The notes beneath the pieces were generated by a model. It searched no databases. It saw nothing but the letters and a program-made list of their open reading frames with translations, and had not been told where the DNA came from. This document shows positions 1-64,000 of a stretch of DNA of 64,000 nucleotides, in pieces. How positions within the stretch are numbered: the first letter of the stretch is position 1; each line of letters starts with the position of its first letter. Made by a program: the position numbers and the translations under genes. Origin of the DNA: Minisyncoccota bacterium (GTDB lineage Bacteria; Patescibacteriota; Minisyncoccia; Phycocordibacterales; UBA9973); assembly GCA_018061145.1 (NCBI GenBank), contig JAGOUR010000001.1, positions 875 through 64,874 of the forward strand. The letters are read 5' to 3'.

Positions 1-1
1 T

Positions 2-286
2 GCTTTTGGTCATGGTCCAAAAGATGAACTCTGGAAGATCGAGGAGCACTTTGCGGAGCTCATAGACCTCTGTCAGCAAGTACTATCTGAAAATCCAATA
101 GCGATAATACTCAATGGTTATACAGCAGGATACTCTGCTATCGCATATGCGAATATTTTAAAGGATATGATGGCAAATTATGATGGAAAGATAGAGAGTG
201 GAGAGCTAGCTATCGCAGAATCTGGTAGTGATAAATTATTGCCTTGTGGTATTTTTGCAAGATGGGAGAGATCGAATTCGAAATAG
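2..286 (+). CDS. C-terminal fragment of a hypothetical protein (5' end lies outside the window)
   Basis: Open frame running from the window edge to TAG at 284-286; no recognisable motif. Confidence 0.3.
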   Translation, partial: AFGHGPKDELWKIEEHFAELIDLCQQVLSENPIAIILNGYTAGYSAIAYANILKDMMANYDGKIESGELAIAESGSDKLLPCGIFARWERSNSK

Positions 287-428
287 CTCCTTTCAAAAAG
301 CACGAATATTTTTTGGTAAAAAATTTCTCTGCTCGTCGATCAAGAAAATAATATTCATAAACTCATTTATTTTCTAATCTCCTGTGCAAGACTTTTTTCA
401 AGGACTATTTTAAATTCGATTTATTATT

Positions 429-1487
429 ATGAACAAACAAAAAACAGTATTTGTCGGTGTTAGTGGTGGAGTAGATAGCTCTGTATCTGCAGCATTACTA
501 AAAGACCAAGGCTACAACGTAGTCGGGGTATTTATTCGTACATGGCAACCTGATTTTATAGAGTGTACATGGCGCGATGAGCGACGGGATGCTATGCGTG
601 TATGTGCACATCTAGATATCCCATTCCTAGAATGCGACGGTGAGGAGGCCTACAAAAATGGCGTAGCAGACTATATGATCTCTGAATACAAACTAGGCAG
701 AACTCCAAATCCAGATGTAATGTGCAATCGTGAAGTAAAATTCGGTGTATTTTGGAATTTTGCAAAATCTCATGGTGCAGACTTTATCGCTACTGGGCAC
801 TACGCGCAGAATATAAATAATAAATTAGTAAAAGGTAATGATGAATCCAAAGATCAGTCGTATTTCCTGTGGACTCTAAATAGTGATGATCTAGAGCACA
901 CACTTTTCCCAATTGGCCATCTACCAAAAACTGAAGTGCGTAAATTGGCAGAAAAATACAAACTACCTACTGCAGTAAAAAAAGATTCTCAGGGTGTATG
1001 CTTCCTGGGACCACTCGATATGAAGGATTTCCTTTCTCACTATATCGAGCCAAAGAAGGGTGATGTTTTAAATGAAGATGGAGATATTATTGGGCACCAC
1101 GATGGCGCCGTATTCTTTACTCTTGGCGAGCGCCACGGTTTTCATATTACGGAAAAGGGGACAACCGATACTCCATACTATGTAATATCAAAAGATATTG
1201 ACAAAAATACAATCTATGTCAGTCCCAGGCCGGGCCTGGGACTGGAGGAGGAAGGATCAAATACGGAGTATGTATTGAATAATTCAAATATTTTAAAAGA
1301 AAATATTGATCAAACCAAAAAATATACAGCGCAGATCAGGTATCACGGAGAATTTTTGAATTGTAGTGTGATGTTTGATGATGTTAATCCAAAAATAACA
1401 TTTGATAATCCTATCCTGGTATCGCCAGGTCAGTCTATCGTAGTATACGATAGAGATATTTGTCTCGGGGGTGGAATCGTGAAATAA
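429..1487 (+). CDS. mnmA: tRNA-specific 2-thiouridylase MnmA
   Basis: N-terminal PP-loop SGGVDSSV and a full-length MnmA-like sequence. Confidence 0.9.
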   Translation: MNKQKTVFVGVSGGVDSSVSAALLKDQGYNVVGVFIRTWQPDFIECTWRDERRDAMRVCAHLDIPFLECDGEEAYKNGVADYMISEYKLGRTPNPDVMCNREVKFGVFWNFAKSHGADFIATGHYAQNINNKLVKGNDESKDQSYFLWTLNSDDLEHTLFPIGHLPKTEVRKLAEKYKLPTAVKKDSQGVCFLGPLDMKDFLSHYIEPKKGDVLNEDGDIIGHHDGAVFFTLGERHGFHITEKGTTDTPYYVISKDIDKNTIYVSPRPGLGLEEEGSNTEYVLNNSNILKENIDQTKKYTAQIRYHGEFLNCSVMFDDVNPKITFDNPILVSPGQSIVVYDRDICLGGGIVK

Positions 1488-1526
1488 AAATAGACGAATC
1501 AATATAAATAATAGTATAATAATAAT

Positions 1527-2012
1527 ATGTTAGAACAATTTTTTGATGCACAGACGATGGATATCGTAACAAAATTAACAATAGCTTTGTTTTTGGGGAT
1601 GTTTATTGGTATGGAACGTGTGTGGGCACACAAGACTGCCGGCATGCGTACGTACGCGCTCGTATCTATGGGGGCTGCATTGTTTGTCATCATATCTGAT
1701 CAGATGGTACAAGCCTACTCTACTTTTGCAGGTTTAAATCCACTATTTATAGCTGGTAATATACTAGTAGGGGTTGGATTCATCGGTACAGGATTGATAG
1801 TCACAAAAGATTCAAAGCTCATGGGTCTGACTACTGCTACTGGGCTGTGGGTATCTGCAGGTATCGGTATGGCTGCAGGTTTTGGTCTAACAAAACTAGC
1901 AATCATCGCTACGTTCCTGACCCTATTTATATTTATCGTAATCTGGTTCATAGAAAAACAACTAAAAAAGACAGAATTTTTCCAAGACGATTCTTTTAAT
2001 GATATAAATTAA
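1527..2012 (+). CDS. MgtC/SapB family membrane protein (short form)
   Basis: GMERVWAHKTAGMRTYALVSMGAALF core motif in a multi-TM protein; TATAAT 6 nt upstream of the ATG. Confidence 0.65.
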   Translation: MLEQFFDAQTMDIVTKLTIALFLGMFIGMERVWAHKTAGMRTYALVSMGAALFVIISDQMVQAYSTFAGLNPLFIAGNILVGVGFIGTGLIVTKDSKLMGLTTATGLWVSAGIGMAAGFGLTKLAIIATFLTLFIFIVIWFIEKQLKKTEFFQDDSFNDIN

Positions 2013-2020
2013 TTAAGATA

Positions 2021-2049
2021 CCCCGGCCCAGGTCGGGGTGTTTTAATTT
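2021..2049 (+). terminator. Rho-independent terminator after the MgtC-like gene
   Basis: ccccggcc-cag-gtcgggg hairpin followed by a T-run. Confidence 0.7.
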
Positions 2050-2075
2050 GTCCTTATTTTTGCTATATTATGTAA

Positions 2076-3815
2076 ATGCAATCAAATGAAATTCGCTCAC
2101 GTTTTCTAGCCTTTTTTGAAAAAAGAGGCCATAAAATAATACCTAGTGCATCACTCGTGCCCGAGAACGACCCATCAGTCCTTTTTAATACAGCTGGAAT
2201 GCAACCCCTCGTGCCATACCTCCTCGGGGAGGTGCACCCAATGGGTAAAAGAATCGCTGATATTCAGAAATGTGTCCGCACAGGAGACCTCGAAGACATC
2301 GGGGACAATCGGCACTTTTCATTTTTTGAAATGATGGGGAACTGGTCATTGGGAGACTACTTTAAAGATGAAGCTATTGCTTGGTCTTATGAATTCCTAA
2401 CTTCAAAAGACGAAGGTCTTGGGCTAGATAAGAGTCGCCTGTATGTGACTATCTTTGAAGGTGATGAAAATGCTCCATACGACCAAGAATCAAAAGATAT
2501 ATGGATGAAGCAAGGTATTCCAGAGAATCGTATCTATGCACTACCTGCAGATGATAACTGGTGGAGTCCTGGAGATAATGGTCCATGTGGCCCTTGTTCT
2601 GAGATGTTCTACGATATGGTAGGTAGTACTGGTGACCTTGACCATGAAGGATTTTTATCTGCAGTAAAAAAGGAGACTGTGATTGAAATCTGGAATGACG
2701 TATTCATGGAATATGAAAAGAAGGACGGAAAAGTAATTGGTAAATTAAAGCAAAAGAATGTAGACACAGGAGCAGGGTTGGAAAGAATATCTGCAGTAAT
2801 GCAAGGTCAGAAAACTGGCTACGAAACAGATATGTTGAAACCAGTTATGGATATGATACGTGAAAATGCTAAGCACCTAGATGATCTTTCTGCTCGCATT
2901 GTAGTAGATCATGTGCGTGCATCAACAATGCTTATTTCTGATGGAGTTATTCCTGCGAACAAAAGTCAGGGTTACGTTTTACGTCGTTTAATTCGCCGTT
3001 CTGTTTTTTATATGAAGAAATTAGGTCTTGATGACGGTATCGCAAACGAAATAATTAATTATTTCATTAATTTTTACTCAAATACATATCCAAGTGTTGC
3101 AGTTGTTGATATTGTTACTATATTTAAAACCGAAGAACAAAAATTCTCTACAACTTTAAATGATGGTAAAAAAGAATTTGAAAAAGGCACAGATCCTTTT
3201 GTTCTTGCGACTACCTATGGATTCCCAATAGAGCTTACTCTTGAATTGGCATCTGAAAAAGGTCAGACTATTGATTTGGAAGACTTTAAAGTTAAAATGG
3301 CTGAACATCAAAAGCTTTCTCAGACAGCATCTGCAGGAATGTTCAAAGGAGGTCTCGCAAACCATAATGACAAGACTATAAAGCTCCACACAGCACACCA
3401 TCTATTGCTAGCTGCACTGCAGGAGGTACTCGGAGTAGAAGTAAAGCAAAGAGGTAGTAATATCACAGAGGAGAGACTACGCATAGACTTTACTTTTGAT
3501 CGAAAAATGACAGATGAAGAGAAGCAAAAGGTGGAAGGCATAGTAAATGAAAAGATAAATGCTGGGTTAAATGTGATTCGACGTGAACTACCTCGTGAGG
3601 AGGCCGAGAAGATCGGTGCTCAGATGGAATTCGGAGCAAAATACCCAGATATGGTATCTGTATACTTCATAGAAGATGAGAGTGGTAATCAATTCTCAAA
3701 AGAATTCTGTGGTGGACCGCATGTGACCAATACAAAAGAGATCGGTCACTTTAAACTTCAAAAAGAAGAAGCATCATCTGCCGGTGTACGCAGAATAAAG
3801 GGAATATTGGAATAA
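2076..3815 (+). CDS. alaS: Alanine--tRNA ligase, short form (catalytic plus editing domains, no C-Ala domain)
   Basis: N-terminal AlaRS class II motifs (FFEMMGNWSLGDY). Editing-domain HTAHHLL and CGGPHV motifs. The gene ends at 579 aa with a terminator directly after. Confidence 0.85.
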   Translation: MQSNEIRSRFLAFFEKRGHKIIPSASLVPENDPSVLFNTAGMQPLVPYLLGEVHPMGKRIADIQKCVRTGDLEDIGDNRHFSFFEMMGNWSLGDYFKDEAIAWSYEFLTSKDEGLGLDKSRLYVTIFEGDENAPYDQESKDIWMKQGIPENRIYALPADDNWWSPGDNGPCGPCSEMFYDMVGSTGDLDHEGFLSAVKKETVIEIWNDVFMEYEKKDGKVIGKLKQKNVDTGAGLERISAVMQGQKTGYETDMLKPVMDMIRENAKHLDDLSARIVVDHVRASTMLISDGVIPANKSQGYVLRRLIRRSVFYMKKLGLDDGIANEIINYFINFYSNTYPSVAVVDIVTIFKTEEQKFSTTLNDGKKEFEKGTDPFVLATTYGFPIELTLELASEKGQTIDLEDFKVKMAEHQKLSQTASAGMFKGGLANHNDKTIKLHTAHHLLLAALQEVLGVEVKQRGSNITEERLRIDFTFDRKMTDEEKQKVEGIVNEKINAGLNVIRRELPREEAEKIGAQMEFGAKYPDMVSVYFIEDESGNQFSKEFCGGPHVTNTKEIGHFKLQKEEASSAGVRRIKGILE

Positions 3816-3819
3816 AAAA

Positions 3820-3848
3820 ATGCTCTAGTATTATCTAGAGCATTTTTC
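3820..3848. terminator. Bidirectional terminator between alaS and the convergent gene
   Basis: atgctctag-tattat-ctagagcat hairpin flanked by an A-run and a T-run. Confidence 0.7.
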
Positions 3849-3864
3849 ATTTCTTCATCAATTT

Positions 3865-4665
3865 TTAACCATTCGTTATTTCTTCATATACCATATTGTC
3901 TTCTGTTAAAAGTGGTATAAAAAAAGTAGACTCCAAATCTAGCCAGCTACCACCGAGCGATGACCATCTTTGGTAGGGGTAGCAATAGAGCATAAATTTG
4001 CCTTTTTCTTCAAAACGGCGTATGTCTACCATCCTTAAATCATCAATACCTGTTGGAATTTCTGGGTACTTTGTATTCAAAACAAACCAATTTCTAGTAG
4101 ATATTTTCTCAGCTAACATAGAAATAATAAAGCAATTCAAAATTTGTTTTGCAGACATACTTAAAATAGAGGGCTCTCTCTTAAATGAATAGAAATAATA
4201 GATAGGTCCGTTACCACCATACTTTTCTTTCATATTGAAAATACGAACATCTCTACTGATTATCTCTGTATTTTCTTTTTGAAGTAGCTCCTTGAATAAT
4301 AGGTCGATCGGAGGGTGATTTCCAAATTCAGCGAAAAAATCCTCGTAGTTTTCTGTCGTGAAGTCTGTGTTGACGCAAATGTCAGTACCAGACCAAACCA
4401 GATCTCTGGTCTCTTCCATTTTTTCAAGCTTTAATTGGGCTTTCTTCTCATTTTCAATTCTGATTTCCTTCTCTTTTCTTTCCCCCCTTTCTTTTTCTTC
4501 TGCCTTCTTGATGTTACGGAGTTGATTACGATTTAATCTGTTTTTGATACTCTTTACAAGAATAATGAATACAATGAATATTAATAATAAAATTATCCAT
4601 TGTTCGTGGTTATGGAATCTTTCAAAAATAGAAGATACCACAAAGATAGCTAAAAATGTTTCCAT
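3865..4665 (-). CDS. Hypothetical membrane-anchored protein with a charged coiled-coil segment
   Basis: N-terminal TM helix, KE-rich repeat region, no recognised catalytic motif. Confidence 0.4.
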   Translation of the reverse strand: METFLAIFVVSSIFERFHNHEQWIILLLIFIVFIILVKSIKNRLNRNQLRNIKKAEEKERGERKEKEIRIENEKKAQLKLEKMEETRDLVWSGTDICVNTDFTTENYEDFFAEFGNHPPIDLLFKELLQKENTEIISRDVRIFNMKEKYGGNGPIYYFYSFKREPSILSMSAKQILNCFIISMLAEKISTRNWFVLNTKYPEIPTGIDDLRMVDIRRFEEKGKFMLYCYPYQRWSSLGGSWLDLESTFFIPLLTEDNMVYEEITNG

Positions 4666-4774
4666 TGTGTATTGTTTTTTTGGGTTTTTTATAATAATAC
4701 ATTATTATTTGAGTGTGTCAATAATGATGTCCTTTAATTATTTTTTTAACATTTAGAAAATATTTCTTCTAGTC

Positions 4775-4823
4775 ACTAGAACCTAGCTACTAGAACCTAA
4801 TTTGTAGTATAATAAAACTACAA
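4775..4823 (+). promoter_or_regulatory. Promoter region of the FtsA-like gene: 14-bp tandem direct repeat plus a palindrome over the -10 box
   Basis: ACTAGAACCTAGCT / ACTAGAACCTAATT at 4775-4802. TTGTAGT-ATAATAAA-ACTACAA palindrome at 4802-4823. TATAAT at 4808-4813, 11 nt before the ATG. Confidence 0.4.
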
Positions 4824-4824
4824 T

Positions 4825-6000
4825 ATGCAATTTCCATTTATAAATAATTCAAAGAAAATCGTAGCTATTTTTGATGTAGGGTCTGATTCTATTGGTGTAG
4901 CCATCGTGCAATACCTATCTCCAAATGATCCACCAAAAATATTAAAATCCTTTAGAGAGGAGATCATGTTCAGAGAGCAGCTTGATTTTATGATTTTTAT
5001 GGATGACATGGTCAAGACACTAAAGAGCGTCGCTTTAAATGTGGCATCTTCTGGTGTAGGTGCTATATCAGATGTACATATAGTCCTATCCTCGCCCTGG
5101 TATGTGTCTGAAAATAGGCACATTGTAGTCTCAGAAAAAACTCCTTTTGTTTTTACAGAGAAAATATCTGACAATTTGGTAAAAAATGAAATTGAAAAAT
5201 TAAAAAAAATCCACCACGAAAAGTATGGGGGCAACCTTGATGATTTCAATATTATCGAGCAGGAGATAGTCCAGATTTCCTTGAACGGATACCCCGTGAC
5301 GAATCCTATTGGGAAAAAGGCATTGAGCGCAGAGATGAATCTAATAGTCATATTGTCATCCAGTACATGTATGAACCTGGTCAAAGATTGTATATCTTCT
5401 GTATTTCATCACGTAGATACATATTTTCACTCAAATATGTCAGCCCTGTTCATTGTAATCCGAGAAAAGTACATGAAAATGGATTCATATTTAATCCTGG
5501 ATCTTGGTGGGGAGATTACAGATGTATTCATCGTAGATGGTGGAATACCTAAAAATATAATATCTTTCCCGTACGGTAGACAGAATCTGTACCGAGACCT
5601 AAAGAAAGAGCTAATCAAGAACAGAGCCGAGGTGATGTCTCTATTTTCTCTATACCTAGACGGGTCATTGGAGGAAAGTCAGAAAATTAAGATGGAGAAA
5701 GCTTTGAATAACATACAAAGATCCTGGGCCCGTGAATTTGAGCTAGCATTGATGAGTATTCCCGAGCCTCGCATGATACCAAACTCAGTTTTTTTGGTTA
5801 TGAACAAGGACGTTCACCCTATGTTTTTCCAGATGTTTGCAGAAAAGAATGATTTTATTTACAAGATATTCAAGAATGAGTGCAATGTCCTGGGGCTAAA
5901 TGGTCCAGACTTCTTGGGTCTATGCAGGGTAGATGATGGCATGTGCGACCCGATGCTCATGATACAAGCATTATCTGTTAAGAGAAAATATATTAAATAA
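4825..6000 (+). CDS. Actin-like ATPase, FtsA/PilM family
   Basis: N-terminal IVAIFDVGSDSIGVAIV phosphate-1 motif and LILDLGGEITDVFIV phosphate-2 motif typical of the actin/Hsp70 fold. Confidence 0.45.
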   Translation: MQFPFINNSKKIVAIFDVGSDSIGVAIVQYLSPNDPPKILKSFREEIMFREQLDFMIFMDDMVKTLKSVALNVASSGVGAISDVHIVLSSPWYVSENRHIVVSEKTPFVFTEKISDNLVKNEIEKLKKIHHEKYGGNLDDFNIIEQEIVQISLNGYPVTNPIGKKALSAEMNLIVILSSSTCMNLVKDCISSVFHHVDTYFHSNMSALFIVIREKYMKMDSYLILDLGGEITDVFIVDGGIPKNIISFPYGRQNLYRDLKKELIKNRAEVMSLFSLYLDGSLEESQKIKMEKALNNIQRSWAREFELALMSIPEPRMIPNSVFLVMNKDVHPMFFQMFAEKNDFIYKIFKNECNVLGLNGPDFLGLCRVDDGMCDPMLMIQALSVKRKYIK

Positions 6001-6003
6001 TAT

Positions 6004-7320
6004 ATGGTAAAAAAAGTTGTACAAGATATAAATATCAAAAAACCAAAATTACTAAAATTTGATGAACCAAATGATTCAGTTATTTCTGGGGATTTAGATA
6101 CCGAGCAGAAATTTTCTGCTATATCTCAGATGCAGAGACGAAGACGCATACCTAGTACACCCATGGTAAAGAGAAAGAAGCTCCTGCCTAGATATTTCGT
6201 CTGGATCTTGGTAGCTTTGGTGATTGTATCCCTAGTATATGTATCTTATGCTTTTCTCCAAAAAGCGACAGTATCTATAAATACAAGGAAGCAGAATTTT
6301 ACTTTTAAGGAAGAGGTCTTTACTGCATACAAGCAAAATGAAAAAAAACCTCATTTTGAAATAATGATATTAAATGATGTATATAGTCGAAAGATTAACT
6401 TTATCGACCCCAAAGACGTATCCATAAAGGCACACGGTGTCGTATTTATAAAGAACGAATACAGCTCAAAGCCTCAAAAAATACTGATAAATACTAAAAT
6501 AGCCGATGATTACGGGAGGCTATACACTACAGATAGCACTGTGACAGTGCCTGGTTTTACAAAAGTAAAAGATAAAGTAATCCCTGGATCGACCGCTGTA
6601 AAAGTCACAGCTGTTTCTGCTGGGGAGGAGCACAACACCTCATCAAAAAATTTCTTGATACCTTCTTTTGAAAAGACAGATAAATATACAAAAATTTATG
6701 CTACAGCTCTCAATCCCATCATAGGCGGAGCATTAGGCAAGCTATACAGTCTGGGTCCAGTGGAGATTGGCACATTAAATGCCGAAGCGAATACATTCTT
6801 TCGAGAACAGGCAATGCGTAAACTCTCGGCTCAGATACCCCCTGGGTACATATTGTATCCCGGAGCTACAAATTTCTCTTATTCATTCAATCAGGACTCA
6901 AAATCTAAAGATGCAATAGGTGAAGTCGAGATATCTGGTGTAGTGAATGCTATTATCTTTAAAATTGAAGATTTGGAAAAGGTATTTATAAAGAGAGCTG
7001 GTCCGAACATAAAAGATTCTGAGTACTCTGAAATATCAGTAGAAAATATGGACTCTTTTATTCTAAAGCTTTCTGATAAGAACAAAATCATATCAAAAGA
7101 CATGAATGAGGTATCATTTAGTCTGACTGGTGGTAGTGTCCTGATTTGGAGCCCTGACATAGATCAGATCAGGCAATCCATCCTGGGTCTGGATGTTAAA
7201 GACCTAGGCCAAAAGACTCAAGAGGATCCCGGAGTGGTCGGTTCTAGTGTAGAATTCCTGCTACCTTTCCAAGACAAAATACCAAACAAAACCCATATGG
7301 TTGATGTTAAAACATATTAA
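6004..7320 (+). CDS. Single-pass membrane protein, possible partner of the FtsA/PilM-like protein
   Basis: Arg-rich cytoplasmic N-terminus, one TM helix (YFVWILVALVIVSLVYVSYAF), large extracytoplasmic domain. Starts 4 nt after the upstream gene. Confidence 0.35.
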   Translation: MVKKVVQDINIKKPKLLKFDEPNDSVISGDLDTEQKFSAISQMQRRRRIPSTPMVKRKKLLPRYFVWILVALVIVSLVYVSYAFLQKATVSINTRKQNFTFKEEVFTAYKQNEKKPHFEIMILNDVYSRKINFIDPKDVSIKAHGVVFIKNEYSSKPQKILINTKIADDYGRLYTTDSTVTVPGFTKVKDKVIPGSTAVKVTAVSAGEEHNTSSKNFLIPSFEKTDKYTKIYATALNPIIGGALGKLYSLGPVEIGTLNAEANTFFREQAMRKLSAQIPPGYILYPGATNFSYSFNQDSKSKDAIGEVEISGVVNAIIFKIEDLEKVFIKRAGPNIKDSEYSEISVENMDSFILKLSDKNKIISKDMNEVSFSLTGGSVLIWSPDIDQIRQSILGLDVKDLGQKTQEDPGVVGSSVEFLLPFQDKIPNKTHMVDVKTY

Positions 7321-7362
7321 TTTGACTGGAAAAGATATTTAAAGTATAATGGCAGTACATAC

Positions 7363-7581
7363 ATGAACGAAATTAAAACTGATGAAAATACAAAGGTAGG
7401 AGTCGTGATTGAATCTCTACCCAATACATTGTTCCGAGTAGATCTAGGTGATGACAAAGTTCTGATATCTTATCTGTCTGGAAAGATGCGTATGAACAGA
7501 ATAAAGGTCCTAGTGGGGGATAAAGTTGAGGTTTTGATCGATCCATACGGTGGTAAGGGTCGCATAACAAAGAGACTTTAA
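7363..7581 (+). CDS. infA: Translation initiation factor IF-1
   Basis: 72-aa S1-like protein with conserved VIESLPNTLFRVDLGD and RMNRIKVLVGDKV motifs. Confidence 0.9.
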   Translation: MNEIKTDENTKVGVVIESLPNTLFRVDLGDDKVLISYLSGKMRMNRIKVLVGDKVEVLIDPYGGKGRITKRL

Positions 7582-7712
7582 AATCCACACATTGTACGCC
7601 CGTATAAGGGCTTGCAATTTTTATTAATATAGTGTAGTATTACCCGATATACGCTTACAAGAAAAAGTACAGGGTTTTGGCCCTTGATTTTGTCTGTCGT
7701 TTGAATAAATTT

Positions 7713-7823
7713 ATGAAAATCAAAGCATCAATTAAGAAAATTTGTGCAAAATGCAAAATGGTTAAGCGTGAAGGACATCTACGCGTTATTTGTTCAAATC
7801 CAAAGCATAAACAAAAGCAGTAA
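7713..7823 (+). CDS. rpmJ: 50S ribosomal protein L36
   Basis: 36-aa [39 protein letters not shown]. Below the ORF-track size cutoff. Canonical position between infA and rpsM. Confidence 0.85.
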
Positions 7824-7872
7824 AATTAATAGTTAATACCTATCCTCCTCGGAGGAGAAAAACGATTGAGTT

Positions 7873-8253
7873 ATGAGAATTCTAGGAATTACAATACCAA
7901 ATAACAAGAGACTTGATATCGGCCTTACCGCACTATACGGTATTGGTCTTTCTCGTTCAAAGAAGATTTTAAAAGAAGCAGGAGTAGACGCAAGTGCAAA
8001 GGGTGATACTCTAACAGTTGACCAAGAGAATGCAATCCGTAAAGTTATAGAGTCTATGACTATCGAGGGGGCACTAAAGCGTGAAATAGCTTCAAACATA
8101 AAGCGCCTAAAAGATATCAAATCACACAGAGGAGTTCGTCATATGAAGAGACTTCCAGTATATGGACAGAGAACAAAGACAAATTCTCGTACAGTACGCG
8201 GAAATGTAAGAAAGACAATGGCTAGTGGTCGCCGAAAGGAAAGTAAGACATAA
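7873..8253 (+). CDS. rpsM: 30S ribosomal protein S13
   Basis: MRILGITIPNNKRLDIGLTALYGIG N-terminus; conserved position. Confidence 0.9.
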   Translation: MRILGITIPNNKRLDIGLTALYGIGLSRSKKILKEAGVDASAKGDTLTVDQENAIRKVIESMTIEGALKREIASNIKRLKDIKSHRGVRHMKRLPVYGQRTKTNSRTVRGNVRKTMASGRRKESKT

Positions 8254-8280
8254 GATCACTAGATAACTAATTCAAATTAT

Positions 8281-8694
8281 ATGGCAACAACAAAAACAAC
8301 TAACAAAAAAACAGAAGGAGCAAAGACAGTAAAAGTACCAAAGAAAAAGGTAGTTGCTGGTACTCTGCACGTAGAAGCTACTTTTAACAATACAAAGGTA
8401 GTTCTTTCTGATAAAGAAGGCAACACTATATTCTGGACTTCAGCAGGAGCACTAGGATTCAAGGGCGCAAAGAAGGGTACACCATTTGCTGCAGGTAAGG
8501 CTGGCTCAGTTCTAGGAGAAAAAGCAAAAGCTCTAGGCATAAAAGAGGTTGATGTTATTGTAAAAGGTGTAGGTAGTGGTCGTGAACCAACAATCAGATC
8601 ATTTATGGCTTATGATATCGAGATATCAGCTATAAAGGATATGACACCTGTACCGCACAACGGTCCAAAACCTAAGAAACCACGAAGAGTATAA
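8281..8694 (+). CDS. rpsK: 30S ribosomal protein S11
   Basis: GTLHVEATFNNTKVVLSDKEGNTIFWTSAGALGFKGAKKGTPFAA core. Confidence 0.9.
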   Translation: MATTKTTNKKTEGAKTVKVPKKKVVAGTLHVEATFNNTKVVLSDKEGNTIFWTSAGALGFKGAKKGTPFAAGKAGSVLGEKAKALGIKEVDVIVKGVGSGREPTIRSFMAYDIEISAIKDMTPVPHNGPKPKKPRRV

Positions 8695-8699
8695 AATAT

Positions 8700-9308
8700 A
8701 TGAAAACAGCTCAAAAATATAAAATTTGCAGAAGACTAGGATCAGGAGTGTTTGAAAAATGTCAAACACCTAAATTCGTCGCATCTGAGGCTCGCCACGC
8801 AAAGAGTAAGAAGGACAAGCGTCCAAAAGCTCTTTCAGGTTATGCTCTACAATTCATCGAAAAGCAAAAGGTTCGTTTTACTTACGGCCTTTCTGAAAAG
8901 CAATTTGCTAACTACATCAAAGAGACAGTATCACACAAGGGAACTCCCGCTACAGAATACCTATTTGAACTTATGGAGCGTCGTTTGGACAATGTAGTCT
9001 ACCGCCTAGGTCTAGCACACACACGCAGACTATCTCGTCAGATGGTATCTCACGGTCACATCACAGTTAACGGCAAGAAATCAACAGTAGCATCTCAGCG
9101 TGTTAATGTAGGTGATATTATCGCTGTTCGTGAGGGAAGTAAAAAGAGTGTACTATTCGCTAACTATGCAAAGAAATTAGAAGAATACACAATGCCTAAC
9201 TGGTTGACATTCAAAGCAGATACTCTATCTGGAACTGTACAAGGTAAGCCAAAGAATGCAGATGCATACTTGGATTTGGACACTGTGCTTGAGTTTTATA
9301 GTCGTTAG
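8700..9308 (+). CDS. rpsD: 30S ribosomal protein S4
   Basis: N-terminal KICRRLG motif and an S4 domain. Confidence 0.9.
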   Translation: MKTAQKYKICRRLGSGVFEKCQTPKFVASEARHAKSKKDKRPKALSGYALQFIEKQKVRFTYGLSEKQFANYIKETVSHKGTPATEYLFELMERRLDNVVYRLGLAHTRRLSRQMVSHGHITVNGKKSTVASQRVNVGDIIAVREGSKKSVLFANYAKKLEEYTMPNWLTFKADTLSGTVQGKPKNADAYLDLDTVLEFYSR

Positions 9309-9380
9309 TTTTTATTAATAGCGTATGAGTTATTTTTTAATAAATAATTAATATATTGCGGGGTAACTCGCGCAAATCAT

Positions 9381-10364
9381 ATGTCTGATTTAAATATCAT
9401 ATTACCATCAAAAATGAATGTAGTTTCAGAAAGTGCAACAAAAGGCACTTATGAAATTGACGGACTTTACCCTGGGTACGGACATACCCTAGGTAATTCA
9501 CTACGTCGCATTATCCTATCGTCACTTCCTGGTGCTGCAATAACATCACTTCGAATTAACGGAGTGGATCATGAATTTTCAGTTCTAGATGGCGTAAAAG
9601 AAGACGTTATCACAATACTGCTACACCTAAAGCAGATTCGTTTTCGTTTACTAACAGACGAAGCTCAGACAGTAACTCTAACAGCTAAGGGTCCAAAGAT
9701 CGTGACAGCAGCAGATGTAAAATGCTCTGGTCAGATCGAAGTCCTAAACGGCGATCTATATATAGCAGAACTAACAGGAAAAGAAACTCTAACAATAGAG
9801 ATGACAGTAGAAAAAGGTCTTGGTTTTATCCCAAAGGATGTACACCAGAAGACAAAGATGGAAGTAGGAGCTATCGCTCTTGATGCAATCTTTACTCCAA
9901 TCCGCCGAGTTTCTTATGAAGTAGAAGACATGCGCGTAGGAGACAAGACAAACCACAACCGTCTACGTGTGACTATCGAGACAGACGGATCACTAACTCC
10001 AAGAGAATCTCTAGAGAAAGCGATCGTAATCATGGTAGAACAACTACAGTCAATCGTAGGATTCACAGTAGAAAAGAAGACACCAGCTATTGCGAGTGAA
10101 GTATCAGGAGATAAAGAAGAAGGTGAGACAACTGGCGGAGAAGGAACAGGTAGTGAATTCACAGACATCCTAAAGACAAGAATCGACACACTAGACCTAT
10201 CTACTCGTACTCTAAATGCTCTAACAGAAGCAAACATTAGAACAATCGGAGGAATCGCAAGAAAGAAAAAGGAGGATCTACTAGAGATCGAAGGTATCGG
10301 TGAGAAAGGTATCAACGAGATCAAGAAGGCACTGGCAAATTATAGTATTACACTAAAAGAATAA
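9381..10364 (+). CDS. rpoA: DNA-directed RNA polymerase subunit alpha
   Basis: NTD motif [22 protein letters not shown]; C-terminal domain after a flexible acidic linker. Confidence 0.9.
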   Translation: [327 protein letters not shown]

Positions 10365-10386
10365 TTAATAGCATTAGAATTTATTT

Positions 10387-10740
10387 ATGAGACACGGAAA
10401 TCACAATAGAAAATTTGGAAGAGTGAAGAGTCAACGATCAGCATTGTTGAAGGGTCTTGTGCTATCTTTGATAAAACACGGACGCATTGAGACTACAGAA
10501 GCAAAAGCAAAGGAACTTCGCCCATACATGGAAAAGCTAGTCACAAAGGCAAACGAACAGACTCTACACTCACACAGACAGATCGTGTCTCGTTTATATG
10601 GACGTACAGCAGAGGCAAAGACACTTATAGAAAAGATTGCTCCAAAGTACAAGGGTCGCACTGGAGGTTATACTCGTATTACAAAGCTTGGTGAGAGAGC
10701 AGGTGATGCAAGTAAAATGTCTGTTATTGAATTTGTATAA
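10387..10740 (+). CDS. rplQ: 50S ribosomal protein L17
   Basis: MRHGNHNRKFGRVKSQRSALLKGL N-terminus. Confidence 0.9.
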   Translation: MRHGNHNRKFGRVKSQRSALLKGLVLSLIKHGRIETTEAKAKELRPYMEKLVTKANEQTLHSHRQIVSRLYGRTAEAKTLIEKIAPKYKGRTGGYTRITKLGERAGDASKMSVIEFV

Positions 10741-10751
10741 TTTTTAAATAT

Positions 10752-11111
10752 ATGGCAACTATCACACACAAAATCGACGCAGAAGGCAAGACACTAGGAA
10801 GAGTGGCTTCTGTTGCTGCACACGCACTCCTAGGAAAGAACGAGAGTGATTTCACAAAGAACAATGTAGCAGATGTACTCGTATACATCACAAATGCGAG
10901 CAAGACAAAGATGTCAGAAAAGAGAATGCTTGAGACTCTACACGAGACTTATTCTGGTCGTCCAGGTGGATTGAAGTTCAAGACAAATGCTAAAATCATT
11001 TCTCAAAAAGGAAAAGGTTTTATCGAGCTTTACCGTCTTGCTGTTTACAATATGCTTCCAAACAACAAGCTTCGCCCTCGTATGATGAAGCGTTTAACAA
11101 TAACTGATTAA
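10752..11111 (+). CDS. rplM: 50S ribosomal protein L13 (short)
   Basis: IDAEGKTLGRVASVAAHALLGK and YSGRPGG motifs; the L13-S9 pair follows L17. Confidence 0.8.
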   Translation: MATITHKIDAEGKTLGRVASVAAHALLGKNESDFTKNNVADVLVYITNASKTKMSEKRMLETLHETYSGRPGGLKFKTNAKIISQKGKGFIELYRLAVYNMLPNNKLRPRMMKRLTITD

Positions 11112-11115
11112 TTAT

Positions 11116-11526
11116 ATGAGTGAAAAGAAATCTACAAAAGAATACATTCGCGCAATTGGTCGCCGCAAGACAGCTACAGCTGTAGTACGTCTATACAAGG
11201 CAGCAAAGACATCTTACTCTATCAATGGCAAGGAACTAGCAGTTTACTTTCCGACAGCAGAGCTAAAGAAGATCGTTACTGGTGCATTTGAGACTGCAGC
11301 GTCAACAGAAAAGTTTGAAATGGTTGCTACTACAAAGGGTGGTGGAAGTCATGCTCAAGCAGAAGCTGTACGCCATGGAATCTCTCGTGCTCTCGTAGAG
11401 ACAGACCCAGAACTACGCGTAGTTTTGAAGAAAGCAAAGATGTTGAAGCGTGATCCTCGTGTCGTTGAACGTAAAAAGTTCGGACTCAAGAAAGCAAGAA
11501 AGTCACCACAATGGTCAAAACGTTAG
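11116..11526 (+). CDS. rpsI: 30S ribosomal protein S9
   Basis: C-terminal RKSPQWSKR; GGGSHAQAEAVRHGISRAL. Confidence 0.9.
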   Translation: MSEKKSTKEYIRAIGRRKTATAVVRLYKAAKTSYSINGKELAVYFPTAELKKIVTGAFETAASTEKFEMVATTKGGGSHAQAEAVRHGISRALVETDPELRVVLKKAKMLKRDPRVVERKKFGLKKARKSPQWSKR

Positions 11527-11530
11527 TGTT

Positions 11531-11561
11531 AAAAAATACTTCCTTCGGGAAGTATTTTTTA
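11531..11561 (+). terminator. Rho-independent terminator after rpsI
   Basis: aaaaaatacttcc-ttcg-ggaagtatttttt: perfect 13-bp stem plus T-run. Confidence 0.85.
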
Positions 11562-11690
11562 TTCTCCTCTTGAGGAGTACCCGTAGGGGGAGGTGGACGT
11601 ATTTGAATTCCTCCACCCCGTCCTTTGATTACAAATTCCACCCCTCAAGAGGGGAATTCAGACTCCCAAATTTAAATTTTTATGATATAA
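11562..11690 (+). other. GC-rich structured spacer with two inverted CCTC-NN-GAGG palindromes upstream of grpE
   Basis: CTCCTCTTGAGGAG at 11564-11577 and CCCCTCAAGAGGGG at 11641-11654 are reverse complements of each other. An internal GGTGGA/TCCACC hairpin and two GAATTC palindromes lie between them. Extended -10 TGATATAAT at 11683-11691. Confidence 0.3.
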
Positions 11691-11700
11691 TCTACTCGCT

Positions 11701-12282
11701 ATGCAAGATGAAAATGAAATAAAACAAAATACAGAAGAGGAAATTGTAGATGATATCACTTTTGTAGAGAGTACAGAAGACGGCGACGAACTACCAACAA
11801 AAGATATTGTTAAAAAGCTTCGCGAAGAGATAAAAACTCTACGTAAAGAAAAAGAAGAATATCTTACCGGATGGCAAAGATCAAAAGCCGACTATGCAAA
11901 TGCCCAGAAGGACACAGATAACAAGCTTAAAGAACTCCGAGGTTTTATCACAGCAGGATTGATAGAGGACTTGCTACCAGCACTAGATGCATTTGATATG
12001 GCTATATCAAATAAAGAAGTCTGGGAAAAAGTCGATTCAAACTGGCGCAATGGTATGGAATACGTATACCAGCAATTCCACCGGACTATCGAATCATACG
12101 GACTATCCAAGATAGATGCAGTAAACGTACCATTTGATCACAATATCCATGAAGCCATGGAGAATGTAGATACAGAAGACACAGCAAAGGATCACACAGT
12201 GGCACAGGTAATCCAATCAGGATACAAGATGGGGGACAAGGTAGTCCGCCCAGCCCGAGTAAAAGTATACATCACTAAATAA
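11701..12282 (+). CDS. grpE: Nucleotide exchange factor GrpE
   Basis: Coiled-coil N-terminus, LLPALDAFDMAI motif, C-terminal beta domain; the ATG is 9 nt after TATAAT. Confidence 0.85.
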   Translation: MQDENEIKQNTEEEIVDDITFVESTEDGDELPTKDIVKKLREEIKTLRKEKEEYLTGWQRSKADYANAQKDTDNKLKELRGFITAGLIEDLLPALDAFDMAISNKEVWEKVDSNWRNGMEYVYQQFHRTIESYGLSKIDAVNVPFDHNIHEAMENVDTEDTAKDHTVAQVIQSGYKMGDKVVRPARVKVYITK

Positions 12283-12284
12283 TA

Positions 12285-12317
12285 AAAAAGACTAGATTTT
12301 TAATCTAGTCTTTTTTA
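12285..12317. terminator. Bidirectional terminator between grpE and the convergent regulator gene
   Basis: aagactagatt-ttta-atctagtctt hairpin flanked by an A-run and a T-run. Confidence 0.75.
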
Positions 12318-12863
12318 TATCAACTTTAGAAATTCTTTCTCTGTGTCTTCATCGATTCGGTCTGTGACTATGACCATCATTTCTGTAGTCAGGCTCAAAT
12401 CCTTTTTTATATTCGTAAATAGATTCTCAAATGGGAGCATAGATATCCATACTGAATTCTTCACACAGGTAAATCCTGCCTTTTTTAGTAGGTATCTTAG
12501 GGCTTCGCGTTCACTCTTGCGATCCTCGGGGATATCCAGGATGACCATCCTCCAATATCCATCCCAAGATGTATCTACTAGGGCCCCATCTCCATCGAGC
12601 TTTTGACTATGAGCCTTCTTCTTGCCTTCTTTTGTCAGACGAGCGAAAAAACCCTGACCTCCAGGCACCATCTCTACAAATCCAGCATCTTCCAGGCCTT
12701 TTATAGAGCGATTTATAGCATATTTGGATTGAGTTCCTCCTCCCATTTGCAAGGGGAGGACTGAGGAGAGGTGAATTAAATCCTTAATTTCTTCCACCGA
12801 AACAGCACTCTTTCCAGCCAGCATTTTGATGATTTTCTTTGAAAAATCAGTCTTCTTTAGCAT
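12315..12863 (-). CDS. PaaX-family transcriptional regulator (short)
   Basis: N-terminal winged helix (GLEDAGFVEMVPGGQGFFARLTKEG). C-terminal SWDGYWRMVILDIPE...GFTCVKNSVWISMLP matches the WDGKWLLLL...GFG...S...P signature of PaaX. Confidence 0.5.
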   Translation of the reverse strand: MLKKTDFSKKIIKMLAGKSAVSVEEIKDLIHLSSVLPLQMGGGTQSKYAINRSIKGLEDAGFVEMVPGGQGFFARLTKEGKKKAHSQKLDGDGALVDTSWDGYWRMVILDIPEDRKSEREALRYLLKKAGFTCVKNSVWISMLPFENLFTNIKKDLSLTTEMMVIVTDRIDEDTEKEFLKLI

Positions 12864-12922
12864 GTTGACATTCTATCATATCTAAATATAATATCAACAT
12901 AGTTTTAGTGGTCGCTAAATAC

Positions 12923-12951
12923 TTGTCAAAAATATTTAGTTCGTATATACT
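12923..12951 (+). promoter_or_regulatory. Sigma-70-like promoter of dnaK
   Basis: TTGTCA(12923-12928)-17 nt-TATACT(12946-12951), about 118 nt upstream of the dnaK ATG. Confidence 0.5.
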
Positions 12952-13069
12952 GGGTACACAATTCTTAATTTTGTAATTTTTAATTTTATAAATAAGGCTA
13001 AATGTCTTAATTTTAAAAATTAATAATTTTGAATTAAAAATTTTATTATAATTAACTATATATAACATT

Positions 13070-14959
13070 ATGTCAAAAATCATAGGTATAGACTTGGGTA
13101 CAACAAATAGTGCAGTGGCGATCATCGAAGGTGGTCAGCCAAAAATAATAGAAAACATAGAGGGTGCTCGTACGACTCCATCTATCGTAGCGGTCGCAAA
13201 GAATGGTGATCGTCTTGTCGGACTACTAGCAAAGCGTCAGGCTGTGACAAATCCATCAAATACAGTTTACGGAATCAAGCGCTTTATGGGTCACAATTTC
13301 GACGATCCAGAAATACAAAAGACAGTGAGAACTGCATCTTTCAAGACTACAAAAGGTAAGGATAATGGGGTAGAAGTGACTCTAGCAAATGAAGCAAAGC
13401 GCCCAGAAGAAATCTCAGCTATGATCCTTTCAAAGATCAAGGCAGATGTAGAGATGAAGCTAGGTGAGAAAATCACTCAGGCTATCATCACAGTACCTGC
13501 ATATTTCAATGATGCACAGAGAAAGGCGACAAAAGACGCAGGTGCAATCGCAGGACTAGAAGTAATGCGTATTATCAACGAGCCTACAGCTGCTGCTCTA
13601 GCATACGGATTCAACACAAAGAAAGATGAAAAGATCGTAGTTTACGACTTTGGAGGTGGTACATTCGATGTATCAGTACTCGAAGTATCAAATGATGTGA
13701 TCGAAGTGAAATCTACAGACGGAGACTCTCATATGGGAGGTCGTGATATCGATCAAAAGATAATCTCATGGCTAGCAGATGGATTCAAAGCAAAGACAGG
13801 TATCGATATATCAAAGGATCCTCTTGCTCTACAGCGTCTAGATGAAGCTGCAGAAAAGGCAAAGATAGAACTTTCTACAACATTTGAAACAGAGATAAAT
13901 ATCCCATTTATCACTTCTGGTGCATCGGGCCCAGAGCACCTTGTAGAAAAGATGACTCGTGCGACTCTAGAATCTCTAGCAGATGAATATGTAAAGCGCT
14001 CTATCGAGATCACAAAGCGCGCTATGGAAGCCTCACCATTCAACATGAATGAGATCAATGAGATAATCATGGTAGGAGGTCAGACAAGAATGCCAGCAAT
14101 AGTAGAAGCTGTAAAAGCCCTATTCGGAAAAGAACCAAATCGTAGTATCAACCCAGACGAAGTAGTAGCCCTAGGTGCTGCTGTGCAGGCTGGTGTACTA
14201 CAAGGAGATGTAAAAGATGTGCTCCTACTTGATGTTATCCCACTATCTCTCGGTATCGAGACACTAGGCGGAGTATCTACAAAACTAGTAGAGAGAAATA
14301 CTACAATCCCATCATCTAAATCACAGACATTTTCAACTGCCGCTGACAACCAGACTAGTGTGGAAATACACATCACTCAGGGTGAGCGCTCAATGGCAAG
14401 TGACAACAAATCTCTAGGACGATTCATCCTAGAAGGTATCCCACCAGCACCCCGAGGTATGCCTCAGGTAGAAGTGACATTTGATGTAGATGCGAACGGT
14501 ATTTTGAATGTAAAAGCTAAAGACAAGTCTTCAGGAAAAGAGCAATCAATCCGTATCGAAGCTTCTTCAGGCCTCACAAAGGAGGATATCACAAAGATGC
14601 AGGCAGAAGCCGAGACTCACGCAGAAGAAGACAAGAAGAAGAAGGAGGTTGTAGATATGAAAAATACAGCTGAGATGATGATCTTTACTGCAGAGAAATC
14701 TCTAAAAGATTATGGAGACAAAATATCAAGTGATCTAAAATCACGAGTAGAAGGTGTCATCGAAAATGTAAAGAGAGCAAAAGAGGGCACTGATATGGAA
14801 GCTATTAAAAATGCTACAGAGATGCTATCTGCAGAGATGTCAAAGATAGGTGAAGAGATGCAAAAAGCAGGAGCAGAGCCAGCACCAGCTAGTGCACCAG
14901 AAGCTCAGCCAGATGAGATCAAAGATGCAGAAGTAAAAGAAAATCCAGAACAGAAATAA
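13070..14959 (+). CDS. dnaK: Chaperone DnaK (Hsp70)
   Basis: [27 protein letters not shown] motifs; full-length 629 aa. Confidence 0.95.
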
Positions 14960-14965
14960 TAACCT

Positions 14966-14998
14966 AAAATCTCCAAAAGTTAATTTTGGAGATTTTGG
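14966..14998 (+). terminator. Intercistronic hairpin (attenuator) between dnaK and dnaJ
   Basis: aaaatctccaaaa-gtta-attttggagatttt. Confidence 0.6.
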
Positions 14999-15024
14999 TG
15001 TCTATCTATATAATAGAAAAACAT

Positions 15025-16122
15025 ATGTCAAAAGATTACTACAATATACTAGGAATAGATAAGAGTGCATCAAAAGATGAGATCAAGAAGGCCTTTCATA
15101 AGATGGCGCATAAATACCACCCTGATAAAAACAAGGGTGATGATTCTAAATTCAAAGAGGTGAATGAAGCTTATCAGACTCTTTCTCATGATCAAAAGCG
15201 TGCTCAATACGACAGATTTGGATCCGAGGGTCCAGCTGGTTTTGGTGGAGGCCAAGGAGGAGGATTCGGAGGAGGTCAAGGTTTTGGAGGATTCGATTTC
15301 TCTGGATTTGCTCAGGGTCAGGGCGGTATGGAATTCGACATGGGTGATCTAGGCGAGATGTTTGGAGACATGTTCGGAGGTGGCCGTAGAGGGGCCCAGA
15401 ATCGCCGTGGACGTGATTTATCTACAGAAATAGATATGAGTTTCGAAGAGTCTATTTTTGGTGCTGACAAGGCTGTGAAGCTCTCAAAACAATCTTCTTG
15501 TGCTATCTGTAAAGGTACTGGTGCAAAGGTGGGGACAAAGATGGACGAGTGCAAAACTTGTAATGGTCAGGGGCAAATCAGAGAAATAAAAAGATCAATC
15601 CTCGGATCATTCCAAAGTGTAAAATCTTGTGATACTTGTACTGGTACAGGTAAGATTCCTCACGAGAAATGTAGTGAATGTAGTGGCAAGGGTGTCCTTC
15701 ATAAACAAGAGACTATCAATGTAGCCATCCCAGCCGGATTGCACAATGGCGAGACAATCAGGATGACCGGATATGGCGAGGCGATGAAGGGTGCACCATC
15801 TGGCGATCTATACATCAGACTAAATGTAAAACCACACAAGACATACAGGAGAGATGGGAACAATCTGATGACAGATATCCACATCAAGCTAACAGATGCG
15901 ATGCTCGGCACTGAGTACAAATTGGAGACATTGGATGGAAACTTAGACATCAAAATTCCAGCAGGAGTAAATCACGGTGAACTACTACGGGTAAAAGGCA
16001 AAGGTGTGCCAAACGGCTCACACAGAGGGGATATAATAATCCGCATTCAAGTAAAGATGCCTAGCAAGCTATCCAAAAAAGCTCACGAAGCAGTAGAGAA
16101 ATTAAAAGAAGAGGGTATATAA
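15025..16122 (+). CDS. dnaJ: Chaperone DnaJ
   Basis: J-domain HPD (YHPDKN), G/F-rich linker, four CxxCxGxG zinc-finger repeats. The preferred start MSKDYY is 10 nt after a TATAAT, in frame inside the longer ORF. Confidence 0.9.
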   Translation: MSKDYYNILGIDKSASKDEIKKAFHKMAHKYHPDKNKGDDSKFKEVNEAYQTLSHDQKRAQYDRFGSEGPAGFGGGQGGGFGGGQGFGGFDFSGFAQGQGGMEFDMGDLGEMFGDMFGGGRRGAQNRRGRDLSTEIDMSFEESIFGADKAVKLSKQSSCAICKGTGAKVGTKMDECKTCNGQGQIREIKRSILGSFQSVKSCDTCTGTGKIPHEKCSECSGKGVLHKQETINVAIPAGLHNGETIRMTGYGEAMKGAPSGDLYIRLNVKPHKTYRRDGNNLMTDIHIKLTDAMLGTEYKLETLDGNLDIKIPAGVNHGELLRVKGKGVPNGSHRGDIIIRIQVKMPSKLSKKAHEAVEKLKEEGI

Positions 16123-16135
16123 GAATATTTTTATA

Positions 16136-16171
16136 TAAAAAAACAGCTCATATCAATGAGCTGTTTTTTGA
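16136..16171 (+). terminator. Rho-independent terminator after dnaJ
   Basis: aacagctcat-atca-atgagctgtt plus T-run. Confidence 0.8.
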
Positions 16172-16215
16172 CTTAATCTATTATATATGTTAAAAATTAA
16201 GAAAATCCAATACAT

Positions 16216-16899
16216 ATGAAAAAAGATATTAAAATCGCGAATTATTCAGATCTAAAACCTATTAAGGTTATAGAGTCTGCCGAGAAAATGGTAAACATCT
16301 CACAGTTACTAAAGGATTGTATTTGTGTGTACTTACCACAGTCAAACGACATGATTAATTATGTCGGGGGTGATTTGTGGCTGAGAGAGAGTGTGGCTTT
16401 AAAAATTGAAAGAATTTCTATTCAATTAAGATTAAAATATCCAACGTACAGACTAAAGATTGTATACGGATATCGTCATCTAGAAATTCAAACAAAACGT
16501 TTTTATTTAAGGAGAGACAAATTAAAAGAATCAAATCCTGAAATGAACGAAGAAGATTTACTAGAGCTCGCAAATACAATGGTAGCAAATCCGGAAACAG
16601 CAGGCCATCCTACGGGTGGAGCTGTAGACTTAACTATCACTACGCCAAATGGAGACTTAGATATGGGTACAGAGTATGCTGATTTTTCAATGCCAGAAGA
16701 AATAAAAATGTATTGCCCTCATTTAACTGAAACACAAAAAAGCAACAGGAAATTACTTTGCGATCTTATGATCACAGAAGAATTTGCACCTTTTTATGGT
16801 GAGTGGTGGCATTATTCTTATGGTGACAGAGAATGGGCCTGGTTTTACAACAAACCAAATGCCATTTACAGTCAAATCGAATTTAGAAATATTTTCTAA
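16216..16899 (+). CDS. D-Ala-D-Ala dipeptidase (VanX/DdpX, peptidase M15D)
   Basis: HPTGGAVDLT zinc-binding motif and EWWHYSYGD C-terminal motif. Confidence 0.65.
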   Translation: MKKDIKIANYSDLKPIKVIESAEKMVNISQLLKDCICVYLPQSNDMINYVGGDLWLRESVALKIERISIQLRLKYPTYRLKIVYGYRHLEIQTKRFYLRRDKLKESNPEMNEEDLLELANTMVANPETAGHPTGGAVDLTITTPNGDLDMGTEYADFSMPEEIKMYCPHLTETQKSNRKLLCDLMITEEFAPFYGEWWHYSYGDREWAWFYNKPNAIYSQIEFRNIF

Positions 16900-16936
16900 A
16901 AAAAGCCCCAATCATAAAGATTGGGGCTTTTTTAAT
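16900..16936 (+). terminator. Rho-independent terminator
   Basis: agccccaatc-ataaag-attggggct plus T-run. Confidence 0.8.
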
Positions 16937-17004
16937 AATATCCAACTATTTACATTTGTAAATATTTTGATACTATTCTAAAATAGATTGCACACATTAA
17001 ATAT

Positions 17005-17712
17005 ATGATAAAAAAACCAACAAAAAAAATAGGAATACTAGGAGGCGCAGGACCAGCGGCAACTGCAAACTTTTTCAATGATATAGTCACAATTTCTCAG
17101 ACTAAATACGGAGCAGAGCAAGATACCGAATTCCCTGAAGTTATTCTGTACAACATGCCGATGGAAGGGTTCAATGAGACTGGTTTTGCTGATCCTGAAT
17201 CAGTAAAAGGTCAACTAATATCAGGTGTTCAGAAGCTTGAGTCTTGGGGTGCTGATTTTATAGCACTACCTTGCAATACTATCCACCACTTCACAAAAGA
17301 AATGCGTGATTCTATAAAAATTCCGATAATAAGCATTATTGAATCCACTGTAGATAGTGTAAAGAAAAATGAGATAAAGAGTGTAGGAATATTATCATCT
17401 AGAAGTACTCGAGAATTATCACTATATAAAAATGCACTTGAAAATGAGGGAATTAACGTATTCGAAGCTGACGAAAATGAGCAACAACACCTCGACAACA
17501 TAGTACTAAAGGTTATGTCTGGAACTCAAGGAGAAAAAGAAATGAAAGAAATGAATGCTATGGTAGACAGGATGAGTGAACTAGGAGTCCAGGGTGTTAT
17601 TTTAGGCTGCACAGAGCTACCACTAGCAATAAATCAATCTGATTCCAGTACAAAGCTTTTTAATACGATCAAGATCCTGGCTGAATATTCTGTAGACGAA
17701 GCATACAAATAG
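17005..17712 (+). CDS. Aspartate racemase (Asp/Glu/hydantoin racemase family)
   Basis: IGILGGAGPAATANFF N-terminal motif and a second half with GVILGCTELP. Confidence 0.65.
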   Translation: MIKKPTKKIGILGGAGPAATANFFNDIVTISQTKYGAEQDTEFPEVILYNMPMEGFNETGFADPESVKGQLISGVQKLESWGADFIALPCNTIHHFTKEMRDSIKIPIISIIESTVDSVKKNEIKSVGILSSRSTRELSLYKNALENEGINVFEADENEQQHLDNIVLKVMSGTQGEKEMKEMNAMVDRMSELGVQGVILGCTELPLAINQSDSSTKLFNTIKILAEYSVDEAYK

Positions 17713-17718
17713 AAACAA

Positions 17719-17757
17719 AAAATCCCTGTACTAGAATAGTACAAGGATTTTTATTTT
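17719..17757. terminator. Bidirectional terminator
   Basis: aatccctgtact-agaat-agtacaaggatt plus T-run. Confidence 0.65.
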
Positions 17758-18377
17758 TAAGCCGATTGATGTATCGGAATGGATTCATGGTGAACATGAC
17801 TCTGTGGCGGATAATGATCAACCTGATGAAAGCTACCATCTCTTTCAAATAGAATAATTGAAAAATTTAAATCTTTTAGATTTAGCTTACCTAAAATCTT
17901 AATGAGATGCTCTTGTTCTGTCCCGTAATACGAAGGTAGTATATTTATAATATTTTTATACCCTAATTCATATTTATAGACAGTTAAAGCTGCATCAAGG
18001 AGTACACATAGAGGAATTCCGCTACTATTAGTAATAGGAAAACCTGAAATATAATACTTTCCATCTTTTTGGTTTAGGTGAGCTCTTTTCTTTTTTTGTT
18101 CTAAATTCAACAATTTTTCCAAGATCTCCTTTGCTTTGTCTACCATCTTTGATTCAAAAACCAAAATATCAGGATCAAATAATAGTTCGACAACATCCTC
18201 ACTTTTTTCAAAATGAGAAACATTGGCCAGAGGGTGGAAATCATCAACAAAGAGCATTGTTTTGTCGGAGGGCTGTCTTACTTTATTTAGTATTTCAACA
18301 CCAGTAGTAGACCAGATCGTTGGTCCATAAGCTGAATAATAATGTCCAGCTTCGATAATGCGTATTACTTTATCCAT
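17757..18377 (-). CDS. Hypothetical protein with a His-rich C-terminus
   Basis: Intact 206-aa ORF; no recognisable motif. Confidence 0.3.
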   Translation of the reverse strand: MDKVIRIIEAGHYYSAYGPTIWSTTGVEILNKVRQPSDKTMLFVDDFHPLANVSHFEKSEDVVELLFDPDILVFESKMVDKAKEILEKLLNLEQKKKRAHLNQKDGKYYISGFPITNSSGIPLCVLLDAALTVYKYELGYKNIINILPSYYGTEQEHLIKILGKLNLKDLNFSIILFERDGSFHQVDHYPPQSHVHHESIPIHQSA

Positions 18378-18446
18378 AGTTCAAATTGTTTGTTTTTTAG
18401 AATTAAACCATATTTCAAATAAAAAGGAAATACCAATAGGTATATA

Positions 18447-18474
18447 TTTACATTTTGTCAAATTCGTGTATAAT
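18447..18474 (+). promoter_or_regulatory. Sigma-70-like promoter of the arginine decarboxylase gene
   Basis: TTTACA-16 nt-TATAAT, with a TG just upstream of the -10 box. Confidence 0.45.
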
Positions 18475-18528
18475 TATCAGTATTATTATTTATCTCAGGT
18501 TGGTTAAGAGCCCGCTTGTCATAAAGAG

Positions 18529-19911
18529 ATGAACAAAAATGTATCCGCTTCTAAGAAGCTTTGGAAGCTCGGAATGAAAGAGTTTAATACTCAATATTTT
18601 GATTATAGTAAAGAGGGTGATCTGATTATCAAAGAAGGTCACAATATTTACAACGTACGATACCTTGCAGAAAAATTCGGAACATCACTAGAGATACTGA
18701 TGCCTTTTGTTGTTGAAGAGAGATTGGAGGACTTCCTTGACCTAGCAGAGAGTATGTCTAAAAAGGTGGGATACAAAGGTAAATTCTTTTACCACTATCC
18801 TATGAAAGTGAATCAGAACAAAGAGGTAGTCATGTCTATCGTGGGCGAAGGTGCGCACCTAGAGACTTCATCATTTAATGACCTATATTTGATAAAGAAG
18901 ATGCTCGAGCAAGAGACTTTCAACCCAAACATCCGTATTCTTTGTTCAGGACCTAAAACAGACAAATACATAAATCTTATCGATGATCTACAGCACAAAG
19001 GAATCAAGATATTCCCACTAATCGAGGGCCCAAATGAGCTCAAATTCCTACAGCACTCAAAATATGATGTGGGTATTCGCCTAGATATGCCAGTAAAGGC
19101 AGATTCGTACTGGAACAAGCCGATTGACCGTTTTGGTTTTTCTGCAAAAGAAATACTAGAGATGGGTAGCTTCAAAAATCTAAAGATTGTTCACTACCAC
19201 ATTGGCTCACAAATTGAAAAATTGTCTGACGTCCTGGGTCCTATAAAGTATGCATTGGATGTGTACTTTAAACTCAAGGAAAAGAATCCGTCTCTAGATA
19301 CATTAGATATCGGTGGAGGTATGCCTATTCCATATACTCGCACAAAGAGTTATCCTATAGACAAGCTAATGGAAAAGGTTTTCGAATTGATCAAGAAAGA
19401 ATCTGAAAAGCATGAGATGCCTCAGCCAAACCTAGTATGTGAATGGGGTCGCTATATAGTAGCTCCTGCACAGATCACAGTTTTCAAGATTATCGATACA
19501 AAAACAATAAACCACAAAAAAGCTGCTGCAAAGAAATGGTATGTGATAGACGGTAGCTTTATGAATGACCTCCTAGACACTTGGGCAATAGGTCAAAAAT
19601 GGTCTATAGCTCCAGTCTCAGCCAAGAGAGATCATAAATTAAACGACGTATGGCTAGCAGGATCGTCTTGTGATTCCGATGACATATACACTGGGGTAAA
19701 TGGCACAGTTTCATTGCCAGATTATGATTCCAATGAAGGTGGAGACCCTATGTACATAGCAGTATTCGATACTGGTGCATACCAGGATCCTCTAGCGGCG
19801 CACCATTGTATGCTATCCTCACCAGCAAAGATCATAATAGAGAATGGTCACGTAGTAATAGCTCGTAAGAGAGAAACTCCCGAAGATGTAGGTAAAGACT
19901 TTGGTTGGTAG
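18529..19911 (+). CDS. speA: PLP-dependent arginine decarboxylase-like enzyme (SpeA-like, alanine-racemase-fold Orn/Lys/Arg decarboxylase family)
   Basis: YPMKVNQ (PLP-lysine region as in SpeA YPIKVNQ), HYHIGSQI and LDIGGGMPIPY motifs. Confidence 0.6.
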   Translation: MNKNVSASKKLWKLGMKEFNTQYFDYSKEGDLIIKEGHNIYNVRYLAEKFGTSLEILMPFVVEERLEDFLDLAESMSKKVGYKGKFFYHYPMKVNQNKEVVMSIVGEGAHLETSSFNDLYLIKKMLEQETFNPNIRILCSGPKTDKYINLIDDLQHKGIKIFPLIEGPNELKFLQHSKYDVGIRLDMPVKADSYWNKPIDRFGFSAKEILEMGSFKNLKIVHYHIGSQIEKLSDVLGPIKYALDVYFKLKEKNPSLDTLDIGGGMPIPYTRTKSYPIDKLMEKVFELIKKESEKHEMPQPNLVCEWGRYIVAPAQITVFKIIDTKTINHKKAAAKKWYVIDGSFMNDLLDTWAIGQKWSIAPVSAKRDHKLNDVWLAGSSCDSDDIYTGVNGTVSLPDYDSNEGGDPMYIAVFDTGAYQDPLAAHHCMLSSPAKIIIENGHVVIARKRETPEDVGKDFGW

Positions 19912-19913
19912 AG

Positions 19914-19942
19914 AGAAATCCCCAGAAATGGGGATTTTTTTA
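19914..19942 (+). terminator. Rho-independent terminator
   Basis: aaatcccc-agaaat-ggggattt plus T7 run. Confidence 0.8.
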
Positions 19943-20028
19943 TTGTGTAATAATATCACTGTTATATAATATATGTATTAGTAGTAGTTTAATCATTGAC
20001 ACCTAAAAAGTGCCAATAAAATTTAATT

Positions 20029-20973
20029 ATGCAAAAAAAATTTATTAAAAAGTACGCACTCTTAGCCATTTTTGGTTTAATGTTTTATTCTGGAGTAGTG
20101 AATGCAGAAGAAAATTCAACATCCTCAAATGATGACTCTCAGAAAAGCGAAGTTGAGGTAGAACATGCTGATGGTGAGGATATAGATGATATGAATGACG
20201 ATCGCCTAAGATTTAAGGGAAAGATAGAAGACAGAAAAATACAATTTGAACAAAAGGCAGAGGATCGAAAAATCAAAATGGAAGAAAAGAAGGTTAATTT
20301 TGATAAAAAGATAGAAGATAGAAAAATAAAAATTACAGAGAAAGCAGGAGAGAAAAAAGTCGAGATAGAAGCAAAGAGGGAAGAGATGTTGAAAAATGTC
20401 CTAGAAAAGAGAAAGGAGTTTGAGGTAAAGAAAGAAGAGATGAAGACAGAGATGAAAGCCAAAGCCGAAGCAGCAAAAGAAGCGCTGAAAAAATCACTAG
20501 GTGCGATAAAAGACGAGAAGAAAAAAGCTTCAGTTGAAAATATTGCAAACATAATAGATAATGCAAATAAGAATACTGGCACACGATTTACGAATACTGT
20601 CAATAGTGTTGAAAATGTATTAGTTTCTATTAAGTCTAGATCAGAAAAAGTTGGGGCTACTGGCGCAGACACTACACTTGCTCTAGCTGAGATAGCAAAA
20701 GCAGAGACTCTCATATCTGATGCTCGCACAGCTATATCTACTCAGTCAGCAAAAGTTTACACTATAGATATCACAGATCCTACAAAAGCCAAAGAAACCA
20801 TGAAGTCTACTCGTGACACCTTCAATGCAGACATAAAAGCTGTCCAAGAAAAGGTAAAGCTAGCTCGTGATGGAGTAAAGAAAGCAGCAGATGTCCTAAA
20901 GAAGACAACACCAAAACAAGCCCCAGCAACAGCACCCGCTACAACAGAAGCTACAGTAAACACAACAAATTAA
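20029..20973 (+). CDS. Secreted low-complexity repeat protein (K/E-rich, KIEDRKIK repeats)
   Basis: Signal peptide ending VVNA-EE, 11-residue KxEDRKIK repeats, PATAPATTEAT tail. Confidence 0.5.
   Translation: MQKKFIKKYALLAIFGLMFYSGVVNAEENSTSSNDDSQKSEVEVEHADGEDIDDMNDDRLRFKGKIEDRKIQFEQKAEDRKIKMEEKKVNFDKKIEDRKIKITEKAGEKKVEIEAKREEMLKNVLEKRKEFEVKKEEMKTEMKAKAEAAKEALKKSLGAIKDEKKKASVENIANIIDNANKNTGTRFTNTVNSVENVLVSIKSRSEKVGATGADTTLALAEIAKAETLISDARTAISTQSAKVYTIDITDPTKAKETMKSTRDTFNADIKAVQEKVKLARDGVKKAADVLKKTTPKQAPATAPATTEATVNTTN
20215..20370 (+). repeat. Approximately 33-nt imperfect tandem repeats inside the coding sequence
   Basis: Repeated agatagaagacagaaaaat(a/c)aaa units encoding KIEDRKIx; not a CRISPR array (no conserved spacer-repeat architecture). 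Confidence 0.6.
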
Positions 20974-20999
20974 TATAATTAAAAAGATAATATAAAAAT

Positions 21000-21239
21000 A
21001 TGAATAAAAATAAATTAATTATTGGAGCTATTGTGTTGATAATAGTTATAGCAGGTCTTGCTTATTATGCGTCTACACAAAAAGAAAGGATGACTCAAAA
21101 GGAAGAAGTAAATACGTTAGACCAAATGACAGAGTCTGACACAACAGAATCTATCGATTCATCTCTAAAAGAGATAGATATCGAATCTGGGCTAGATGTA
21201 GACATGGAATCCATTGATAAAGAGCTAAAAGTTCTATAA
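21000..21239 (+). CDS. Small membrane-anchored acidic protein
   Basis: N-terminal TM helix (LIIGAIVLIIVIAGLAYY) and an acidic C-terminus. Confidence 0.3.
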   Translation: MNKNKLIIGAIVLIIVIAGLAYYASTQKERMTQKEEVNTLDQMTESDTTESIDSSLKEIDIESGLDVDMESIDKELKVL

Positions 21240-21251
21240 TATGTTATATTT

Positions 21252-21278
21252 AAAAGGCATCCAATTGGATGCTTTTTA
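21252..21278 (+). terminator. Rho-independent terminator
   Basis: gcatcc-aatt-ggatgc plus T-run. Confidence 0.7.
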
Positions 21279-21283
21279 AATAT

Positions 21284-22534
21284 ATGAGTATGAACAACAA
21301 TCTAGATTTTGATGTGATTGTGGTCGGTGGTGGCGCCTCAGGGATGATGGCGGCTATTACAGCTGCACGTGCAGGACGAAAAGTATGCATAATCGAAAAG
21401 AATAAAAAGCTTGGTGAGAAATTAAAGATAACAGGTGGTGGTAGGTGCAATGTGACAAATGCCGAAGAAGACATACACAAGCTACTATCTATATATGGAG
21501 ATGCAAAAGACTTTTTATACTCTCCATTTTCTCAATTTAGCAACATGGATACTTTTAAATTCTTTGAAGATTTAGGATTGCCACTAGTAGTACAGGCGCG
21601 CAAGCGTGCTTTTCCTCATACAGAGAAAGCGGTAGATGTATTGAACGTAATGGAAAAAGAAGTAAAGAAGCTCAACATTCATTTGGTTATGGGCAATGCG
21701 GTTCGCAATATAATCCACACAGAATCTAGAATTAAAAAAGTAGAAACAGCAAAAGGTTCATATAGCGCGGAATCATTTATAATTTCTACCGGCGGATTGT
21801 CACATCCAGAAACCGGATCTACTGGTGATGGATTCAACTTCCTTCGGGATCTAGGTCATAAAGTAAAAAATCCTACTCCTACAATAGTGCCACTAGCTGT
21901 AGTGGATAATTGGGTCAAGGAGCTTGCTGGAGTATCTGTAGACCTTATGAAGATTACGTTTTATCTTGATGATAAAAAATCTTTTTCAAAGAAAGGGAAG
22001 ATACTCTTTACTCATTTTGGGCTATCTGGGCCATTGATACTAAATTCTTCAGCTCAAGTCCAAGAATTACTATACGACGGTATAGTAACTGCAAAGATAG
22101 ACCTATACCCAGATCACGACATAGCAATGCTAGACAAAAAAATTCTAAAAATATTTGATGAGAATAAAAATAAAAATTTTGGAACTATTTTTAAATTGAT
22201 AGCCCCAGAGGGGATGCATAAATCTCTTCATTCACTATTTACATATATAGATTTTGATACAAAGGTACATAGTGTATCCAAAGAAGACAGAAGAAAAATA
22301 ATAGACACATTGAAGGCATTGCCGATCGAGATAGAGGGTCTGATGGGCTACGAGCGCGCTGTAGTGGCTGATGGAGGCGTCACTCTGACCGAGATAGATA
22401 TGAAAACCATGAATTCAAAGATCATAAAAAATTTATTTGTGACAGGGGACTTGCTAGACATAAACAGACGATCAGGAGGATTCTCACTACAACTCTGCTG
22501 GACTACAGGATATGTAGCTGGTAAAAATGCATAA
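21284..22534 (+). CDS. FAD-dependent oxidoreductase, HI0933/aminoacetone oxidase family
   Basis: DVIVVGGGASGMMAAI Rossmann motif and ITGGGRCNVTN. The upstream in-frame ATG at 21269 lies inside the terminator hairpin, so the start is placed at 21284. Confidence 0.7.
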   Translation: MSMNNNLDFDVIVVGGGASGMMAAITAARAGRKVCIIEKNKKLGEKLKITGGGRCNVTNAEEDIHKLLSIYGDAKDFLYSPFSQFSNMDTFKFFEDLGLPLVVQARKRAFPHTEKAVDVLNVMEKEVKKLNIHLVMGNAVRNIIHTESRIKKVETAKGSYSAESFIISTGGLSHPETGSTGDGFNFLRDLGHKVKNPTPTIVPLAVVDNWVKELAGVSVDLMKITFYLDDKKSFSKKGKILFTHFGLSGPLILNSSAQVQELLYDGIVTAKIDLYPDHDIAMLDKKILKIFDENKNKNFGTIFKLIAPEGMHKSLHSLFTYIDFDTKVHSVSKEDRRKIIDTLKALPIEIEGLMGYERAVVADGGVTLTEIDMKTMNSKIIKNLFVTGDLLDINRRSGGFSLQLCWTTGYVAGKNA

Positions 22535-22624
22535 ACTAGACAGAGCTTAATATGTGACATCTAATACATCATGCCATTGACGGTATGGTGTATTTTGTAT
22601 TATAATACAAAAAAATTTCACATT

Positions 22625-23236
22625 ATGAATACACCCAAAAACCAAGGTCCGCTACAGGATCTTTTAGACAAATTGTTTTCTGGATATGTTAAGAGTCCGC
22701 TCTGTGGAATCTGCTTTGAATTTACAAAAGATAAAGATGGTGAACTGAGAGTCTTTACAATGAAAAAACAAACAGACCAGGACGAATTAATATCTTATGA
22801 GTCCAACGAGATTGACCCAACATTAAGAAAATTTCACATACCAAACAGAGGTATCGTAAAAAAAGAAGATGAAAATACCAGTAGAATTTATCATCCAAAT
22901 AAATTTTTATTACTAGTAGAACCATCCAAGAGATTCAAGACAATGCTAGAATCAGTATCAGAGATTGAACACACAGTACTGATAAGCGAACTAGTAAAGC
23001 ACCACTGGTTGTACCACTCTGAAGTATTTCCTCAAAGACAAGAAGGTCCAACTGAGCTATCTATGCAGTTCAAGTCTCTTAAGTTTTCATATGGATACAT
23101 AGGTGATTATCCATACACTATGAAAACTGAAAAGGACCAGAAAATTTACCTTAGCATCTATGAGGGGATTGAAGTATTCAAAGAATTAGATCCAGACCAT
23201 GACAAAATTCCATTAATAGGAAAACAGTCTAAGTAG
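22625..23236 (+). CDS. Hypothetical protein
   Basis: Intact ORF; the longer ORF starts at 22571; no recognisable motif. Confidence 0.35.
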   Translation: MNTPKNQGPLQDLLDKLFSGYVKSPLCGICFEFTKDKDGELRVFTMKKQTDQDELISYESNEIDPTLRKFHIPNRGIVKKEDENTSRIYHPNKFLLLVEPSKRFKTMLESVSEIEHTVLISELVKHHWLYHSEVFPQRQEGPTELSMQFKSLKFSYGYIGDYPYTMKTEKDQKIYLSIYEGIEVFKELDPDHDKIPLIGKQSK

Positions 23237-23247
23237 GAATCAGACAC

Positions 23248-23292
23248 TCAACGCGGGCGCAGGATTATATATCTTGTTCCGCGTTGTTTTTT
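23248..23292 (+). terminator. Putative terminator (large loop)
   Basis: aacgcgg ... ccgcgtt stem followed by a T6 run. Confidence 0.4.
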
Positions 23293-23387
23293 ATATGTAA
23301 TGTCGTAAAAGATATATTGTGCGACACTCACATATAAAAAACACCTATGAAAAAAGGACTTTTCAGCCCTTCCCTCAATATATTATT

Positions 23388-24320
23388 TTAAGAATCTAGA
23401 CCATTAATACATGCATTGAATTTAATTACCTGCATATTATAATCTTCAATCTGGGACTTTAATTTCTGGAGCAGTGAATTATAAGAGGACGCTAGGGAAT
23501 TGTAATCATTAATTTGCTCATTTGTGGTTTTACCCCCATACACTCCCCCGCTGTCTATATTATTCTTTTGGGTATCCAATTCCTTTTGATAATTATCTAT
23601 TTTTTTCTGATTTAGACTGATAGCAGTATCTAGTACTTTGTCTATACTAGGACACAGGCTCTTTGGTGTACCAAAATGTTGTACTGCCATCCACACATTG
23701 CGACCATTGTATTTACCTTGACCCACGGCTATGCCGATCTCTGTATATTTAGAATTGAGGATGTTTGCTCTGTGTCCTGGGCTATCCATCCATGCTTTAA
23801 CTAGATCATAATTATCTTTAAAATTTCCGAGGGCTAGATTTTCGCCAATCACTATATACTCGTATCCTACCTGATTACCCAGATCTCCCACTCCTTTACC
23901 TCCAGGAGAATTGTGTTCAAAGTATTGCTTTTCGAACATGTCTTTTACTTTAATCTCAGCAGAAGTATTTAATTTTTTATTTAGAGAAAGTGGGGGTAGA
24001 TCTGAAGTGTCTTTTCTAAAAACATTTGTAGAATTTAGTATGCCTCCTACCGTCAGAGATTGATTGTTGATCGTACCTGTGATTAGTGGGTCTATGACTC
24101 GCAGAGGCTCTGGCTCATTCACAATCTTTTTGATGATGTCTATCTTTGACTGAGGCTCTGGGTTTAGGTCAAATACGGGGCTAGTATCAGACTTTAAATC
24201 AACATTATTCTCATCGATAAAAGAGAGGGTATGCACATACAAGTCTTTTATCTCTACCCTATATGAGTAAAAAAGCATAGAAACCAATACTATTATGATT
24301 ATATTTGAAAGTGTGCGCAT
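23388..24320 (-). CDS. Secreted CAP/SCP (YkwD-like) domain protein
   Basis: N-terminal signal/TM. CAP-domain motifs HFTQIVW-like (HFGTP), SPGHRANIL, GENLA. Confidence 0.6.
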   Translation of the reverse strand: MRTLSNIIIIVLVSMLFYSYRVEIKDLYVHTLSFIDENNVDLKSDTSPVFDLNPEPQSKIDIIKKIVNEPEPLRVIDPLITGTINNQSLTVGGILNSTNVFRKDTSDLPPLSLNKKLNTSAEIKVKDMFEKQYFEHNSPGGKGVGDLGNQVGYEYIVIGENLALGNFKDNYDLVKAWMDSPGHRANILNSKYTEIGIAVGQGKYNGRNVWMAVQHFGTPKSLCPSIDKVLDTAISLNQKKIDNYQKELDTQKNNIDSGGVYGGKTTNEQINDYNSLASSYNSLLQKLKSQIEDYNMQVIKFNACINGLDS

Positions 24321-24400
24321 TTGATTTATATTATAAATATACTATATATTTTAGCATTTTTAGGGATATTTCCCATATAAAACAAGGCCCCATCTACCCC

Positions 24401-24429
24401 TTGATTTTATCAGAGAATTCAGGTATACT
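24401..24429 (+). promoter_or_regulatory. Sigma-70-like promoter of rpmA
   Basis: TTGATT-17 nt-TATACT, 77 nt upstream of the ATG. Confidence 0.5.
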
Positions 24430-24505
24430 AATACAAGTTTAATTATAAGGTATTTATCAAAAGTTTTCTAGGCTTTATGGCCCTGAAAACATATGTTTTA
24501 ACATT

Positions 24506-24778
24506 ATGGCACATAGGAAAGCTGGCGGTAGCGCTAAAAACTTAACAGATTCAAATCCAAAGTATCTAGGTACTAAGCTTTATGCTGGTCAAACTGCAAA
24601 AGCTGGTTCAATCATCATTCGTCAGCGTGGTACAAAAATCTTAGCTGGTACAAATGTTGATACAGGAAAAGATCATACCCTTTTTGCACTCAAAGAAGGT
24701 AAAATTAAATTTACAACAAAAAGAAAAATAAACTTTAACGGAACTACTTCAGTTAAAAAAGTTGTAAACGTAATATAA
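24506..24778 (+). CDS. rpmA: 50S ribosomal protein L27
   Basis: MAHRKAGGS...NPKYLG...IIIRQRGTK...GKDHTLFA. Confidence 0.9.
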
Positions 24779-24779
24779 T

Positions 24780-24809
24780 AAAAAACCTCTCGTGTGAGAG
24801 GTTTTTTAT
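24780..24809. terminator. Bidirectional terminator between rpmA and rplI
   Basis: aaaacctctc-gtgt-gagaggtttt. Confidence 0.8.
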
Positions 24810-24812
24810 TAT

Positions 24813-25256
24813 CTATTTGTTTATTATTTGAATTTTGCACTCCCCTATTTCGTCACCTTTTTTAATCTTAAAAGAATGACTTCCCAATTCTTTTATTGGA
24901 TTCGGTATGACGATAGAATGATCGTCTACAATATTACCAGTTTTTTCTTTTATTAATTTTACGAGATCTTTTGGGGAAACAGCAGAAAATAGGTGTCCTT
25001 TTTCATTTGCTTTTATGGTCAATGATAGTGATTCATTATTTATCTTGTCTACCATACTATGGAATATAGCCACTTCTTCATCGTGCTTTTTCTGCATAGA
25101 TTTTTTCTTGCTCTCTACTACAGCTATAGCATTGGGAGTAGCGAGCTCCGCTAGGCCTTTTGCTATTAAGACATTGCGAGCGTATCCATCTGCAAATTCT
25201 TTAATATCATATTTTTTACCAATCTTTTGTATGTCTGCCAATAATATAACTTTCAT
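24813..25256 (-). CDS. rplI: 50S ribosomal protein L9
   Basis: MKVILLADIQKIGKKYDIKEFADGYARNVLI N-terminal domain. Confidence 0.85.
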   Translation of the reverse strand: MKVILLADIQKIGKKYDIKEFADGYARNVLIAKGLAELATPNAIAVVESKKKSMQKKHDEEVAIFHSMVDKINNESLSLTIKANEKGHLFSAVSPKDLVKLIKEKTGNIVDDHSIVIPNPIKELGSHSFKIKKGDEIGECKIQIINK

Positions 25257-25380
25257 CCCATTAGAAGTAGATAATCTTTAGATTATCGTACATTATTTAA
25301 CTAATAATATCGAATATAAATAATTTTTTTAAATAGACCCCGTAGCTAAAACAACATATATGACTTCTAACGGGATTCAT
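25252..25380 (-). mobile_element. MITE-like element copy A (129 bp including the ATGAA target duplications) inserted at the rplI start codon
   Basis: On the minus strand: ATGAAT-CCCGTTAGAAGT ... CTTCTAATGGG-ATGAAA. Internal gataatc-taaa-gattatc hairpin. Creates a 27-codon mini-ORF MNPVRSHICCF... at 25297-25380. Confidence 0.5.
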
Positions 25381-25418
25381 ATATAGAATATAACACTATA
25401 AAATAGCTCATGCAAATA

Positions 25419-25449
25419 TGAAAAATGAGACTCTGGGAGTCTCATTTTT
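25419..25449 (-). terminator. Rho-independent terminator after ctpA
   Basis: aatgagactc-tgg-gagtctcatt with a flanking T-run on the minus strand. Confidence 0.8.
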
Positions 25450-26676
25450 CTACTTACCTTTTAATATTTCTACTGCTTTTTCTAGCTGAGGATCTTTTTT
25501 GTCCAGTAAATCTTTTTCTGTTATCGGGACTATATGATCCGGAGTCAAACCCTTTTCAGATATTGAATCTCCATTTGGAGTCAACCATCGAGCGACAGTG
25601 ACCTTTAGAGACGTGTCATCTGTGATATCGATGACCTCTTGAACAGAACCTTTACCGAAGGTCTTCTCTCCTACTAGAGTAGCTAATCCATTTTGTTGTA
25701 GGGCGCCGGCAAGGATCTCTGAGGCAGAAGCAGAACCTCCATCTACCAATATCACCAATTTTAATTGATCAGTAAATACTCTTGGGCCACGACTTTTTAT
25801 AACATCAGATTTTCTTTTGTCTCCATAATCTTCAGTAACAATAATTTTTCCAGCATCAAGGAACCAATTTGAAATGTTCACAGCAGAATCAAGATATCCA
25901 CCGGGATTGCCTCGCAGGTCTACCACCAATTTGTTGTATCCTGTCTTACTAAAATCCAACAATGCTTTCCTAAAAAGTTCAGCTGAATTCTCAGAGAAGC
26001 TATATAGACTGATGACAAAGACACCATCATCGCGAGCCTCGGTATCGATAGTAGGTATCTCTATCGTGTCACGAGTTATAGATATGTCTCGTGAAGTTTT
26101 TTCTCCCTTACGGTAAATATTTAGATTAACAACTGTACCCTTTTCTCCTCGAATCAGACTTATAGCTTTGTCGACAGTCATATCTGTAGTATCAGTCTTG
26201 CCTATCTTCAATATCTTGTCTCCTGATTTCAGCCCAGCTCTAAATGCGGGTGAATCTTTCAATGGGGCAACTATCGTCAAAATCTTATCTTTTATACTAA
26301 TCTCAGCTCCGATTCCGCCAAACGAACCATGAATACTATCATTGAATAACTTACTCTCTTCGGGTGGGAAAAATACTGTATATGGATCTCCTAGCGAAGA
26401 TGCTAGTCCTTGGACTGCGCCCCACACCTTTTCTTGATCTGTTTTTTTGTTTGCATAGATAGATTTTTCATTTATCTTTTGCCATACTTTCCAAAAAGGA
26501 GCAAAATCTGCATTCGTAGATACCGTGGAGTCTGTAGAGTTTGTAATATTTATTATAGGCACTGGCTCTGGCTGATTTTTATTGCCGAGAAAGTATCCAC
26601 CAGCAAAAACACCTACTATCAAAATAACAGAAGTAGCGATAAATAAATATTTTTGTTTAAAATTTATTTGTACCAT
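25450..26676 (-). CDS. ctpA: Carboxyl-terminal processing protease (S41)
   Basis: PDZ segment plus S41 motif LVILVDGGSASASEILAGALQ; N-terminal TM. Confidence 0.85.
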   Translation of the reverse strand: MVQINFKQKYLFIATSVILIVGVFAGGYFLGNKNQPEPVPIINITNSTDSTVSTNADFAPFWKVWQKINEKSIYANKKTDQEKVWGAVQGLASSLGDPYTVFFPPEESKLFNDSIHGSFGGIGAEISIKDKILTIVAPLKDSPAFRAGLKSGDKILKIGKTDTTDMTVDKAISLIRGEKGTVVNLNIYRKGEKTSRDISITRDTIEIPTIDTEARDDGVFVISLYSFSENSAELFRKALLDFSKTGYNKLVVDLRGNPGGYLDSAVNISNWFLDAGKIIVTEDYGDKRKSDVIKSRGPRVFTDQLKLVILVDGGSASASEILAGALQQNGLATLVGEKTFGKGSVQEVIDITDDTSLKVTVARWLTPNGDSISEKGLTPDHIVPITEKDLLDKKDPQLEKAVEILKGK

Positions 26677-26685
26677 AAAGATTGA

Positions 26686-27888
26686 TTAATTCTGCACTTT
26701 AAGAGCAGTAGGAGTATATATATTTTTAGGATCCCATAGCATCCAGCCACCCACCTCTAGCTTCTCGGTAGCGTCTATCTGAGCTTTTACCATAGTAGCA
26801 TCATAATTCGCACCTAGGTCAAAATCTTGGAGCCATGGACGGATTTTTGTCTTTGGTAGACCCATAGCTTCTGTTTTCTTTATTGCACCTACTATGGAAT
26901 TATTTATTACAGTACCAGGATTAGCAGCAGGATTCTTTAATCCATACTGACCCGCTGGGTAGTGAGACGGATATACCATAGGAGATATGTAGTCAAAGTG
27001 AGGAATTATCTTTTCCCATAATTGACCGATACCCATATCGTCTTTTGCCTCAGTAGTCAGGCCGAATACATCAGCAGACATCATGATGGGATTCTCTTTT
27101 TTTACTTCAGCATTTAGATTTGTAAAAAACTTCTCAAGGTTATCAGAACGAGTCACACCTTCTTTTAATTTATAATTAATATCTTTCATGTTTCCGTCAG
27201 ATGGATATCGAATATAGTCAAAATTTATCTCATCAAAACCAACAGCATACGAAGCTCTTGCAATGGCTACAGTATAATGCAGGACTTCCTCTCGTGCAGG
27301 ATCAAGGAATGATAAACCTTTTCTGTCTTTCCAAACCTTGCCATCACTCTTGCGAGTTATAGCCCATTCTGGTTTTTTTGCTGTTAGATATGAATCCTGA
27401 AACACAGACACGCGCCCGATAACATAGATATTTTTCTTGTGTAAATCTTCGATAAAAGTAGCCATATCACGAACACGATTCTCAACTGAGCCTAACTCAT
27501 TGATAAAAGGATCATCTGTCTTGAATGACACTCTTCCTGTGGCGTCTTTTATGTCTATTACGACAGAATTCAGCTCGGTCTTGTCTACAATATCCACGAG
27601 CCTTGATCTCTTACTAGGTACCCCGGCTATCCAGCTGGACATATAGAGGGCTTTTACTTTTTCTGGTGTAGTTATATGTGTGGCTATTATAGGAGTCGCA
27701 GCATTTTCTGGTGTAGATATAGTACCCACGGATGCAGAAGAATCCGAAACAGAAGCTATATTCAAGTCATCCACATGGGGTAAATTATTTTTATAAGAAA
27801 TAAACAAATAAGACAAGAAAAAGACCAATACGACGATCAGTAGTGTTATAAAAATTTTAAAATGTCTTCGTTTTATTATGATAGCCAT
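26686..27888 (-). CDS. Putative glycoside hydrolase-like TIM-barrel protein (DUF4015/GHL family), membrane-anchored
   Basis: N-terminal TM; motifs VVIDIKD, GFDEINFDYIRYP. Confidence 0.4.
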   Translation of the reverse strand: MAIIIKRRHFKIFITLLIVVLVFFLSYLFISYKNNLPHVDDLNIASVSDSSASVGTISTPENAATPIIATHITTPEKVKALYMSSWIAGVPSKRSRLVDIVDKTELNSVVIDIKDATGRVSFKTDDPFINELGSVENRVRDMATFIEDLHKKNIYVIGRVSVFQDSYLTAKKPEWAITRKSDGKVWKDRKGLSFLDPAREEVLHYTVAIARASYAVGFDEINFDYIRYPSDGNMKDINYKLKEGVTRSDNLEKFFTNLNAEVKKENPIMMSADVFGLTTEAKDDMGIGQLWEKIIPHFDYISPMVYPSHYPAGQYGLKNPAANPGTVINNSIVGAIKKTEAMGLPKTKIRPWLQDFDLGANYDATMVKAQIDATEKLEVGGWMLWDPKNIYTPTALKVQN

Positions 27889-27889
27889 A

Positions 27890-28105
27890 TTATTGATTTA
27901 TGTTTGCACTTTCTACAAATGATTGCATGTGATTTTCTTCACTCAAAATTCTCTTTTTTGCGCTCTTGTAAAAGTGATAACCAATAAATGACACTAGCAG
28001 ACCAAAGACACTAATAAATAGTGACCTGAAAAAACTAGGTATTCCCATGTAAGGCAAAATAGCGATTAATATTCCTACGATTAAAAGTATGCGTTCTTTT
28101 CTCAT
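27890..28105 (-). CDS. Small two-TM membrane protein
   Basis: 71-aa ORF with hydrophobic helices. Confidence 0.3.
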   Translation of the reverse strand: MRKERILLIVGILIAILPYMGIPSFFRSLFISVFGLLVSFIGYHFYKSAKKRILSEENHMQSFVESANINQ

Positions 28106-28123
28106 TATTTGATTATAAACTAT

Positions 28124-28813
28124 TTAAGAACGAGCTACAATGACGACGAATTCTCCGCGAACTTTATCTGTATTTTTTGTAAAGTAGTCAAGGGTATAAG
28201 AGGCGTCACCTTTTATAAATTGCTCGAAAGTCTTGGTCAATTCACGACAAACTACAACTGTACGCTTTTCATCGAGTACACTCGATAGTGATTCGAGAGT
28301 CTTCATTATCCTATGACTTGATTCATAGAATACATAAGTGCGATCATTCCCTGCAATTTCCTTAAACAGAGTCTCTCTCCCCTTTTTGTGAGGCAAGAAT
28401 CCGAGGAATATAAAATCGGCAGCAGATACACCAGAAGCAGAGATAGCAGATACCAGAGCACTAGCCCCTGGTATAGGTACTACACGAGCTTCGGAACCAA
28501 AAGATTCATATACTTGGGCGACTAACATCACACCTGGGTCTGATATACATGGAGTACCAGCATCAGATACCAGTGCGAGATTTTTACCCTCTTCTAGCAT
28601 TTGAATAATTACATTTTCTTTATTCTTTGTACTGTGGGCGTGGTAACTCACACATTTTGTATGTATATCGTATTTATTGAGGAGTACGCGTGTAGTTCGA
28701 GTATCCTCGCATAGTATAGTATCTACCTCTCCTAGTATGCGAATAGCCCGGAGGGTCATATCCTCGAGATTACCGATCGGTGTCGCTACTATGTATAGTG
28801 TGCCTTTTTCCAT
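28124..28813 (-). CDS. rsmI: 16S rRNA (cytidine1402-2'-O)-methyltransferase RsmI
   Basis: GTLYIVATPIGNLEDMTLRA and CEDTRTTRVLL motifs. The start is set at MEKGTLY; the ORF extends to 28858. Confidence 0.85.
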   Translation of the reverse strand: MEKGTLYIVATPIGNLEDMTLRAIRILGEVDTILCEDTRTTRVLLNKYDIHTKCVSYHAHSTKNKENVIIQMLEEGKNLALVSDAGTPCISDPGVMLVAQVYESFGSEARVVPIPGASALVSAISASGVSAADFIFLGFLPHKKGRETLFKEIAGNDRTYVFYESSHRIMKTLESLSSVLDEKRTVVVCRELTKTFEQFIKGDASYTLDYFTKNTDKVRGEFVVIVARS

Positions 28814-28861
28814 ATGTGGATTATATAGCAAAAAGGCATAAAAACCAATCATAAGCATAAA

Positions 28862-28900
28862 TAAAAACCAGTCCTAAGCAAGGCTTAGGACTGGTTTTAA
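28862..28900 (-). terminator. Terminator after the DoxX gene
   Basis: aaaaccagtcctaagc-aa-ggcttaggactggtttt. Confidence 0.75.
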
Positions 28901-28915
28901 ACTGAAAAACTTAAA

Positions 28916-29278
28916 TTAAAGAAACATGAGAAGTGCGCCGATGAGGGCTACATTCTTCATAAATGCGATTTGATCATTCATCTTCGCTTGAGCATCCTTT
29001 TCTTCCCAGAAATTGTGCATCATGAATGTAGTAGGTACCATGAACAATGTCAAAATCAATGCTGAAGCATTAGTATAGGCAGGACTTACAGCGAGCAAAA
29101 TACCTGCACCTCCGACTACTAGCATCACACCAGTGATGAGAACTGCCAATTCTGGCATAGGCACCTTTTTAAACTTTGCATAACCTGCAAGACTCTTTTG
29201 ATTCCTAAAATGATTAATACCTGAATAAAGAAAATACGCTCCAAACAAAACACGTCCCAATATTGCTAATGCCATCAT
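28916..29278 (-). CDS. DoxX family membrane protein
   Basis: LGRVLFGAYFLYSGINHF DoxX signature; 3-4 TM helices. Confidence 0.7.
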   Translation of the reverse strand: MMALAILGRVLFGAYFLYSGINHFRNQKSLAGYAKFKKVPMPELAVLITGVMLVVGGAGILLAVSPAYTNASALILTLFMVPTTFMMHNFWEEKDAQAKMNDQIAFMKNVALIGALLMFL

Positions 29279-29380
29279 AATGATTTTGATTCTACGGAAT
29301 CACGTCGCGTGCGCGATGCTATCCGATTAACTGTTAATATGCATACAGTATACCATACAAATATTTGCATTCAACAAACA

Positions 29381-29410
29381 AAAAACCCCAGCAATACTGA
29401 GGTTTTTATA
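29381..29410 (-). terminator. Terminator after gatB
   Basis: Imperfect hairpin aaaaaccccag...ctgaggttttt with flanking A- and T-runs. Confidence 0.6.
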
Positions 29411-29426
29411 TTAAAACTATTTAGAT

Positions 29427-30839
29427 TTAAGCGAGGAGTTCCTTTAGAATCTTTTGCACTAGGGCTGGGTTGGCACTCCCCTTTGTCTCCTTCATGATTT
29501 GTCCTACTAGTGACATCAGTGCATTCTCCTTGCCACCTTTATAGGTTGCTACTACAGCAGGATTTGCATCGATGATCTTTTGTGCGATTTCTTTGAGTGC
29601 GCCTTCATCATTCTTCTGAATCAAATCTTTTTCTGTGGCGATCTTCATCGGACTCTCGTCTGCAATTACTATCATAGCTAGGATATCTTTTGCTGCACGT
29701 GATGATATTAGTCCATCAGTAGTCATACGGATCAATTCTGCAAAGTGCTCATTGTTCGGTAGATTTATTTCTGGATTAGATTTCTTCAGTCCTAGGTAGT
29801 CTGAGGTGATATAGTTCGATGCCGTCTTGATCTGCTCAGGGCCATTTAATTTTGCAGCCACACCCTCGAACCACTCTGCTAATTTTATATCACCCACATA
29901 GCTCTCAATATCTTCATCTTTAATACCATAATCCTTTTGGTATCTAGCACGCTTTGCACTCGGTAGTTCGGGTAGATCAGCGCGAAGTTCCTCCATGTTG
30001 AACATTTTACTCAAATAGAATTTTGGGATATCTGGATCTGGGAAATATCTATAGTCATCTGCTGTCTCCTTGCGACGCTGAGAGAAAGTCTTTTGCTTTG
30101 CATCGTCCCATCCACGAGTCTCCTTTACTATCTCATCAATCTTATCCTCCTCTATTAGATCTATCATGCGCTTTTGTTCGTATATAGCAGCACGCTCAGC
30201 TGATTTGAATGAAGCAATATTTTTCACCTCTACTGGTATACCGAATTTATCGGGATCAGTAGATACAGAGATATTCACCTCGACACGCATCTGACCTTTT
30301 TCCATATTGGCATCTGATACGCCCAGGTATCGTAGTAGCATCTGTAGCTCCTTTGCAAAATTTCCGATCTGCTCGATATCATGAATCACAGGCTCGGTCA
30401 CTAGCTCCATCAATGGCACTCCAGCACGATTGAAATCTACGAGGGATCCATCTGCACTGTGGGATGAAGTCGCTGTATCTTCCTCGAGGTGCACACGAGT
30501 GATATCCACCCCTGCCAATTTACCACCTTTGACTATTGGGTATTTGTATTGTGAAATCTGATATGCTTTTGGAATATCTGGATAAAAGTAATTTTTACGG
30601 TCAAATTCAGTGAAATCGGAAACTTCCCCATCTATAGCCATTCCTACGCGTACGACGCTCTCTATGGCCTTTTTATTGCATACTGGGAGTGTTCCTGGGT
30701 GGGCCATACATACTGGGCAGACGTTGTAATTTGGGTGATTCTCCTCGGGGTCGTTCTTGCACCCGCAAAACATTTTGGATACTGTATTCAGCTCCGCGTG
30801 TATTTCAAGACCTATTGTTGTGTAGTATTTTTTTTCCAT
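29427..30839 (-). CDS. gatB: Asp-tRNA(Asn)/Glu-tRNA(Gln) amidotransferase subunit B
   Basis: MEKKYYTTIGLEIHAELNT N-terminus and a GatB/YqeY tail. Confidence 0.9.
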   Translation of the reverse strand: MEKKYYTTIGLEIHAELNTVSKMFCGCKNDPEENHPNYNVCPVCMAHPGTLPVCNKKAIESVVRVGMAIDGEVSDFTEFDRKNYFYPDIPKAYQISQYKYPIVKGGKLAGVDITRVHLEEDTATSSHSADGSLVDFNRAGVPLMELVTEPVIHDIEQIGNFAKELQMLLRYLGVSDANMEKGQMRVEVNISVSTDPDKFGIPVEVKNIASFKSAERAAIYEQKRMIDLIEEDKIDEIVKETRGWDDAKQKTFSQRRKETADDYRYFPDPDIPKFYLSKMFNMEELRADLPELPSAKRARYQKDYGIKDEDIESYVGDIKLAEWFEGVAAKLNGPEQIKTASNYITSDYLGLKKSNPEINLPNNEHFAELIRMTTDGLISSRAAKDILAMIVIADESPMKIATEKDLIQKNDEGALKEIAQKIIDANPAVVATYKGGKENALMSLVGQIMKETKGSANPALVQKILKELLA

Positions 30840-30851
30840 ATTTTTGTTTAT

Positions 30852-31754
30852 TTATCTTACCATATTTGAGGCAAATTCATTAAATTTTTCAATATCAGCT
30901 TTTGACCCGAGAATATGAATTTGGGAGGGGCTAAAAACTACAATATTCTTTTCATCACTATCTTCTTGAATTCCACCATCTATTGTATCGTCATCAAATT
31001 TTTTTAAATACGCAGCTTCTGAGAGAATACTATCCATACTATCTCTAGTACCATTTTCAACGTGAGGATTTTTGATATCTAACAAAGCATATATAATTCT
31101 CCCGTCTGGCAATATTTTATAATGATTATAATCTGGAATTAAATAATAAGGTAGAAACATTTTTCCAAACTGGAACCCAAGACCTTCTTTATTCTTAAAA
31201 TACTTAATTTTTTCATAATTTAGAACTGCATTTAACTCATTCCCCGAATTTACTTCTTTGACAATGTACAAAAATTCGGCATTAATTTTATCCCACATTT
31301 CTATTGTGTCTTTGTTAAATTTTTCAAAATCTCCTGCAGGCTTTTGTCTATTGTGATACCAGTCAAGATTGTCTGACTCGTATGAATCAAAAATCGCATA
31401 CAAAACTTTTTTATATTTAGTGGCAAAACCTTCAGCTAATTTTTTATTATCTGTAAAATAGTAGTCATCAATACCCTTTATACTAGAAAGTTCATCTAGG
31501 CCCACTTTCTTTTTAAACTCATCAAAATCTCTATTTGTACCATGATAAACAATATCTTTAATTTTACTATCAGGAAAAATAGTTTTTAGATATTCAATAT
31601 ATTGCTGCTCAGTTCCAATTCTTGCAAGTTCAGGATTTAATTTAAAAACTTCTTGTATGTTCTTTTCTTGTTCAGAAATTTGTAAATTCTCAACAATTTG
31701 ATCTTTTTTAGATTCTACGGGTTCTAGTTTTTGATTAAAGGGATTATGTTCCAT
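30852..31754 (-). CDS. Hypothetical protein with a weak ADP-ribosyltransferase-like H-G-T / Y-Y signature
   Basis: IVYHGTNRDFDEF followed by DDYYFTDN. No other support, so treated as hypothetical. Confidence 0.3.
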   Translation of the reverse strand: MEHNPFNQKLEPVESKKDQIVENLQISEQEKNIQEVFKLNPELARIGTEQQYIEYLKTIFPDSKIKDIVYHGTNRDFDEFKKKVGLDELSSIKGIDDYYFTDNKKLAEGFATKYKKVLYAIFDSYESDNLDWYHNRQKPAGDFEKFNKDTIEMWDKINAEFLYIVKEVNSGNELNAVLNYEKIKYFKNKEGLGFQFGKMFLPYYLIPDYNHYKILPDGRIIYALLDIKNPHVENGTRDSMDSILSEAAYLKKFDDDTIDGGIQEDSDEKNIVVFSPSQIHILGSKADIEKFNEFASNMVR

Positions 31755-31792
31755 TTGAGTATTTTACCAAAAAATATGAGGTTTAATAAGGG

Positions 31793-31820
31793 TTGACATT
31801 ATACAAATAAGTGATATAAT
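31793..31820 (+). promoter_or_regulatory. Near-consensus sigma-70 promoter for the 31845 gene
   Basis: TTGACA(31793-31798)-16 nt-TGaTATAAT(31812-31820); an A/C-rich leader with no Shine-Dalgarno sequence. Confidence 0.55.
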
Positions 31821-31844
31821 ACAAACAAACCAAAAACAAATAGT

Positions 31845-32144
31845 ATGAAAAAGTTTATTAGATTCCAATTCACTATCAATGACAAGAATTATTTTTTCTT
31901 AAAAGAAAGCCTCGTAGAATTACCACTTGGAACACAGTATTCCCCTAACGGACAAGAGCTCTATTTTGGAGTAGTAACAAAATTCAAATTCAACGAAAAA
32001 GATAACATCTTTTTAACTTGTATTTTGAACGATCACAATTACAACAAAAAAAGAGATGAAGTCCCTGTAGAGTTCATTATTGAAATGATGAAAAATGCAG
32101 GCTGGGAATTGTTGCCTGAAGAACCAGATGGATTGGATGTTTAA
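31845..32144 (+). CDS. Hypothetical small protein
   Basis: 99-aa intact ORF downstream of a strong promoter, followed by a terminator. Confidence 0.35.
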   Translation: MKKFIRFQFTINDKNYFFLKESLVELPLGTQYSPNGQELYFGVVTKFKFNEKDNIFLTCILNDHNYNKKRDEVPVEFIIEMMKNAGWELLPEEPDGLDV

Positions 32145-32149
32145 AATTT

Positions 32150-32186
32150 TAAACCCACAGACGACCCGCTCGTTTGTGGGTTTTCT
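32150..32186 (+). terminator. Rho-independent terminator
   Basis: cccacagacga-cccgc-tcgtttgtggg plus T-run. Confidence 0.75.
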
Positions 32187-32237
32187 GTATTTTATTGGTA
32201 TACATATAAATATTTGCTAGAATATACGTATACCTTT

Positions 32238-32720
32238 ATGAACAAGAAAAGAACTTGGTCTGAAACACAACTTAAAGATGCAGTTAAATCTTCTAAGAGT
32301 TACAGAAATGTGATTAGTCTTTTGGGGTTAAGGCCTACTGGTGGAAATTATGATCAAGTAAAGAAATATATTAATCAATATGGTTTTTCAACTAAACATT
32401 TTACTGGGAAAGTCTGGAATAAAGGATTAAAATTCCCCGATCGGAATTATATAGAATTAAAAGACATTCTTGTTCTAAATAGCACCTACCAAAGTCATAA
32501 GTTGAAAAAAAGACTGTTTTCGGTTAAACTAAAAGAACCTAAATGTGAAGAATGCGGCTGGGCCAGAATATCTCCAGATGGTAGACTTCCTTTGGAATTA
32601 GACCATATTAATGGAAATAGGCATGATAACAGGATAGATAATTTAAGAATTTTATGTCCGAACTGTCACAGCATGCAATCAACACATAGAGGTAAAAACA
32701 GAAAAGCCCGAGTGGTGTAA
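32238..32720 (+). CDS. HNH endonuclease (homing-endonuclease-like)
   Basis: C-terminal HINGNRHDNRIDNLRILCPNCHSMQ HNH motif. The 3' end overlaps the tRNA-Leu by 15 nt. Confidence 0.7.
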   Translation: MNKKRTWSETQLKDAVKSSKSYRNVISLLGLRPTGGNYDQVKKYINQYGFSTKHFTGKVWNKGLKFPDRNYIELKDILVLNSTYQSHKLKKRLFSVKLKEPKCEECGWARISPDGRLPLELDHINGNRHDNRIDNLRILCPNCHSMQSTHRGKNRKARVV

Positions 32721-32789
32721 TTGGTAGCCACGAGAGACTTAAAATTTCTTGTCATTTATGACGTGCGGGTTCGACCCCCGCCTCGGGCA
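32706..32789 (+). tRNA. tRNA-Leu (anticodon TAA)
   Basis: Manual fold: 7-bp acceptor GCCCGAG/CTCGGGC. U8. D-loop AATTGGTAG. Anticodon stem AGAGA/TTTCT with loop CT-TAA-AA. Long variable arm GTCAT-TTAT-ATGAC. T-arm GCGGG-TTCGACC-CCCGC. Discriminator A. Confidence 0.8.
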
Positions 32790-32794
32790 CAAAT

Positions 32795-32823
32795 AAAAAT
32801 AACCTCTTTTGAGGTTATTTTAA
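32795..32823 (+). terminator. Terminator after tRNA-Leu
   Basis: aaataacctc-tttt-gaggttattt plus T-run. Confidence 0.7.
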
Positions 32824-32859
32824 TTTGTGATTTGAAAAAGTAATTGTTTTACTTTTTCA

Positions 32860-32946
32860 AAGGGTCGAAAGACGGAGGCTGACGAGCCGAGTCGGGGTCG
32901 CGAGATTTTTCAGCAGAAAAATACTTGTGACCGGTACCCCGCCTCC
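32860..32946 (-). other. GC-rich complex hairpin region, probably the terminator of the 32947 gene; carries a tRNA-3'-end-like 10-mer
   Basis: ggaggc...gcctcc outer stem. ACCCCGCCTC repeats the 3' part of tRNA-Leu (32775-32783). Confidence 0.25.
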
Positions 32947-33252
32947 TTAATTCGAAGTTTTGCTGATATTTAAATTAGTTTTTAGGTCTTCGGGGATTTC
33001 ACCTTTATTTAATTTATCAATTGTATTCTGATTTATACCCAGGCTATCTACCTGCGTTTTCAGATTATTCACTGTGGGGTCAATGACTAGAGTTTTAAAA
33101 ACCATAGCAGGGATAGATTTCAAATATGCCATATTTTCTTTAAACTGAGGAGATTCGAAAATACTTTTTAGATTATACTGAGTAACCAAAATCAAACCAA
33201 TTATTACGATTAAGATAAATAAAGCACTTCCCTTTTGACGATTTTTATTCAT
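32947..33252 (-). CDS. Small membrane protein
   Basis: N-terminal TM (ALFILIVIIGLILV). Confidence 0.35.
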   Translation of the reverse strand: MNKNRQKGSALFILIVIIGLILVTQYNLKSIFESPQFKENMAYLKSIPAMVFKTLVIDPTVNNLKTQVDSLGINQNTIDKLNKGEIPEDLKTNLNISKTSN

Positions 33253-33273
33253 AAATAAATAATACCATTATGA

Positions 33274-34578
33274 TTATTTTTTGACCATTGTTGATGTGAC
33301 TCTTGGTAGGTATAGCATCGGATCTAGATATGCACTAGTAGGTGCGATAGGCATGATAAATGTCTTGCCAGCACAAGATATACTAGGCACAGTATCTACT
33401 CGGGCACCCTGAGATGCATATACAGTCACATGCAGATGTGGACCTGTAGAGTGACCAGTATTGCCGCTGTATCCTACAACATCACCAGTTTTTACCTCAT
33501 CCCCAGCTTTTGCTGTATAAGACGAAAGGTGTCCGTATGTAGTGGACAGACCATTGTCATACTTTATAAATACCCACTTTCCAAAAGAAGCCTTTTTGCA
33601 ATAAAGATCAGTATCTCCCACGCCCATCACCGTACCATTTGCCATAGATTTTACAGGTGTACCGATAGGAGCACGGAAGTCCACGCCAGAGTGAGATCCA
33701 GATGCATACAGGCGCCCAGAGGCAGAAGTCTTGCCGAATAATTGAGTGATGAATACTTTATCCAATGGCCATGCAAATACCTCGGAACCAGCAGATGGTA
33801 TCAATTTAGGATTTAGCAAGAATTTTAGTTTTGATTCATAATCTCTTATATCTTTTTCAAATTGATCACGGATCTTGATTTGCTCGGCTAGCATCTTTTT
33901 ATACTCAGCTTCCTTGTTCTTTGTCTCCTGTAAAAGATTATCTTTTTCTGATTTTGTTATCTCAATTGTTTTTTGTTTTTGAACTAGCGTATTCTTTAGA
34001 GTTTTTAGATTTTTCTCCTCTAATTCTTTTTTGGTCTTAGATACTAGGAGCTGATCCTTGTCATCAGACAATTCTTCGATGGATTTATCGAGCTTTGCAC
34101 TGACAGACATCACAGAATTGTAATTAAAAGAAGCATCACTGAGATCTTCAGACGATAATACTCTCTCCAGCTGTGTAATATTTTCATTTTGATACTGCTC
34201 GTATAGTAATTTTGCTATTACCCTACGGCTGATATCGATGTCGCTCTGAGTCTCTTTTATCTCAGTATTCAGAGATCCTATGACTAGGCCAGTCTTTTTG
34301 ATTTGTTTTTCAATCTTTTGTTTTTCTGCGAGTAATTTGGATCTAGTCAGAGTTAATTCTTTTATTATACTCGCTAAAGTTGTTTTTTCTGAAGAAGTCA
34401 CGTCTATCATACCTTGGTACCTGGCAATCTCTCGGTCTATCTTGGCAATTTCAGCACTCGCACTATCTATGCGCTCCCTCATCTGCTCTGCAGTCTCTGC
34501 ATTCACATCAAAAGAAAAGAAAGACATATAAATGCCTATGGTTAAAAAAACAAATAGAGGTAAAAATTTAATTTTCAC
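33274..34578 (-). CDS. M23 family metallopeptidase with N-terminal coiled coil (EnvC-like)
   Basis: Signal/TM, long coiled coil, C-terminal HSGVDFRAP...GHLSS...GNTGHSTGPHLHV M23 motifs. Confidence 0.8.
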   Translation of the reverse strand: MKIKFLPLFVFLTIGIYMSFFSFDVNAETAEQMRERIDSASAEIAKIDREIARYQGMIDVTSSEKTTLASIIKELTLTRSKLLAEKQKIEKQIKKTGLVIGSLNTEIKETQSDIDISRRVIAKLLYEQYQNENITQLERVLSSEDLSDASFNYNSVMSVSAKLDKSIEELSDDKDQLLVSKTKKELEEKNLKTLKNTLVQKQKTIEITKSEKDNLLQETKNKEAEYKKMLAEQIKIRDQFEKDIRDYESKLKFLLNPKLIPSAGSEVFAWPLDKVFITQLFGKTSASGRLYASGSHSGVDFRAPIGTPVKSMANGTVMGVGDTDLYCKKASFGKWVFIKYDNGLSTTYGHLSSYTAKAGDEVKTGDVVGYSGNTGHSTGPHLHVTVYASQGARVDTVPSISCAGKTFIMPIAPTSAYLDPMLYLPRVTSTMVKK

Positions 34579-34593
34579 CTCTACAGTATACTA

Positions 34594-36081
34594 CTATTTT
34601 GTTAAAATTTGAATTGCCGTTTTCAATCTCTCTATTGTTTCCTTTTTACCGAGTATCCCCATTAATACAAATGGATCCGGTGATTTATCTCTACCTGATA
34701 GAGCGTATCGTATAGGCCAGAGAATATCCCCACGTCCCACTTCTTCTGCATGTGGCCAAATAGATTCCTTTATAAAATCTTTATTGAAGTTTTCCTCTAT
34801 AATTCCATCGATTATAGATATAGACTTTTCCAAATAAGAAGCCAGAGTCTCGTATTTGTTCTCTTGAGGTATTTTTGAAGACTTGAAAAATAACACATCT
34901 TTTTCGTATACGGGTTTTCCGAAAAAATATAACAGATCTCCAGCCTCTGCCATCTCTATAATATCAGTACCTTTTGATATTCTCTCCATTACAACAGGAG
35001 TGATGTTGTGAACTATTTCATTTGAAAATCCAGGTAGATTTTTAATAGACTCTGGTATGAATTTCAAAATATATTCTTCTTGATCTTCATAAGAAAGTTT
35101 TTTTAAGTGTTCACGATTTATCCAATCAAGCTTTTCTTCATTAAAATGTCCTCCACCGTGTTGAACTTTATTCAAATCAAAAAGTTGAATAAATTCCTCG
35201 GGAGAAATTATTTCTTTTTCATCCCCCGGATTCCATCCGATAAATACAAGAAAATTGAGCATTGCTTCAGGCAAATACCCTTCTTTTTTATATTCAAGAA
35301 TATCTTTAGCACCATCACGTTTACCCAATTTTTTCTTACCATCAGGGCTCATTATAGGAGGTAAGGTTGCAAGATGTGGACGTTCTATTCCTAGAGCTTC
35401 ATATAATGCAAGGAATTTTGGAGTTGACGAGATGAATTCATCAGCACGCATAATATGAGTAACTCCCATTTCAAAGTCATCAATAATGTGTGCAAAGTTA
35501 TAAGTAGGATACCCATCACTCTTAATCAAAATAAAATCATCAAGAGCTTCCGCTCCAGCTTTTAAATTACCTCTTATTTCATCGTGCCATTCATAGGATT
35601 TTATATCTGTAATCTTTAATCGAAGTGGCTGTGAACCATCCCAAGCTGGGGGATTTTCTGGGCGATAATCTCGATAAAGAAAAGGTCTTTTCATCTCTTC
35701 AGATTTTTTCCGGAAAGCATCAATCTCTATTTCTGTATATGGATCTGCATATGCTAATCCTTTTTCAACTAAAGTTTGTGCATATTTTTGATATGAATCT
35801 AGGCGTTGTGATTGTAGATATGGTGCATGTGGTCCACCAATATCAGGACCCTCATCCCAAGTGATACCTAGCCAATTTAATGATTGTATAATGTGCTCTA
35901 TAGAACCCTCTACCTCTCTTTCTTTGTCTGTATCCTCTATTCGAAAAATGAAAGTTCCATTGTTTTGCCTAGCAAATGCCCATGCGTATAGTGCAGTACG
36001 TACACCTCCAATATGCATAAAACCTGTAGGTGAAGGAGCAAAACGTGTAACTATTTTTTTATTATCTGTATTTGTATTCAT
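34594..36081 (-). CDS. gltX: Glutamate--tRNA ligase
   Basis: RFAPSPTGFMHIGGVRTALY (HIGH) and KLGKRDG (KMSKS-like). Confidence 0.9.
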   Translation of the reverse strand: MNTNTDNKKIVTRFAPSPTGFMHIGGVRTALYAWAFARQNNGTFIFRIEDTDKEREVEGSIEHIIQSLNWLGITWDEGPDIGGPHAPYLQSQRLDSYQKYAQTLVEKGLAYADPYTEIEIDAFRKKSEEMKRPFLYRDYRPENPPAWDGSQPLRLKITDIKSYEWHDEIRGNLKAGAEALDDFILIKSDGYPTYNFAHIIDDFEMGVTHIMRADEFISSTPKFLALYEALGIERPHLATLPPIMSPDGKKKLGKRDGAKDILEYKKEGYLPEAMLNFLVFIGWNPGDEKEIISPEEFIQLFDLNKVQHGGGHFNEEKLDWINREHLKKLSYEDQEEYILKFIPESIKNLPGFSNEIVHNITPVVMERISKGTDIIEMAEAGDLLYFFGKPVYEKDVLFFKSSKIPQENKYETLASYLEKSISIIDGIIEENFNKDFIKESIWPHAEEVGRGDILWPIRYALSGRDKSPDPFVLMGILGKKETIERLKTAIQILTK

Positions 36082-36090
36082 ATATTTTAA

Positions 36091-37218
36091 TTAAGCTTCA
36101 TGAGCAAGGGCCATATCTATCGCCTCTTGGGCTATCTTTGTAGCTGCGTCTGGAGTAGAGAAAGCTTTTGCTTTTTCTTTCATCTGATTCAACCTATCTG
36201 TATTATTCATGAGCTTGTCGATCTCGGCTACGAGTACATGTGGTGTTAGATTTGCTTCTTCTAGTACATCACAAGCTCCAGCTCGAGCATAAGAGAATGC
36301 ATTCTTCCTCTGGTGATCACCATTTGAATTTGTGATCGGTATGATGATAGATGGCACACCCCAAGCTGCAATCTCGAATATCGTAGACCCTGCACGAGAG
36401 ATGACTAGTGTCGCTGCGCCTGCAGCCATCTTTGTAGTTAGATTGTTCAGATATGGATACACTATGTAGCGAGCTTTATATGGATTCTTTTCTAGCATCA
36501 AATCAGAGCGCAATTTTACTTCTTCAAAATTCTTTGGACCAGCCTGATGTATAATCTGATACTTTGATATCAGATCTGGCAATGCCTCGATCAATGTACT
36601 GTTTATGATTTCTGCACCCTGTGACCCGCCTACTACAAATATAGTCTGCACATCACGACTGAGTTTAAAGAATTCAAACATGCCAGTAGTCGCAGCAGCA
36701 GATACTTCGCGTCGGACAGGCTGACCCACCCATGCAGTTTTATCTTTGGGGAATTGCTCACCTGCCTCTGGATATGACACAGCGATACGCTTTGCGAATT
36801 TTGAAGCCCAAAGATTCAATCGTCCAGCGCTAGAATCTGATTCATGTACGATCACGGGTATGCGCAAAATCTTTGCTGCAAATACAGCTGGGAATGAAGC
36901 ATATCCACCCTTTGATATAACTACATCAGGATATATAGAGAAGAGTCTAATCAAGCCATAGAATAGACCAGTAGCAGTTTTGAATAAATCCAAGAAATTC
37001 AAGATAGATGAGTATGTGCGCATCTTGCCTGCAGGCACTCCTACAAATTCGATATTATTCTCAAAAAGCATCCTTTTATCATAAGGTGCATCGGACATAT
37101 AGTATAGCTTTACGTCTAGTATTTTCTCTTTATCTACAAGTTTATTTATCTCTTCGGCGATAGCGATGAGCGGATAAAAATGACCACCTGTACCACCCCC
37201 TGTCAACAATATTTTCAT
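36091..37218 (-). CDS. murG: Undecaprenyldiphospho-muramoylpentapeptide beta-N-acetylglucosaminyltransferase MurG
   Basis: MKILLTGGGTGGHFYPLIAIAEE N-terminus. Confidence 0.9.
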   Translation of the reverse strand: MKILLTGGGTGGHFYPLIAIAEEINKLVDKEKILDVKLYYMSDAPYDKRMLFENNIEFVGVPAGKMRTYSSILNFLDLFKTATGLFYGLIRLFSIYPDVVISKGGYASFPAVFAAKILRIPVIVHESDSSAGRLNLWASKFAKRIAVSYPEAGEQFPKDKTAWVGQPVRREVSAAATTGMFEFFKLSRDVQTIFVVGGSQGAEIINSTLIEALPDLISKYQIIHQAGPKNFEEVKLRSDLMLEKNPYKARYIVYPYLNNLTTKMAAGAATLVISRAGSTIFEIAAWGVPSIIIPITNSNGDHQRKNAFSYARAGACDVLEEANLTPHVLVAEIDKLMNNTDRLNQMKEKAKAFSTPDAATKIAQEAIDMALAHEA

Positions 37219-37254
37219 AGTATTAGTATAGCTTATTTTGTTAATTTTTTAAAA

Positions 37255-38358
37255 TTAGGCAGTTTTCTTTTGTTCTCGTGAGATATTCAAGATTATTCCG
37301 ATGATACCGATAGCTAGGAGTAGGTTCGTACCACCATGAGATACGAAAACAAGTGGAACTCCCGTGAGTGGGAATACTCCGATGATCGATGCGATATTCA
37401 TAAATGATTGAGCAGTGAATAGAGTGATGATACCGATAGTAAATATTTTACTAAAAGAGTCTGGCGAATAGTATGCGATTTTATATCCACGCAAAGCAAA
37501 AGCTACAAAAAGGAATATGAGTAAAGTAGAACCGATGAACCCTACTTCTTCACCTATGACTGCAAATATAGAGTCCCCTTGTGGTTCAGGCAAGTAATTG
37601 AATTTCTGTATACTCTGACCCAGGCCTCTACCAGCCACACCACCCGATCCCAGGGCGATCAGAGATTGCTGGAGCTGATACGAAGATCCGGATGGATCAT
37701 ACGATGGGTCCATAAAAGTTTTTACTCGCTCGAGAAGATATGGCTTTGTCATGACTAGTCCACCAAAAGCGAGCATCGCCACCATAACCATCATCAATAT
37801 ATATTTCCACGGCATACCAGACACGAATAGCATAACCAATGCAGTCGCAGACATGAGAATCAGACTCTTTGTATCAGGCTGATTTATCAAGATAGTAGCG
37901 ATCAGTCCGAGTAGTACCACTAGTGGTAGTACGCTCCACCTCCAATCAGAAACCTTTGTCTTCACCCATGATAGCCAGGCAGAAAAATAAATAACAAAAG
38001 CAATCTTAAGAAATTCCACAGGCTGAAAAGACAATCCGAATACATTGATCCAGCGTCTAGCACCTCCATGAGAGAATCCCACATGTGGCACAAAGACCAG
38101 ACAAGTCAGCACGATAGCCCCGATAAATATATATAGTGAGTATGCCCTCCAGAATTTATACGGAATCTTCATAGTAAAAAACATAGCCACCAATCCACCA
38201 AGTAGTCCAAAGACAAATTGATTGAACATGACTCCGTAGAATTTCGCTTCATTCTTGGCAAGTATCCCCAGAGATGAAGATGTAAACATAACAGCCCCCA
38301 CCACTATGAGGGCTACAACTATACCAAAAAATACTTTGTCGATGTGTTTTGTTTTCAT
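37255..38358 (-). CDS. ftsW: Cell division protein FtsW (SEDS family)
   Basis: 10-TM FtsW/RodA/SpoVE pattern; sits between mraY and murG. Confidence 0.8.
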   Translation of the reverse strand: MKTKHIDKVFFGIVVALIVVGAVMFTSSSLGILAKNEAKFYGVMFNQFVFGLLGGLVAMFFTMKIPYKFWRAYSLYIFIGAIVLTCLVFVPHVGFSHGGARRWINVFGLSFQPVEFLKIAFVIYFSAWLSWVKTKVSDWRWSVLPLVVLLGLIATILINQPDTKSLILMSATALVMLFVSGMPWKYILMMVMVAMLAFGGLVMTKPYLLERVKTFMDPSYDPSGSSYQLQQSLIALGSGGVAGRGLGQSIQKFNYLPEPQGDSIFAVIGEEVGFIGSTLLIFLFVAFALRGYKIAYYSPDSFSKIFTIGIITLFTAQSFMNIASIIGVFPLTGVPLVFVSHGGTNLLLAIGIIGIILNISREQKKTA

Positions 38359-38480
38359 CCCGTTAGAGATAGGAAATGTTTACATTTCCGTATATTTTTA
38401 ATTTCTAGTAAATAATACGACTTTATTTTTTAAACAACCGTAGTTAGAGATAAAACAAACGCATCTCTAACGGGATTCAT
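38354..38480 (-). mobile_element. MITE-like element copy B (127 bp including the ATGAA target duplications) inserted at the ftsW start codon
   Basis: On the minus strand: ATGAAT-CCCGTTAGAGAT ... ATCTCTAACGGG-ATGAAA. Perfect 12-bp inverted repeats. Internal ggaaatgt-aaa-catttcc hairpin (38372-38389). Mini-ORF MNPVRDAFVLSLTTVV at 38430-38480, beginning 2 nt after the mraY stop codon. Confidence 0.55.
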
Positions 38481-38482
38481 AT

Positions 38483-39532
38483 CTAACTTACGAGATACAA
38501 TATGACACCCAAGATAGAAGTGATAATACTCACCACCCAGTACCTCATAACAACTTTGTATTTAGGCCAACCGAGAGCTTCAAAGTGGTGATGCAATGGT
38601 GCAAATAAAAATACTTTTTTACCATTTCTAAATTTACGAGAAATCATCTGTATAATCACAGATAGTGAAGTCATAAACAGAGGGAATGCAATAATTGGTA
38701 ACAATAGAACAGTATCTGTTAAAAATGCAATGACAGACAATGTGACAGTCAGACCCATCATGCCAGTCTCACCCATATAAAAACGCGCAGGCGGTATATT
38801 GAACCAGAGAAATGCAAGTATCCCCCCAGTGACCACAGCACAAAAAGCCGCTAAATCTATCTGCCCATTAAATAACGATATAAATGTATAAGCAGCAAAA
38901 ATAGATGCCAGTACTCCACCAGAGAGTCCATCGATACCATCGATCACACTACCGGACCACACTGCGATCATAACAAATATAAAAACTGGTATAAATAAAA
39001 ATCCAAGTTCTATAAATCCATAGCTCGGTATATACAGAGAGCTGATCCCTAGCTTGCTATAGAACCACCAGCTAATGATCACTCCTAATACTAAAATTAT
39101 AGACAACTTTATAAAACGTAAAATGATTGGATCTTTTCTCCAGACACCTCTACCGAATATCTGTATAAAATCGTCTCCCAACCCTACTAGGGACGCTACA
39201 ATCAAAGTGAACAATGGCAATATAGTCTGCCCACGAGAGATAAAGTACATCTTCTCTGTCCAGAGAGAATTGTAAGAAATATTTAAAATAAGAAATATAA
39301 AAATAGTAAACAATACAGACATCCACACAACCATACCCCCTGTACGAGGAGTAGACAATTCGGCTACACCATCATGGATATTTTGGAATTCACCTTTTGG
39401 TACATTTTCATTGCGAGAAGTATTCTTCCACATTTTATATTTAAAAAAATAATGAGTCAGAATTGGTGTCAAAAAAATACCTGAGATAAAAGATATCGTA
39501 GCCGGTAATAATATTTTTATTGCATTAGTCAT
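38483..39532 (-). CDS. mraY: Phospho-N-acetylmuramoyl-pentapeptide transferase MraY
   Basis: 10-TM MraY pattern and conserved DD motifs (GDDFIQ, SVIDGIDGL). Confidence 0.9.
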   Translation of the reverse strand: MTNAIKILLPATISFISGIFLTPILTHYFFKYKMWKNTSRNENVPKGEFQNIHDGVAELSTPRTGGMVVWMSVLFTIFIFLILNISYNSLWTEKMYFISRGQTILPLFTLIVASLVGLGDDFIQIFGRGVWRKDPIILRFIKLSIILVLGVIISWWFYSKLGISSLYIPSYGFIELGFLFIPVFIFVMIAVWSGSVIDGIDGLSGGVLASIFAAYTFISLFNGQIDLAAFCAVVTGGILAFLWFNIPPARFYMGETGMMGLTVTLSVIAFLTDTVLLLPIIAFPLFMTSLSVIIQMISRKFRNGKKVFLFAPLHHHFEALGWPKYKVVMRYWVVSIITSILGVILYLVS

Positions 39533-40085
39533 TGTTTTGATTGTTGATTGTATTGTTTAATCGAGCGACCACACTCCCATAATCAGGTAGATCTTCTATC
39601 TTTGTCACACCCATATAAGACAGAGTCTCTATCGTCGGCTTGTACAGGACCCTCCTAGTGTCTTTTGTGTCAGATTCTTTTGCCACCAATCCCCTAACGA
39701 GCAAATTGCGGAGAATAAAACTAGAATTCACTCCACGGATATAATCTATCTCACTACGAGTCACGCCCGACCGTCCATCGGTACTAGGTCCATTTTTATA
39801 TAGAACGATAGACAATGTCTCCAGTGACGCCTTTGATAATTCTTTTGTAATTTCATCTTTTCGTAGGGATTCTATAATTGATGAAAGTTCTTTTGATACA
39901 GACATCATGACCTCGTCGCCATTGCGAACAAGGGCCACTCCTCGAGTAGAGAGTGCTTCTGCGAGTAATGCGCACGCACTATCTACGTCCTCTACAGATA
40001 CAGACAAAATATCGGCGATTTTCTTTATCGTCATACTCTCGCCCTTATAAAAAAGTAATCCTTCTATTTTTTGTTCTAAATGCAT
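39525..40085 (-). CDS. scpB: SMC-Scp complex subunit ScpB
   Basis: IEGLLFYKGESMTIKKIADIL and a second winged helix TRSEIDYIRGVNSSFILRNLLVRGLV. Confidence 0.8.
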   Translation of the reverse strand: MHLEQKIEGLLFYKGESMTIKKIADILSVSVEDVDSACALLAEALSTRGVALVRNGDEVMMSVSKELSSIIESLRKDEITKELSKASLETLSIVLYKNGPSTDGRSGVTRSEIDYIRGVNSSFILRNLLVRGLVAKESDTKDTRRVLYKPTIETLSYMGVTKIEDLPDYGSVVARLNNTINNQNND

Positions 40086-40211
40086 AAAATTAATTAAGTG
40101 AATTAAAAGTTGTTAATCGTAGGGGGTTTTGAGGCTGTCGAGCCCCAACTTCAGATATTTTTTAAGATCGATATTTTTTCTGAAAAATCCGTACCCGGAG
40201 ATTAATTACTT

Positions 40212-40967
40212 TTAAGGAACGATTTGCTTACTAATACTCATATCTTCAAAATGATTATTCTGTATCACGTCTATCACACCTTCTCTTACCAATTCTAGCA
40301 TGGCGAGAAATGAAACGATAACATGAACCTTGACCTCTCGATGATCCCCTCCTCCATGACTCTTTGTAAAATCCCGAAATGATAAATTCATCGCATCCTG
40401 TATTCTATCCGTCAGACTATTTATCATCTCATCTATACTCATAACCTTTTTGATCTCTACTTCGGGTAATGGTTCGGCTTTCTTTGGAGTATTTTGCAAT
40501 ACTTCATTTACCAAGTTTGCCATATTGGCAATAGTGATATTTTTATCCGGAGAAAAGATAACTTCATTGAAATTCCTATCCATTGGTGCATGGAAAATCT
40601 GCTGGCCAAAATTCTCACGGACTTTTACGCTCACATCCTTGATGATTTTATATAGAGACAATCTTGATTCTAGATCCACAATCTTTTCCTCTTCATCTTT
40701 TGATAAAGCGAGATTCGGTAGTAGAGATTTTGATTTTATCAAGATCAAAGTAGAAGCGATCAGTATAAAGTACGATACATCTGACACCCTCTTTTCAGTC
40801 GGGATATCAGACATACTTTTGACATAAGATATATAATCATTCGTCACGTCTGACAGTGATATCTCGTTAACAAAAAGCTTCCTACTCTCTATAAGAGAAA
40901 GTAGGAGCTCTAGTGGCCCTTCAAATGAACCTGCTTTTACTTTGTAAAATGTAGCAGTTTCTTCCAT
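40212..40967 (-). CDS. scpA: SMC-Scp complex subunit ScpA (kleisin)
   Basis: FEGPLELLLSLIESRKL N-terminal motif. Confidence 0.75.
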   Translation of the reverse strand: MEETATFYKVKAGSFEGPLELLLSLIESRKLFVNEISLSDVTNDYISYVKSMSDIPTEKRVSDVSYFILIASTLILIKSKSLLPNLALSKDEEEKIVDLESRLSLYKIIKDVSVKVRENFGQQIFHAPMDRNFNEVIFSPDKNITIANMANLVNEVLQNTPKKAEPLPEVEIKKVMSIDEMINSLTDRIQDAMNLSFRDFTKSHGGGDHREVKVHVIVSFLAMLELVREGVIDVIQNNHFEDMSISKQIVP

Positions 40968-40973
40968 ATTATT

Positions 40974-42329
40974 TTAATATCCTTCTCCGTCACCGCTTAG
41001 TCTCTCGTCGATTCTGTTCATGTCACGTGGGAACATGCATGCTTCACGCACATTTTTAAGTCCAAGCAATTGCATTGTGATACGCTCTGCACCAAAAGCA
41101 AAACCTCCTTCGGGTGGTACACCGTATTTGAATGCCTCTAGGAACATCTTTACCTTTGCAGGATCCATACCCCAAGTCTTTACATTTTCCATCAGTTGAT
41201 CGTATTTATTTACACGACGTCCACCAGACAGCCATTCGAGTCCACGGCACAATAGGTCCATACCTTCATTGTATTCTGGCTCTTCAGGATTTGCGTAAAC
41301 ATAAAAAGGTTTTTGACGAGTTGGAAAACCATAGACAAAGACAAAGTCTGAACCTGTCTCATTTTTTACTATCTCACATATCTCTCTTTCATCTTGAGCA
41401 TTCAAATCTTTTTCGCCTCGGACATCACGATTATAGACTTCAAATATTTTTTGCTGAACTTCTCGTAATGAATATGTAGGTGTCTTTTCTATCATCACAG
41501 GCAAAGTAGCATCGAGTAATTTTAAGTGATCTGCGTTTTTCTCTTCTACTTGCTTCAATATATATCTCACAGTATCTTCGGCCATATCACGTACATCCTC
41601 CCAAGAATCGATGAATCCCATTTCAGCATCCAGTGACACTATCTCTGTAAGGTGACGAGTAGTAGAGGATGGCTCTGCACGGAAAACTTTGTTCACAGAA
41701 AAACATCGCTCAAAAGCAGACATGACTATCTGCTTGTAGAGCTGTGGAGATTGTGAGAGGTATGCTCTTTTATCAAAATAATCTATTTGGAAAACTTCTG
41801 CGCCACCCTCAGCAGTAGCAGGTACTATAGAAGGAGCCTGGAATTCAAAGAACATATTCTGCTTCATAAATTCACGGAATGAATCGATGATAGTCTCACT
41901 CACTTTGAATACTGCTTGGATTTTAGGCTGACGTAGCACTAGAGCACGATTATCTAGCTCTGTAGTCAATTCGAGATTATAACCAGTCAAAGACATATCA
42001 AAAGGTAGAGTCTCGGCTTCTGCTAGCACCTCTATACCCTGTATTTCAAGCTCGAGTTCACCATTGAGTACTCCCACTTTTACATTTCTCTCTGGGCGAG
42101 GGTTTACCTTGCCTTTTACTTTTACTACGAATTCACCACGCAGAGTTTTCCCTACTTCTAATGCTTCTGTGTAGTTTGGGAGTATCACACCTTGTACTCG
42201 GCCAGTCATATCGCGGAAATCTAGGAATATCATCTTTCCTTGATCACGGCGCACATCCACCCATCCGGCGATAGTCACCTCTTCACCCATCTTCTTATTT
42301 AAATCTTTTATGTATGTTCTGTTTTTCAT
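40974..42329 (-). CDS. aspS: Aspartate--tRNA ligase, archaeal/eukaryal type (likely non-discriminating), or AsnRS
   Basis: N-terminal OB fold (VTIAGWVDVRRD). Class IIb motif 2 FRAEPSSTTRHLTE and motif 3 GGFAFGAERITMQL. The start is set at MKNRTY; the ORF track begins at a GTG. Confidence 0.7.
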   Translation of the reverse strand: MKNRTYIKDLNKKMGEEVTIAGWVDVRRDQGKMIFLDFRDMTGRVQGVILPNYTEALEVGKTLRGEFVVKVKGKVNPRPERNVKVGVLNGELELEIQGIEVLAEAETLPFDMSLTGYNLELTTELDNRALVLRQPKIQAVFKVSETIIDSFREFMKQNMFFEFQAPSIVPATAEGGAEVFQIDYFDKRAYLSQSPQLYKQIVMSAFERCFSVNKVFRAEPSSTTRHLTEIVSLDAEMGFIDSWEDVRDMAEDTVRYILKQVEEKNADHLKLLDATLPVMIEKTPTYSLREVQQKIFEVYNRDVRGEKDLNAQDEREICEIVKNETGSDFVFVYGFPTRQKPFYVYANPEEPEYNEGMDLLCRGLEWLSGGRRVNKYDQLMENVKTWGMDPAKVKMFLEAFKYGVPPEGGFAFGAERITMQLLGLKNVREACMFPRDMNRIDERLSGDGEGY

Positions 42330-42333
42330 ATTT

Positions 42334-42546
42334 TTAATGTATATATTGAGGAATCTGTTCACACGGATATCCTACGATAAAGGTCAATGCTACGAGTATC
42401 CAGTAAAATGGAGCAAAAGCAAAATAGATAATCTTGTCTTTTTTCCACATCGGCAGATACCACGCCTGAACTTTCATAAATAGCATAGACAAAGGTATGT
42501 TTATGACATTTAAAAGTATCAGCACAATACTAAGGAAGAATTTCAT
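42334..42546 (-). CDS. Small two-TM membrane protein
   Basis: 70-aa hydrophobic ORF immediately downstream of MITE-like element copy C. Confidence 0.3.
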   Translation of the reverse strand: MKFFLSIVLILLNVINIPLSMLFMKVQAWYLPMWKKDKIIYFAFAPFYWILVALTFIVGYPCEQIPQYIH

Positions 42547-42668
42547 CCCGCTTAGAAGCAGATCGCGATCAGCTCGCTTTTTTGCTTGATTATATTAATA
42601 ATATTTTTAAAGCTTTTTTCCATATTTTTGTTTTTTAAATTGCGATCGCGGCTTCTAACGGGATTCAT
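42542..42668 (-). mobile_element. MITE-like element copy C (127 bp) inserted at the start codon of the small membrane protein
   Basis: On the minus strand: ATGAAT-CCCGTTAGAAGC ... CTTCTAAGCGGG-ATGAAA. The interior is unrelated to copies B and D but carries two GCGATCGC palindromes near its ends. Mini-ORF MNPVRSRDRNLKN... (38 aa) at 42552-42668. Confidence 0.5.
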
Positions 42669-42672
42669 ATAA

Positions 42673-43665
42673 TTAAAAGTCTACTCCGACTTTAATACGA
42701 ACATCTTTCATCTTCTTTTCAATCACTGTTCGTGCCTTTGTGCGACCATCTTGTAATATCTTCTTTACTTCATCGATATTGTCTTCGTAGTATTTTCTCT
42801 TGTCTCTCATCGGACCTATGAATGCTATAACGTCAGCTAGGAGTGCCTCTTTTAGATCTTTGTATTTACCCTCGTGCTTTACATATAAATCTTCTAGATA
42901 TGCCTCGTCGCGGAAAAGTTTGTGGATAGCATATACATTCTCTGGTCTCTTTCCGGTAGAATCTGTGACGATACTCATCACTGCCTTCTTTATCTCCTCA
43001 TCTGTGCCGAATAGTGGTATGACATTGTCGTAGCTCTTGCTCATCTTGCGGCCATCGATACCTGGCACGACTGCTACATTGTCCATGATCAAGGCTTCGG
43101 GTAATTTAAAAGTCTCTCCGTATGCATTGTTGAATTTTTGTGCGATATCACGTGCGTATTCGATATGCTGTTTTTGGTCTTGCCCTACTGGTACAATATC
43201 TGAATCTTGGATCAGGATATCTGCCGCCATGAGAACTGGATAGTCGAATAGTCCTACACTAGCCTCCTTGCCCTTTGCCTCAGTATCCTTGTATGCATGT
43301 GCACGCTCTAGGAATGGTACAGTGACCAGACAATTAAAATACCAGCATAGCTCTGTCACCTCGGGTATATCGGACTGCTTGAATAGGCATACCTTCTTTG
43401 GATCAAGTCCACAAGCCAGGTAATCCATAGTAATATTTAGTATTGATTTTGATAGCTTTTCCTTGTCTTGGACTGTAGTGATAGCATGGAGATCAGCTAT
43501 GAATATAGATGTCTCATATTTGTCCTGCAGGTCCACAAACTGTCGAATAGCCCCAAAATAATTGCCGAGATGCATGTCCCCAGTTGGTTTTATACCTGAA
43601 AGTAAAACTTTTTTCATATATCCTATAATACCAAAAAACCAAAACTTTTGCACATATGACAACAA
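42673..43665 (-). CDS. trpS: Tryptophan--tRNA ligase
   Basis: GIKPTGDMHLGNYFG (HIGH) and KMSKS. Confidence 0.9.
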   Translation of the reverse strand: MLSYVQKFWFFGIIGYMKKVLLSGIKPTGDMHLGNYFGAIRQFVDLQDKYETSIFIADLHAITTVQDKEKLSKSILNITMDYLACGLDPKKVCLFKQSDIPEVTELCWYFNCLVTVPFLERAHAYKDTEAKGKEASVGLFDYPVLMAADILIQDSDIVPVGQDQKQHIEYARDIAQKFNNAYGETFKLPEALIMDNVAVVPGIDGRKMSKSYDNVIPLFGTDEEIKKAVMSIVTDSTGKRPENVYAIHKLFRDEAYLEDLYVKHEGKYKDLKEALLADVIAFIGPMRDKRKYYEDNIDEVKKILQDGRTKARTVIEKKMKDVRIKVGVDF

Positions 43666-43711
43666 AAAAGGAAAGCAATTATAATGTTGCTTTCCTTTCG
43701 TAGAATTTCTT

Positions 43712-44257
43712 CTAACTAAGCGTTATGCTTAATTTTTCCTGAATCTTGCTTGTAATCTGTTCCTCGCAATATTCATTAAAGTTTGTACATGCTTTTTTTA
43801 TTGTATCCAAAGTCTCTTCATTTGAAACTTTTTCAAACAATAGATCAGAAAATGAATCTACAATAAATGACAAACAGTCATAATCATCCCTATCTTCTGC
43901 TAAAACTTTATACATTTCTGAAAGCTGAGCAAATGATTGTTTTTTAAGATAATTATTCACAGCCTCGCTTCTTCTCGAAAATAATTCATTACTATTCTCA
44001 CTCAAATCACGATAACAACCATGAATTAATGAAAACAAATTTGAATATTTATCGTCGTCACTAGCAAGATCAGACTGATATTTATCCATCAGTATTTCCC
44101 TGAAGAATAAGATTAACTCCTTATCTTTCTGTGACACATACAATGATTCAATTTGCCTAGTTTTTAAACTTTTGAATGCAACAGCAAGCTGCTCGTCAAC
44201 AAAAGAATCTTTTATCTCAGACTCTTCTGGAATAATCATTTTATCAATTAGTACCAT
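43712..44257 (-). CDS. Hypothetical acidic protein
   Basis: Intact 181-aa ORF; no motif. Confidence 0.3.
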   Translation of the reverse strand: MVLIDKMIIPEESEIKDSFVDEQLAVAFKSLKTRQIESLYVSQKDKELILFFREILMDKYQSDLASDDDKYSNLFSLIHGCYRDLSENSNELFSRRSEAVNNYLKKQSFAQLSEMYKVLAEDRDDYDCLSFIVDSFSDLLFEKVSNEETLDTIKKACTNFNEYCEEQITSKIQEKLSITLS

Positions 44258-44388
44258 AATTATGTATTTTTTCTTTACATTACATCTAATTCATAATTAT
44301 GTCAAACGAATTTTATCCCCATATTATTCACTTAATTATCCTACTTTAGCTGTTTGCGATATTTGATTAGATAAAATAGAATGGAAGG

Positions 44389-45795
44389 ATGGCTATCAAA
44401 AAAGAAAATCTCAGAGTCCCCCCACAGAGTGTGGATTCAGAAAAAGCAGTCCTCGGATCTATCATGCTCCGACCTGGTGCAATACACGAAATCACAGATA
44501 TTATAAACAGTGATTCTTTTTATGCTGGCAAGCATTCTCAAATTTGGAATATCATGAATGAGCTCTCTGCAAAGGGCGAGCCTATCGATCTGATTTCTGT
44601 ATCACATAGACTAGGAGAAAAAGGCATGATCGATCAGGTGGGTGGTATCGGATATCTATCTGAATTGACCAATGCAGTCCCCGCTTCTACAAACATCCGC
44701 CACTATGCAGATATAGTAAATAAAAAGCACGTACTCCGAAAAGTCATCGAGGCTGGATCAGATATTTCCGAGCTCGGTTTCAAAGAAGACATCGAGGATA
44801 TCCTAGATGTAGTGAACCAGGCAGAGAAGCGCATCATGGGAGTAGGTGGATTCTCAAAAGGAAAAACATTTCAATCTCTAAAGGAGTCCCTACCCGAGGC
44901 TTGGGAGCGTCTTGAAAAGCTCCACGAGAATCGTGGTATGCTCCGCGGTGTACCTACAGGATTCCGTGATTTGGACAACCTACTTTCTGGTTTTCAAAAG
45001 TCTGACCTCGTAATCCTCGCGGCTCGTCCATCTGTCGGTAAGACAGCTTTTGCTCTGAACATCGCCCGTCATGCCGCATCAAAGCACCAGATACCTACAG
45101 TCATCTTCTCACTAGAAATGGGAACGCAGCAGCTAGTAGATAGAATGCTCGCCGCTGATGCAAATGTGAATGCATGGAATCTAAGAACTGGAAATATCTC
45201 AGCAGAGAGTGAATTTTCAAAGATTCGCGACTCCCTAGACAAGCTAGCCAAGGCTCCGATCTTTATCGATGATATCGCCGGTAACACTATCGGCCGTATG
45301 CGCTCTGTATGCCGTCGTGTGCACGCCGAGCATGGCATAGGACTGATACTAGTGGACTACCTACAGCTGATGTCTACATCAAAGAGCTATGACAATATGG
45401 TGAACCAAGTGACTGAGATATCTCACTCTCTCAAGGCTCTCGCTAAAGAATTCGACGTGCCAGTCATCGCCCTATCACAGCTATCTCGTGCGGTGGAACA
45501 GCGTGGAGGCAAGCCTCGTCTGTCTGACCTCCGTGACTCTGGATCCATCGAGCAGGACGCCGACGTCGTGATGTTCATCCACCGCGAAGACAAGGGCAAG
45601 GATGAGAGTGAGCGTACAAATATCGCCGAGATACTAGTGGAAAAACACCGTAATGGACCAGTGGGTCATGTACAGCTATACTTTGATGATAAACTCGGAG
45701 CGTTCCTAGACCTTGAAAAAGGTAATCTAAATGGTTTTGCAGCAATGGCAAATTCTCAAATATCATCACCTCAAAATGGATTGGATGGATTTTAG
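44389..45795 (+). CDS. dnaB: Replicative DNA helicase DnaB
   Basis: Walker A ARPSVGKTAF, DYLQLM and SQLSR motifs; N-terminal DnaB domain. Confidence 0.9.
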   Translation: MAIKKENLRVPPQSVDSEKAVLGSIMLRPGAIHEITDIINSDSFYAGKHSQIWNIMNELSAKGEPIDLISVSHRLGEKGMIDQVGGIGYLSELTNAVPASTNIRHYADIVNKKHVLRKVIEAGSDISELGFKEDIEDILDVVNQAEKRIMGVGGFSKGKTFQSLKESLPEAWERLEKLHENRGMLRGVPTGFRDLDNLLSGFQKSDLVILAARPSVGKTAFALNIARHAASKHQIPTVIFSLEMGTQQLVDRMLAADANVNAWNLRTGNISAESEFSKIRDSLDKLAKAPIFIDDIAGNTIGRMRSVCRRVHAEHGIGLILVDYLQLMSTSKSYDNMVNQVTEISHSLKALAKEFDVPVIALSQLSRAVEQRGGKPRLSDLRDSGSIEQDADVVMFIHREDKGKDESERTNIAEILVEKHRNGPVGHVQLYFDDKLGAFLDLEKGNLNGFAAMANSQISSPQNGLDGF

Positions 45796-45809
45796 CGGAA
45801 AGTAAGGAT

Positions 45810-45937
45810 ATGAATCCCGTTAGAGATGTGCTTGTCATATTTCTAACATTAGTTGGTACATAAAATAAAGTCGTATTATTTACTAGAAATTAAAAAAATA
45901 CGGTAATGTAAACATTACCTATCTCTAACGGGATGAA
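45810..45937 (+). mobile_element. MITE-like element copy D (128 bp including the ATGAA target duplications) inserted at the recR start codon
   Basis: ATGAAT-CCCGTTAGAGAT(45816-45827) ... ATCTCTAACGGG(45921-45932)-ATGAAC. Internal ggtaatgt-aaa-cattacc hairpin (45902-45919). Mini-ORF MNPVRDVLVIFLTLVGT at 45810-45863. The interior is about 85% identical to copy B. Confidence 0.55.
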
Positions 45938-46541
45938 CCAAATAGAAATACTCGCACAACTTTTCAAGGAATTCCCAGGTATTGGCGAAAGACAAGCCAA
46001 GCGTTTTGTGTATTTTCTATTGCACAAAAATCCTACATATATCCGAGAGCTCAGTGATGCGATAGTCGCAGTCAAAAATACAATAAAGCAATGCCCATCC
46101 TGCTATCTATTCTTTCAGTCTGAGCGCGATAGTCTGTGTGATACTTGCCGTGATCCAAAGACGGATCATACTTCCCTGCTAATCATCGAAAAAGATGCAG
46201 ATCACGAGAGCATTAAAAAGAGCAAGAATTATAGTGGTATGTATTTCATCCTAGGCGGATTGATACCGATCGTCACCAAAGACACACCGAACTTTGTCCG
46301 AGTGAACGAACTGATGCGAGTGATTGAGAATAGATTCAAGAATGAAGGTCTAAAAGAAATCATCATTGCCCTATCGCTAAATCCTCAAGGCGAGAATACT
46401 GACACATATATTCGTGAATTACTAAATAGTTATGATGGCAAGATAAAGATATCGAGCCTGGGCCGTGGACTATCCACAGGATCCGAGCTCGAATATGCCG
46501 ACAGTGAGACAATAAAAAACGCCCTACGCAATCGTTCCTGA
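45933..46541 (+). CDS. recR: Recombination protein RecR
   Basis: N-terminal FPGIGERQAKRFVYFLL HhH motif, C4 zinc finger CPSC...CDTC, Toprim domain. Confidence 0.9.
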   Translation: MNQIEILAQLFKEFPGIGERQAKRFVYFLLHKNPTYIRELSDAIVAVKNTIKQCPSCYLFFQSERDSLCDTCRDPKTDHTSLLIIEKDADHESIKKSKNYSGMYFILGGLIPIVTKDTPNFVRVNELMRVIENRFKNEGLKEIIIALSLNPQGENTDTYIRELLNSYDGKIKISSLGRGLSTGSELEYADSETIKNALRNRS

Positions 46542-46570
46542 TTACGTAGGGTGTTTTCTTTGATTTTAAT

Positions 46571-47320
46571 TTATCTCAGAGCAAATTTATTATGGTTTGG
46601 CACAAATGAATATTGGTAACCGATGAAAAATTCCACCTTACCTTCATACACCTTACCTGTACCAACTACAAAATTTGACCTCCATTTTGATAAATCAATA
46701 CCCCCTTGAAAAAGAAAGTAGTCATGACCTTCTCTAATTCGAGCAGATGACTGAAAAATAATACCAACACCTTTTCTAACCCAAATAGGATTAGTTAAAA
46801 AGCTGTAGGTTGCTTCGATACCACCAATGCGATGCTCGGCTGATCCAACCACTGAGTAATTGCAACCAATGTTGAAATTCAGAAAAGGCTTTCTGAACCA
46901 TGCAATATCTTGCATGTATAATTTCAACCCACTTTGAACATGATTTGCTCCAGGATGAATCCCGAAAAGATCATTTTCAAATGAAAAGGAGGCATGTAGT
47001 GGTCCAAAAATTTTTGGATCTACAGTAAAAGAGTAATCCTTAAAGCCATGGGTAAAGTTGTACTCAGCGAACCAAGTACACCTAGTTTGAATGAGGTCAA
47101 ATTTAACCAATCCATTAGTGTTTACCATGAACTGATGGCCATCTGGCGAATAAGCAAATTCTCCTTCGGCTATTTTTAGCCACGGGAATTTTGGATGCCC
47201 ATCAGAATGATGTTCAGTATCTGGAGGAATAGAGTCAAAGTGACGATCTTCGTCATCTTGAGCTGATAGATTTAGCGCTCCAAGCGCCAAAACTGCAAAG
47301 AGTAAATTTTTAATGTGCAT
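46571..47320 (-). CDS. Secreted hypothetical protein, beta-strand-rich (possible barrel/porin-like)
   Basis: Signal peptide (LLFAVLALGALNLSA), alternating aromatic/hydrophobic pattern, acidic His-rich N-terminal segment. Confidence 0.3.
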   Translation of the reverse strand: MHIKNLLFAVLALGALNLSAQDDEDRHFDSIPPDTEHHSDGHPKFPWLKIAEGEFAYSPDGHQFMVNTNGLVKFDLIQTRCTWFAEYNFTHGFKDYSFTVDPKIFGPLHASFSFENDLFGIHPGANHVQSGLKLYMQDIAWFRKPFLNFNIGCNYSVVGSAEHRIGGIEATYSFLTNPIWVRKGVGIIFQSSARIREGHDYFLFQGGIDLSKWRSNFVVGTGKVYEGKVEFFIGYQYSFVPNHNKFALR

Positions 47321-47429
47321 ATGTGTTGTTTGGTTTTATAGAACCTTATGTGGTTCATCAGATCTAGTAAAACCAAACAACTCTCCATTTGACAACTTAA
47401 CTTTCTTGTATTATAACATAATCCCACAG

Positions 47430-47461
47430 AAAAAGCAAGCCCCCACCGGATGGTGGGGGCT
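47430..47461 (-). terminator. Terminator after rplU
   Basis: gcccccacc-ggat-ggtgggggc with an A/T-run. Confidence 0.8.
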
Positions 47462-47478
47462 TTGCCTTGTGAGTGTGA

Positions 47479-47796
47479 TTATTTTATAGCTGAGATCTTC
47501 ACTTCTGTAAATTCTTGTCTGTGACCGTTTCTCTTTAGGTATCGGCTCTTTTGCTTGTATTTAACAACCTTTACTGTCTTACCTTTACCATTCTTTTGGA
47601 ATAGAGCTTCTACTTTTGCACCCTTTATGTATGGGGCACCGATTGTAGTATCTGCACCATTGTCCACTAGTAGTACATTTTCAAATAATACCTTGTCACC
47701 AAGGTTAAATTCTCCAGCCAATTTCTCGACTTTAAGAACATCGCCTACAGCGACTTTATATTGCTTTCCACCTGTTTCAATTACTGCAAATTCCAT
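47479..47796 (-). CDS. rplU: 50S ribosomal protein L21
   Basis: MEFAVIETGGKQYKV N-terminus. Confidence 0.9.
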   Translation of the reverse strand: MEFAVIETGGKQYKVAVGDVLKVEKLAGEFNLGDKVLFENVLLVDNGADTTIGAPYIKGAKVEALFQKNGKGKTVKVVKYKQKSRYLKRNGHRQEFTEVKISAIK

Positions 47797-47855
47797 AGTT
47801 CACATATAATACACAAAAGTTTTGAAAAATGCAAGGGGGGCGGTATAATATCCAT

Positions 47856-48659
47856 ATGATTTCAAAATACACCTATAAAGGACTCACTTGGATAGACCTA
47901 GTAAACCCCACAAATGGCGAGGTTGACCATATAAATGAAGACTACAATATTCCCTCGGTTTTTGCCAAAGAATTACTCAATAACGACCCAGAGATAGGAA
48001 TAACAGGCCAAGAAGACATTGTCGAGGTAGTATTAAACTTCCCAAAAATCAAAAATCACAAGAATAATACAATCGATCAAAAGATAGTATTCCTCGTGGG
48101 GCACAATTTTATAATTACCTCGCACGAGCACCAGATAGACACACTCACCCAATTTTCAAAGAAGCTAGAGGTAAAGCTGTCCCTGGAACAGCCACTCCCG
48201 GTATCGAATGCTAGTCTCGTGTATTTTTCTATTGTTAAAACACTAATCAGTAGCAATACGGACGATCAAAAAGAAATCGAGATACAGATTGAGAACATAC
48301 AGAAAAAGCATCAAAAACATTCAAAGAAGCTGATCAGCCAGATAATGAATCTTAAAAAGGTACTGATTGATTTTAAATACAATACAGAGATACAAAAAAA
48401 TATGTTGTCGTATTTTGATTACTACGCAGAGAGCTTTTTCAAGATAGACACTAGGAGATATACAAATGAGATGGCTGTAGAGTATTCAAAATTAGAGAGC
48501 ATTATAAATATGCAATCATGCACTATCGACAACATCTCAAATATGATAAATATAGCGATGGACAAGCGTATCTATAGATTGATATTTGTCTTTTCATTTT
48601 TTGCAATCCTAGCATTATCAGCTATATTGATATTGCGTATAACTGCAATTAACTTCTAA
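47856..48659 (+). CDS. CorA-like divalent cation transporter homologue (divergent, no GMN motif)
   Basis: N-terminal GLTWIDLVNPTNGE resembles the CorA WIDLxNPTxEE. Single C-terminal TM. ATG 7 nt after a TATAAT. The longer ORF starts at 47829. Confidence 0.35.
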   Translation: MISKYTYKGLTWIDLVNPTNGEVDHINEDYNIPSVFAKELLNNDPEIGITGQEDIVEVVLNFPKIKNHKNNTIDQKIVFLVGHNFIITSHEHQIDTLTQFSKKLEVKLSLEQPLPVSNASLVYFSIVKTLISSNTDDQKEIEIQIENIQKKHQKHSKKLISQIMNLKKVLIDFKYNTEIQKNMLSYFDYYAESFFKIDTRRYTNEMAVEYSKLESIINMQSCTIDNISNMINIAMDKRIYRLIFVFSFFAILALSAILILRITAINF

Positions 48660-48663
48660 CTAT

Positions 48664-50034
48664 ATGCCACTAAAATTAAAAAACACACTAACTAAGACAG
48701 AAGAAGTTTTCGAGCCTATCAATAAAGACTCTGTATCTTTGTATACTTGTGGACCCACAGTCTACAATTATCCCCACATAGGAAACTACCGTGCCTATAT
48801 CTTTGGCGACATATTAAAGCGTACACTTTCATATCTAGGCTACAATGTGAAGCACATCATGAACATCACAGATATAGACGACAAGACTATCCGTGATTCC
48901 ATAGCCGAGGGCAAGACTCTGGCAGAATTCACAGAATTCTACACACAGGAATTTTACAAAGATATCGAAGCAATCCATATCGTACGTGCAGAAAAATACA
49001 CAAAGGCTACAGATTACATCGATGAGATGGTCAAGATGATAGAGACTCTGATTGAGAAAGGTTTTGCATACAAGGGAGACGACGGGTCTGTGTATTTTGA
49101 CATCGCAAAGGATACCGAGTACGGAAAACTATCTCACTTTACCCTCTCTGATTTAAAAGAGAATGCAAAGGGTCGCATGTCTGCTGATGAATACGACAAA
49201 GAAAATGCCCAAGATTTCGCATTATGGAAAGCTTGGGATGAGAATGATGGTGAAGTATTCTGGGAGACCAGTCTAGGAAAAGGACGCCCTGGCTGGCACA
49301 TAGAATGCTCTGCGATGAGTATAGCCGAGCTCGGTGACCATATCGATATCCATACCGGTGGAGTCGACAATATGTTCCCCCACCATGAAAATGAAATCGC
49401 TCAGTCAGAATGCGCCACAGGACACCAATTTGTAAAATACTGGATGCACAATGAGCACCTGATGGTAGATGGCAAGAAGATGAGTAAATCAGCTGGCAAT
49501 TTCTATACCCTCCGTGATATTGAAAAGCTTGGTATCACACCTATGGCGTATCGTTATTGGCTCTATATGGGCAATTACGACACGAAAGTGAACTTTACGA
49601 TCGAAGCTGTGTCTGGCGCACAAACTGCCCTAGAACGCCTTTATACTGCATATAGAGATTTAGGAGATAATTCGGAAGTCGGACTTCCGAATATGGATTA
49701 CAAGACAAAATTCACCGAATTTATCAGTGACAATCTAAATACTCCAAAAGCTTTAGCCTTAGTGTGGGAATTGGTAAAAGATGAAAGTGTGTCCCCTATG
49801 GATAAAAAAGCTACCTTACTTGATTTTGATAAAGTCCTCGGTTTTGGATTTGAAAATATAAAAGAAGAGACAGATATAGAGATACCATCTGAAATATCAA
49901 AATTGGCAGAGACTCGTACGCAGGCTCGCAATGAAAAGAATTGGTCCGAGAGTGACAAACTCCGCGACCAGATCAAAGATCTCGGCTACGAAATCAAAGA
50001 CACAGACACAGGATACAAAATCTCAAAAATATAA
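48664..50034 (+). CDS. cysS: Cysteine--tRNA ligase
   Basis: CGPTVYNYPHIGNYR (HIGH) and KMSKSAGN. Confidence 0.9.
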   Translation: MPLKLKNTLTKTEEVFEPINKDSVSLYTCGPTVYNYPHIGNYRAYIFGDILKRTLSYLGYNVKHIMNITDIDDKTIRDSIAEGKTLAEFTEFYTQEFYKDIEAIHIVRAEKYTKATDYIDEMVKMIETLIEKGFAYKGDDGSVYFDIAKDTEYGKLSHFTLSDLKENAKGRMSADEYDKENAQDFALWKAWDENDGEVFWETSLGKGRPGWHIECSAMSIAELGDHIDIHTGGVDNMFPHHENEIAQSECATGHQFVKYWMHNEHLMVDGKKMSKSAGNFYTLRDIEKLGITPMAYRYWLYMGNYDTKVNFTIEAVSGAQTALERLYTAYRDLGDNSEVGLPNMDYKTKFTEFISDNLNTPKALALVWELVKDESVSPMDKKATLLDFDKVLGFGFENIKEETDIEIPSEISKLAETRTQARNEKNWSESDKLRDQIKDLGYEIKDTDTGYKISKI

Positions 50035-50178
50035 TAAGTATAATATTACGATATGTCAATGTTGACATTGAGTGAAAAATATTGATATTCTTTTACTAAG
50101 AGTAGTTTTTTGACAATTTTTCTAAAACACCCCGTTAAAGGACGGGAAAGCTTGTATGCAAGTAAAAAAGTTACAGTT

Positions 50179-50352
50179 ATGGCAAATTCAAAACAAAAAC
50201 AAGCACCTACAAGAGTTATTACTCTCTGTGGGTCACAGGGCTGTTGCCCTACAGTATCCTTTTTTAAAAAAGGTATTGTAATCAAGGATGATTTTGGTGG
50301 TTCAGTAAAACTCACCAGAAAACAATTTATGGCAATGTTAAAAACAAGGTAA
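50179..50352 (+). CDS. Small Cys-cluster peptide, candidate RiPP (sactipeptide-like) precursor
   Basis: 57 aa: MANSKQKQAPTRVITLCGSQGCCPTVSFFKKGIVIKDDFGGSVKLTRKQFMAMLKTR. Followed by a terminator and then a radical SAM/SPASM gene. The longer ORF 50110-50352 starts at a TTG. Confidence 0.35.
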   Translation: MANSKQKQAPTRVITLCGSQGCCPTVSFFKKGIVIKDDFGGSVKLTRKQFMAMLKTR

Positions 50353-50365
50353 TTGCCGCCAACCA

Positions 50366-50406
50366 AAAAAGCGTGGATTGATTTTTATTAATTCACGCTT
50401 TTTTTA
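50366..50406 (+). terminator. Terminator/attenuator between the small peptide gene and the radical SAM gene
   Basis: aaaagcgtg-18 nt loop-cacgctttt plus T-run. Confidence 0.65.
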
Positions 50407-50430
50407 AAGAAAATTAAACCCAAAAAAAAT

Positions 50431-51762
50431 ATGAATGCGATAAAATTTTCTCGTTTTCTTAAATTTTATGAGAACGAAGAATCTGTTGGAATTTTTCATC
50501 AGATTAACCCTGATCCAATTGTTTTGAAGAAGAGTAACTGGGAATCTTTCAAAAAAGACCCATCTTCTTACCCTAGATTAAAAAAAATATTTACAGAAAG
50601 AGGACTAATTATTAAAGACGATTTCGAGGATGAAAAATTGATTAATGAATCAAAGATGGAACTCATTAATAGATTGAATGATCCGAAGATTTTGTATTTA
50701 ATGACAGCCCAACACTGTAATATTAAATGTGACTACTGCCCTATCCCAGAGATTGCAAAAAATAAAGGTAACAATCTTTTATCCAAAGAAAATGCAATTA
50801 TGGGTCTAGAATTATGGTTTAATCATATTAAATCCACAAATTACACTGGACCACTCTGGCTTATTTTTTATGGAGGTGAACCGTTGTTAAATTTCACAGT
50901 AATTAAAGAAGTTGTTGACTACCTACAAGAAAAAAAACAGAGAGTGATCTTTCCAAACATTAACATAATGATTGCAACAAATGGATTACTGATTAACGAA
51001 GAGATTATGTTTTTTTTCAAAAAGTACAATTTTTTTGTTAGTATTGGAATTGATGGATTTACCCCAGAAACAAATTCCAAAAGGTTAAACTCTGCCGAAA
51101 ATGACACCTCATTTAACTTAATAAGCAAAATTAAAACGATGTCAGATATGGGAATTACGATTGGAGCATCAGTTAGCATTACAGAAGATAATTTGAATGA
51201 AATTAAAAATTTCTCAACTAAGTTAAATGAAATTGGCGTAACTGATTTTGGTTTTAATTTTTTAAAAGGTAAAGCACTCGAAAATCTTAAAATATCCAAT
51301 GGAGAGTATTTCAAAAGAGCAAGTAATGCAATTATTGAAAACTATCAAATGTCGGAGGGAAAATCTATAGATGCTCAGATTAATCGTAAAATTAATTCCT
51401 ACAATGACAACTTACCCTTCCCAGCAGACTGCACATGCTATGGCAATCAAATAGTAATACAGGCTGATGGTTACATTACGAATTGCCCATTTTACAGAAA
51501 TGACATTAAGCACATTTCTGAGGTTGATAAGAACTTTCTTATTCACGAAACAAAAGAGGTGCAAGACTGGAGAAATCGTCTACCACTTTTAAATGATAAA
51601 TATTTAAAAGAATCATCTATGAGTCTATGTGGTGGTGGATGTACCTGGAGTCAATTAGATCAAAATAAAGAAATGCTAACAATAGATGAAAATCAGTTTA
51701 TTTTTAGTGAAATAACTTTAAAATATTTAATCTTTAAAACACAAGAGGAGGAATTAATATGA
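50431..51762 (+). CDS. Radical SAM enzyme with C-terminal SPASM domain (peptide-modifying maturase type)
   Basis: CNIKCDYC (CxxxCxxC), GGEPLL, and C-terminal CTCYGN...NCP...CGGGC cysteine cluster. An 85-aa N-terminal extension could be a RiPP recognition element. Confidence 0.75.
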   Translation: MNAIKFSRFLKFYENEESVGIFHQINPDPIVLKKSNWESFKKDPSSYPRLKKIFTERGLIIKDDFEDEKLINESKMELINRLNDPKILYLMTAQHCNIKCDYCPIPEIAKNKGNNLLSKENAIMGLELWFNHIKSTNYTGPLWLIFYGGEPLLNFTVIKEVVDYLQEKKQRVIFPNINIMIATNGLLINEEIMFFFKKYNFFVSIGIDGFTPETNSKRLNSAENDTSFNLISKIKTMSDMGITIGASVSITEDNLNEIKNFSTKLNEIGVTDFGFNFLKGKALENLKISNGEYFKRASNAIIENYQMSEGKSIDAQINRKINSYNDNLPFPADCTCYGNQIVIQADGYITNCPFYRNDIKHISEVDKNFLIHETKEVQDWRNRLPLLNDKYLKESSMSLCGGGCTWSQLDQNKEMLTIDENQFIFSEITLKYLIFKTQEEELI

Positions 51763-52562
51763 GAGATATTAACTGCGCAATTATCGGTGGATCTGGTTTG
51801 TACGAATTAGACAATTTTAATATTGTCAAAAAAATACCAATGAATACACCTTATGGTAGTCCATCAGATGAGATTACAATCTACGAGGATGGTGGGAAAA
51901 AATTTGCTTTTATTCCCCGTCACAACAAGGACCACACAATCCCTCCGCACAAAATACCCTACAAGGCTAATATTTACGCCCTAAACAAACTAGGAGTTAA
52001 AAATATTTACTCAACATGCATTGCTGGTAGCCTTAAGAAAAGTATTCTACCTGGAAGTTTTGTGATTATTGATCAAATTGTGGACTTTACCTGGGGAAGA
52101 GATGATTACTTTGAAGTTGATAAAAACTTTAAGCATATTGCATTTGCTTCACCTTTCTGTTCTCATTTGAAAGATCAAGTAATAAAGGCATGCAAAAAGC
52201 AAGGAGTAAAATCTAAAAATAAAGGTACAGCCGTAATTATTCAAGGGCCTCGCTTTTCAACATTAGCGGAAAGTCTTTTTTACATGAGCAATGGATGGGA
52301 TATCATAAACATGACACAATACCCAGAAGCTTATTTTGCTCGAGAGTTTGGAATGTGCTACTCAACACTTGCAATGATTACAGATTACAACCCGGGTGTT
52401 TTAGAAAAATTTCAGATGAAAAGAAAAAATGCTGATAGTATTAAGAAAATACTAAATAATAGCATTGATTCTTGTAAAAGTATTTTACACTTACTAGTTC
52501 AAGATGACCAAAACCATAAATGCACTGAGTGCTATTTTGAGTCCTATCTTGAAAAACTTTAG
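51759..52562 (+). CDS. mtnP: S-methyl-5'-thioadenosine/5'-deoxyadenosine phosphorylase (PNP/MTAP family)
   Basis: AIIGGSGL and TPYGSPSD motifs. The start overlaps the radical SAM stop (ATGA). GAGGAGG Shine-Dalgarno 7 nt upstream. Confidence 0.7.
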   Translation: MRDINCAIIGGSGLYELDNFNIVKKIPMNTPYGSPSDEITIYEDGGKKFAFIPRHNKDHTIPPHKIPYKANIYALNKLGVKNIYSTCIAGSLKKSILPGSFVIIDQIVDFTWGRDDYFEVDKNFKHIAFASPFCSHLKDQVIKACKKQGVKSKNKGTAVIIQGPRFSTLAESLFYMSNGWDIINMTQYPEAYFAREFGMCYSTLAMITDYNPGVLEKFQMKRKNADSIKKILNNSIDSCKSILHLLVQDDQNHKCTECYFESYLEKL

Positions 52563-52568
52563 AAAGAG

Positions 52569-52595
52569 GCCCTTGCTGATGCAGGGGCTTTTTTA
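52569..52595 (+). terminator. Rho-independent terminator
   Basis: gcccttgc-tgat-gcaggggc plus T6 run. Confidence 0.75.
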
Positions 52596-52608
52596 ATATA
52601 ATCAAAGG

Positions 52609-53370
52609 ATGAGATCAAATCAAAAAATTAGTGAGGTTTTTAAAAAAATAGAACAGTCTAATAAAGCTTTGGGGCTAGTTCTTTATGGGTCAAAATCAGA
52701 CAATACTGAAAATAAATTTAGTGATTATGACATTTTGGTTGTTTTACCAAATGAAAACAATAAAATAGATTCATCTTTTACTTACATAGAAGGAATCCCG
52801 ACCGATATATTTTATTGCACAAAAGATGAGTTGATTTCAATACCCACTGTAATAATTGCAAATACAAAAGAAGATTGGCTCGTCAGCTGGATTCAGAATG
52901 GTAAAATTATATTTGAAAATGAAAATGTTTTTAAAAGTATTAAAAATAAAGTGATAAAACGGGTATTCACTCCTGAAAATCTAAATAACTGTATATACAA
53001 AATAAATCATAATTTCATACAAGATTCTAGATATTTCAAAATGCGAGGTAAAAAATTTAGAGAGATCTATAGAATAAAATTTACACATAGTATCAATAAT
53101 ATTCTATATTCATTCTTTTGTATAGAAAAAATACCTTGGCGTGGTGAAAAGTGGGCTGTTTTACTCATGGAAGTAAAGTATAAAAAATTTTACAAACAAT
53201 ATACGAGCTGCTTAAATGAAAAGAGTGAGGAAATACAATTTAGTAAGTACAAAAAGATTGTGGAAGATATTACATTACCATTTGGTGGTATTTGGTCAGA
53301 TGAAATTTTTGCTGACTATGTAAACAAGAAAAGTGATGAAAATAGTATATTAAAAAGTATTATTAAATAA
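52609..53370 (+). CDS. Pol-beta superfamily nucleotidyltransferase, ANT(4')/Lnu-like
   Basis: LGLVLYGSKSDNTENKFSDYDILVV (GS-x10-DxD) N-terminal nucleotidyltransferase domain plus a C-terminal helical domain. 253 aa, as in kanamycin nucleotidyltransferase. Confidence 0.5.
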   Translation: MRSNQKISEVFKKIEQSNKALGLVLYGSKSDNTENKFSDYDILVVLPNENNKIDSSFTYIEGIPTDIFYCTKDELISIPTVIIANTKEDWLVSWIQNGKIIFENENVFKSIKNKVIKRVFTPENLNNCIYKINHNFIQDSRYFKMRGKKFREIYRIKFTHSINNILYSFFCIEKIPWRGEKWAVLLMEVKYKKFYKQYTSCLNEKSEEIQFSKYKKIVEDITLPFGGIWSDEIFADYVNKKSDENSILKSIIK

Positions 53371-53404
53371 CAAAATCCACCAGTAAATTCTGGTGGATTT
53401 TAAA
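53371..53404. terminator. Bidirectional terminator
   Basis: aaaatccaccag-taaattc-tggtggatttt. Confidence 0.8.
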
Positions 53405-53411
53405 ATTATAC

Positions 53412-55091
53412 TTATTTCACAGCGTCCAATTCTATAAAGAACGTAGAACCTTTACCCATACCTTCTGAATTCACCCCTACGTGACCCTTGTGTGCATCTA
53501 CAATCTCTTTTGCTAGATATAGACCGAGTCCTGATCCACTAGTGTTCATGCGAGCACCCTCGCCACGAGCAAATTTCTGGAATAGTGTAGCTTTGATTTC
53601 TGGGGATACTCCCATACCAGTATCTTTTATCTCTACGAGAACCTTATTGTCTTTATTAGATAAAGTTACTTCAATACTACCCTGTTTTGTATATTTAATA
53701 GAATTATCGATCAGGTTTAGTACCACCTGGCGGAGCTTTTCTTTGTCTCCATGAACTTTGTGATTATTCCCATCTTCACTATAAGTCAATTTCAATCCCT
53801 TCTTGCCTGCCGTAATAGACAGGTCTTCGGATGTAGTCTTTACTATCTCTGTCATACTGAAATCCACCATCACATACTTCATTCCACCAGATTCAATTTT
53901 GGACACATTGAGCAAGTCCTCTACGACAAGGGTCAGATTTTGACTAGATTGGAATATTCTATCCACTGCTTCTTTTGCTTTTGGTCCAATCTCTCCAAAG
54001 TCACCCTCGACTACCATAGATGCATAACCCTTTATAGCCGTGAGCGGTGATCGGAGCTGATGTGAAGCCAGTGAAAGGAACTCTGTTTTTAACTTATCAA
54101 CATTTATTAATTTTGCATTTGATTCTTCGAGCTTGATATTTGATTCTTCGAGTCTGAGCTTTGAAGACTCCAGCTGTACAGACAATTGCTCGATACGCAC
54201 ACGCTGATCACTCTCCTTCTTTAGATTTCTGTATAGGATGATAGACAACCCTAGTGTCAGAGCTACAGTTACAATAGTCAACAATGTATCTGCACCTCCA
54301 TTGATAAAGAATAATTGCCCACCCATGAGAATAACAAGTCCTCCTACTAAATAGTGAGTACCCAGCATGTTGAAGTGAAATATATCCAGTTCAAATACAG
54401 CATAGATAATAGCGATAAGGAAAAGAGGCATAGCAAACAAACTATACAGATTGTATTCATATACACCCGTAACAGACGCTATGTATTCTGTAATTCCAAA
54501 AATAGACAAGAACAAGAATATAGATCCTAGAACGATTAAATCTGCTTTTTTATCTTCCTTGGGTTGATCAATAAAAAATGCTCTGATCATATAGCCCGAT
54601 ATTGTAAGACCAACGAGACCCTCAATTACAAGCTTGTAGATATCTAAAGTATTATTATTTAATGCTTCACAAAATGAGTGATCAAAACCAGTAACGGAAT
54701 TATTTGTAATTGTAATCACAAAAGGTACTACAAGAGCTAATATAAATAATATTTTTGTATACTTATGTATATCTCTTTCGTAAATAAAAGTAAGCACAAA
54801 ATAGAGAGACAGCAAAAAGAAAACAATCTCAATATAAGGCAAAACAGACCAGAAAGAATAAACAAGGTCGTAATTTGTTGATGTCCAAATAACAACATCT
54901 CCAATAAGCCAAACACAGAAAGAGAAAATAAATGCTAAAAATAGCTTAGAAAATAAGTTAAATTTAGCTTTAAATAATATAAATAAAGACAAAGACAAAG
55001 ATAGCAATATTGGAACTATGTGTGAGTATTTTGCCAAAAGCTCAAGACTTCCCCCAGTCACACTTGTACAAGTATTAATTATTTCATTCAT
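53412..55091 (-). CDS. Membrane-bound sensor histidine kinase
   Basis: About 8 N-terminal TM helices, coiled coil, H-box LSLASHQLRSPLTAI, HATPase_c (GMGVS..., GSGLGL). Confidence 0.8.
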   Translation of the reverse strand: MNEIINTCTSVTGGSLELLAKYSHIVPILLSLSLSLFILFKAKFNLFSKLFLAFIFSFCVWLIGDVVIWTSTNYDLVYSFWSVLPYIEIVFFLLSLYFVLTFIYERDIHKYTKILFILALVVPFVITITNNSVTGFDHSFCEALNNNTLDIYKLVIEGLVGLTISGYMIRAFFIDQPKEDKKADLIVLGSIFLFLSIFGITEYIASVTGVYEYNLYSLFAMPLFLIAIIYAVFELDIFHFNMLGTHYLVGGLVILMGGQLFFINGGADTLLTIVTVALTLGLSIILYRNLKKESDQRVRIEQLSVQLESSKLRLEESNIKLEESNAKLINVDKLKTEFLSLASHQLRSPLTAIKGYASMVVEGDFGEIGPKAKEAVDRIFQSSQNLTLVVEDLLNVSKIESGGMKYVMVDFSMTEIVKTTSEDLSITAGKKGLKLTYSEDGNNHKVHGDKEKLRQVVLNLIDNSIKYTKQGSIEVTLSNKDNKVLVEIKDTGMGVSPEIKATLFQKFARGEGARMNTSGSGLGLYLAKEIVDAHKGHVGVNSEGMGKGSTFFIELDAVK

Positions 55092-55094
55092 ATT

Positions 55095-55895
55095 TTATTT
55101 AATATTATTTTTAATTAAAGAGAGGTGCGAATACCAAAAATCTTCAGTTTCAATATCCATGGGCGGAATAGGGACAATCAGAGGTTTAAGACCTGTCAAA
55201 TTTATAACTTTTTCCAACGCAGGCAAAACGACTTCCTTAGTAAAATCACCTTCACTGTCAGTAGAAACTAGAAAATTTTCAAATAATATACCGTGGCAAA
55301 CAAAAAATAAAAAAAAGTTAAAATAAACAAAATGTATAGAATCAGCATTGTTTTCTTTATACCAACTTGATTCATCATGAAAATAAATATCACTTAAACC
55401 ATACAATCCAAACGACTTATGATGAAAATCTATAAGTGATTCGTCCCATTTAGTTTTAATTTCTTTAATTTTTTTACCGTTATAAATATTAAAGTCTACT
55501 ATATTTATTTTTTCAACAATATCATCTCCCTTTTTATCTAAACCGTCACTGACATGAATTTGACCCAATGAATGCTTATACTTATTGTTTGATGTAAATT
55601 TATCATCATAATACTCAAAAAATATAGGCTTCAAATTGTTTTCACGCGCCAAACCAACAAAAGCTCTACACTCGTGATTTGGTGTAGCTAACTGCCTAGC
55701 AATAACAGCACAATTTTTGTCATTTAAAATTTCAGGTATTTCTCCAGCAAAAAGATCTTTGATCTTATTAACCAAATCAACATCTTTTTGCCTTTCTTCA
55801 AGTAGTCTTAGCGCATCAGATAAAGGAGTATATACAATCTGATTAAAGATATTGTGATCAGACATTATAGTATTGTAATCTCCTATGGATGACAT
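55095..55895 (-). CDS. Hypothetical protein co-transcribed upstream of the histidine kinase
   Basis: Intact 266-aa ORF with a 3-nt gap to the kinase start. Confidence 0.3.
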   Translation of the reverse strand: MSSIGDYNTIMSDHNIFNQIVYTPLSDALRLLEERQKDVDLVNKIKDLFAGEIPEILNDKNCAVIARQLATPNHECRAFVGLARENNLKPIFFEYYDDKFTSNNKYKHSLGQIHVSDGLDKKGDDIVEKINIVDFNIYNGKKIKEIKTKWDESLIDFHHKSFGLYGLSDIYFHDESSWYKENNADSIHFVYFNFFLFFVCHGILFENFLVSTDSEGDFTKEVVLPALEKVINLTGLKPLIVPIPPMDIETEDFWYSHLSLIKNNIK

Positions 55896-55898
55896 ATA

Positions 55899-56318
55899 TT
55901 ATTTCTTTTTATTAACCTTTACTTCTTCGACTACAGGAATAACTATTTCTTCTTCTGCAGGCTCTGGGGCTACACAAACTTCGTTTGTAATATCTTCTTC
56001 TGTACATTCAGTCTTTTCACCCTGTACTGCTCCAGATTGTATAGCAGAAGTACAATCTTCATTTACACAAGCAGAAAAATCACGAGCTTTGATCGTGTAT
56101 TGATTATAATAAGATAGATTATTTGGAGGACATTCTCCGTCTATGGAGCAATCTCGATAGAAGCAAGTTTCTTTTGTATTATCACAAGCAGTCTCGACTA
56201 TAAAATTATAGTCTTTTTTGAAATAGAAAAAATAAAAAGAAGTAGCGATAACAACAGCACAACTTATTAATAATATATAGAGAAATACATTATGACTTTT
56301 TGGTTCTTCTTCAGGCAT
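55899..56318 (-). CDS. Membrane-anchored Cys-rich protein
   Basis: N-terminal TM; about 10 Cys in the extracytoplasmic part; acidic C-terminus. Confidence 0.3.
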   Translation of the reverse strand: MPEEEPKSHNVFLYILLISCAVVIATSFYFFYFKKDYNFIVETACDNTKETCFYRDCSIDGECPPNNLSYYNQYTIKARDFSACVNEDCTSAIQSGAVQGEKTECTEEDITNEVCVAPEPAEEEIVIPVVEEVKVNKKK

Positions 56319-56338
56319 GTATTTATTTTACCATAGAA

Positions 56339-57265
56339 TTACATTAGCAAGAACACACTTCCTACTATCATCACCACTATGGCGATGATTTTTGGGATCA
56401 GGACTTTTTTGGTGATGTTCTCGTTCACTATATGCGGGAAGAATTTTGTCCCTACGATAGTCAGGAATAGTACGATAGCAGGCTGGAATGTACCTACGAG
56501 GTACACCATAGTCACAGGTGCTAGCAATAGTGCAAAGTTAGTCAAAAGATTCCCGGATATTGTGGCTAATTCACTGACAGTATTTACGATAAAAATCTTT
56601 ACACCACCCTTGTGGTTCATATTCATAAATTCTTCTCTGTATTTTGGCACGAATAGATAAATGATGAGACCAGATATTCCGAGCCCTATATATTCCCAGA
56701 ATGATGACACCCAGAAATCCCCTTCGATAGTCACATATTTAAATATAATCCCAGAGATGGCTACTAGTACGCAAGCGATGAGCATATAGAATACTGGCTT
56801 TCTCTTTATCTGTCTCTTCTCCGCACTAAAATCAATAGATAGGAATACTAGTCCTAGTAGCATGATGACAGTACCCAGGATCTGATTATTGTTGAGTGTC
56901 TCGCCTAGGAATAGATAGCCAAAGATATAGCCAAACATCGGCACTGTCAGGAACCATGGAGCCACATTCGATACCTCTTCGATCTCCAATGCATATAGAT
57001 ATAGGACTATCCATACGATAGTGATGAATCCAGTGAGTCCGAGTAGTAGTGCATCTATTATCGATACTTCAAACAATCCTCGCACAAAAAATGCGATAAA
57101 GAATGCAATGAAGAATCCTATGAGACTAGAGAATAGCACGAGACCCCCAGAGCTATGTTCCTTTTCCCTGTCTGAATATTTAGCTATTAGATATTGATCG
57201 GCTATATTGACCAATGCCCATAAAAATGGAGCCCCCAATGCAATTAAAAACCAATTCATATACAT
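56339..57265 (-). CDS. EamA/DMT superfamily transporter
   Basis: 10-TM duplicated EamA pattern. Confidence 0.65.
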   Translation of the reverse strand: MYMNWFLIALGAPFLWALVNIADQYLIAKYSDREKEHSSGGLVLFSSLIGFFIAFFIAFFVRGLFEVSIIDALLLGLTGFITIVWIVLYLYALEIEEVSNVAPWFLTVPMFGYIFGYLFLGETLNNNQILGTVIMLLGLVFLSIDFSAEKRQIKRKPVFYMLIACVLVAISGIIFKYVTIEGDFWVSSFWEYIGLGISGLIIYLFVPKYREEFMNMNHKGGVKIFIVNTVSELATISGNLLTNFALLLAPVTMVYLVGTFQPAIVLFLTIVGTKFFPHIVNENITKKVLIPKIIAIVVMIVGSVFLLM

Positions 57266-57273
57266 ATATTATA

Positions 57274-58524
57274 TCACAAAAATAATAAATCTTGTCCCAA
57301 GTCTCCCACCTCGGTGCCGATTTTTTGTCTACCTAGAGATCTGGATGTCGAAGCTAGATAGATGACCCTCTTGCCATATTTACTCTCTAGGCTGTCTATC
57401 TGACTATATATGTCTTCATACTTTTTGCTCTTGGGCACACTACCAAATAGGTCATCCTGGGTGACTGTCTTTATGAACAGATCCTGAAATGTCACACCAG
57501 CGGTCCGATACAGCAGATCCCCGTTGTACACTTCTTTAAATTTATCACGAATATTTTCAATAATGACTTCCGGTGTATTGGTGGGCTCAGGTAGAGTGAC
57601 TTTGCAAATGTAAAATTTAAAATCTTTTGTTTTTAGGAAGAAAGAAAATTTATTTGTATACAGCTTGTAATGTCGCATCTTTCTGCATGCATCCTCGACA
57701 TGCTTTGATAACTCCGACAATAGGAATATCTGATCACTTGTAGCTGGGTGAAAACTATGAGTCTTTTGGATGGACGCAAATAGTGCCTTGGGTTCTGGAT
57801 CCAACTGAATTATGTATACACCCTGTAGCTCATACCAGATTGTCTGGTAAGGTTTTGCGAGGTTTAATTCTACCCAGGATAATTCCTTATTTACAAATTC
57901 TCCGGCTGTGCGTACACCGCGATCCTTTAGGAATTTTGAAGTCTGAGGACCGATGCCCCAGATTTTGTCGATTGAAAAATTTGCAAGATAGTCTGGGGCA
58001 TTTTTCTTTTCTATCACAGTCAGACCATTTGGCTTTACCCACTTGGATGCCACCTTGGCCAGGACCTTGGTCGGAGCGAGCCCTATGGATACAGATAGTC
58101 CCAGCTCTTCATTTATTTCTTTTTTAATCCTCTGTGCGATTTGAAGATAGGTCATATGGAGGCAGTTATCCAGATATGTCAGATCGGCAAAGCATTCATC
58201 GATACTATACTCCTCGACATCATCGGCATACCTGCGTACGATTTCAAACATTTTTCGAGAATACATGACATAGCACTGATAGTCTCCAGGTAGAATTATA
58301 ACTTTTGGGAATTTCTTCTTGATTTGAAATATTGGCATACCACGCACCACACCCAGAGCCTTGGCCTCATACGATAATGCAGACACAATACCACGCTCTT
58401 CACCAGTGACCACAGGCAAGCCTTTTAATTTTGGATTCTTGGCGATCTCACAACCTACAAAAAAAGCATCACCATCTATGTGGAGGATCACTTTTTCATG
58501 AGAGATTTTTTCTTGTGACACCAT
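57274..58524 (-). CDS. dinB: DNA polymerase IV (Y-family, DinB)
   Basis: ILHIDGDAFFVGCE and SIDECFADLT catalytic motifs; little-finger domain. Confidence 0.85.
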   Translation of the reverse strand: MVSQEKISHEKVILHIDGDAFFVGCEIAKNPKLKGLPVVTGEERGIVSALSYEAKALGVVRGMPIFQIKKKFPKVIILPGDYQCYVMYSRKMFEIVRRYADDVEEYSIDECFADLTYLDNCLHMTYLQIAQRIKKEINEELGLSVSIGLAPTKVLAKVASKWVKPNGLTVIEKKNAPDYLANFSIDKIWGIGPQTSKFLKDRGVRTAGEFVNKELSWVELNLAKPYQTIWYELQGVYIIQLDPEPKALFASIQKTHSFHPATSDQIFLLSELSKHVEDACRKMRHYKLYTNKFSFFLKTKDFKFYICKVTLPEPTNTPEVIIENIRDKFKEVYNGDLLYRTAGVTFQDLFIKTVTQDDLFGSVPKSKKYEDIYSQIDSLESKYGKRVIYLASTSRSLGRQKIGTEVGDLGQDLLFL

Positions 58525-58535
58525 CTATACATTGT

Positions 58536-58557
58536 ACTGTGAACGGACGTTCACAGT
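58536..58557. promoter_or_regulatory. LexA-type SOS box (GAAC-N4-GTTC) upstream of dinB
   Basis: ACTGTGAACG-GA-CGTTCACAGT: perfect 10-bp inverted repeat containing GAACGGACGTTC, 12 nt from the dinB ATG. Confidence 0.5.
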
Positions 58558-58643
58558 CAATCATTCTTCTTCATATTTTTATTGCAAAACAATAGTATTT
58601 TGATACAATGCTTTTATAGTAATTTTAATCAATACCCAATAAC

Positions 58644-59534
58644 ATGGTAGATTCAATAATAAGTGCAAAGAAAATCGATGATGCAGATGTAGTCATACTA
58701 TCAGCTGCATATGAAAAGACTGCTTCTAGTCGCAAAGGTACAGCCAGCGGTCCATCTGCAGTCATGAAGATGCTCGACAGCAAGCTTGAGCTTTTTGACC
58801 GTAACTACAAGAAGAATGTATGCGAACATGTAAAGATAGGTCACAAAGATGTAGGCAATATCAGCAAGATGACTCCACAAAAAGCTCTAGACAAAATAGT
58901 GGCTGAATCTACAAAGATATTGGATAAGGATAAATTTGTATTCCTCCTCGGTGGCGAGCACTCTGTATCATTAGGACTCCTCACAGCTCTCTCTAAAAAG
59001 GTAAATCCAAAAGACGTAACAGTAGTCCAGATAGATGCACACTGTGACCTACGCAATGATGACAGTGACTACAGCGATGACCCTACAAATCTAGCTCACT
59101 CATGCGTACTACGCCGTGTAAACGAGCTAGGTTACCCATTGGTCCAGGTAGGTATCCGCACATATTTCAAAGGTGAATACGAATACTTCTCTGACCCAAA
59201 GAACAATATCAAAACTTTTGAATGGGGCAATGGCAAAAAGGTGCCGACAGTAGAAGAGATAATAAAATCAATCAAGACAAAGTATGTATATATCACTATC
59301 GACGTAGATGGATTTGATCCGGCTCACATGCCAGGTACAGGTACATCTGTCCAAGGAGGTCTGGAGTGGTGGTACGGAGTAGAACTGATAGAAAAAGTTA
59401 TCAAGGCAAAGGAACTCGTAGGTGCAGACATAGTAGAAGTCTCTCCTATGAAAGATTCAATCCTGACAGAATACGGCGCAGCTCAACTCCTCTACGGAAT
59501 GGTAGCTCACAAATACAGAAATAAATTAAAGTAA
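58644..59534 (+). CDS. speB: Agmatinase (ureohydrolase family)
   Basis: GGEHS, DAHCD and DVDGFDPAHMPGTGT Mn-binding motifs. Confidence 0.7.
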   Translation: MVDSIISAKKIDDADVVILSAAYEKTASSRKGTASGPSAVMKMLDSKLELFDRNYKKNVCEHVKIGHKDVGNISKMTPQKALDKIVAESTKILDKDKFVFLLGGEHSVSLGLLTALSKKVNPKDVTVVQIDAHCDLRNDDSDYSDDPTNLAHSCVLRRVNELGYPLVQVGIRTYFKGEYEYFSDPKNNIKTFEWGNGKKVPTVEEIIKSIKTKYVYITIDVDGFDPAHMPGTGTSVQGGLEWWYGVELIEKVIKAKELVGADIVEVSPMKDSILTEYGAAQLLYGMVAHKYRNKLK

Positions 59535-59537
59535 AAT

Positions 59538-59582
59538 GAAAAAATCTGCAAATCAATTTCTTGATTTGCAGATTTTTTATTT
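59538..59582. terminator. Bidirectional terminator
   Basis: aaaatctgcaaatcaa-tttc-ttgatttgcagatttt. Confidence 0.8.
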
Positions 59583-59585
59583 TCG

Positions 59586-60068
59586 TCACATTTTTTTAGG
59601 TACTTGCCATTTTTTACTTTGGCAATTATACACATAATACAGTTCATTCTTTCCTACAGCTCTCATCATTAACTGAAAATTAAAGCTGTCTAAAAGGTAG
59701 ACCATATCTTGTGGATAGTACCATCCATACGGATCATTTGTAGGATTTACAATCTCTTCAAAAATAAAAGAATTACTCACACTATCAAATCCTTTATTTT
59801 CAAATAGGACAGAGAATGTTCGTTCACCCCTGAAATTCACTACAGCAAAATCACCGCATGCAGTATGCCATTCATAAGCAATATACGATGATCTTTTATA
59901 TAGAGGAAGCGTATCTCTACGATTAATCTGCACGTCTTGATTGTCGTACAGTAATCTAATTTTGGCACCAAAGTTAAAGGTAGCCACAGATGATGGAGTG
60001 ACATTTGTTTTTGGGCCCATGCAAGAGCTGAAAAACAAGCAAAAAGGTAAAATGTATAAATACTTCAT
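59586..60068 (-). CDS. Putative lipoprotein
   Basis: MKYLYILPFCLFFSSC lipobox-like signal. The ORF extends to 60119. Confidence 0.35.
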   Translation of the reverse strand: MKYLYILPFCLFFSSCMGPKTNVTPSSVATFNFGAKIRLLYDNQDVQINRRDTLPLYKRSSYIAYEWHTACGDFAVVNFRGERTFSVLFENKGFDSVSNSFIFEEIVNPTNDPYGWYYPQDMVYLLDSFNFQLMMRAVGKNELYYVYNCQSKKWQVPKKM

Positions 60069-60163
60069 AATTGATAAGAATTTTTTAACACAATACCACA
60101 ATACACACAAAATATCCACACAAACAAAATCCCCAAAGGATAGACCTTTGGGGATTTTTATAT

Positions 60164-60913
60164 CTATATTTTACTTCCAACTTCTAGATTAAGGTTCTTT
60201 GCGGCACTCTGTCTCTGCAATACTATCTCGATAAATCGTTTATCTTTATATCCGGAGCTACCCTTTGTAAAGTATGCCTTGCCATCTTTGGGCACATCGG
60301 TGAGCCTCTCGATAAAATCATAATCAGATGTAGAGTTTCTCAATTCTTGATCGTGCTCATATACGATAGTAGTCTTGCAGTTACCAAAGCAATCCACATA
60401 CCAGACAAAATTGTCATTACCAAAATCAAATATCTCCCCTATTTTTGCATTTATATCTTTGCCTTGGAAAATCCAATTTGTAAGATGAGGCAGATATTCA
60501 TAACTTCGGAATTGTGATTCAGATATTCTCATAGCTTCTTCCTCTGGGAGAAATTGACTGCATACAGTATATACATCTGTCTCTTGAATCTCGGACATTA
60601 GGCCGAGCTTCTTTGCGAGCGTAAAACAATTTGGAGTACCTACTACAGTGATGTTCCCTGCTTTACCAAAACAAAATGGTATACCATTTGGGTATTTTTC
60701 CTTTGTTCCCCTAGGAGCTACATTCACCACGATGATACCCGATGTACCACTGTAGGCATCCAGTGCATCGACTAGACAGCCGGCAGCCTCTAGGTCGTGT
60801 GATACTCCTATGAAATTCAAATTAGCACTATCACCTATTAGTGATTTGTATCTTATCTCTTGGCGTCCACGAGCATTTGCATCAGCACAGTCTGAAATAA
60901 TAGTTATCTGCAT
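60164..60913 (-). CDS. SAM hydroxide adenosyltransferase family protein (DUF62, fluorinase/chlorinase-like SAM hydrolase)
   Basis: C-terminal VWYVDCFGNCKTTIVYE matches the DUF62 VxYIDHFGNxITNI motif; N-terminal ITIISDC. Confidence 0.5.
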   Translation of the reverse strand: MQITIISDCADANARGRQEIRYKSLIGDSANLNFIGVSHDLEAAGCLVDALDAYSGTSGIIVVNVAPRGTKEKYPNGIPFCFGKAGNITVVGTPNCFTLAKKLGLMSEIQETDVYTVCSQFLPEEEAMRISESQFRSYEYLPHLTNWIFQGKDINAKIGEIFDFGNDNFVWYVDCFGNCKTTIVYEHDQELRNSTSDYDFIERLTDVPKDGKAYFTKGSSGYKDKRFIEIVLQRQSAAKNLNLEVGSKI

Positions 60914-60916
60914 ATA

Positions 60917-61939
60917 TTATCCGATATACTTTGCTATCAATTCATTTGCCTTTGCAGGATTTGCTTTTGCCTCTAGTAGTGCAGTCATCATCAGTGGAGC
61001 TACGATTGTAGCATCACTCTCGACTACGAACATAGGTGTATCTTGAGTTAATTTATCCCAAGTGATTTTTTCATTTGGAGTAGCTCCCGAGTATGACCCG
61101 TATGATGTAGTAGAATCAGAGATCTGACAGAAGTATGCCCATGGCTTTGCAGGCAATTCCATATCATATTTAAGAGATGGCACTACACAGATTGGGAAAT
61201 CTCCGGCTATACCTCCTCCGATTTGGAAGAATCCAATACCAGCACCTTCTGAAAGTTTTTGATATTGATCATAGAATGCACCCATGTATTCGATACCTGA
61301 CTTTGCGATTAACGCAGATGCATCTCCATGTTTTACATGAGAAGCAAAGATATTTCCAAAAGTAGAATCTTCGTATCCTGGGACTACTATTGGCAGATTA
61401 TTCTCCGCAGCAGCTAGTAGCCAGCATTCCTCAGCTTTACCTTCGTGCTTTTCCTTGTCTAGGGCCTGGATAAGCTCATAGAAATATTCATGCCAAAAAC
61501 GGCGCTCGTTATTCTTTGTAGCATTTTCCCACATTGGTACGATATGCTTTTCAACAGCACGAAAAGCCTCATCCTCTGGGATACTAGTATCTGTGACACG
61601 ACGCATACGATTCTCTAGGATCTTTGTATCGTCTTCTTTTGTAAAGTAACGATAATCTGGGAAATCTTTATAACTACTATGCGCAACAAGACGGAATAGT
61701 GATTCTTCTAGGTTTGCACCTGTCACGGACATACCGTGTATTAGTCCTGCACGTATAGCCGGAGCGAGTGTTATACCCAGCTGAGCAGAAGACATAGCTC
61801 CAGCGACAGCCCAAAACATCTTGCCACCATTCTCTATATGGCGCCAGTATGCAATAGTCGCATCCCGAGTAGCGCGTGAATTAAAGTTCTTGTAATTCTT
61901 AAGGATAAATTCTAATGTTGGTAATTGTGTGTTTTCCAT
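60917..61939 (-). CDS. Deoxyhypusine synthase-like protein (homospermidine/deoxyhypusine synthase family)
   Basis: AVAGAMSSA and GMSVTGANLEE NAD-binding region; FFQIGGGIAGDF. ATG 6 nt after a TATAAT. Confidence 0.65.
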   Translation of the reverse strand: MENTQLPTLEFILKNYKNFNSRATRDATIAYWRHIENGGKMFWAVAGAMSSAQLGITLAPAIRAGLIHGMSVTGANLEESLFRLVAHSSYKDFPDYRYFTKEDDTKILENRMRRVTDTSIPEDEAFRAVEKHIVPMWENATKNNERRFWHEYFYELIQALDKEKHEGKAEECWLLAAAENNLPIVVPGYEDSTFGNIFASHVKHGDASALIAKSGIEYMGAFYDQYQKLSEGAGIGFFQIGGGIAGDFPICVVPSLKYDMELPAKPWAYFCQISDSTTSYGSYSGATPNEKITWDKLTQDTPMFVVESDATIVAPLMMTALLEAKANPAKANELIAKYIG

Positions 61940-61972
61940 GCAAAAATTATACTCCGAAAATACCCTAAACGC

Positions 61973-62003
61973 AATTCTCCGCCAACATTGTGGCGGAGAA
62001 TTT
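61973..62003 (-). terminator. Hairpin between pth and the deoxyhypusine-synthase-like gene
   Basis: aattctccgcc-aacattgt-ggcggagaatt. Confidence 0.6.
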
Positions 62004-62004
62004 A

Positions 62005-62565
62005 TTAATTGTATTTTGTCATTGCTTTTTCGTATCCAGTAGAGACTATAGTAGTCAAAATATCAGAAACTAAGGGTGAGATATTGTCTTTTAGAATATC
62101 TAGATCTTCTTTTGAGAAATTACCCAAGACATCTGGCTTGCGCAGGACTCCGGTATCATCGAGTATCGATACACCTACACGTATACGTACAAATTCCCGA
62201 GATGAGAGCTGTGACATTATAGATTTGATACCATTGTGCCCACCATCACCCCGATCATGAGAGATTTTTATCTTGCCGAGAGGTAGATCTATATCGTCCT
62301 GCACTACGATAATGTCATTGTTTGTAAAATTATATTCTTTGACTAAATACGGGAGGATGCTACCAGTGTCATTCATAAAAGTTTCTGGTTTTGCAAAAAT
62401 TATATCTTCATCGTCTAAATTAATGTGGGCCAAATTTGAATTCGCATATTTATTAAAATTCCAATCAAGATTTTTATTCAAATTATCAAAAATAATCCAC
62501 GCCACATTGTGACGAGTTTGAAGATATTTCTCCCCCGGGTTACCTAAGCCGATAATTAATTTCAT
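62005..62565 (-). CDS. pth: Peptidyl-tRNA hydrolase
   Basis: MKLIIGLGNPGEKYLQTRHNVAW N-terminus. Confidence 0.9.
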   Translation of the reverse strand: MKLIIGLGNPGEKYLQTRHNVAWIIFDNLNKNLDWNFNKYANSNLAHINLDDEDIIFAKPETFMNDTGSILPYLVKEYNFTNNDIIVVQDDIDLPLGKIKISHDRGDGGHNGIKSIMSQLSSREFVRIRVGVSILDDTGVLRKPDVLGNFSKEDLDILKDNISPLVSDILTTIVSTGYEKAMTKYN

Positions 62566-62665
62566 CTAATTATTTTATCAAAAATAGACAAAACTAGCTA
62601 ATCCGATTCACGACACATATTCCCCTATTCCGTCAAATATATTTATGTGGTAAAATAGCATATAT

Positions 62666-63274
62666 ATGGAAAATAATACCGAAGAAACAAAGGTAATTTT
62701 GAAAAAAGACAGAAAAGTATGGGTAAGAGAGCAATTACTCAATATTTGGGACTTGGTTAAGTTTATAGCTCTAGCCCTTATAATAGTCATCCCTATCCGT
62801 ACATACATAGCTCAGCCATTTATAGTATCCGGTGAATCCATGGTTCCCACATTCCAAGATGGTCAATATCTCATAGTAGACGAGATATCTTACCGTATGG
62901 GTCATGTAAACCGAGGAGATGTAGTTATCTTTAAATACCCCCACGACACATCTAGATATTTTATAAAAAGAATCATAGGATTACCAGGTGAACAGATCGA
63001 GATATCAGGCAAGTCAGTGAAAATCACAAACAAGGAAAACCCTCTAGGTTTTACATTGAGTGAACCGTATATAAATGAAGATTTCATCACCAATGAAAAA
63101 TATAACACAGGCCCAGATGAATATTTTGTAATGGGAGACAACAGAAACAGGAGTGCAGACTCAAGATCATGGGGTGTTGTAAATAAAAAATTCTTAATAG
63201 GAAGAGCATATCTCCGATTACTACCTTTTAATTCGATAGATTATTTACCAGGAGAATATAAAGAAGAAAAATAA
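62666..63274 (+). CDS. lepB: Signal peptidase I
   Basis: SGESMVPTF (Ser box), GDVVIFKYP, RIIGLPGE, YFVMGDNRNRSADSRSWG. Confidence 0.85.
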   Translation: MENNTEETKVILKKDRKVWVREQLLNIWDLVKFIALALIIVIPIRTYIAQPFIVSGESMVPTFQDGQYLIVDEISYRMGHVNRGDVVIFKYPHDTSRYFIKRIIGLPGEQIEISGKSVKITNKENPLGFTLSEPYINEDFITNEKYNTGPDEYFVMGDNRNRSADSRSWGVVNKKFLIGRAYLRLLPFNSIDYLPGEYKEEK

Positions 63275-63285
63275 AATGAGTACAC

Positions 63286-64000
63286 CAAATAAAAAAACAA
63301 ATAAAGAAGCTCCCGTATCGGTAAAAGGTATGCGTGATTTTATAGATGAGCAGTATTACCTATACCAGGGATTTTTTGAAAAAGCACAAGAGATCGCTGT
63401 TTACTACGGATTCAAGCCGATCAAAACTCCAATAGTTGAATTCAAGGATGTCTACACAGCCGGAGTCGGTGAAGGTACAGATATCGTAGACAAAGAAATG
63501 TACAACTTCAAGACAAAGGGTGGCGATGAGCTCGCCCTACGCCCAGAAGGCACAGCAGGTGCCATGCGTGCATATATCGAGCATGGAATGCAATCACTAC
63601 CTCAGCCTGTGATGCTCTACTACTATGGACCATTTTTCCGCCACGACAACCCTCAGCGTGGTCGCTATCGTGAGCTACACCAATTCGGACTCGAGATCAT
63701 GGGTACAGAAAAGAGTATAGCCGACGCACTGATCATAAAGACGACAATTGCAATTCTAGAAGAAGTAGGCGCAAAAAATCTTGTTGTAGATATAAATTCT
63801 ATTGGAGACAAGGAATCTCGACCTGCTTACGTAAAAGAGCTAGTAAATTATTACAAAAAGCACCTCAGTGAGCTAGGCGCTATAGACAAAGATAGACTCA
63901 AGACAAATCCACTAAGAATACTCGACTCCAAGGACCCAAAGACTATATTGGTAAATGAAGGGGCACCAGATGCCGTCTCGTTTTTGACTGGTGATTCAAA
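63286..64000 (+). CDS. hisS: Histidine--tRNA ligase (3' end beyond the window)
   Basis: GMRDF, ALRPEGTAG and FRHDNPQRGRYREL (motif 2) class II signatures. Confidence 0.9.

Follow-up and report, generated by a model that had tools for sequence, protein, structure and literature searches.

An HNH endonuclease gene running into tRNA-Leu(UAA) in a patescibacterial genome: a probable free-standing homing cassette

The HNH endonuclease gene that ends inside the tRNA-Leu(UAA) gene of the window (the whole stretch of 64,000 nt analysed here) belongs to a free-standing cassette found at tRNA-Leu(UAA) in the CPR. Elements of this kind are known from phages, and the cassette is a cellular variant of them; the 15-nt overlap with the tRNA gene is an ordinary consequence of its position. 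It is probable that the HNH gene together with its own promoter constitutes a free-standing homing-endonuclease cassette, whose home site would be the 5' edge of tRNA-Leu(UAA). According to the sequence comparisons, the cassette resides at exactly this site in hundreds of species of the CPR/Patescibacteria and, beyond these, in a few genomes assigned by their labels to other phyla, and its ancestral home site is, as read from the loci compared, the short spacer between tRNA-Cys(GCA) and tRNA-Leu(UAA). A search of the accessible literature, with most subscription journals outside its scope, gave no description of such a free-standing cassette at tRNA-Leu(UAA) in the CPR.

The coordinates of the features are summarized in Table 1. 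ARAGORN found a single tRNA in the 64-kb window, the tRNA-Leu(taa) at 32706-32790 on the forward strand without an intron, and the Rfam tRNA model RF00005 matched 32706-32789 with 51.2 bits over its full length (1-71/71) and without insertion. Both determinations place the start of the tRNA at 32706, and together with the list of open reading frames they bear out the claim of the earlier note that the HNH frame ends inside this gene. No group I intron was matched by Rfam, and the HNH frame stands alone, outside of an intron or intein; an alternative TTG start would lengthen it, to 32214. The overlap amounts to exactly 15 nt (32706-32720), i.e. the first 15 nt of the tRNA serve at the same time as the final four sense codons and stop codon of the HNH frame. 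The overlap had been equated with the 5' acceptor stem, which holds true for the 7-nt 5' acceptor strand, but it also runs on through positions 8-9 into the first few bases of the D arm. The further claim that mutations in the HNH C-terminus would also hit the acceptor stem has to be reversed with respect to the constraint, since the last codons are simply the tRNA read in frame. The final five codons (..ARVV*) lie outside the conserved core of the protein, which ends with ..HRGKN, and they are variable among the homologues.

Table 1. Features around the HNH/tRNA-Leu(UAA) pair (positions in the window)
Feature	Position	Strand	Basis and details
gatB	29427-30839	-	ORF list, Pfam
Variable slot between gatB and HNH cassette (context only)	30852-32183		ART-like and 99-aa ORFs
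ART-PolyVal-like ORF	30852-31754	-	PF18760, E 8.7e-10
99-aa ORF	31845-32144	+	Own consensus promoter 31793-31820, terminator 32151-32183
Promoter-like site of HNH/tRNA-Leu unit	32195-32223	+	Consensus scan: TTGGTA-17-TAGAAT, TG before -10; -35 TTGGTA 32195-32200, extended -10 TGcTAGAAT 32215-32223
Inverted repeat around promoter	32197-32234	+	GGTATAC 32197-32203, 24 nt, GTATACC 32228-32234
HNH endonuclease ORF, 160 aa	32238-32720	+	ORF list; ATG 32238, stop TAA 32718-32720
tRNA-Leu(UAA) gene, uninterrupted, no encoded CCA	32706-32790	+	ARAGORN and Rfam RF00005
Intrinsic-terminator-like hairpin with T-rich tail	32796-32831	+	Terminator scan; inverted repeat, 19-nt arms, 95% complementary
M23 peptidase	33274-34578	-	ORF list, Pfam

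The HNH protein passed the gathering cut-offs of two Pfam profiles, HNH_3 (PF13392; 28.2 bits, cut-off 24.8) and HNH (PF01844; 25.6 bits, cut-off 21.4). Its membership in the HNH / His-Me finger nucleases is given by the profile, the catalytic and the zinc residues, all of which are present. The zinc site and the catalytic centre comprise C103, C106, C140 and C143, D122-H123, N135 and H144; among the homologues H144 is conserved to at least 90%, and all the others are invariant. In the AlphaFold2 model (mean pLDDT 82.5), three helices form an N-terminal domain (about residues 9-48), which a flexible linker connects to the zinc-bound HNH domain. Compared with the PDB by Foldseek, the model was best matched by the HNH domains of McrA, ScoMcrA and Cap5, all of them weak (best E 0.02), and the sequence search of solved structures gave nothing significant (best McrA, E 0.66). 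An assignment to ZorE or IscB was rejected, since the NCBIfam HNH-domain matches were below threshold. The profile of PHROG 10822 matched residues 1-157 at its positions 2-157 of 245 with an E of 3.7e-48. In the databases 4707 homologues were found, the best 120 of which are 55-100% identical to the HNH protein; several of these 120 end with ..ARVV, ..ARVA or a longer read-through into the tRNA. By the source names of identical and near-identical proteins, the organism belongs to the CPR/Patescibacteria, in the vicinity of Paceibacteria and Nomurabacteria.

In a scan with one genome per species, at least 574 genomes contained a relative of the HNH gene, and the best 80 loci were examined. Judging by the record titles, these loci belong to many CPR lineages, with a few labelled as Elusimicrobia or other phyla. 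The same HNH gene is immediately followed by tRNA-Leu(UAA) in 77 of the 80 loci, all from different species, and thus occupies the same genomic site in different genomes, as is characteristic of free-standing homing endonucleases. In 76/80 loci the start of a tRNA-Leu(taa) in the same orientation falls within -99 to +47 nt of the HNH stop, and in the 77th (L007) the tRNA-Leu is present with an internal run of N. The other exceptions are two loci ending at a contig edge and one rearranged locus (L055). Of the 77 loci with a tRNA that were evaluated for the stop position (the window counted, L007 left out), 43 have the HNH stop within the tRNA-Leu (1-99 nt deep), 32 have it 0-11 nt ahead of the tRNA, and 2 have it at a greater distance; the conserved ..HRG[KR]N motif ends at a median of 15 nt before tRNA +1.

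Judged from these alignments of gene and tRNA, it is the juxtaposition that is conserved, and the length of the overlap is incidental. Since the HNH coding sequence runs up to tRNA +1, the frame ends at the first stop codon met, which in the window is a TAA in the D arm and results in the overlap of 15 nt. A chance event or an annotation artefact, i.e. an unrelated frame running into a tRNA gene, has a next to negligible probability. The variable overlap length, set by the first in-frame stop, would be in line with it, but the same juxtaposition in 77 of 80 independent loci refutes it, as do the intact catalytic residues and the thousands of homologues of this frame.

The surroundings of the pair point to its original location. 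In most loci a tRNA-Cys(gca) is found about 45-120 nt 5' of the HNH ATG, and tRNA-Lys(ctt) and tRNA-Leu(tag) often come next, resulting in a Cys-[HNH]-Leu-Lys-Leu cluster in the relatives. In glyW-cysT-leuZ of E. coli the spacer between tRNA-Cys and tRNA-Leu(UAA) measures 12 nt. The cassette thus usually fills the spacer of an ancient tRNA-Cys(GCA)/tRNA-Leu(UAA) operon, which is short in other bacteria. In the sub-lineage of the window, the HNH/tRNA-Leu pair is parted from tRNA-Cys.

The site at 32195-32223 probably works as the HNH promoter, and most of the 83 homologous loci compared have a TATAAT-like box at the equivalent position 5' of the ATG. The resulting HNH mRNA would be near-leaderless, with the ATG at 32238 and no visible Shine-Dalgarno sequence. 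The terminator scan gave no terminator between the HNH frame and tRNA-Leu, and the next one follows after tRNA-Leu, at 32796-32821. From this order we infer a single transcript leading from the promoter via HNH and tRNA-Leu to the terminator, and the tRNA-Leu of the window genome appears to be transcribed from the cassette promoter.

The promoter is surrounded by a palindrome with the consensus GGTAnAC ... GTnTACC across the loci. Searched with the patterns GG[TCA]AN[AT]C and G[AT]NT[AGT]CC at a gap of 12-36 nt, both arms were found within 90 nt 5' of the ATG in 46 of the 83 loci, whereas shuffled sequences would give 0.1 such loci and a control region gave 2 of 78. The distance of the left arm to the ATG is fixed, at either about -54 to -60 or about -38 to -43. 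Since the palindrome also occurs upstream of viral HNH homologues and is absent from spacers occupied by LAGLIDADG genes, it belongs to the HNH cassette. In the window it overlaps both the -35 box of the HNH promoter and the point where transcription likely starts, and alone it folds weakly (-8.8 kcal/mol, z -1.95). It is a candidate operator or hairpin, with a plausible autoregulatory role. The left arm resembles the D arm of tRNA-Leu. An operator mimicking the target of its own genome was considered as well; a comparison of the GGTAnAC arm with the D arm of the tRNA-Leu of the same genome gave no covariation (0.55 for own and 0.54 for non-own pairs, permutation p 0.15), and such a mimicry is unsupported at that resolution.

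In the earlier note, the ART-like gene, the small gene and the HNH gene (30852-32720) were regarded as one accessory islet, integrated at tRNA-Leu as an attachment site. All of its components were found where they had been described, including the brackets gatB and M23 peptidase and the small frame behind TTGACA-16-TATAAT (12/12 match, 31793-31820), and the HNH gene is indeed homing or mobile in type, with a real and meaningful link to the tRNA (77/80 loci). The low GC of 27-32% across 30800-32400, compared to 38-46% in the flanks, would be in accordance with an islet. In addition, tRNA genes are common integration sites, and the relative L087 carries an element with integrase and primase, though beside tRNA-Lys(ctt). 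The synteny of the relatives, however, contradicts a single islet, since HNH and tRNA-Leu stay even where the ART-like and 99-aa genes are missing or exchanged for another. In L088 the order is gatB, 77 nt, HNH (80% identical), tRNA-Leu, M23, gltX, murG, and in L086, where HNH is 88% identical to that of the window, a DUF6804 gene replaces the ART-like and the 99-aa genes; the comparison of gatB ... M23 suggested in the note thus revealed no three-gene insertion in either of them. Because they are absent in one relative and replaced in the other, the ART-like and 99-aa genes can be assigned to a separate variable slot and not to the cassette. On this comparative evidence, HNH and tRNA-Leu are a conserved unit, with the two other genes outside of it.

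The typical features of an integrase-mediated island, namely an integrase, an insertion at the tRNA 3' end and tRNA-derived repeats, were not observed either. Neither the open reading frames nor Pfam gave an integrase or recombinase between gatB and M23, none was found in the 64-kb window, and the repeat search around the islet revealed no att-like direct repeats of the tRNA. The genes are situated 5' of the tRNA, whereas integrases use its 3' end; moreover, the genes do not share promoters and terminators. It had also been reasoned that an islet would be disproved by the same gene order with the same overlap throughout the lineage. Of this, the order was found, as HNH is followed by tRNA-Leu in essentially every HNH-bearing genome; the overlap, on the other hand, ranges over 1-99 nt or is missing, and there are close relatives without HNH. 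Altogether, integration of an accessory islet is very unlikely. The flanks in the window consist of housekeeping genes (gatB, gltX, murG, ftsW, mraY) which are syntenic in relatives, and these speak against carriage of the window HNH by a phage genome.

Empty sites were searched for on metagenome contigs with a pattern derived solely from the interior of tRNA-Leu. Among the 99 tRNA-Leu(taa) genes recovered, 8 are abutted by HNH, and about 25 have a tRNA-Cys at most 76 nt upstream with no endonuclease in between. One empty locus (L235) shows the order Cys, 40 nt, Leu, Lys, Leu, with flank proteins 79-85% identical to those of the HNH-bearing L003; a second one (L268) has a spacer of 34 nt and flanks 75-85% identical to L003 and L087; further ones are L264, L239 and L328. 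The presence and absence of HNH at the same site is thus documented by five empty loci with a Cys-Leu spacer of 12-54 nt and best flank proteins 70-85% identical. Among the sampled loci of the window's own gatB...M23 sub-lineage there was no empty site. The exact left boundary of the insertion cannot be fixed in the AT-rich spacer, where MAFFT misplaced the tRNA-Cys of the empty allele.

The same spacer can also hold another endonuclease. In L290 and L292 a 186-aa LAGLIDADG frame, and in L288 one of 229 aa, lies between tRNA-Cys and tRNA-Leu. These occupants scored above the cut-off of Pfam LAGLIDADG_3, and their frames also read into the tRNA (..ARVL*). The upstream neighbours in L290 resemble those at HNH-bearing and at empty CPR loci. 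A frameshifted HNH copy was found in L245, which could be an assembly error.

A comparison of synonymous positions between the window and L086 showed an identity of synonymous codons of 0.67 for HNH (null 0.48, z 5.8) and of 0.39 for eight flanking genes, a value that is saturated. Expressed as pS, HNH showed 0.52 and the flanks 0.77-0.87. In L015/L027 the relation is reversed, with HNH more diverged than the flanks, and the signal is weaker or reversed in some lineages. Since the contrast of the raw pS (0.52 vs about 0.8) shrinks when the AT codon bias is modelled and reverses in L015/L027, it is regarded as supportive only.

These data have to be weighed against a domesticated host gene, i.e. 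an HNH gene acquired early in the CPR and kept vertically for a cellular role, such as the cutting of incoming DNA in which a tRNA-Leu(UAA) site is naked, for example that of tRNA-bearing phages, or some other DNA transaction; only the shared transcript would then keep it at tRNA-Leu. With a dN/dS of 0.09-0.13 the HNH protein is under selection, and no other protein of the neighbourhood is as highly conserved (87.5% and 79.5% identity compared to 80% and 70% for gatB in L086 and L088, respectively). Both this very high conservation and the position kept among syntenic relatives would agree with a host function, as would the single HNH copy per stretch of sequence examined and the lineage-specific contexts that are conserved, for example the tmRNA upstream in L023 and L059. 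The same holds true for the GC of HNH, which tracks the GC of the host (r 0.90), yet averages 7 points below the flanks. The similarity of HNH ranks with the relatedness of the host in both syntenic relatives, L086 and L088, and this ranking and the GC tracking fit a long vertical residence. A domesticated gene is nevertheless rather unlikely, considering that close relatives have no HNH at an otherwise identical site and that an unrelated LAGLIDADG endonuclease takes its place there. Furthermore, the homologues are typical free-standing HNH genes of phages, the synonymous similarity exceeds that of the flanks in the clade of the window, and conserved partner genes are missing.

The connection to phages is clearly observable. 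Phage proteins match the window HNH at 36-44% identity. The HNH of Gordonia phage GodonK (gp149) begins 3 nt downstream of tRNA-Leu and shares 10 nt with tRNA-Glu, and that of Escherichia phage mistaenkt (gp113) ends 1 nt before tRNA-Leu. Out of 33 homologues on viral contigs, 30 have tRNAs within 1.5 kb, 9 abut the next tRNA (tRNA-Leu in 7 cases) and 10 begin 45-61 nt downstream of a tRNA-Leu(taa). When viral contigs were scanned with a generic pattern for tRNA-Leu(UAA), 80 loci resulted, only one of them with an HNH homologue, which does not abut the tRNA; phage tRNA-Leu genes in general are without the cassette. The phage HNHs of PHROG 10822 share with the window protein the two-domain architecture, the location in tRNA clusters and the abutment or overlap with the next tRNA, and many have the same palindrome-flanked promoter as the cassette. 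Unlike the CPR proteins, they are often longer at the C-terminus by about 90 aa and adjoin several kinds of tRNA, whereas the CPR HNHs, at 57% identity or more, group closely together and are fixed at tRNA-Leu(UAA).

Comparable arrangements are known from phages T5 and T4. The genes hegA, hegC and hegD of T5 are free-standing HNH genes among tRNA genes as well; hegD overlaps tRNA-Gln by 23 nt and hegC overlaps tRNA-Ser by 14 nt, and the HNH half of hegA is 43% identical to the window protein. In contrast to the window HNH, they are phage-borne, present in several copies per genome and next to varied tRNAs, and hegC and hegD belong to another HNH subfamily; the window HNH is a single copy in a cellular CPR genome, is tied to tRNA-Leu(UAA) and has the N-terminal three-helix domain. 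The F-Tfl enzymes of Akulenko et al. 2004 (cited in PMC2330249) presumably correspond to these heg genes. For the segB mRNA of T4, maturation of tRNA-Arg should cut between the last and the stop codon and lower the expression, and a control by tRNA processing was likewise proposed for F-TflI/II of T5 (PMC2330249). Like the window gene, T4 segB is a free-standing endonuclease gene in a tRNA cluster; SegB cuts inside a tRNA gene of an endonuclease-free relative and drives the inheritance of the tRNA region. It differs in its unrelated GIY-YIG fold, its location on a phage and its experimentally shown homing, whereas homing of the window HNH is predicted. With its end 15 nt inside the next tRNA, the window frame shows the arrangement that marks the T4 and T5 tRNA-cluster genes, and by analogy the overlap is the cellular counterpart of this known phage arrangement.

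Mobile endonucleases are also tied to tRNA genes in the form of group I introns. The tRNAs of Patescibacteria carry group I introns, some with HNH genes, as for example tRNA-Asn (PMC13011429). The endonucleases of the introns at position 34/35 of tRNA-Leu(UAA) resemble the window case in this tie. They differ in their location, since the window tRNA is continuous, with no insertion in the anticodon loop, and the frame lies in its 5' flank. A further resemblance is found in some loci where the 5' half of tRNA-Leu, up to the anticodon loop, is duplicated 5' of the cassette. In L059 and L068 the copy 5' of the promoter extends from about position 2 or 7 through 26-27, and in L034 and the viral L330 it extends into the anticodon loop. 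These copies may be the scar of an old anticodon-loop insertion or a product of gene conversion.

In the preferred reading as a homing cassette, the HNH enzyme with its three-helix DNA-binding domain and nuclease would nick or cut cassette-free alleles at or near the junction of spacer and tRNA-Leu, and recombinational repair with the conserved tRNA genes as homology arms would copy the cassette in. Cutting of empty alleles and copying by repair is the standard homing model; the synonymous similarity of HNH in excess of its flanks and the LAGLIDADG genes at the same site lend it indirect support. Two observations count against this model: the tRNA-Leu genes are alike at empty and filled sites, which leaves the escape of the host copy unexplained, and the HNH identity of 57-88% across CPR classes is unusually high for a selfish gene. 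The HNH mRNA would at the same time be the 5' leader of tRNA-Leu, and the cut of RNase P at tRNA +1 (32706) would separate the message from its stop codon and the four sense codons before it. This loss of the stop codon should lower the output of endonuclease, as proposed for SegB and T5. A regulation at the promoter would have a parallel in the homing endonuclease I-TevI, which, as Edgell and coworkers reportedly described in 2004, binds an operator over its own promoter and represses itself. The regulatory site at the own promoter corresponds to the palindrome overlapping the HNH -35 box; I-TevI, however, is a GIY-YIG enzyme, and the parallel to the candidate HNH operator is a pure analogy.

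A more far-reaching explanation, which we regard as doubtful, would combine three linked features into a self-regulating, host-entangling selfish element specific to tRNA-Leu genes. Firstly, the three-helix domain may recognise GGTAnAC both in the D-arm DNA as the target and in the operator for autorepression. Secondly, the message may lose its stop codon when RNase P processes the co-transcribed tRNA, and be passed on to tmRNA. Thirdly, the cassette may be the sole promoter of tRNA-Leu(UAA), perhaps the only copy of the genome, as judged from the 64 kb examined. If so, the cassette could not simply be deleted, which would explain why it persists so exceptionally throughout the CPR. The duplicated 5' halves of tRNA-Leu may then be scars left where the cassette first inserted, in the anticodon loop, and would link it to the intron site of tRNA-Leu(UAA).

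Known examples of free-standing homing endonucleases within tRNA clusters come from a few model phages. In the present case, an HNH family is all but fixed at one tRNA gene throughout a huge and poorly understood bacterial radiation, and the impression of a tRNA-targeted genomic island at the window locus is removed. For annotators, this means that the overlap of the reading frame with the tRNA is real and not an error. The family is furthermore a source of candidate tRNA-gene-specific nucleases and operator sequences. Since empty, HNH-filled and LAGLIDADG-filled alleles of the site can all be compared, it offers a natural system for the persistence of selfish nucleases in tiny genomes.

The spacer between tRNA-Cys and tRNA-Leu(UAA), which is held by the HNH endonuclease ORF in other loci, is filled by a LAGLIDADG endonuclease ORF in L290, L292 and L288, and the 3' ends of these ORFs likewise run into the tRNA. 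Partial copies of tRNA-Leu were observed upstream of the HNH ORF. In the CPR loci L059, L068 and L034 the copy lies about 35-75 nt 5' of the HNH ATG and is followed by the HNH promoter, with an intact tRNA-Leu 3' of the ORF, while in the viral contig L330 it is placed further downstream and ends about 20 nt before the ATG. The copies start at about position 2 or 7 of the tRNA; those in L059 and L068 extend through position 26-27, those in L034 and L330 into the anticodon loop.

In L087, the stretch directly 5' of tRNA-Cys/HNH/tRNA-Leu carries a primase-helicase and an integrase gene and looks like a classic integrated element. L306 (5.7 kb, GC 27%) comprises three paralogous HNH genes of the family to which the window protein belongs, with identities of 42-45% to that protein, interspersed with nine tRNA genes, and in L259 a paralogue sits between tRNA-Leu(taa) and tRNA-Gln. 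Both loci look like phage-type tRNA clusters.

Positions of features in the window and in the compared loci
Feature	Locus	Position	Strand	Context
ART-PolyVal-like ORF + 99-aa ORF with promoter and terminator	window	30852-32183		gatB-HNH slot
DUF6804 gene	L086	7144-7875		gatB-HNH slot
Conserved structured element	window	32872-32934	+	inside GC-rich stretch 32860-32945, directly 3' of tRNA-Leu terminator
D5-type primase-helicase gene + tyrosine integrase gene	L087	484-3995		adjoin 3' end of tRNA-Lys(ctt)
LAGLIDADG endonuclease ORF, 186 aa	L290 (L292 likewise)	3921-4486		tRNA-Cys/tRNA-Leu(UAA) spacer
LAGLIDADG endonuclease ORF, 229 aa	L288	571-1339		tRNA-Cys/tRNA-Leu(UAA) spacer

What lies between gatB and the HNH ORF differs among the window and its syntenic relatives L086 and L088; in L088, this slot is empty. 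In the window, the 99-aa ORF of this slot is preceded by a promoter that matches the sigma-70 consensus perfectly, and is followed by a terminator of its own. A 20-nt inverted repeat, TTTATGAACAAGAAAAGAAC (31659-31678 and 32235-32254, arms 95% complementary), has one arm inside the ART-like ORF and the other at the start of the HNH ORF; it is of low complexity and probably due to chance.

In L007, a run of about 35 N (6514-6546) lies inside tRNA-Leu(taa), directly 3' of the anticodon loop, and because of this internal run the tRNA was missed by ARAGORN. Relatives comprise one or two bases at this position, and the run may stand for an insertion that was masked or left unassembled.

For the structured element 3' of tRNA-Leu, the Rfam search gave no match, even at E<=1. 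Its counterparts in L043, L005, L008 and L011 (identity 81-95%) are flanked by tRNA-Lys(ctt) on one side and tRNA-Leu(tag) on the other, within the same tRNA operon. Two hairpins make up the consensus fold, with compensatory changes at 8 of 23 pairs, based on only five sequences, and the window copy showed a folding energy of -37.3 kcal/mol (z -2.95). The element is regarded as a candidate for a small RNA in the tRNA operons of Paceibacteria.

The HNH/tRNA-Leu(UAA) unit was also found in L027, L042, L050, L015 and L325, which belong to genomes labelled Elusimicrobia. These loci show a GC content of up to 64%, their HNH proteins share 60-64% identity with the window protein, and tRNA-Cys is absent upstream of HNH. 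Taking the record labels as given, this occurrence therefore suggests a spread of the unit beyond the CPR.

Follow-up and report, generated by a model that had tools for sequence, protein, structure and literature searches.

Four copies of a short repeat at gene starts

The window, a stretch of 64 kb of DNA, holds four copies (A–D) of a repeat with 116–118 nt between the flanking repeats. They share one layout, running from ATGAAT through CCCGTTAGA-nnn, about 95 nt and n'n'n'-TCTAACGGG to the ATG of the next gene. None has a complete ORF for a mobility protein, remnants of the N-terminus of a nuclease being all that is left.

Copy B (38354–38480, minus strand) lies between mraY and ftsW. Read towards ftsW, it begins 2 nt past the mraY stop codon (TAG, 38483–38485) with an upstream start-codon motif, ATGAAT (38475–38480), which family-wide agrees with the first bases of the host gene and is made up here of the old ftsW start (A plus the apparently duplicated TGAA) and the tip T of the element. 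The 5' terminal inverted repeat CCCGTTAGA-GAT (38463–38474) follows; it is the 5' strand of a helix, P1, and in full-length elements this region codes for residues 3–6 (PVRD) of a GIY-YIG nuclease. Positions 38390–38462 are a decayed remnant of the N-terminal third of the nuclease gene, recognized by colinearity in a MAFFT alignment and by TBLASTN (MNPVRD...IRK against MNPVRD...LRK); translated from the first ATG, it gives MNPVRDAFVLSLTTVV before a stop. An internal hairpin, P3 (GGAAATG-TAAA-CATTTCC, 38372–38389), a single linker T (38371) and the 3' terminal inverted repeat ATC-TCTAACGGG (38359–38370), which is the 3' strand of P1 and contains an invariant TAA, complete the copy, and the ftsW start codon (38356–38358; ORF 37255–38358) adjoins it directly.

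The same parts stand in the same order in copy D (45810–45937, plus strand): ATGAAT (45810–45815), which begins 14 nt past the dnaB stop (ORF end 45795), the 5' repeat CCCGTTAGAGAT (45816–45827), a remnant of the N-terminal coding region of the nuclease found by TBLASTN and MAFFT (45828–45901; it reads MNPVRDVLVIFLTLV... where intact nucleases have MNPVRDYIVIFYTYI), P3 (GGTAATG-TAAA-CATTACC, 45902–45919), the linker T (45920), the 3' repeat ATCTCTAACGGG (45921–45932) and, adjoining it, the start codon of recR (45933–45935; ORF 45933–46541). The hairpin variant of copy D is also present in the orthologous copy of the relative L124. One public contig terminates within copy D.

A sequence-only reading of this DNA had described B and D as inverted copies with about 85% identity. 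This is confirmed: the reverse complement of B aligns with D over 128 columns with one gap, and by BLASTN the two are 87.8% identical over 131 nt (E=1e-42), distributed as 96% in the gene-proximal 76 nt and 78% in the distal 58 nt. The hairpin sequences that it gave, with an A/T swap on one arm matched on the other, are found on both arms, the third pair being A-T in B and T-A in D, one compensated swap. The hairpin itself stands, with a stem of 7 bp and a loop of 4 nt, not the 8 bp and 3 nt originally assigned to it.

Copy A (25257–25380, minus strand) belongs to the AGT/ACT subfamily of the same family and adjoins the rplI start codon (25254–25256). It consists of ATGAAT, CCCGTTAGAAGT, the interior, an equivalent hairpin of different sequence (GATAATC-TAAA-GATTATC, 25270–25287), exactly as had been noted before, and ACTTCTAATGGG; a terminator-like hairpin and a -10-like box, TGTTATATT, lie 5' of it. 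Copy C (42547–42668, minus strand) has the same ends and a second architecture, in which the helix beside P1 is a long-range one (CGCGATCGC pairing with GATCGCGATC); a full-length parent for this architecture was looked for and not found. The first-ATG frame of copy C stays open for 38 codons until the 3' repeat closes it with its TAA, 5 nt short of the start ATG of a 70-aa ORF (42334–42546).

Distribution and insertion sites of the family

The pattern ATGAATCCCGTTAGA-N90-120-GGGATG was found at no fewer than 120 loci, in many CPR phyla and in a few Omnitrophota and Sedimentisphaerales MAGs, the chance expectation being about 8 loci by our estimate. Among 141 elements, 124 adjoin the ATG of an ORF of at least 60 aa, and the orientation is always the same; in an independent set all 12 elements adjoin ORFs of at least 178 aa, 11 of them at an ATG. 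The genes that follow are unrelated housekeeping genes (ftsW, recR, rplI, murG, dnaB, asnS, rpmE, smpB and others), and tandem copies occur (L039, L008, L065). Carriage by phages was considered and rejected, with one match among 2.9 million viral contigs.

The insertions are lineage-specific and differ between close relatives. The mraY|ftsW junction is empty in 78 of 80 FtsW relatives, so copy B is a lineage-specific insertion. Extra copies are found in L124 at three gene starts that are empty in the window, there are 12 copies only in 890 kb of DNA from relatives, and one gene start carries different miniature subfamilies in related genomes (L153, L155, L157). Copies B and D and two further L124 copies, at unrelated loci, share the same 5' remnant, deletion end-points and loop and are 83–88% identical. 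Copies B and C match at 116 of 116 positions in two genomes with differences of 4–27% in the flanking genes, an identity for which constraints of mobility acting only on the ends do not account.

In most copies the left motif tracks the first bases of the host gene, forming a direct repeat with them (left/right ATGAG/ATGAG, ATGGA/ATGGA, ATGCG/ATGCG, ATGG-T/ATGGC). A left GTGAAT with a right ATGAA also fits a duplication, as do tips C...G that yield a GTG host start. The flanking repeat appears to be 3–5 nt long and is not uniform, and in several copies the left flank is unrelated (AGGTCT, ATGTCT, ACTAGT and, three times, ACTTGT).

The full-length element encodes a GIY-YIG nuclease

No autonomous element with the same ends was found at a spacing of 0.3–6 kb among the 120 loci listed; the full-length parent came from pairs of ends spaced by 200–400 nt. 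Copies of about 280 nt with identical ends (L102, L101, L007, L203–L217) encode a GIY-YIG protein of 93–95 aa that starts with MNPVR and ends with SLTG, both encoded by the terminal inverted repeats of 12–13 bp (T-CCCGTTAGA-RRY ... RYY-TCTAACGGG-A). The ORF matches the Pfam family GIY-YIG (PF01541) with values of 1.2e-16 and 9.8e-17, above the curated cut-off, and among solved structures the UPF0213 proteins 1ZG2 (7e-10) and 1YWL come closest. The nuclease has at least 2296 homologs; the examined ones start with MNPVR, end with SLTG and have invariant catalytic-type residues, and Y13, Y24, G26, R32, H38, E58 and N84 are invariant in 39 sequences. TBLASTN found no full-length copy within the 64-kb window, the hits at 59.6–62.7 kb being chance matches within other ORFs.

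The full-length element is one ORF of the UPF0213 family, inserted precisely where a host gene has its start codon. The five full-length copies looked up, in five unrelated gene neighborhoods, all overlap the downstream start codon by 4 nt, the nuclease stop and the host start being combined as ATGA. Sites of full-length copies or of the same unit include a glycosyltransferase gene, a 67-aa ORF, a gene of the Bac_transf family, smpB, an ABC transporter gene and ftsW. A short direct repeat, usually TGAA, flanks the element on both sides, so that the old start codon now opens the nuclease ORF, and the purine at the 3' tip of the element together with the repeated TG restores an ATG or GTG for the host gene.

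In a MAFFT alignment the full-length elements are colinear with B and D save for one gap of about 160 nt, located between the arms of P3. Copies B and D are thus the full-length element minus these approximately 160 nt, the arms persisting as the 7-bp hairpin. Deletion and loop are common to B and D, so it was the miniature itself that spread to new sites. In the full-length elements P3 is a helix of 13–15 bp with compensatory differences (GCC/GGC, GTT/AAC, GAC/GTC).

Pairing is conserved in P1 and P3

A perfect hairpin of at least 6 bp is found at exactly the position of P3 in 38 of 134 unselected family members, compared with 0.7 in shuffled controls, so the hairpin did not arise by chance. 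These 38 hairpins have 24 different stem sequences, and the only base preference is GG...CC at the base of the stem. In the covariation analysis of P3 (33 copies) six of seven pairs showed changes on both sides and 98% of the cells were paired, with 92 double-change cells observed against 31 +/- 4 in shuffled data, a number reached in none of 500 shuffles. The earlier proposal that the hairpin is under constraint, because its pairing is conserved while its sequence varies, is borne out by these numbers.

The terminal repeats that form P1 comprise 12 bp; across 134 copies nine of these positions are invariant and the other three covary between the two ends, and the tips are complementary (T/A). 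Pairing is kept in 99% of cases in the terminal repeats of these copies and in 99.4% in helix 1. Both helices are maintained by compensatory changes family-wide. Mismatches in P1 are G-T in 13 cases and A-C in 12, that is, equally rare; this parity neither proves a role of the helix in DNA nor excludes one in RNA.

Transcription and translation through the element

The element lies in sense orientation between co-oriented genes, or just past -10 boxes. Because of the position between co-oriented genes, it is probably a part of the ftsW and recR mRNAs. No internal outward promoter was seen near the 3' end, where neither TANNNT nor TATAAT-like hexamers form a positional peak.

Of 125 copies, 51 keep the first-ATG frame open, while the remaining sense frames are open in 13 and 16. 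In the 28 copies in which the first-ATG frame is in phase with the host gene, it is never open (p=3e-8). In 17 cases the TGA stop of the upstream gene lies inside the left ATGAAT; some copies have no upstream ATG. The excess of open frames may in part be inherited from the coding ancestor and not be due to selection. The peptides have 6 to 43 codons and no conservation as leader peptides beyond MNPVR. In A, B and D the upstream frame closes early, so coupling cannot explain the translation of ftsW, recR and rplI.

Origin of the repeats and alternative explanations

We consider it likely that copies A–D derive from a very small mobile element of Patescibacteria, as MITE-like forms that are not autonomous. 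P1 and P3 would then most probably be DNA structures, hairpins or cruciforms, recognized by the nuclease of the element, and such recognition would move full-length and miniature copies alike. Recognition of structure by the nuclease would explain why pairing rather than sequence is conserved. The element would be transcribed together with the host gene, and ribosomes initiating at the upstream ATG would run into it; in open-frame copies they would stop at the TAA of the 3' repeat or the TGA of ATGA, beside the host ATG, which would permit re-initiation. The one feature that would link the nuclease with mobility is the shared ends, and we know of no GIY-YIG enzyme that acts as a transposase. 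More tentatively, and at somewhat less than even chances, the elements may represent an undescribed class of transposons: a single-gene element of about 280 bp, whose minimal GIY-YIG nuclease would serve as the transposase on hairpin or cruciform ends and which would insert after the first base of a start codon (occasionally into TTGAC -35 boxes), the duplication of about 4 bp rebuilding the interrupted signal. Such an element would borrow the promoter and initiation signals of its host and hand the ribosomes on via ATGA, and miniatures like B and D would be a major unannotated repeat family of Patescibacteria.

The helices could also act mainly in RNA, by handing ribosomes over from the upstream AUG to the host AUG, so that pairing would be selected for host expression; the two AUGs would be juxtaposed at the base of a helix of 12–14 bp, or the host AUG would be exposed only upon upstream translation. 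The sense orientation means that the element must be transcribed, P1 continues into the host AUG with U-A and A-U pairs, the reading-frame statistics indicate use of the upstream AUG, an internal stem of the orthologous pair L043/L117 differs by G-U intermediates on the sense strand, and B and C are more conserved than the flanking genes. However, G-U is not in excess of A-C among the P1 mismatches, local P3 stems are nearly all perfect Watson-Crick helices, and the helices sit in the coding region of the full-length element, where ribosomes would melt them; moreover, some copies lack the upstream ATG, and a purely structural RNA would not need the invariant 9-bp sequence of P1. We regard this explanation as unlikely. 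The possibility that the miniatures never moved, each being an independent full-length insertion that subsequently lost the DNA between the P3 arms, with hairpins that seem conserved because the events are recent, is very unlikely. Deletion between the arms of an inverted repeat is an easy and recurrent replication error, and different miniature subfamilies do occur at one gene start; but the remnant, end-points and loop common to B, D and the two L124 copies at unrelated loci, the B/D stem that changed on both sides with pairing kept, and stems that are perfect across the family despite greatly diverged interiors all speak for copying of the miniature.

The placement immediately 5' of start codons, the conserved covarying hairpin and the size of about 120 nt with a closing helix, as in many riboswitch aptamers, would suit a cis-regulatory RNA leader (a riboswitch, thermometer or attenuator) evolved for the control of ftsW and recR, and the hairpin had indeed been proposed to be a structure in the 5' leader of these genes. 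This largely did not hold up, and we find such a leader highly improbable: 78 of the 80 orthologous ftsW leaders are empty, the element precedes unrelated genes, copies at different loci of one genome are 88% identical, the arms of the hairpin are halves of an inverted repeat inside a nuclease gene from which the repeat is derived, and tandem copies exist. A search of the window with Rfam 15 at the gathering score yielded only a tRNA, and over copy B no Rfam family matched even at E up to 10 as anything but a match far under its gathering score (best E=1.1). We give almost no credence to a sequence-specific palindrome that a transcription factor would bind as its operator. As DNA, the hairpin amounts to a perfect inverted repeat near gene starts, at some loci also near promoters; a repressor that reads sequence could not tolerate 24 stem sequences in 38 hairpins, which excludes a sequence-specific operator, the sole invariant sequence is that of the terminal repeats about 100 nt apart, and in the full-length copies the arms are about 160 nt apart. 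The earlier suggestion of a protein-binding palindrome may nevertheless be near the truth if the binder is the nuclease of the element itself.

Several other identities were rejected. In integron attC sites the order is RYYYAAC ... GTTRRRY, with AAC/GTT at the inner end of the stem; here it is CCC-GTTAGA ... TCTAAC-GGG, with GTT/AAC at the outer end, and the neighbors are core housekeeping genes instead of cassettes. IS1380 and piggyBac-like elements have CCC...GGG ends with a 4-bp duplication, but the gene associated with the present ends does not encode a DDE transposase. The anatomy has no feature supporting a tRNA-like minihelix (5+7 bp), RNase P or RNase Z processing, archaeal-type bulge-helix-bulge splicing, a self-cleaving ribozyme or ribosomal bypassing as in T4 gene 60, and these ideas became unnecessary once the coding parent was found.

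Comparison with known systems

Bacterial MITEs, such as the Correia elements of Neisseria and RUP of Streptococcus pneumoniae, are ORF-less repeats of about 100–150 nt with many copies per genome. The repeats described here resemble them in terminal inverted repeats, in short direct repeats that flank most copies, in folding into long hairpins, in probable co-transcription with neighbors and in their origin from an autonomous element that has the same ends and lost internal DNA. Unlike the parents of MITEs, the parent in Patescibacteria is not an IS with a DDE transposase but an element of about 280 nt whose one gene, for a 94-aa GIY-YIG protein, spans from repeat to repeat; the insertions are at start codons in one orientation, and entire phyla share identical ends.

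Free-standing GIY-YIG homing genes, among them the seg genes of phage T4, insert at the same locus in other genomes and carry a DNA-binding domain. Like them, the full-length element is a small selfish GIY-YIG gene between host genes, often with start/stop overlap and patchy among relatives. Homing genes, however, have neither inverted repeats nor duplications, whereas the Patescibacteria element has inverted repeats and, it appears, a short duplication, and spawns gene-less miniatures; its nuclease consists of the catalytic domain only and is found at many unrelated loci. Homing genes have one cognate site of 10–40 bp, and the sites of the element share only about 5 nt. In sequence and length (about 95 aa) the nuclease belongs with the UPF0213 / COG2827 (YhbQ-like) proteins, whose characterized members, so far as is known, come from ordinary genes of the chromosome with an unknown or repair-related function; we know of no report of UPF0213 members with an MNPVR start and an SLTG end encoded by inverted repeats.

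The MIRUs of Mycobacterium consist of minisatellite units in tandem; they have no inverted repeats and no parent that encodes a nuclease. Both they and the present repeats are intergenic repeats of operons, with frames that join the upstream stop and the downstream start and so keep translational coupling, but in Patescibacteria only about 40% of the copies have an open frame. IS200/IS605 elements (with their PATE derivatives) and the REPIN-RAYT system are moved by HUH (Y1) transposases, leave the target unduplicated and carry their hairpins in a subterminal position. Mobility dependent on DNA hairpins, which is a proposal for the present element, strand- and orientation-specific insertion guided by a short target, compensatory maintenance of stems and abundant gene-less derivatives are features in common; in contrast to these systems, the associated ORF here is GIY-YIG and not HUH, the termini are complementary and flanking direct repeats are present.

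A literature search found no published description of the element, and it has no Rfam family. GIY-YIG ORFs have been described in non-intron insertions of CPR rRNA genes, where repeats are not mentioned (PMC11270868).

The analysis explains a repeat that breaks assemblies and precedes essential genes in a very large and poorly understood group of bacteria, and it offers a testable role for minimal GIY-YIG proteins of the UPF0213/YhbQ type, whose structures were solved without a known function. If the nuclease does move the element, it would be a new enzyme class among the known transposases. The insertions are also a natural experiment in translation initiation, as about 120 nt of strongly structured RNA, placed exactly at the start codon, are tolerated by essential genes, of which many seem to be leaderless. 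At the sites of the element, gene callers will misplace starts and call spurious MNPVR... peptides.

Copies of the element in the window

Blastn and pattern searches identified four related copies of a short repeat element in the window: copy A (25257-25380, minus strand) between the S41 protease gene and rplI, copy B (38359-38480, minus) between mraY and ftsW, copy C (42547-42668, minus) between trpS and a 70-aa ORF, and copy D (45810-45932, plus) between dnaB and recR. Read on the strand of the neighbouring gene, they share one plan: ATGAAT is followed by CCCGTTAGA and three variable bases, then by an interior of about 95 nt, and the 3' end is formed in B and D by the complement of the variable bases and TCTAACGGG (TCTAATGGG in A, TCTAAGCGGG in C), after which the ATG of the next ORF follows directly. 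Each copy is thus closed by a 12-bp helix of terminal inverted repeats (P1). ATGAA stands on both sides, and the start codon of the host gene adjoins the element.

Copies B and D are 87.8% identical over 131 nt (blastn, E=1e-42), and a single gap is needed to align 45810-45937 to the reverse complement of 38354-38480; the identity is 96% across the 76 nt closest to the downstream gene and 78% elsewhere. The second helix (P3) is a 7-bp hairpin in both copies, GGAAATG-TAAA-CATTTCC in B (38372-38389, minus) and GGTAATG-TAAA-CATTACC in D (45902-45919, plus), the difference being one A-T to T-A pair swap. The sequence-only reading, which described inverted copies with a compensated change in the hairpin and an equivalent hairpin of different sequence in copy A (GATAATC-TAAA-GATTATC), is confirmed in these points. 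In copy C, a 38-codon open frame, MNPVRSRDRNLKNKNMEKSFKNIINIIKQKSELIAICF, ends 5 nt before the 70-aa ORF (42334-42668 region, minus), which has no family match.

Covariation of the helices

RNAalifold independently predicted P1 and P3 from 33 hairpin-type copies, with changes on both sides at 10 pairs. In this alignment 98% of cells are paired, falling to 38-48% when the partner columns are slid, and 92 double-change cells were observed against 31 +/- 4.4 in shuffles, none of 500 shuffles reaching this number. Since these copies had been selected for the presence of the hairpin, an unselected set was tested separately: a perfect hairpin of at least 6 bp was found at the exact position in 38 of 134 elements, compared with 0.7 expected, and these 38 hairpins have 24 different stem sequences. 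The covariation and the excess of hairpins show that the constraint on pairing, deduced earlier from the window copies, was correctly recognized.

Distribution of the family

The pattern ATGAATCCCGTTAGA-N(90-120)-GGGATG yielded at least 120 matching stretches in one-genome-per-species contigs, with about 8 expected by chance according to our own estimate. The matches listed span Patescibacteria (Parcu-, Sacchari-, Kaiser-, Wolfe-, Levy-, Kerfeld-, Nomura-, Zambryski- and Moranbacteria, among others), and include a few from Omnitrophota and Sedimentisphaerales MAGs; in viral contigs the element is nearly absent (one match). For the FtsW and MurG encoded in the window, identity to the proteins from Nomurabacteria and Paceibacterota loci is 55-61%, which places the window in the element-bearing group.

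Among the 141 elements of the listed loci and the window, 124 are adjoined by the ATG of an ORF of at least 60 aa, always in the same orientation. P1 comprises exactly 12 bp, nine invariant pairs and three covarying ones (for example, GAT/ATC, AGC/GCT, AAT/ATT, GGC/GCC, GAC/GTC and CCT/AGG), and may be extended by two pairs of flanking bases (T...A and A...T), using the A and U of the host AUG. P3 is placed after a single T adjoining the 3' strand of P1 and takes the form of a local hairpin (A, B, D) or of a long-range helix that begins 3 nt past P1 (C).

A full-length parent encoding a GIY-YIG nuclease

Two copies with ends 200-400 nt apart (275 nt in L102 and 278 nt in L101, loci from other genomes) contain an ORF in frame with the first ATG; a third ORF-bearing copy lies upstream of ftsW in another genome (L007). 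The L102 ORF reads MNPVRDDEYYYVYVL...LYTGYTNDLRKRL...ARSREQYLKSGMGKRFLKNRLKRFLSLTG, and its stop is the TGA of ATGA, overlapping the host start codon. The full-length ORF matches Pfam GIY-YIG (PF01541, E=1e-16), the nearest solved structures being the UPF0213 proteins BH0048 (1ZG2, 7e-10) and EF2693 (1YWL). At least 2296 homologs were returned by the protein search; among the best 120, which come from Patescibacteria and carry the names 'GIY-YIG nuclease family protein' or 'putative endonuclease', nearly all have a length of 86-95 aa. The homologs examined begin with MNPVR and finish with SLTG, and their residues of catalytic type are invariant. One nuclease in the database (P0118) has an N-terminal extension ending in ...TVSNG, which appears to be a read-through of an upstream miniature, that is, a gene-less copy.

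Five further full-length copies were looked up, and all five overlap the downstream start codon by 4 nt, some of them overlapping the upstream stop codon as well. Their neighbourhoods are unrelated (methyltransferase/glycosyltransferase, Ham1/67-aa ORF, MurJ-like/Bac_transf, argS/smpB and ABC/ABC). It follows that the nuclease ORF is itself the mobile unit and that the repeats at its borders encode its two ends.

The P3 of full-length copies spans 13-15 bp as a long-range inverted repeat in which ACGGAAACGnnTTAAG pairs with CTTAAnnCGTTTCCT; its arms encode LRKRL and LKRFL and show compensatory differences between copies. In a MAFFT alignment, the first ~100 nt and the last ~30 nt of the full-length element line up with B, D and further miniatures of the hairpin type, which lack the ~160 nt between the P3 arms; the remnant in D reads MNPVRDVLVIFLTLV, compared with MNPVRDYIVIFYTYI in intact proteins. 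Hence the hairpin of B and D consists of internal inverted-repeat arms joined by a deletion, and the repeat itself derives, as a miniature, from a small start-codon-targeting GIY-YIG mobile element. Both the identity of the hairpin and its origin are well supported. No full-length element was found within the window, and a full-length parent of the second architecture, that of copy C, was looked for and not found.

Mobility and insertion sites

At the mraY-ftsW junction, the element is present only in the window's own lineage (L123, 100%; L124, a close relative of the window organism, 98%) among 80 loci encoding FtsW relatives at 58-100% identity; the remaining 78 junctions are empty, for example TAATGAAAAAA or TAGATGAAAAAA. 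The earlier interpretation is supported in part: the constrained pairing stands, but not a dedicated leader. The 890 kb of FtsW-locus relatives contain just 12 copies, clustered in a few genomes; at one gene start, three genomes each have a different subfamily.

In L124 three more gene starts are occupied, those of asnS (6032-6148), a murC-like gene (13505-13621) and dnaB (4519-4637); the corresponding window sites (at about 42329, 36081 and 44389, respectively) are empty. B, D and two of the L124-only copies have the remnant, deletion and loop in common, at 83-88% identity, showing that the miniature itself has multiplied. In the L124 asnS copy the host ATG reads AAG, and the upstream motif of the murC-like copy is AGGTCT, not ATGAAT. 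A 181-aa ORF of the window (43712-44257, minus), having no Pfam match, is absent from L124, where ~190 nt with an A-like element adjoin the dnaB start; it may be an inserted or a deleted gene.

Conservation of orthologous copies between the window and L124 is unexpectedly high: B and C (38359-38474 and 42547-42662) are identical at 116 of 116 positions, with flanks at 73-96%. D is 88% identical to its orthologue, the 14 differences in 118 aligned positions all being mid-element, and its T-A stem variant is common to both.

In most copies the ATGAA on the left appears to duplicate the host start: it changes accordingly where the host gene begins with ATGAG, ATGGA, ATGCG or ATGGC. Three kinds of cases indicate that the repeat follows the first base of the start codon: left GTGAAT with right ATGAA; left ATGAAC with right GTGAA and tips C...G; and left ATGA-T with right ATGAGC. 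In all of them the purine at the 3' tip of the element rebuilds ATG or GTG. Several copies are exceptions with an unrelated left flank, and the repeat length is apparently 3-5 nt. At TTGAC motifs, three copies (L100:832-881, L104:864-962 and L002:7482-7575) have TTGA(C) as the direct repeat on either side in place of ATGAA, suggesting TGA as the target core. The distance from the right-hand TTGAC(A/G) to a -10-like box is 17-18 nt in L100 and L104, and at least two of the three copies look like insertions that split a -35 box rebuilt by the repeat. Tandem head-to-tail pairs sharing one ATGAAT (L039:5466-5713, L008, L065 and L005) are as expected if a new copy enters the start-codon motif regenerated by an older one.

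At 17 loci the left ATGAAT contains the TGA stop of the upstream gene; at many others there is a -10 box 6-9 nt upstream of it, and empty orthologues have the same box directly before the ATG, which points to leaderless genes. A -10 box 6-8 nt before the ATG is also seen in many genes of these genomes (the murG start at 37218 of the window; empty orthologous starts in L089, L117 and L043), for example TATACTaatactATG, and leaderless mRNAs therefore seem frequent in this group. After the S41 protease gene, a terminator-like hairpin gagactcccagagtctc with a T run (25425-25455, minus) is followed by an extended -10-like box TGTTATATT, 6 nt upstream of the first ATG of copy A; rplI may once have been a leaderless gene.

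A public Logan contig with identical recR (SRR11088409_612095) starts within copy D, at 66 nt upstream of recR; the repeat breaks short-read assemblies.

Translation and the level at which the helices act

Of 125 copies, 51 have an interior that is open in the frame of the first ATG, compared with 13 and 16 that are open in the remaining two sense frames; 39 of the 51 open frames terminate at the TAA that is invariant in the 3' repeat (UAAcgggAUG) and 12 at the TGA of AUGA, the overlap used by full-length copies. Part of this openness may be inherited from the coding ancestor. None of the 28 copies in which the first ATG shares the reading frame of the host gene is open (Fisher p=3e-8), and this total absence of in-frame fusions argues for use of the upstream AUG. 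In B, D and A the frame closes early (in B at codon 17). The starts of ftsW, recR and rplI lie behind a 12-14 bp helix and have no Shine-Dalgarno-like sequence, and translation of the upstream frame would not account for the expression of these three genes.

G-T (13) and A-C (12) mismatches are equally rare in P1, which fits a role in RNA as well as one in DNA. Local P3 stems are almost always perfect, and the nine invariant P1 bases never vary, even where a change would be synonymous in the ORF. The nuclease has a weak match to SLX1, and the GIY-YIG superfamily includes structure-specific enzymes. The perfect stems, the invariant bases and the kind of nuclease together favour a role of the helices in DNA, where a hairpin or cruciform would be recognized for mobilization, a mechanism that we infer. 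An additional role in RNA is compatible with the one in DNA.

Relation to known elements

Rfam has no family for the element, we found no description of it in the literature, and it is apparently undescribed. GIY-YIG ORFs in non-intron insertions of CPR rRNA genes, for which repeats are not mentioned (PMC11270868), may represent the same element. The window copies have most of the features that define MITEs, and copies with open frames recall mycobacterial MIRUs. The full-length parent is similar to a free-standing homing endonuclease gene but differs from it in having inverted repeats, an apparent flanking duplication and many unrelated sites. The only Rfam match in the window is a single tRNA gene (32706-32789), and imperfect A/G-rich direct repeats of the type AAAGATAGAAGAYAGAAAAAT with spacings of 33 and 54 nt are located at 20210-20380.

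Follow-up and report, generated by a model that had tools for sequence, protein, structure and literature searches.

Four repeats and the genes that they precede

The window (the whole 64-kb stretch of DNA that was analysed) contains four short repeats, copies A to D, each placed directly in front of a gene. The hosts are recR (copy D), ftsW (copy B), rplI, which encodes L9 (copy A), and an unannotated ORF (copy C). The features of each copy, including the terminal inverted repeats (TIRs), are given below in the sense of the host gene.

Copy D, forward strand
45810-45814: left ATGAA target-site duplication, with the original start of recR, now captured, from which the mini-ORF opens
45810-45863: mini-ORF MNPVRDVLVIFLTLVGT, 17 codons plus TAA
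45815-45932: ORF-less element, 118 nt
45815-45827: 5' TIR, TCCCGTTAGAGAT
45902-45919: subterminal hairpin, GGTAATGTAAACATTACC
45921-45932: 3' TIR, ATCTCTAACGGG
45933-46541: recR, opening with the right ATGAA duplication (45933-45937)

Copy B, reverse strand
38480-38476: left ATGAA
38430-38480: mini-ORF, 16 codons
38359-38475: ORF-less element, 117 nt
38474-38463 and 38370-38359: TIR arms
38389-38372: hairpin
37255-38358: ftsW, opening with the right ATGAA duplication (38358-38354)

Copy A, reverse strand
25380-25376: left ATGAA
25297-25380: mini-ORF, 27 codons
25257-25375: ORF-less element, 119 nt, with hairpin GATAATCTAAAGATTATC
25374-25363 and 25268-25257: arms CCCGTTAGAAGT and ACTTCTAATGGG, with one G.U pair
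24813-25256: rplI (L9), opening with the right ATGAA duplication (25256-25252)

Copy C, reverse strand
42668-42664: left ATGAA
42552-42668: mini-ORF, 38 codons
42547-42663: ORF-less element, 117 nt, 'CGCGATCGC' subtype
42662-42651 and 42559-42547: arms, with a 1-nt bulge and an extended stem
42334-42546: unannotated 70-aa hydrophobic, membrane-like ORF, opening with the right ATGAA (42546-42542)

The 15-mer ATGAATCCCGTTAGA has exactly four matches in the window, at 45810 on the forward strand and at 38480, 25380 and 42668 on the reverse strand, against 0.14 matches in the shuffled window even with two mismatches tolerated. Read in the sense of the host gene, all four copies begin with ATGAA followed by TCCCGTTAGA and end with TCTAA(N)GGG followed by a second ATGAA. 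The spacing between the two ATGAA sequences is 117-119 nt. The left ATG opens a mini-ORF with the start MNPVR in every copy. The first-pass annotation had given these mini-ORFs 17, 16, 27 and 38 codons in D, B, A and C and had placed that of copy B 2 nt downstream of the mraY stop; reading of the ORFs bears out both statements (mraY TAG at 38485-38483, mini-ORF ATG from 38480). In copies A, B and D the mini-ORF stops 43-74 nt upstream of the host ATG. The mini-ORF of copy C crosses the whole element, and its TAA stop lies within the 3' TIR, 5 nt before the host ATG. Copies B and D are 96% identical over 55 interior nucleotides, though they lie at different genes.

Pfam matches begin at residues 5 (RecR), 10 (FtsW) and 1 (L9) of the ORFs opened by the regenerated ATG, so that the downstream ATGs are the true starts of recR, ftsW and rplI. 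The 70-aa ORF downstream of copy C has no Pfam match; its neighbours are trpS and a gene for a class II aminoacyl-tRNA synthetase. The ftsW site is occupied by the same insert in a strain whose FtsW is 99% identical (L242), and is empty in five others (L243-L247; FtsW identity 84%, 79% and 73%). At these empty sites the mraY stop is followed by 1-8 nt and then by a single ATGAA that opens ftsW. For recR, an exact protein look-up for an empty site yielded a single short contig whose first base lies 66 nt upstream of recR, within the repeat. The proposal that the insertions regenerate the start codon of their host is supported by the duplicated ATGAA in all four copies and by the empty ftsW sites in relatives. 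The position of all four copies at start codons is not significant within the window alone, where 17 start sites compare with approximately 12 intergenic ATGAA sites once coding-disrupting sites are set aside, and the case for start-codon targeting therefore rests on family-wide data.

The wider family and its GIY-YIG cassette

A genome scan, with one genome per species, both termini required at MITE spacing and the flanks left free, found the element termini at at least 120 loci, nearly all of them in the ultra-small bacteria of the Patescibacteria (CPR). The lineages listed include Saccharibacteria, Paceibacterota/Parcubacteria lineages, Kaiser-, Nomura-, Wolfe- and Yanofskybacteria, and others. 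A few of the listed MAGs are labelled Omnitrophota, WOR-3, Sedimentisphaerales or Gammaproteobacteria. A metagenome scan, in which both termini were required 240-270 nt apart and only the right flank was fixed, as ATG, found copies of approximately 277 bp at at least 120 further loci, and the two scans together give more than 240 Patescibacteria loci. IMG/VR gave zero matches to both element patterns, and carriage by phage was rejected on this ground.

Among the matches listed, the flanks almost always read ATGN, element, GNA, where N is A, G, C or T and matches left and right. Positions 4 and 5 of the flanks covary between the two sides, and one copy (L154:7609-7704) has ATTTA on either side; this copy shows that the duplication is a full 5 bp and that the ATG is not part of the element. 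Tandem copies with one common ATGAA are found in two loci (L059 and L012). In 100 of 112 listed matches oriented on the ATG, the downstream ATG opens an ORF of at least 67 aa. The family accordingly sits, in the sense orientation, at ATG-N-A, mostly ATGAA, and this is the first codon of a host gene in approximately 90% of the copies examined. Among 'secondary' copies that were not selected by the search patterns, about two-thirds have perfect ATGNN/ATGNN flanks (ATGAA, ATGGA, ATGAG or ATGGG), and about one-fifth abut a host ATG yet have no left ATG. The interiors of the family are extremely diverse. Where pairs of copies are similar, their orientation relative to the host gene matches in 28 cases and differs in 2 (one self-match removed).

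The full-length form of the element is approximately 277 bp long, is bounded by terminal inverted repeats (TCCCGTTAGA at the left end and TCTAACGGGA at the right) and has as its sole ORF a stand-alone GIY-YIG nuclease of 84-95 aa. The first full-length example (L074:3889-4164) is 276 bp, with identical inverted repeats and an 84-aa GIY-YIG ORF whose TAA lies inside the repeat. Across the 121 long elements listed, the GIY-YIG ORF runs in the direction of the host gene in 111, is inverted in 2 and is missing in 8, and the nuclease ORF is intact in 99. The nuclease matches the Pfam GIY-YIG family PF01541 (E 8.4e-18; 64.9 bits, where the cut-off is 22.6), and the GIY, YIG, Arg, His and Glu positions (Y, Y-TG, R, H and E) are at least 95% conserved over the 99 ORFs. 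Among solved structures it comes closest to two stand-alone GIY-YIG proteins of the UPF0213 type, 1zg2 (E 3e-5) and 1ywl (E 2e-3). The 4,283 database clusters that it matches at E<=1e-10 carry only names such as 'GIY-YIG nuclease family protein' or 'putative endonuclease'.

Both ends of the nuclease gene are built into the repeats. Forty-eight of the intact ORFs start at the captured left ATG (MNPVR, MSPVR and others), and approximately 26 of these have no alternative methionine before the catalytic motif. As these ORFs start at the captured host ATG, MNPVR is the N-terminus of their nuclease, and codons 2-5 (NPVR) are the 5' repeat. At the other end the stop is a TGA that overlaps the host ATG in 82 of the 99 ORFs, which end RFLSLTG, so that GGG ATG A is read GGA TGA; one such gene ends GGA TGA on the ATG of ftsW (L014). 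In a further 16 ORFs, ending GASYL, the stop is a TAA placed 4 nt upstream of the host ATG (TAA-CGGG-ATG). One locus displays the complete arrangement (L162:885-1172/1169). The 3' inverted repeat comprises the 12 nt next to the host ATG and doubles as coding sequence for the C-terminus of the nuclease and its stop.

The window itself holds no full-length copy: tblastn of the GIY-YIG protein against the 64-kb sequence gave no match, and a trans-acting source elsewhere in this genome is therefore assumed. Window copies and full-length elements match only at their ends, the left match spanning 18-20 nt and the right one 25-29 nt, and nhmmer finds no homology between ORF-less interiors and the nuclease gene above the shuffled control. 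In the full-length form the counterpart of the hairpin of copies A, B and D is an inverted repeat, in which the LRKR codons (CGGAAACG...) are matched with the KRFLS codons (...CGTTTCCT). As the interiors have no nuclease homology, the term 'deletion derivative' would rest on the common ends and on this correspondence of the hairpin.

The window copies have a length of 117-119 nt and TIRs of 12-14 nt; their only ORFs, of 16-38 codons, are not conserved and encode no transposase or nuclease. ATGAA stands on both sides in four of four, relatives have empty sites, and the ends are common to a longer coding element, the GIY-YIG cassette of approximately 277 bp. On each feature examined they fit the definition of a MITE, mobilisation in trans being putative. 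These sequence comparisons show the four window repeats to be ORF-less, non-autonomous members of a family of very small, apparently mobile elements that extends across Patescibacteria.

The predicted terminal stem and possible translation through the element

The two ends of the element are complementary, and a stem between them on the mRNA had been proposed to sequester the start codon of the host gene. The exact 12-nt complementarity claimed for the ends is found in copies B and D (CCCGTTAGAGAT/ATCTCTAACGGG); it is interrupted by one G.U pair in copy A and by a 1-nt bulge in copy C, which has a further 7-bp extension. In B and D the stem reaches 14 bp through A-U and U-A pairs with the first two bases of the host AUG. 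The terminal stem is present in the predicted MFE structure of all four copies, at -33.5 to -36.4 kcal/mol (z -3.3 to -5.3). Sequestration of the start codon is predicted in part, the A and U of the host AUG being paired with p>=0.92 and the G being free. Masking of the 5' arm, as by a ribosome that occupies codons 1-6, lowers the stability of the predicted structure by 17-20 kcal/mol and raises the predicted accessibility of positions -6 to +3 from 0.11-0.18 to 0.27-0.41; for the 3' arm, once freed, the folding predicts new local pairing. The regenerated ATG is not preceded by a Shine-Dalgarno-like sequence.

The hairpin beside the 3' arm in copies A, B and D shows compensatory changes (GGTAATG/CATTACC, GGAAATG/CATTTCC and GATAATC/GATTATC). 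In the family alignment covariation is seen at the three stem positions that the search pattern left free; double-sided changes (AU, GC, CG and UA) number 41-45 at each of them. Mismatches in the stem are G.U in 15 cases and A.C in 11, and this near equality gives no sign of RNA-specific selection on the stem, which was rejected as an explanation for want of asymmetry. No Rfam family is found at its gathering score in the window, and the elements give chance-level matches only (E>1, permissive filters). A self-cleaving ribozyme or other known RNA was likewise rejected, hammerhead and group I features being absent by eye and Rfam giving no match. A promoter carried by the element was also rejected, as a consensus scan shows no convincing sense promoter in B, C and D and only AT-rich weak matches in A.

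Possible translation through the element was examined in the frame of the captured ATG. Among 105 ORF-less copies this frame is open as far as the 3' repeat in 40 (38%). The two remaining frames are open in 3 of 210 (1.4%), and shuffles that preserve composition give 10%. The read-through peptides are 34-42 aa long and unrelated in sequence. The other 62% of ORF-less copies have early stops. Overall the position of the stop varies from 6 to 42 codons. Across the family, selection seems to act on translation through the element and not on the peptide. The earlier suggestion that translation and not the peptide is what matters consequently survives in part: the 38% of open frames against 10% in shuffles and the unconserved peptides agree with it, and the early stops in three of the four window copies, together with the lack of an ATG in about one-fifth of copies, do not.

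The reading that we prefer, with a probability of roughly 0.8, is that the window copies derive, without the ORF, from a GIY-YIG mobile element that captures start codons and for which translational coupling is the likely silencing device. The duplication places the original start codon and its upstream initiation signals ahead of the element, and a fresh ATG ahead of the host gene. The captured start codon, with these signals, would then drive the ORF of the element. As both arms of the stem lie inside that ORF, a translating ribosome would melt the terminal stem, terminate at the host ATG and re-initiate there by stop/start coupling; with translation of the host gene coupled in this way, the insertion would be nearly silent. 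The pairing of the A and U of the AUG and the lack of a Shine-Dalgarno-like sequence would discourage independent initiation and so enforce the coupling. The window copies would have lost the nuclease ORF, their MNPVR mini-ORFs being what is left of its 5' end. Copy C would have retained read-through to the host start. Because the mini-ORFs of A, B and D stop 43-74 nt early, the coupling geometry is missing from these copies, and their host genes would need either re-initiation or a stem that opens transiently.

A possible, though doubtful, alternative is that the ends act as DNA only, with the termini serving mobility alone, as sites of recognition and cleavage, the mini-ORF and stem arising as neutral by-products, and the host gene being translated independently. 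The termini are invariant at the nucleotide level across phyla, synonymous positions included, which favours such a reading, as do the similar frequencies of G.U and A.C mismatches, the early stops in 62% of the ORF-less copies and the missing left ATG of some copies. It leaves unexplained, however, the 3.7-fold excess of read-through frames and the near-universal stop of the nuclease on, or 4 nt before, the host ATG. Independent translation also sits poorly with a regenerated ATG that has no Shine-Dalgarno-like sequence and two-thirds of its bases in a 14-bp stem.

The first-pass annotation had interpreted the same features as an upstream-ORF-dependent translational switch, in which the stem hides the host AUG and translation of the mini-ORF opens it, so regulating ftsW, recR and rplI. 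The prediction of the stem in four of four copies with the A and U of the AUG paired, the loss of 17-20 kcal/mol and gain in accessibility on masking of the 5' arm, the family-wide excess of open frames with unconserved peptides and the stop/start overlap built into the full-length copies are all in keeping with such a switch. Nevertheless, the mini-ORFs of A, B and D stop well short (43-74 nt) of the host ATG, about one-fifth of the unbiased copies abut a host ATG with no upstream ATG at all, and local re-pairing is predicted for the 3' arm once it is free. The element has no sensor, conserved peptide or stalling motif, nor does its stem show the G.U bias specific to RNA, and transposon ends fully account for the features. 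Regulation of this kind is therefore unlikely: no signal-responsive feature is present, the mini-ORF is absent from about one-fifth of copies, and three of the four window copies stop early. In place of a dedicated regulatory device, the MNPVR codons and the 3' arm are the TIRs and ORF ends of a GIY-YIG mobile element.

Looping-out of the element on the mRNA, in a juxtaposition like that of T4 gene 38, or cleavage of the stem by RNase III, as in the Correia/nemis elements of Neisseria, is improbable. Looping-out would set the native initiation region upstream of the element beside the second AUG. The stem would bring both ATGAA copies together, a promoter upstream of copy A would start the transcript near the first ATG, and a perfect 14-bp duplex is a plausible substrate for RNase III. 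Cleavage, on the other hand, would part the gene from its initiation signals, and neither process explains the excess of open frames or the stop/start overlap.

Proposed mobility and relation to known systems

The family GIY-YIG nuclease is the most likely agent to mobilise the elements in trans. Staggered cuts at ATGNA may generate asymmetric, non-palindromic 5-nt ends on donor and target, which host ligase would join. Cuts of this kind would explain the fixed orientation, the matching repeats, the precise empty sites and the tandem arrays. We tentatively suggest, at somewhat less than even odds, that the cassette of approximately 277 bp is an autonomous transposon of a new class, with a GIY-YIG transposase of approximately 90 aa, rendered harmless by start capture and coupling, and that the window copies are its MITEs. 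If autonomous, it would be the smallest transposable element known to us. We know of no GIY-YIG enzyme that acts as a transposase and of no prokaryotic IS family that uses a GIY-YIG nuclease.

It is hardly credible that the repeats are instead IS200/IS605-type PATEs or integron attC-like sites moved by an HUH transposase or an integrase: the strict target pentanucleotide, the fixed orientation, the subterminal hairpins and the resemblance of GTTAGAG/CTCTAAC to the attC core GTTRRRY/RYYYAAC are set against the covariation of flank positions 4-5 and the ATTTA/ATTTA copy, which mark a true 5-bp duplication, against a cargo that is a GIY-YIG ORF with repeat ends in 111 of the 121 long copies listed, and against the element copies inspected, beside which no other transposase gene was noticed. 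IS200/IS605 elements insert 3' of a fixed tetra- or pentanucleotide without target duplication, PATEs derived from them have subterminal hairpins in place of TIRs, and the PATE assignment was rejected on the true duplication and the true terminal inverted repeats. The attC assignment was rejected on box order, which is reversed (GTTAGAG...CTCTAAC against R''(RYYYAAC)...R'(GTTRRRY)), and on location, the copies lying outside cassette arrays at the 5' ends of scattered housekeeping genes, whereas attC lies at the 3' ends of cassettes in arrays. A free-standing homing endonuclease gene was rejected as well, given the many unrelated genes occupied per genome, the TIRs and the 5-bp duplication.

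If the preferred reading of a start-codon-capturing mobile element is true, the genomes of Patescibacteria carry many copies of a selfish element that had gone unrecognised, that targets the one position within a gene at which a 5-bp duplication restores function, and that is expressed from the initiation signals of its host. It would represent a new route to phenotypically silent mobile DNA, beside introns, inteins and IStrons, and would suggest a function for part of the GIY-YIG family and the UPF0213-like group, whose members are generically annotated. Gene calling would be affected, since the nuclease ORF or mini-ORF is easily mistaken for the start of a gene, and assemblies break at the repeats. 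The elements would also offer a natural system for the study of termination-reinitiation coupling in organisms with reduced ribosomes. A strict ATGNA specificity in a 90-aa nuclease, if true, may be of biotechnological interest. No published description of the element, its terminal motif included, was found in the full-text literature, a coverage that leaves out most subscription journals.

The closest parallels to the window copies are the MITEs Correia/nemis of Neisseria, ERIC of enterobacteria and RUP of pneumococci. These are similarly non-coding and of approximately 100-150 nt, with TIRs, a short duplication and many copies; they are likewise co-transcribed with their neighbours and predicted to form a long RNA hairpin. 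Correia and ERIC, as the window copies, have no transposase inside the element. They differ in that all three duplicate TA and insert in either orientation anywhere between genes, whereas the present family duplicates ATGNA, sits at start codons in one orientation and has a nuclease-coding parent that uses the captured start.

For the full-length cassette, the free-standing GIY-YIG and HNH genes of T4-like phages (seg and mob) offer a comparison, several start/stop overlaps among them suggesting translational coupling (PMC2988022). They too are promoter-less nuclease cassettes, co-oriented with their neighbours and riding on host transcripts. In contrast to the present element, the seg and mob nucleases have DNA-binding domains, cleave far away from the genes that encode them and spread by double-strand-break repair between homologous genomes, and their genes have no inverted repeats, target duplication, multiple unrelated loci per genome or ORF-less derivatives. 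The UPF0213/YhbQ/prokaryotic Slx1-like proteins have been described as a minimal GIY-YIG form of unknown function (Dunin-Horkawicz et al., PMC1564403), a survey in which the present element is not described. Their domain-only architecture of approximately 90-100 aa is like that of the cassette nuclease, to which their sequence similarity is remote; no description of them as repeat-bounded mobile cargo was found.

Finally, the logic of an essential gene that is invaded and whose expression is restored is common to group I and II introns, inteins, IStrons and the bypass elements of T4 gene 60 and of mitochondria ('byp'). In those systems introns, inteins and bypass elements act by RNA splicing, protein splicing and ribosome hopping; here restoration is proposed to come from regeneration of the start codon together with stop/start coupling.

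Leaders and putative promoters of the host genes

Upstream of copy A, the ORF-less element at the start of rplI, lies a promoter-like site that ends 7 nt before the captured ATG, the original host start to the left of the element:

Window 25387-25416, minus strand: promoter-like site, TTTGCA, 18 nt, TG-n-TATATT

Given this position, the rplI mRNA was probably leaderless or near-leaderless prior to insertion, and the mini-ORF opened by the captured ATG (beginning MNPVR) now probably stands at the 5' end of the transcript driven from the predicted promoter.

A subfamily of the elements abuts the host ATG on the right and carries C(C/T)TG(T/C) on the left flank in place of ATGNA:

L006:~3780-3949, minus strand: C(C/T)TG(T/C)-flanked copy
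L011:~7120-7238, minus strand: C(C/T)TG(T/C)-flanked copy
L089:~545-662, minus strand: C(C/T)TG(T/C)-flanked copy
L181:610-707 and 789-889: C(C/T)TG(T/C)-flanked copies
L042:4813-4918: C(C/T)TG(T/C)-flanked copy

These copies often have a TGnTATAAT -10 box ~13 nt upstream, and as they contain neither the duplication nor a mini-ORF start, the 5' UTR consists entirely of the element.

Hairpins and the inner stem

When read antisense to the host gene, the subterminal hairpins of copies D (recR) and B (ftsW) each precede a T-run, and they score as intrinsic terminators for antisense transcription only:

Window 45902-45919, minus strand: hairpin of copy D
Window 38372-38389, plus strand: hairpin of copy B

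The full-length, nuclease-encoding copies contain an inverted repeat formed by the codons of the conserved LRKR(L/F) motif and those of the C-terminal (K/S)RFLS, giving a second long-range stem immediately inside the terminal stem. A typical example is:

L162:960-985 and 1140-1165: inner inverted repeat, CGGAAACGACT / AGTCGTTTCCT, around the palindrome AAACGTTT

Size classes

A shorter class of 76-82 nt has termini identical to those of the family:

L239:2287-2567: region with two insertions bracketing rpmJ (L36), one at its own start and the other at that of the following gene
L030:4316-4391: element
L035:160-237: element
L104:3931-4011: element
L157:910-986: element

Elements of ~280 nt with the family termini (L143:248-531, L150:6095-6370 and L209:1046-1316) contain the GIY-YIG ORF on neither strand. 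The L143 element has ends of the CGCGA(C/T)CGC subtype, as in window copy C, and its captured ATG opens an unrelated 85-aa frame.

Genome context and other cassettes

The GC skew of the window changes sign near 23-24 kb (region ~22000-26000), at the junction between plus-strand genes (1-23 kb) and minus-strand genes (23-44 kb), in a terminus-like convergence. At 44.3 kb, upstream of dnaB, gene orientation reverses once more, with no clear change in skew there. Between ftsW and murG, L242, from a strain with 99% identical FtsW, has two additional genes (L242:2684-3781) that are absent from the window (37219-37254), encoding proteins of 165 aa (Pfam matches Cas2/PaaX_M) and 166 aa. The difference is a recent indel between near-identical genomes.

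Further small GIY-YIG genes adjoin tRNA genes at L004:4330-4760 and L012:2130-2560, both on the minus strand. They lack the inverted repeats of the family and are bracketed instead by duplicated tRNA 5' segments (L004) or a ~40-nt block repeated three times (L012), an arrangement that suggests additional families of mobile GIY-YIG cassettes with other targets.
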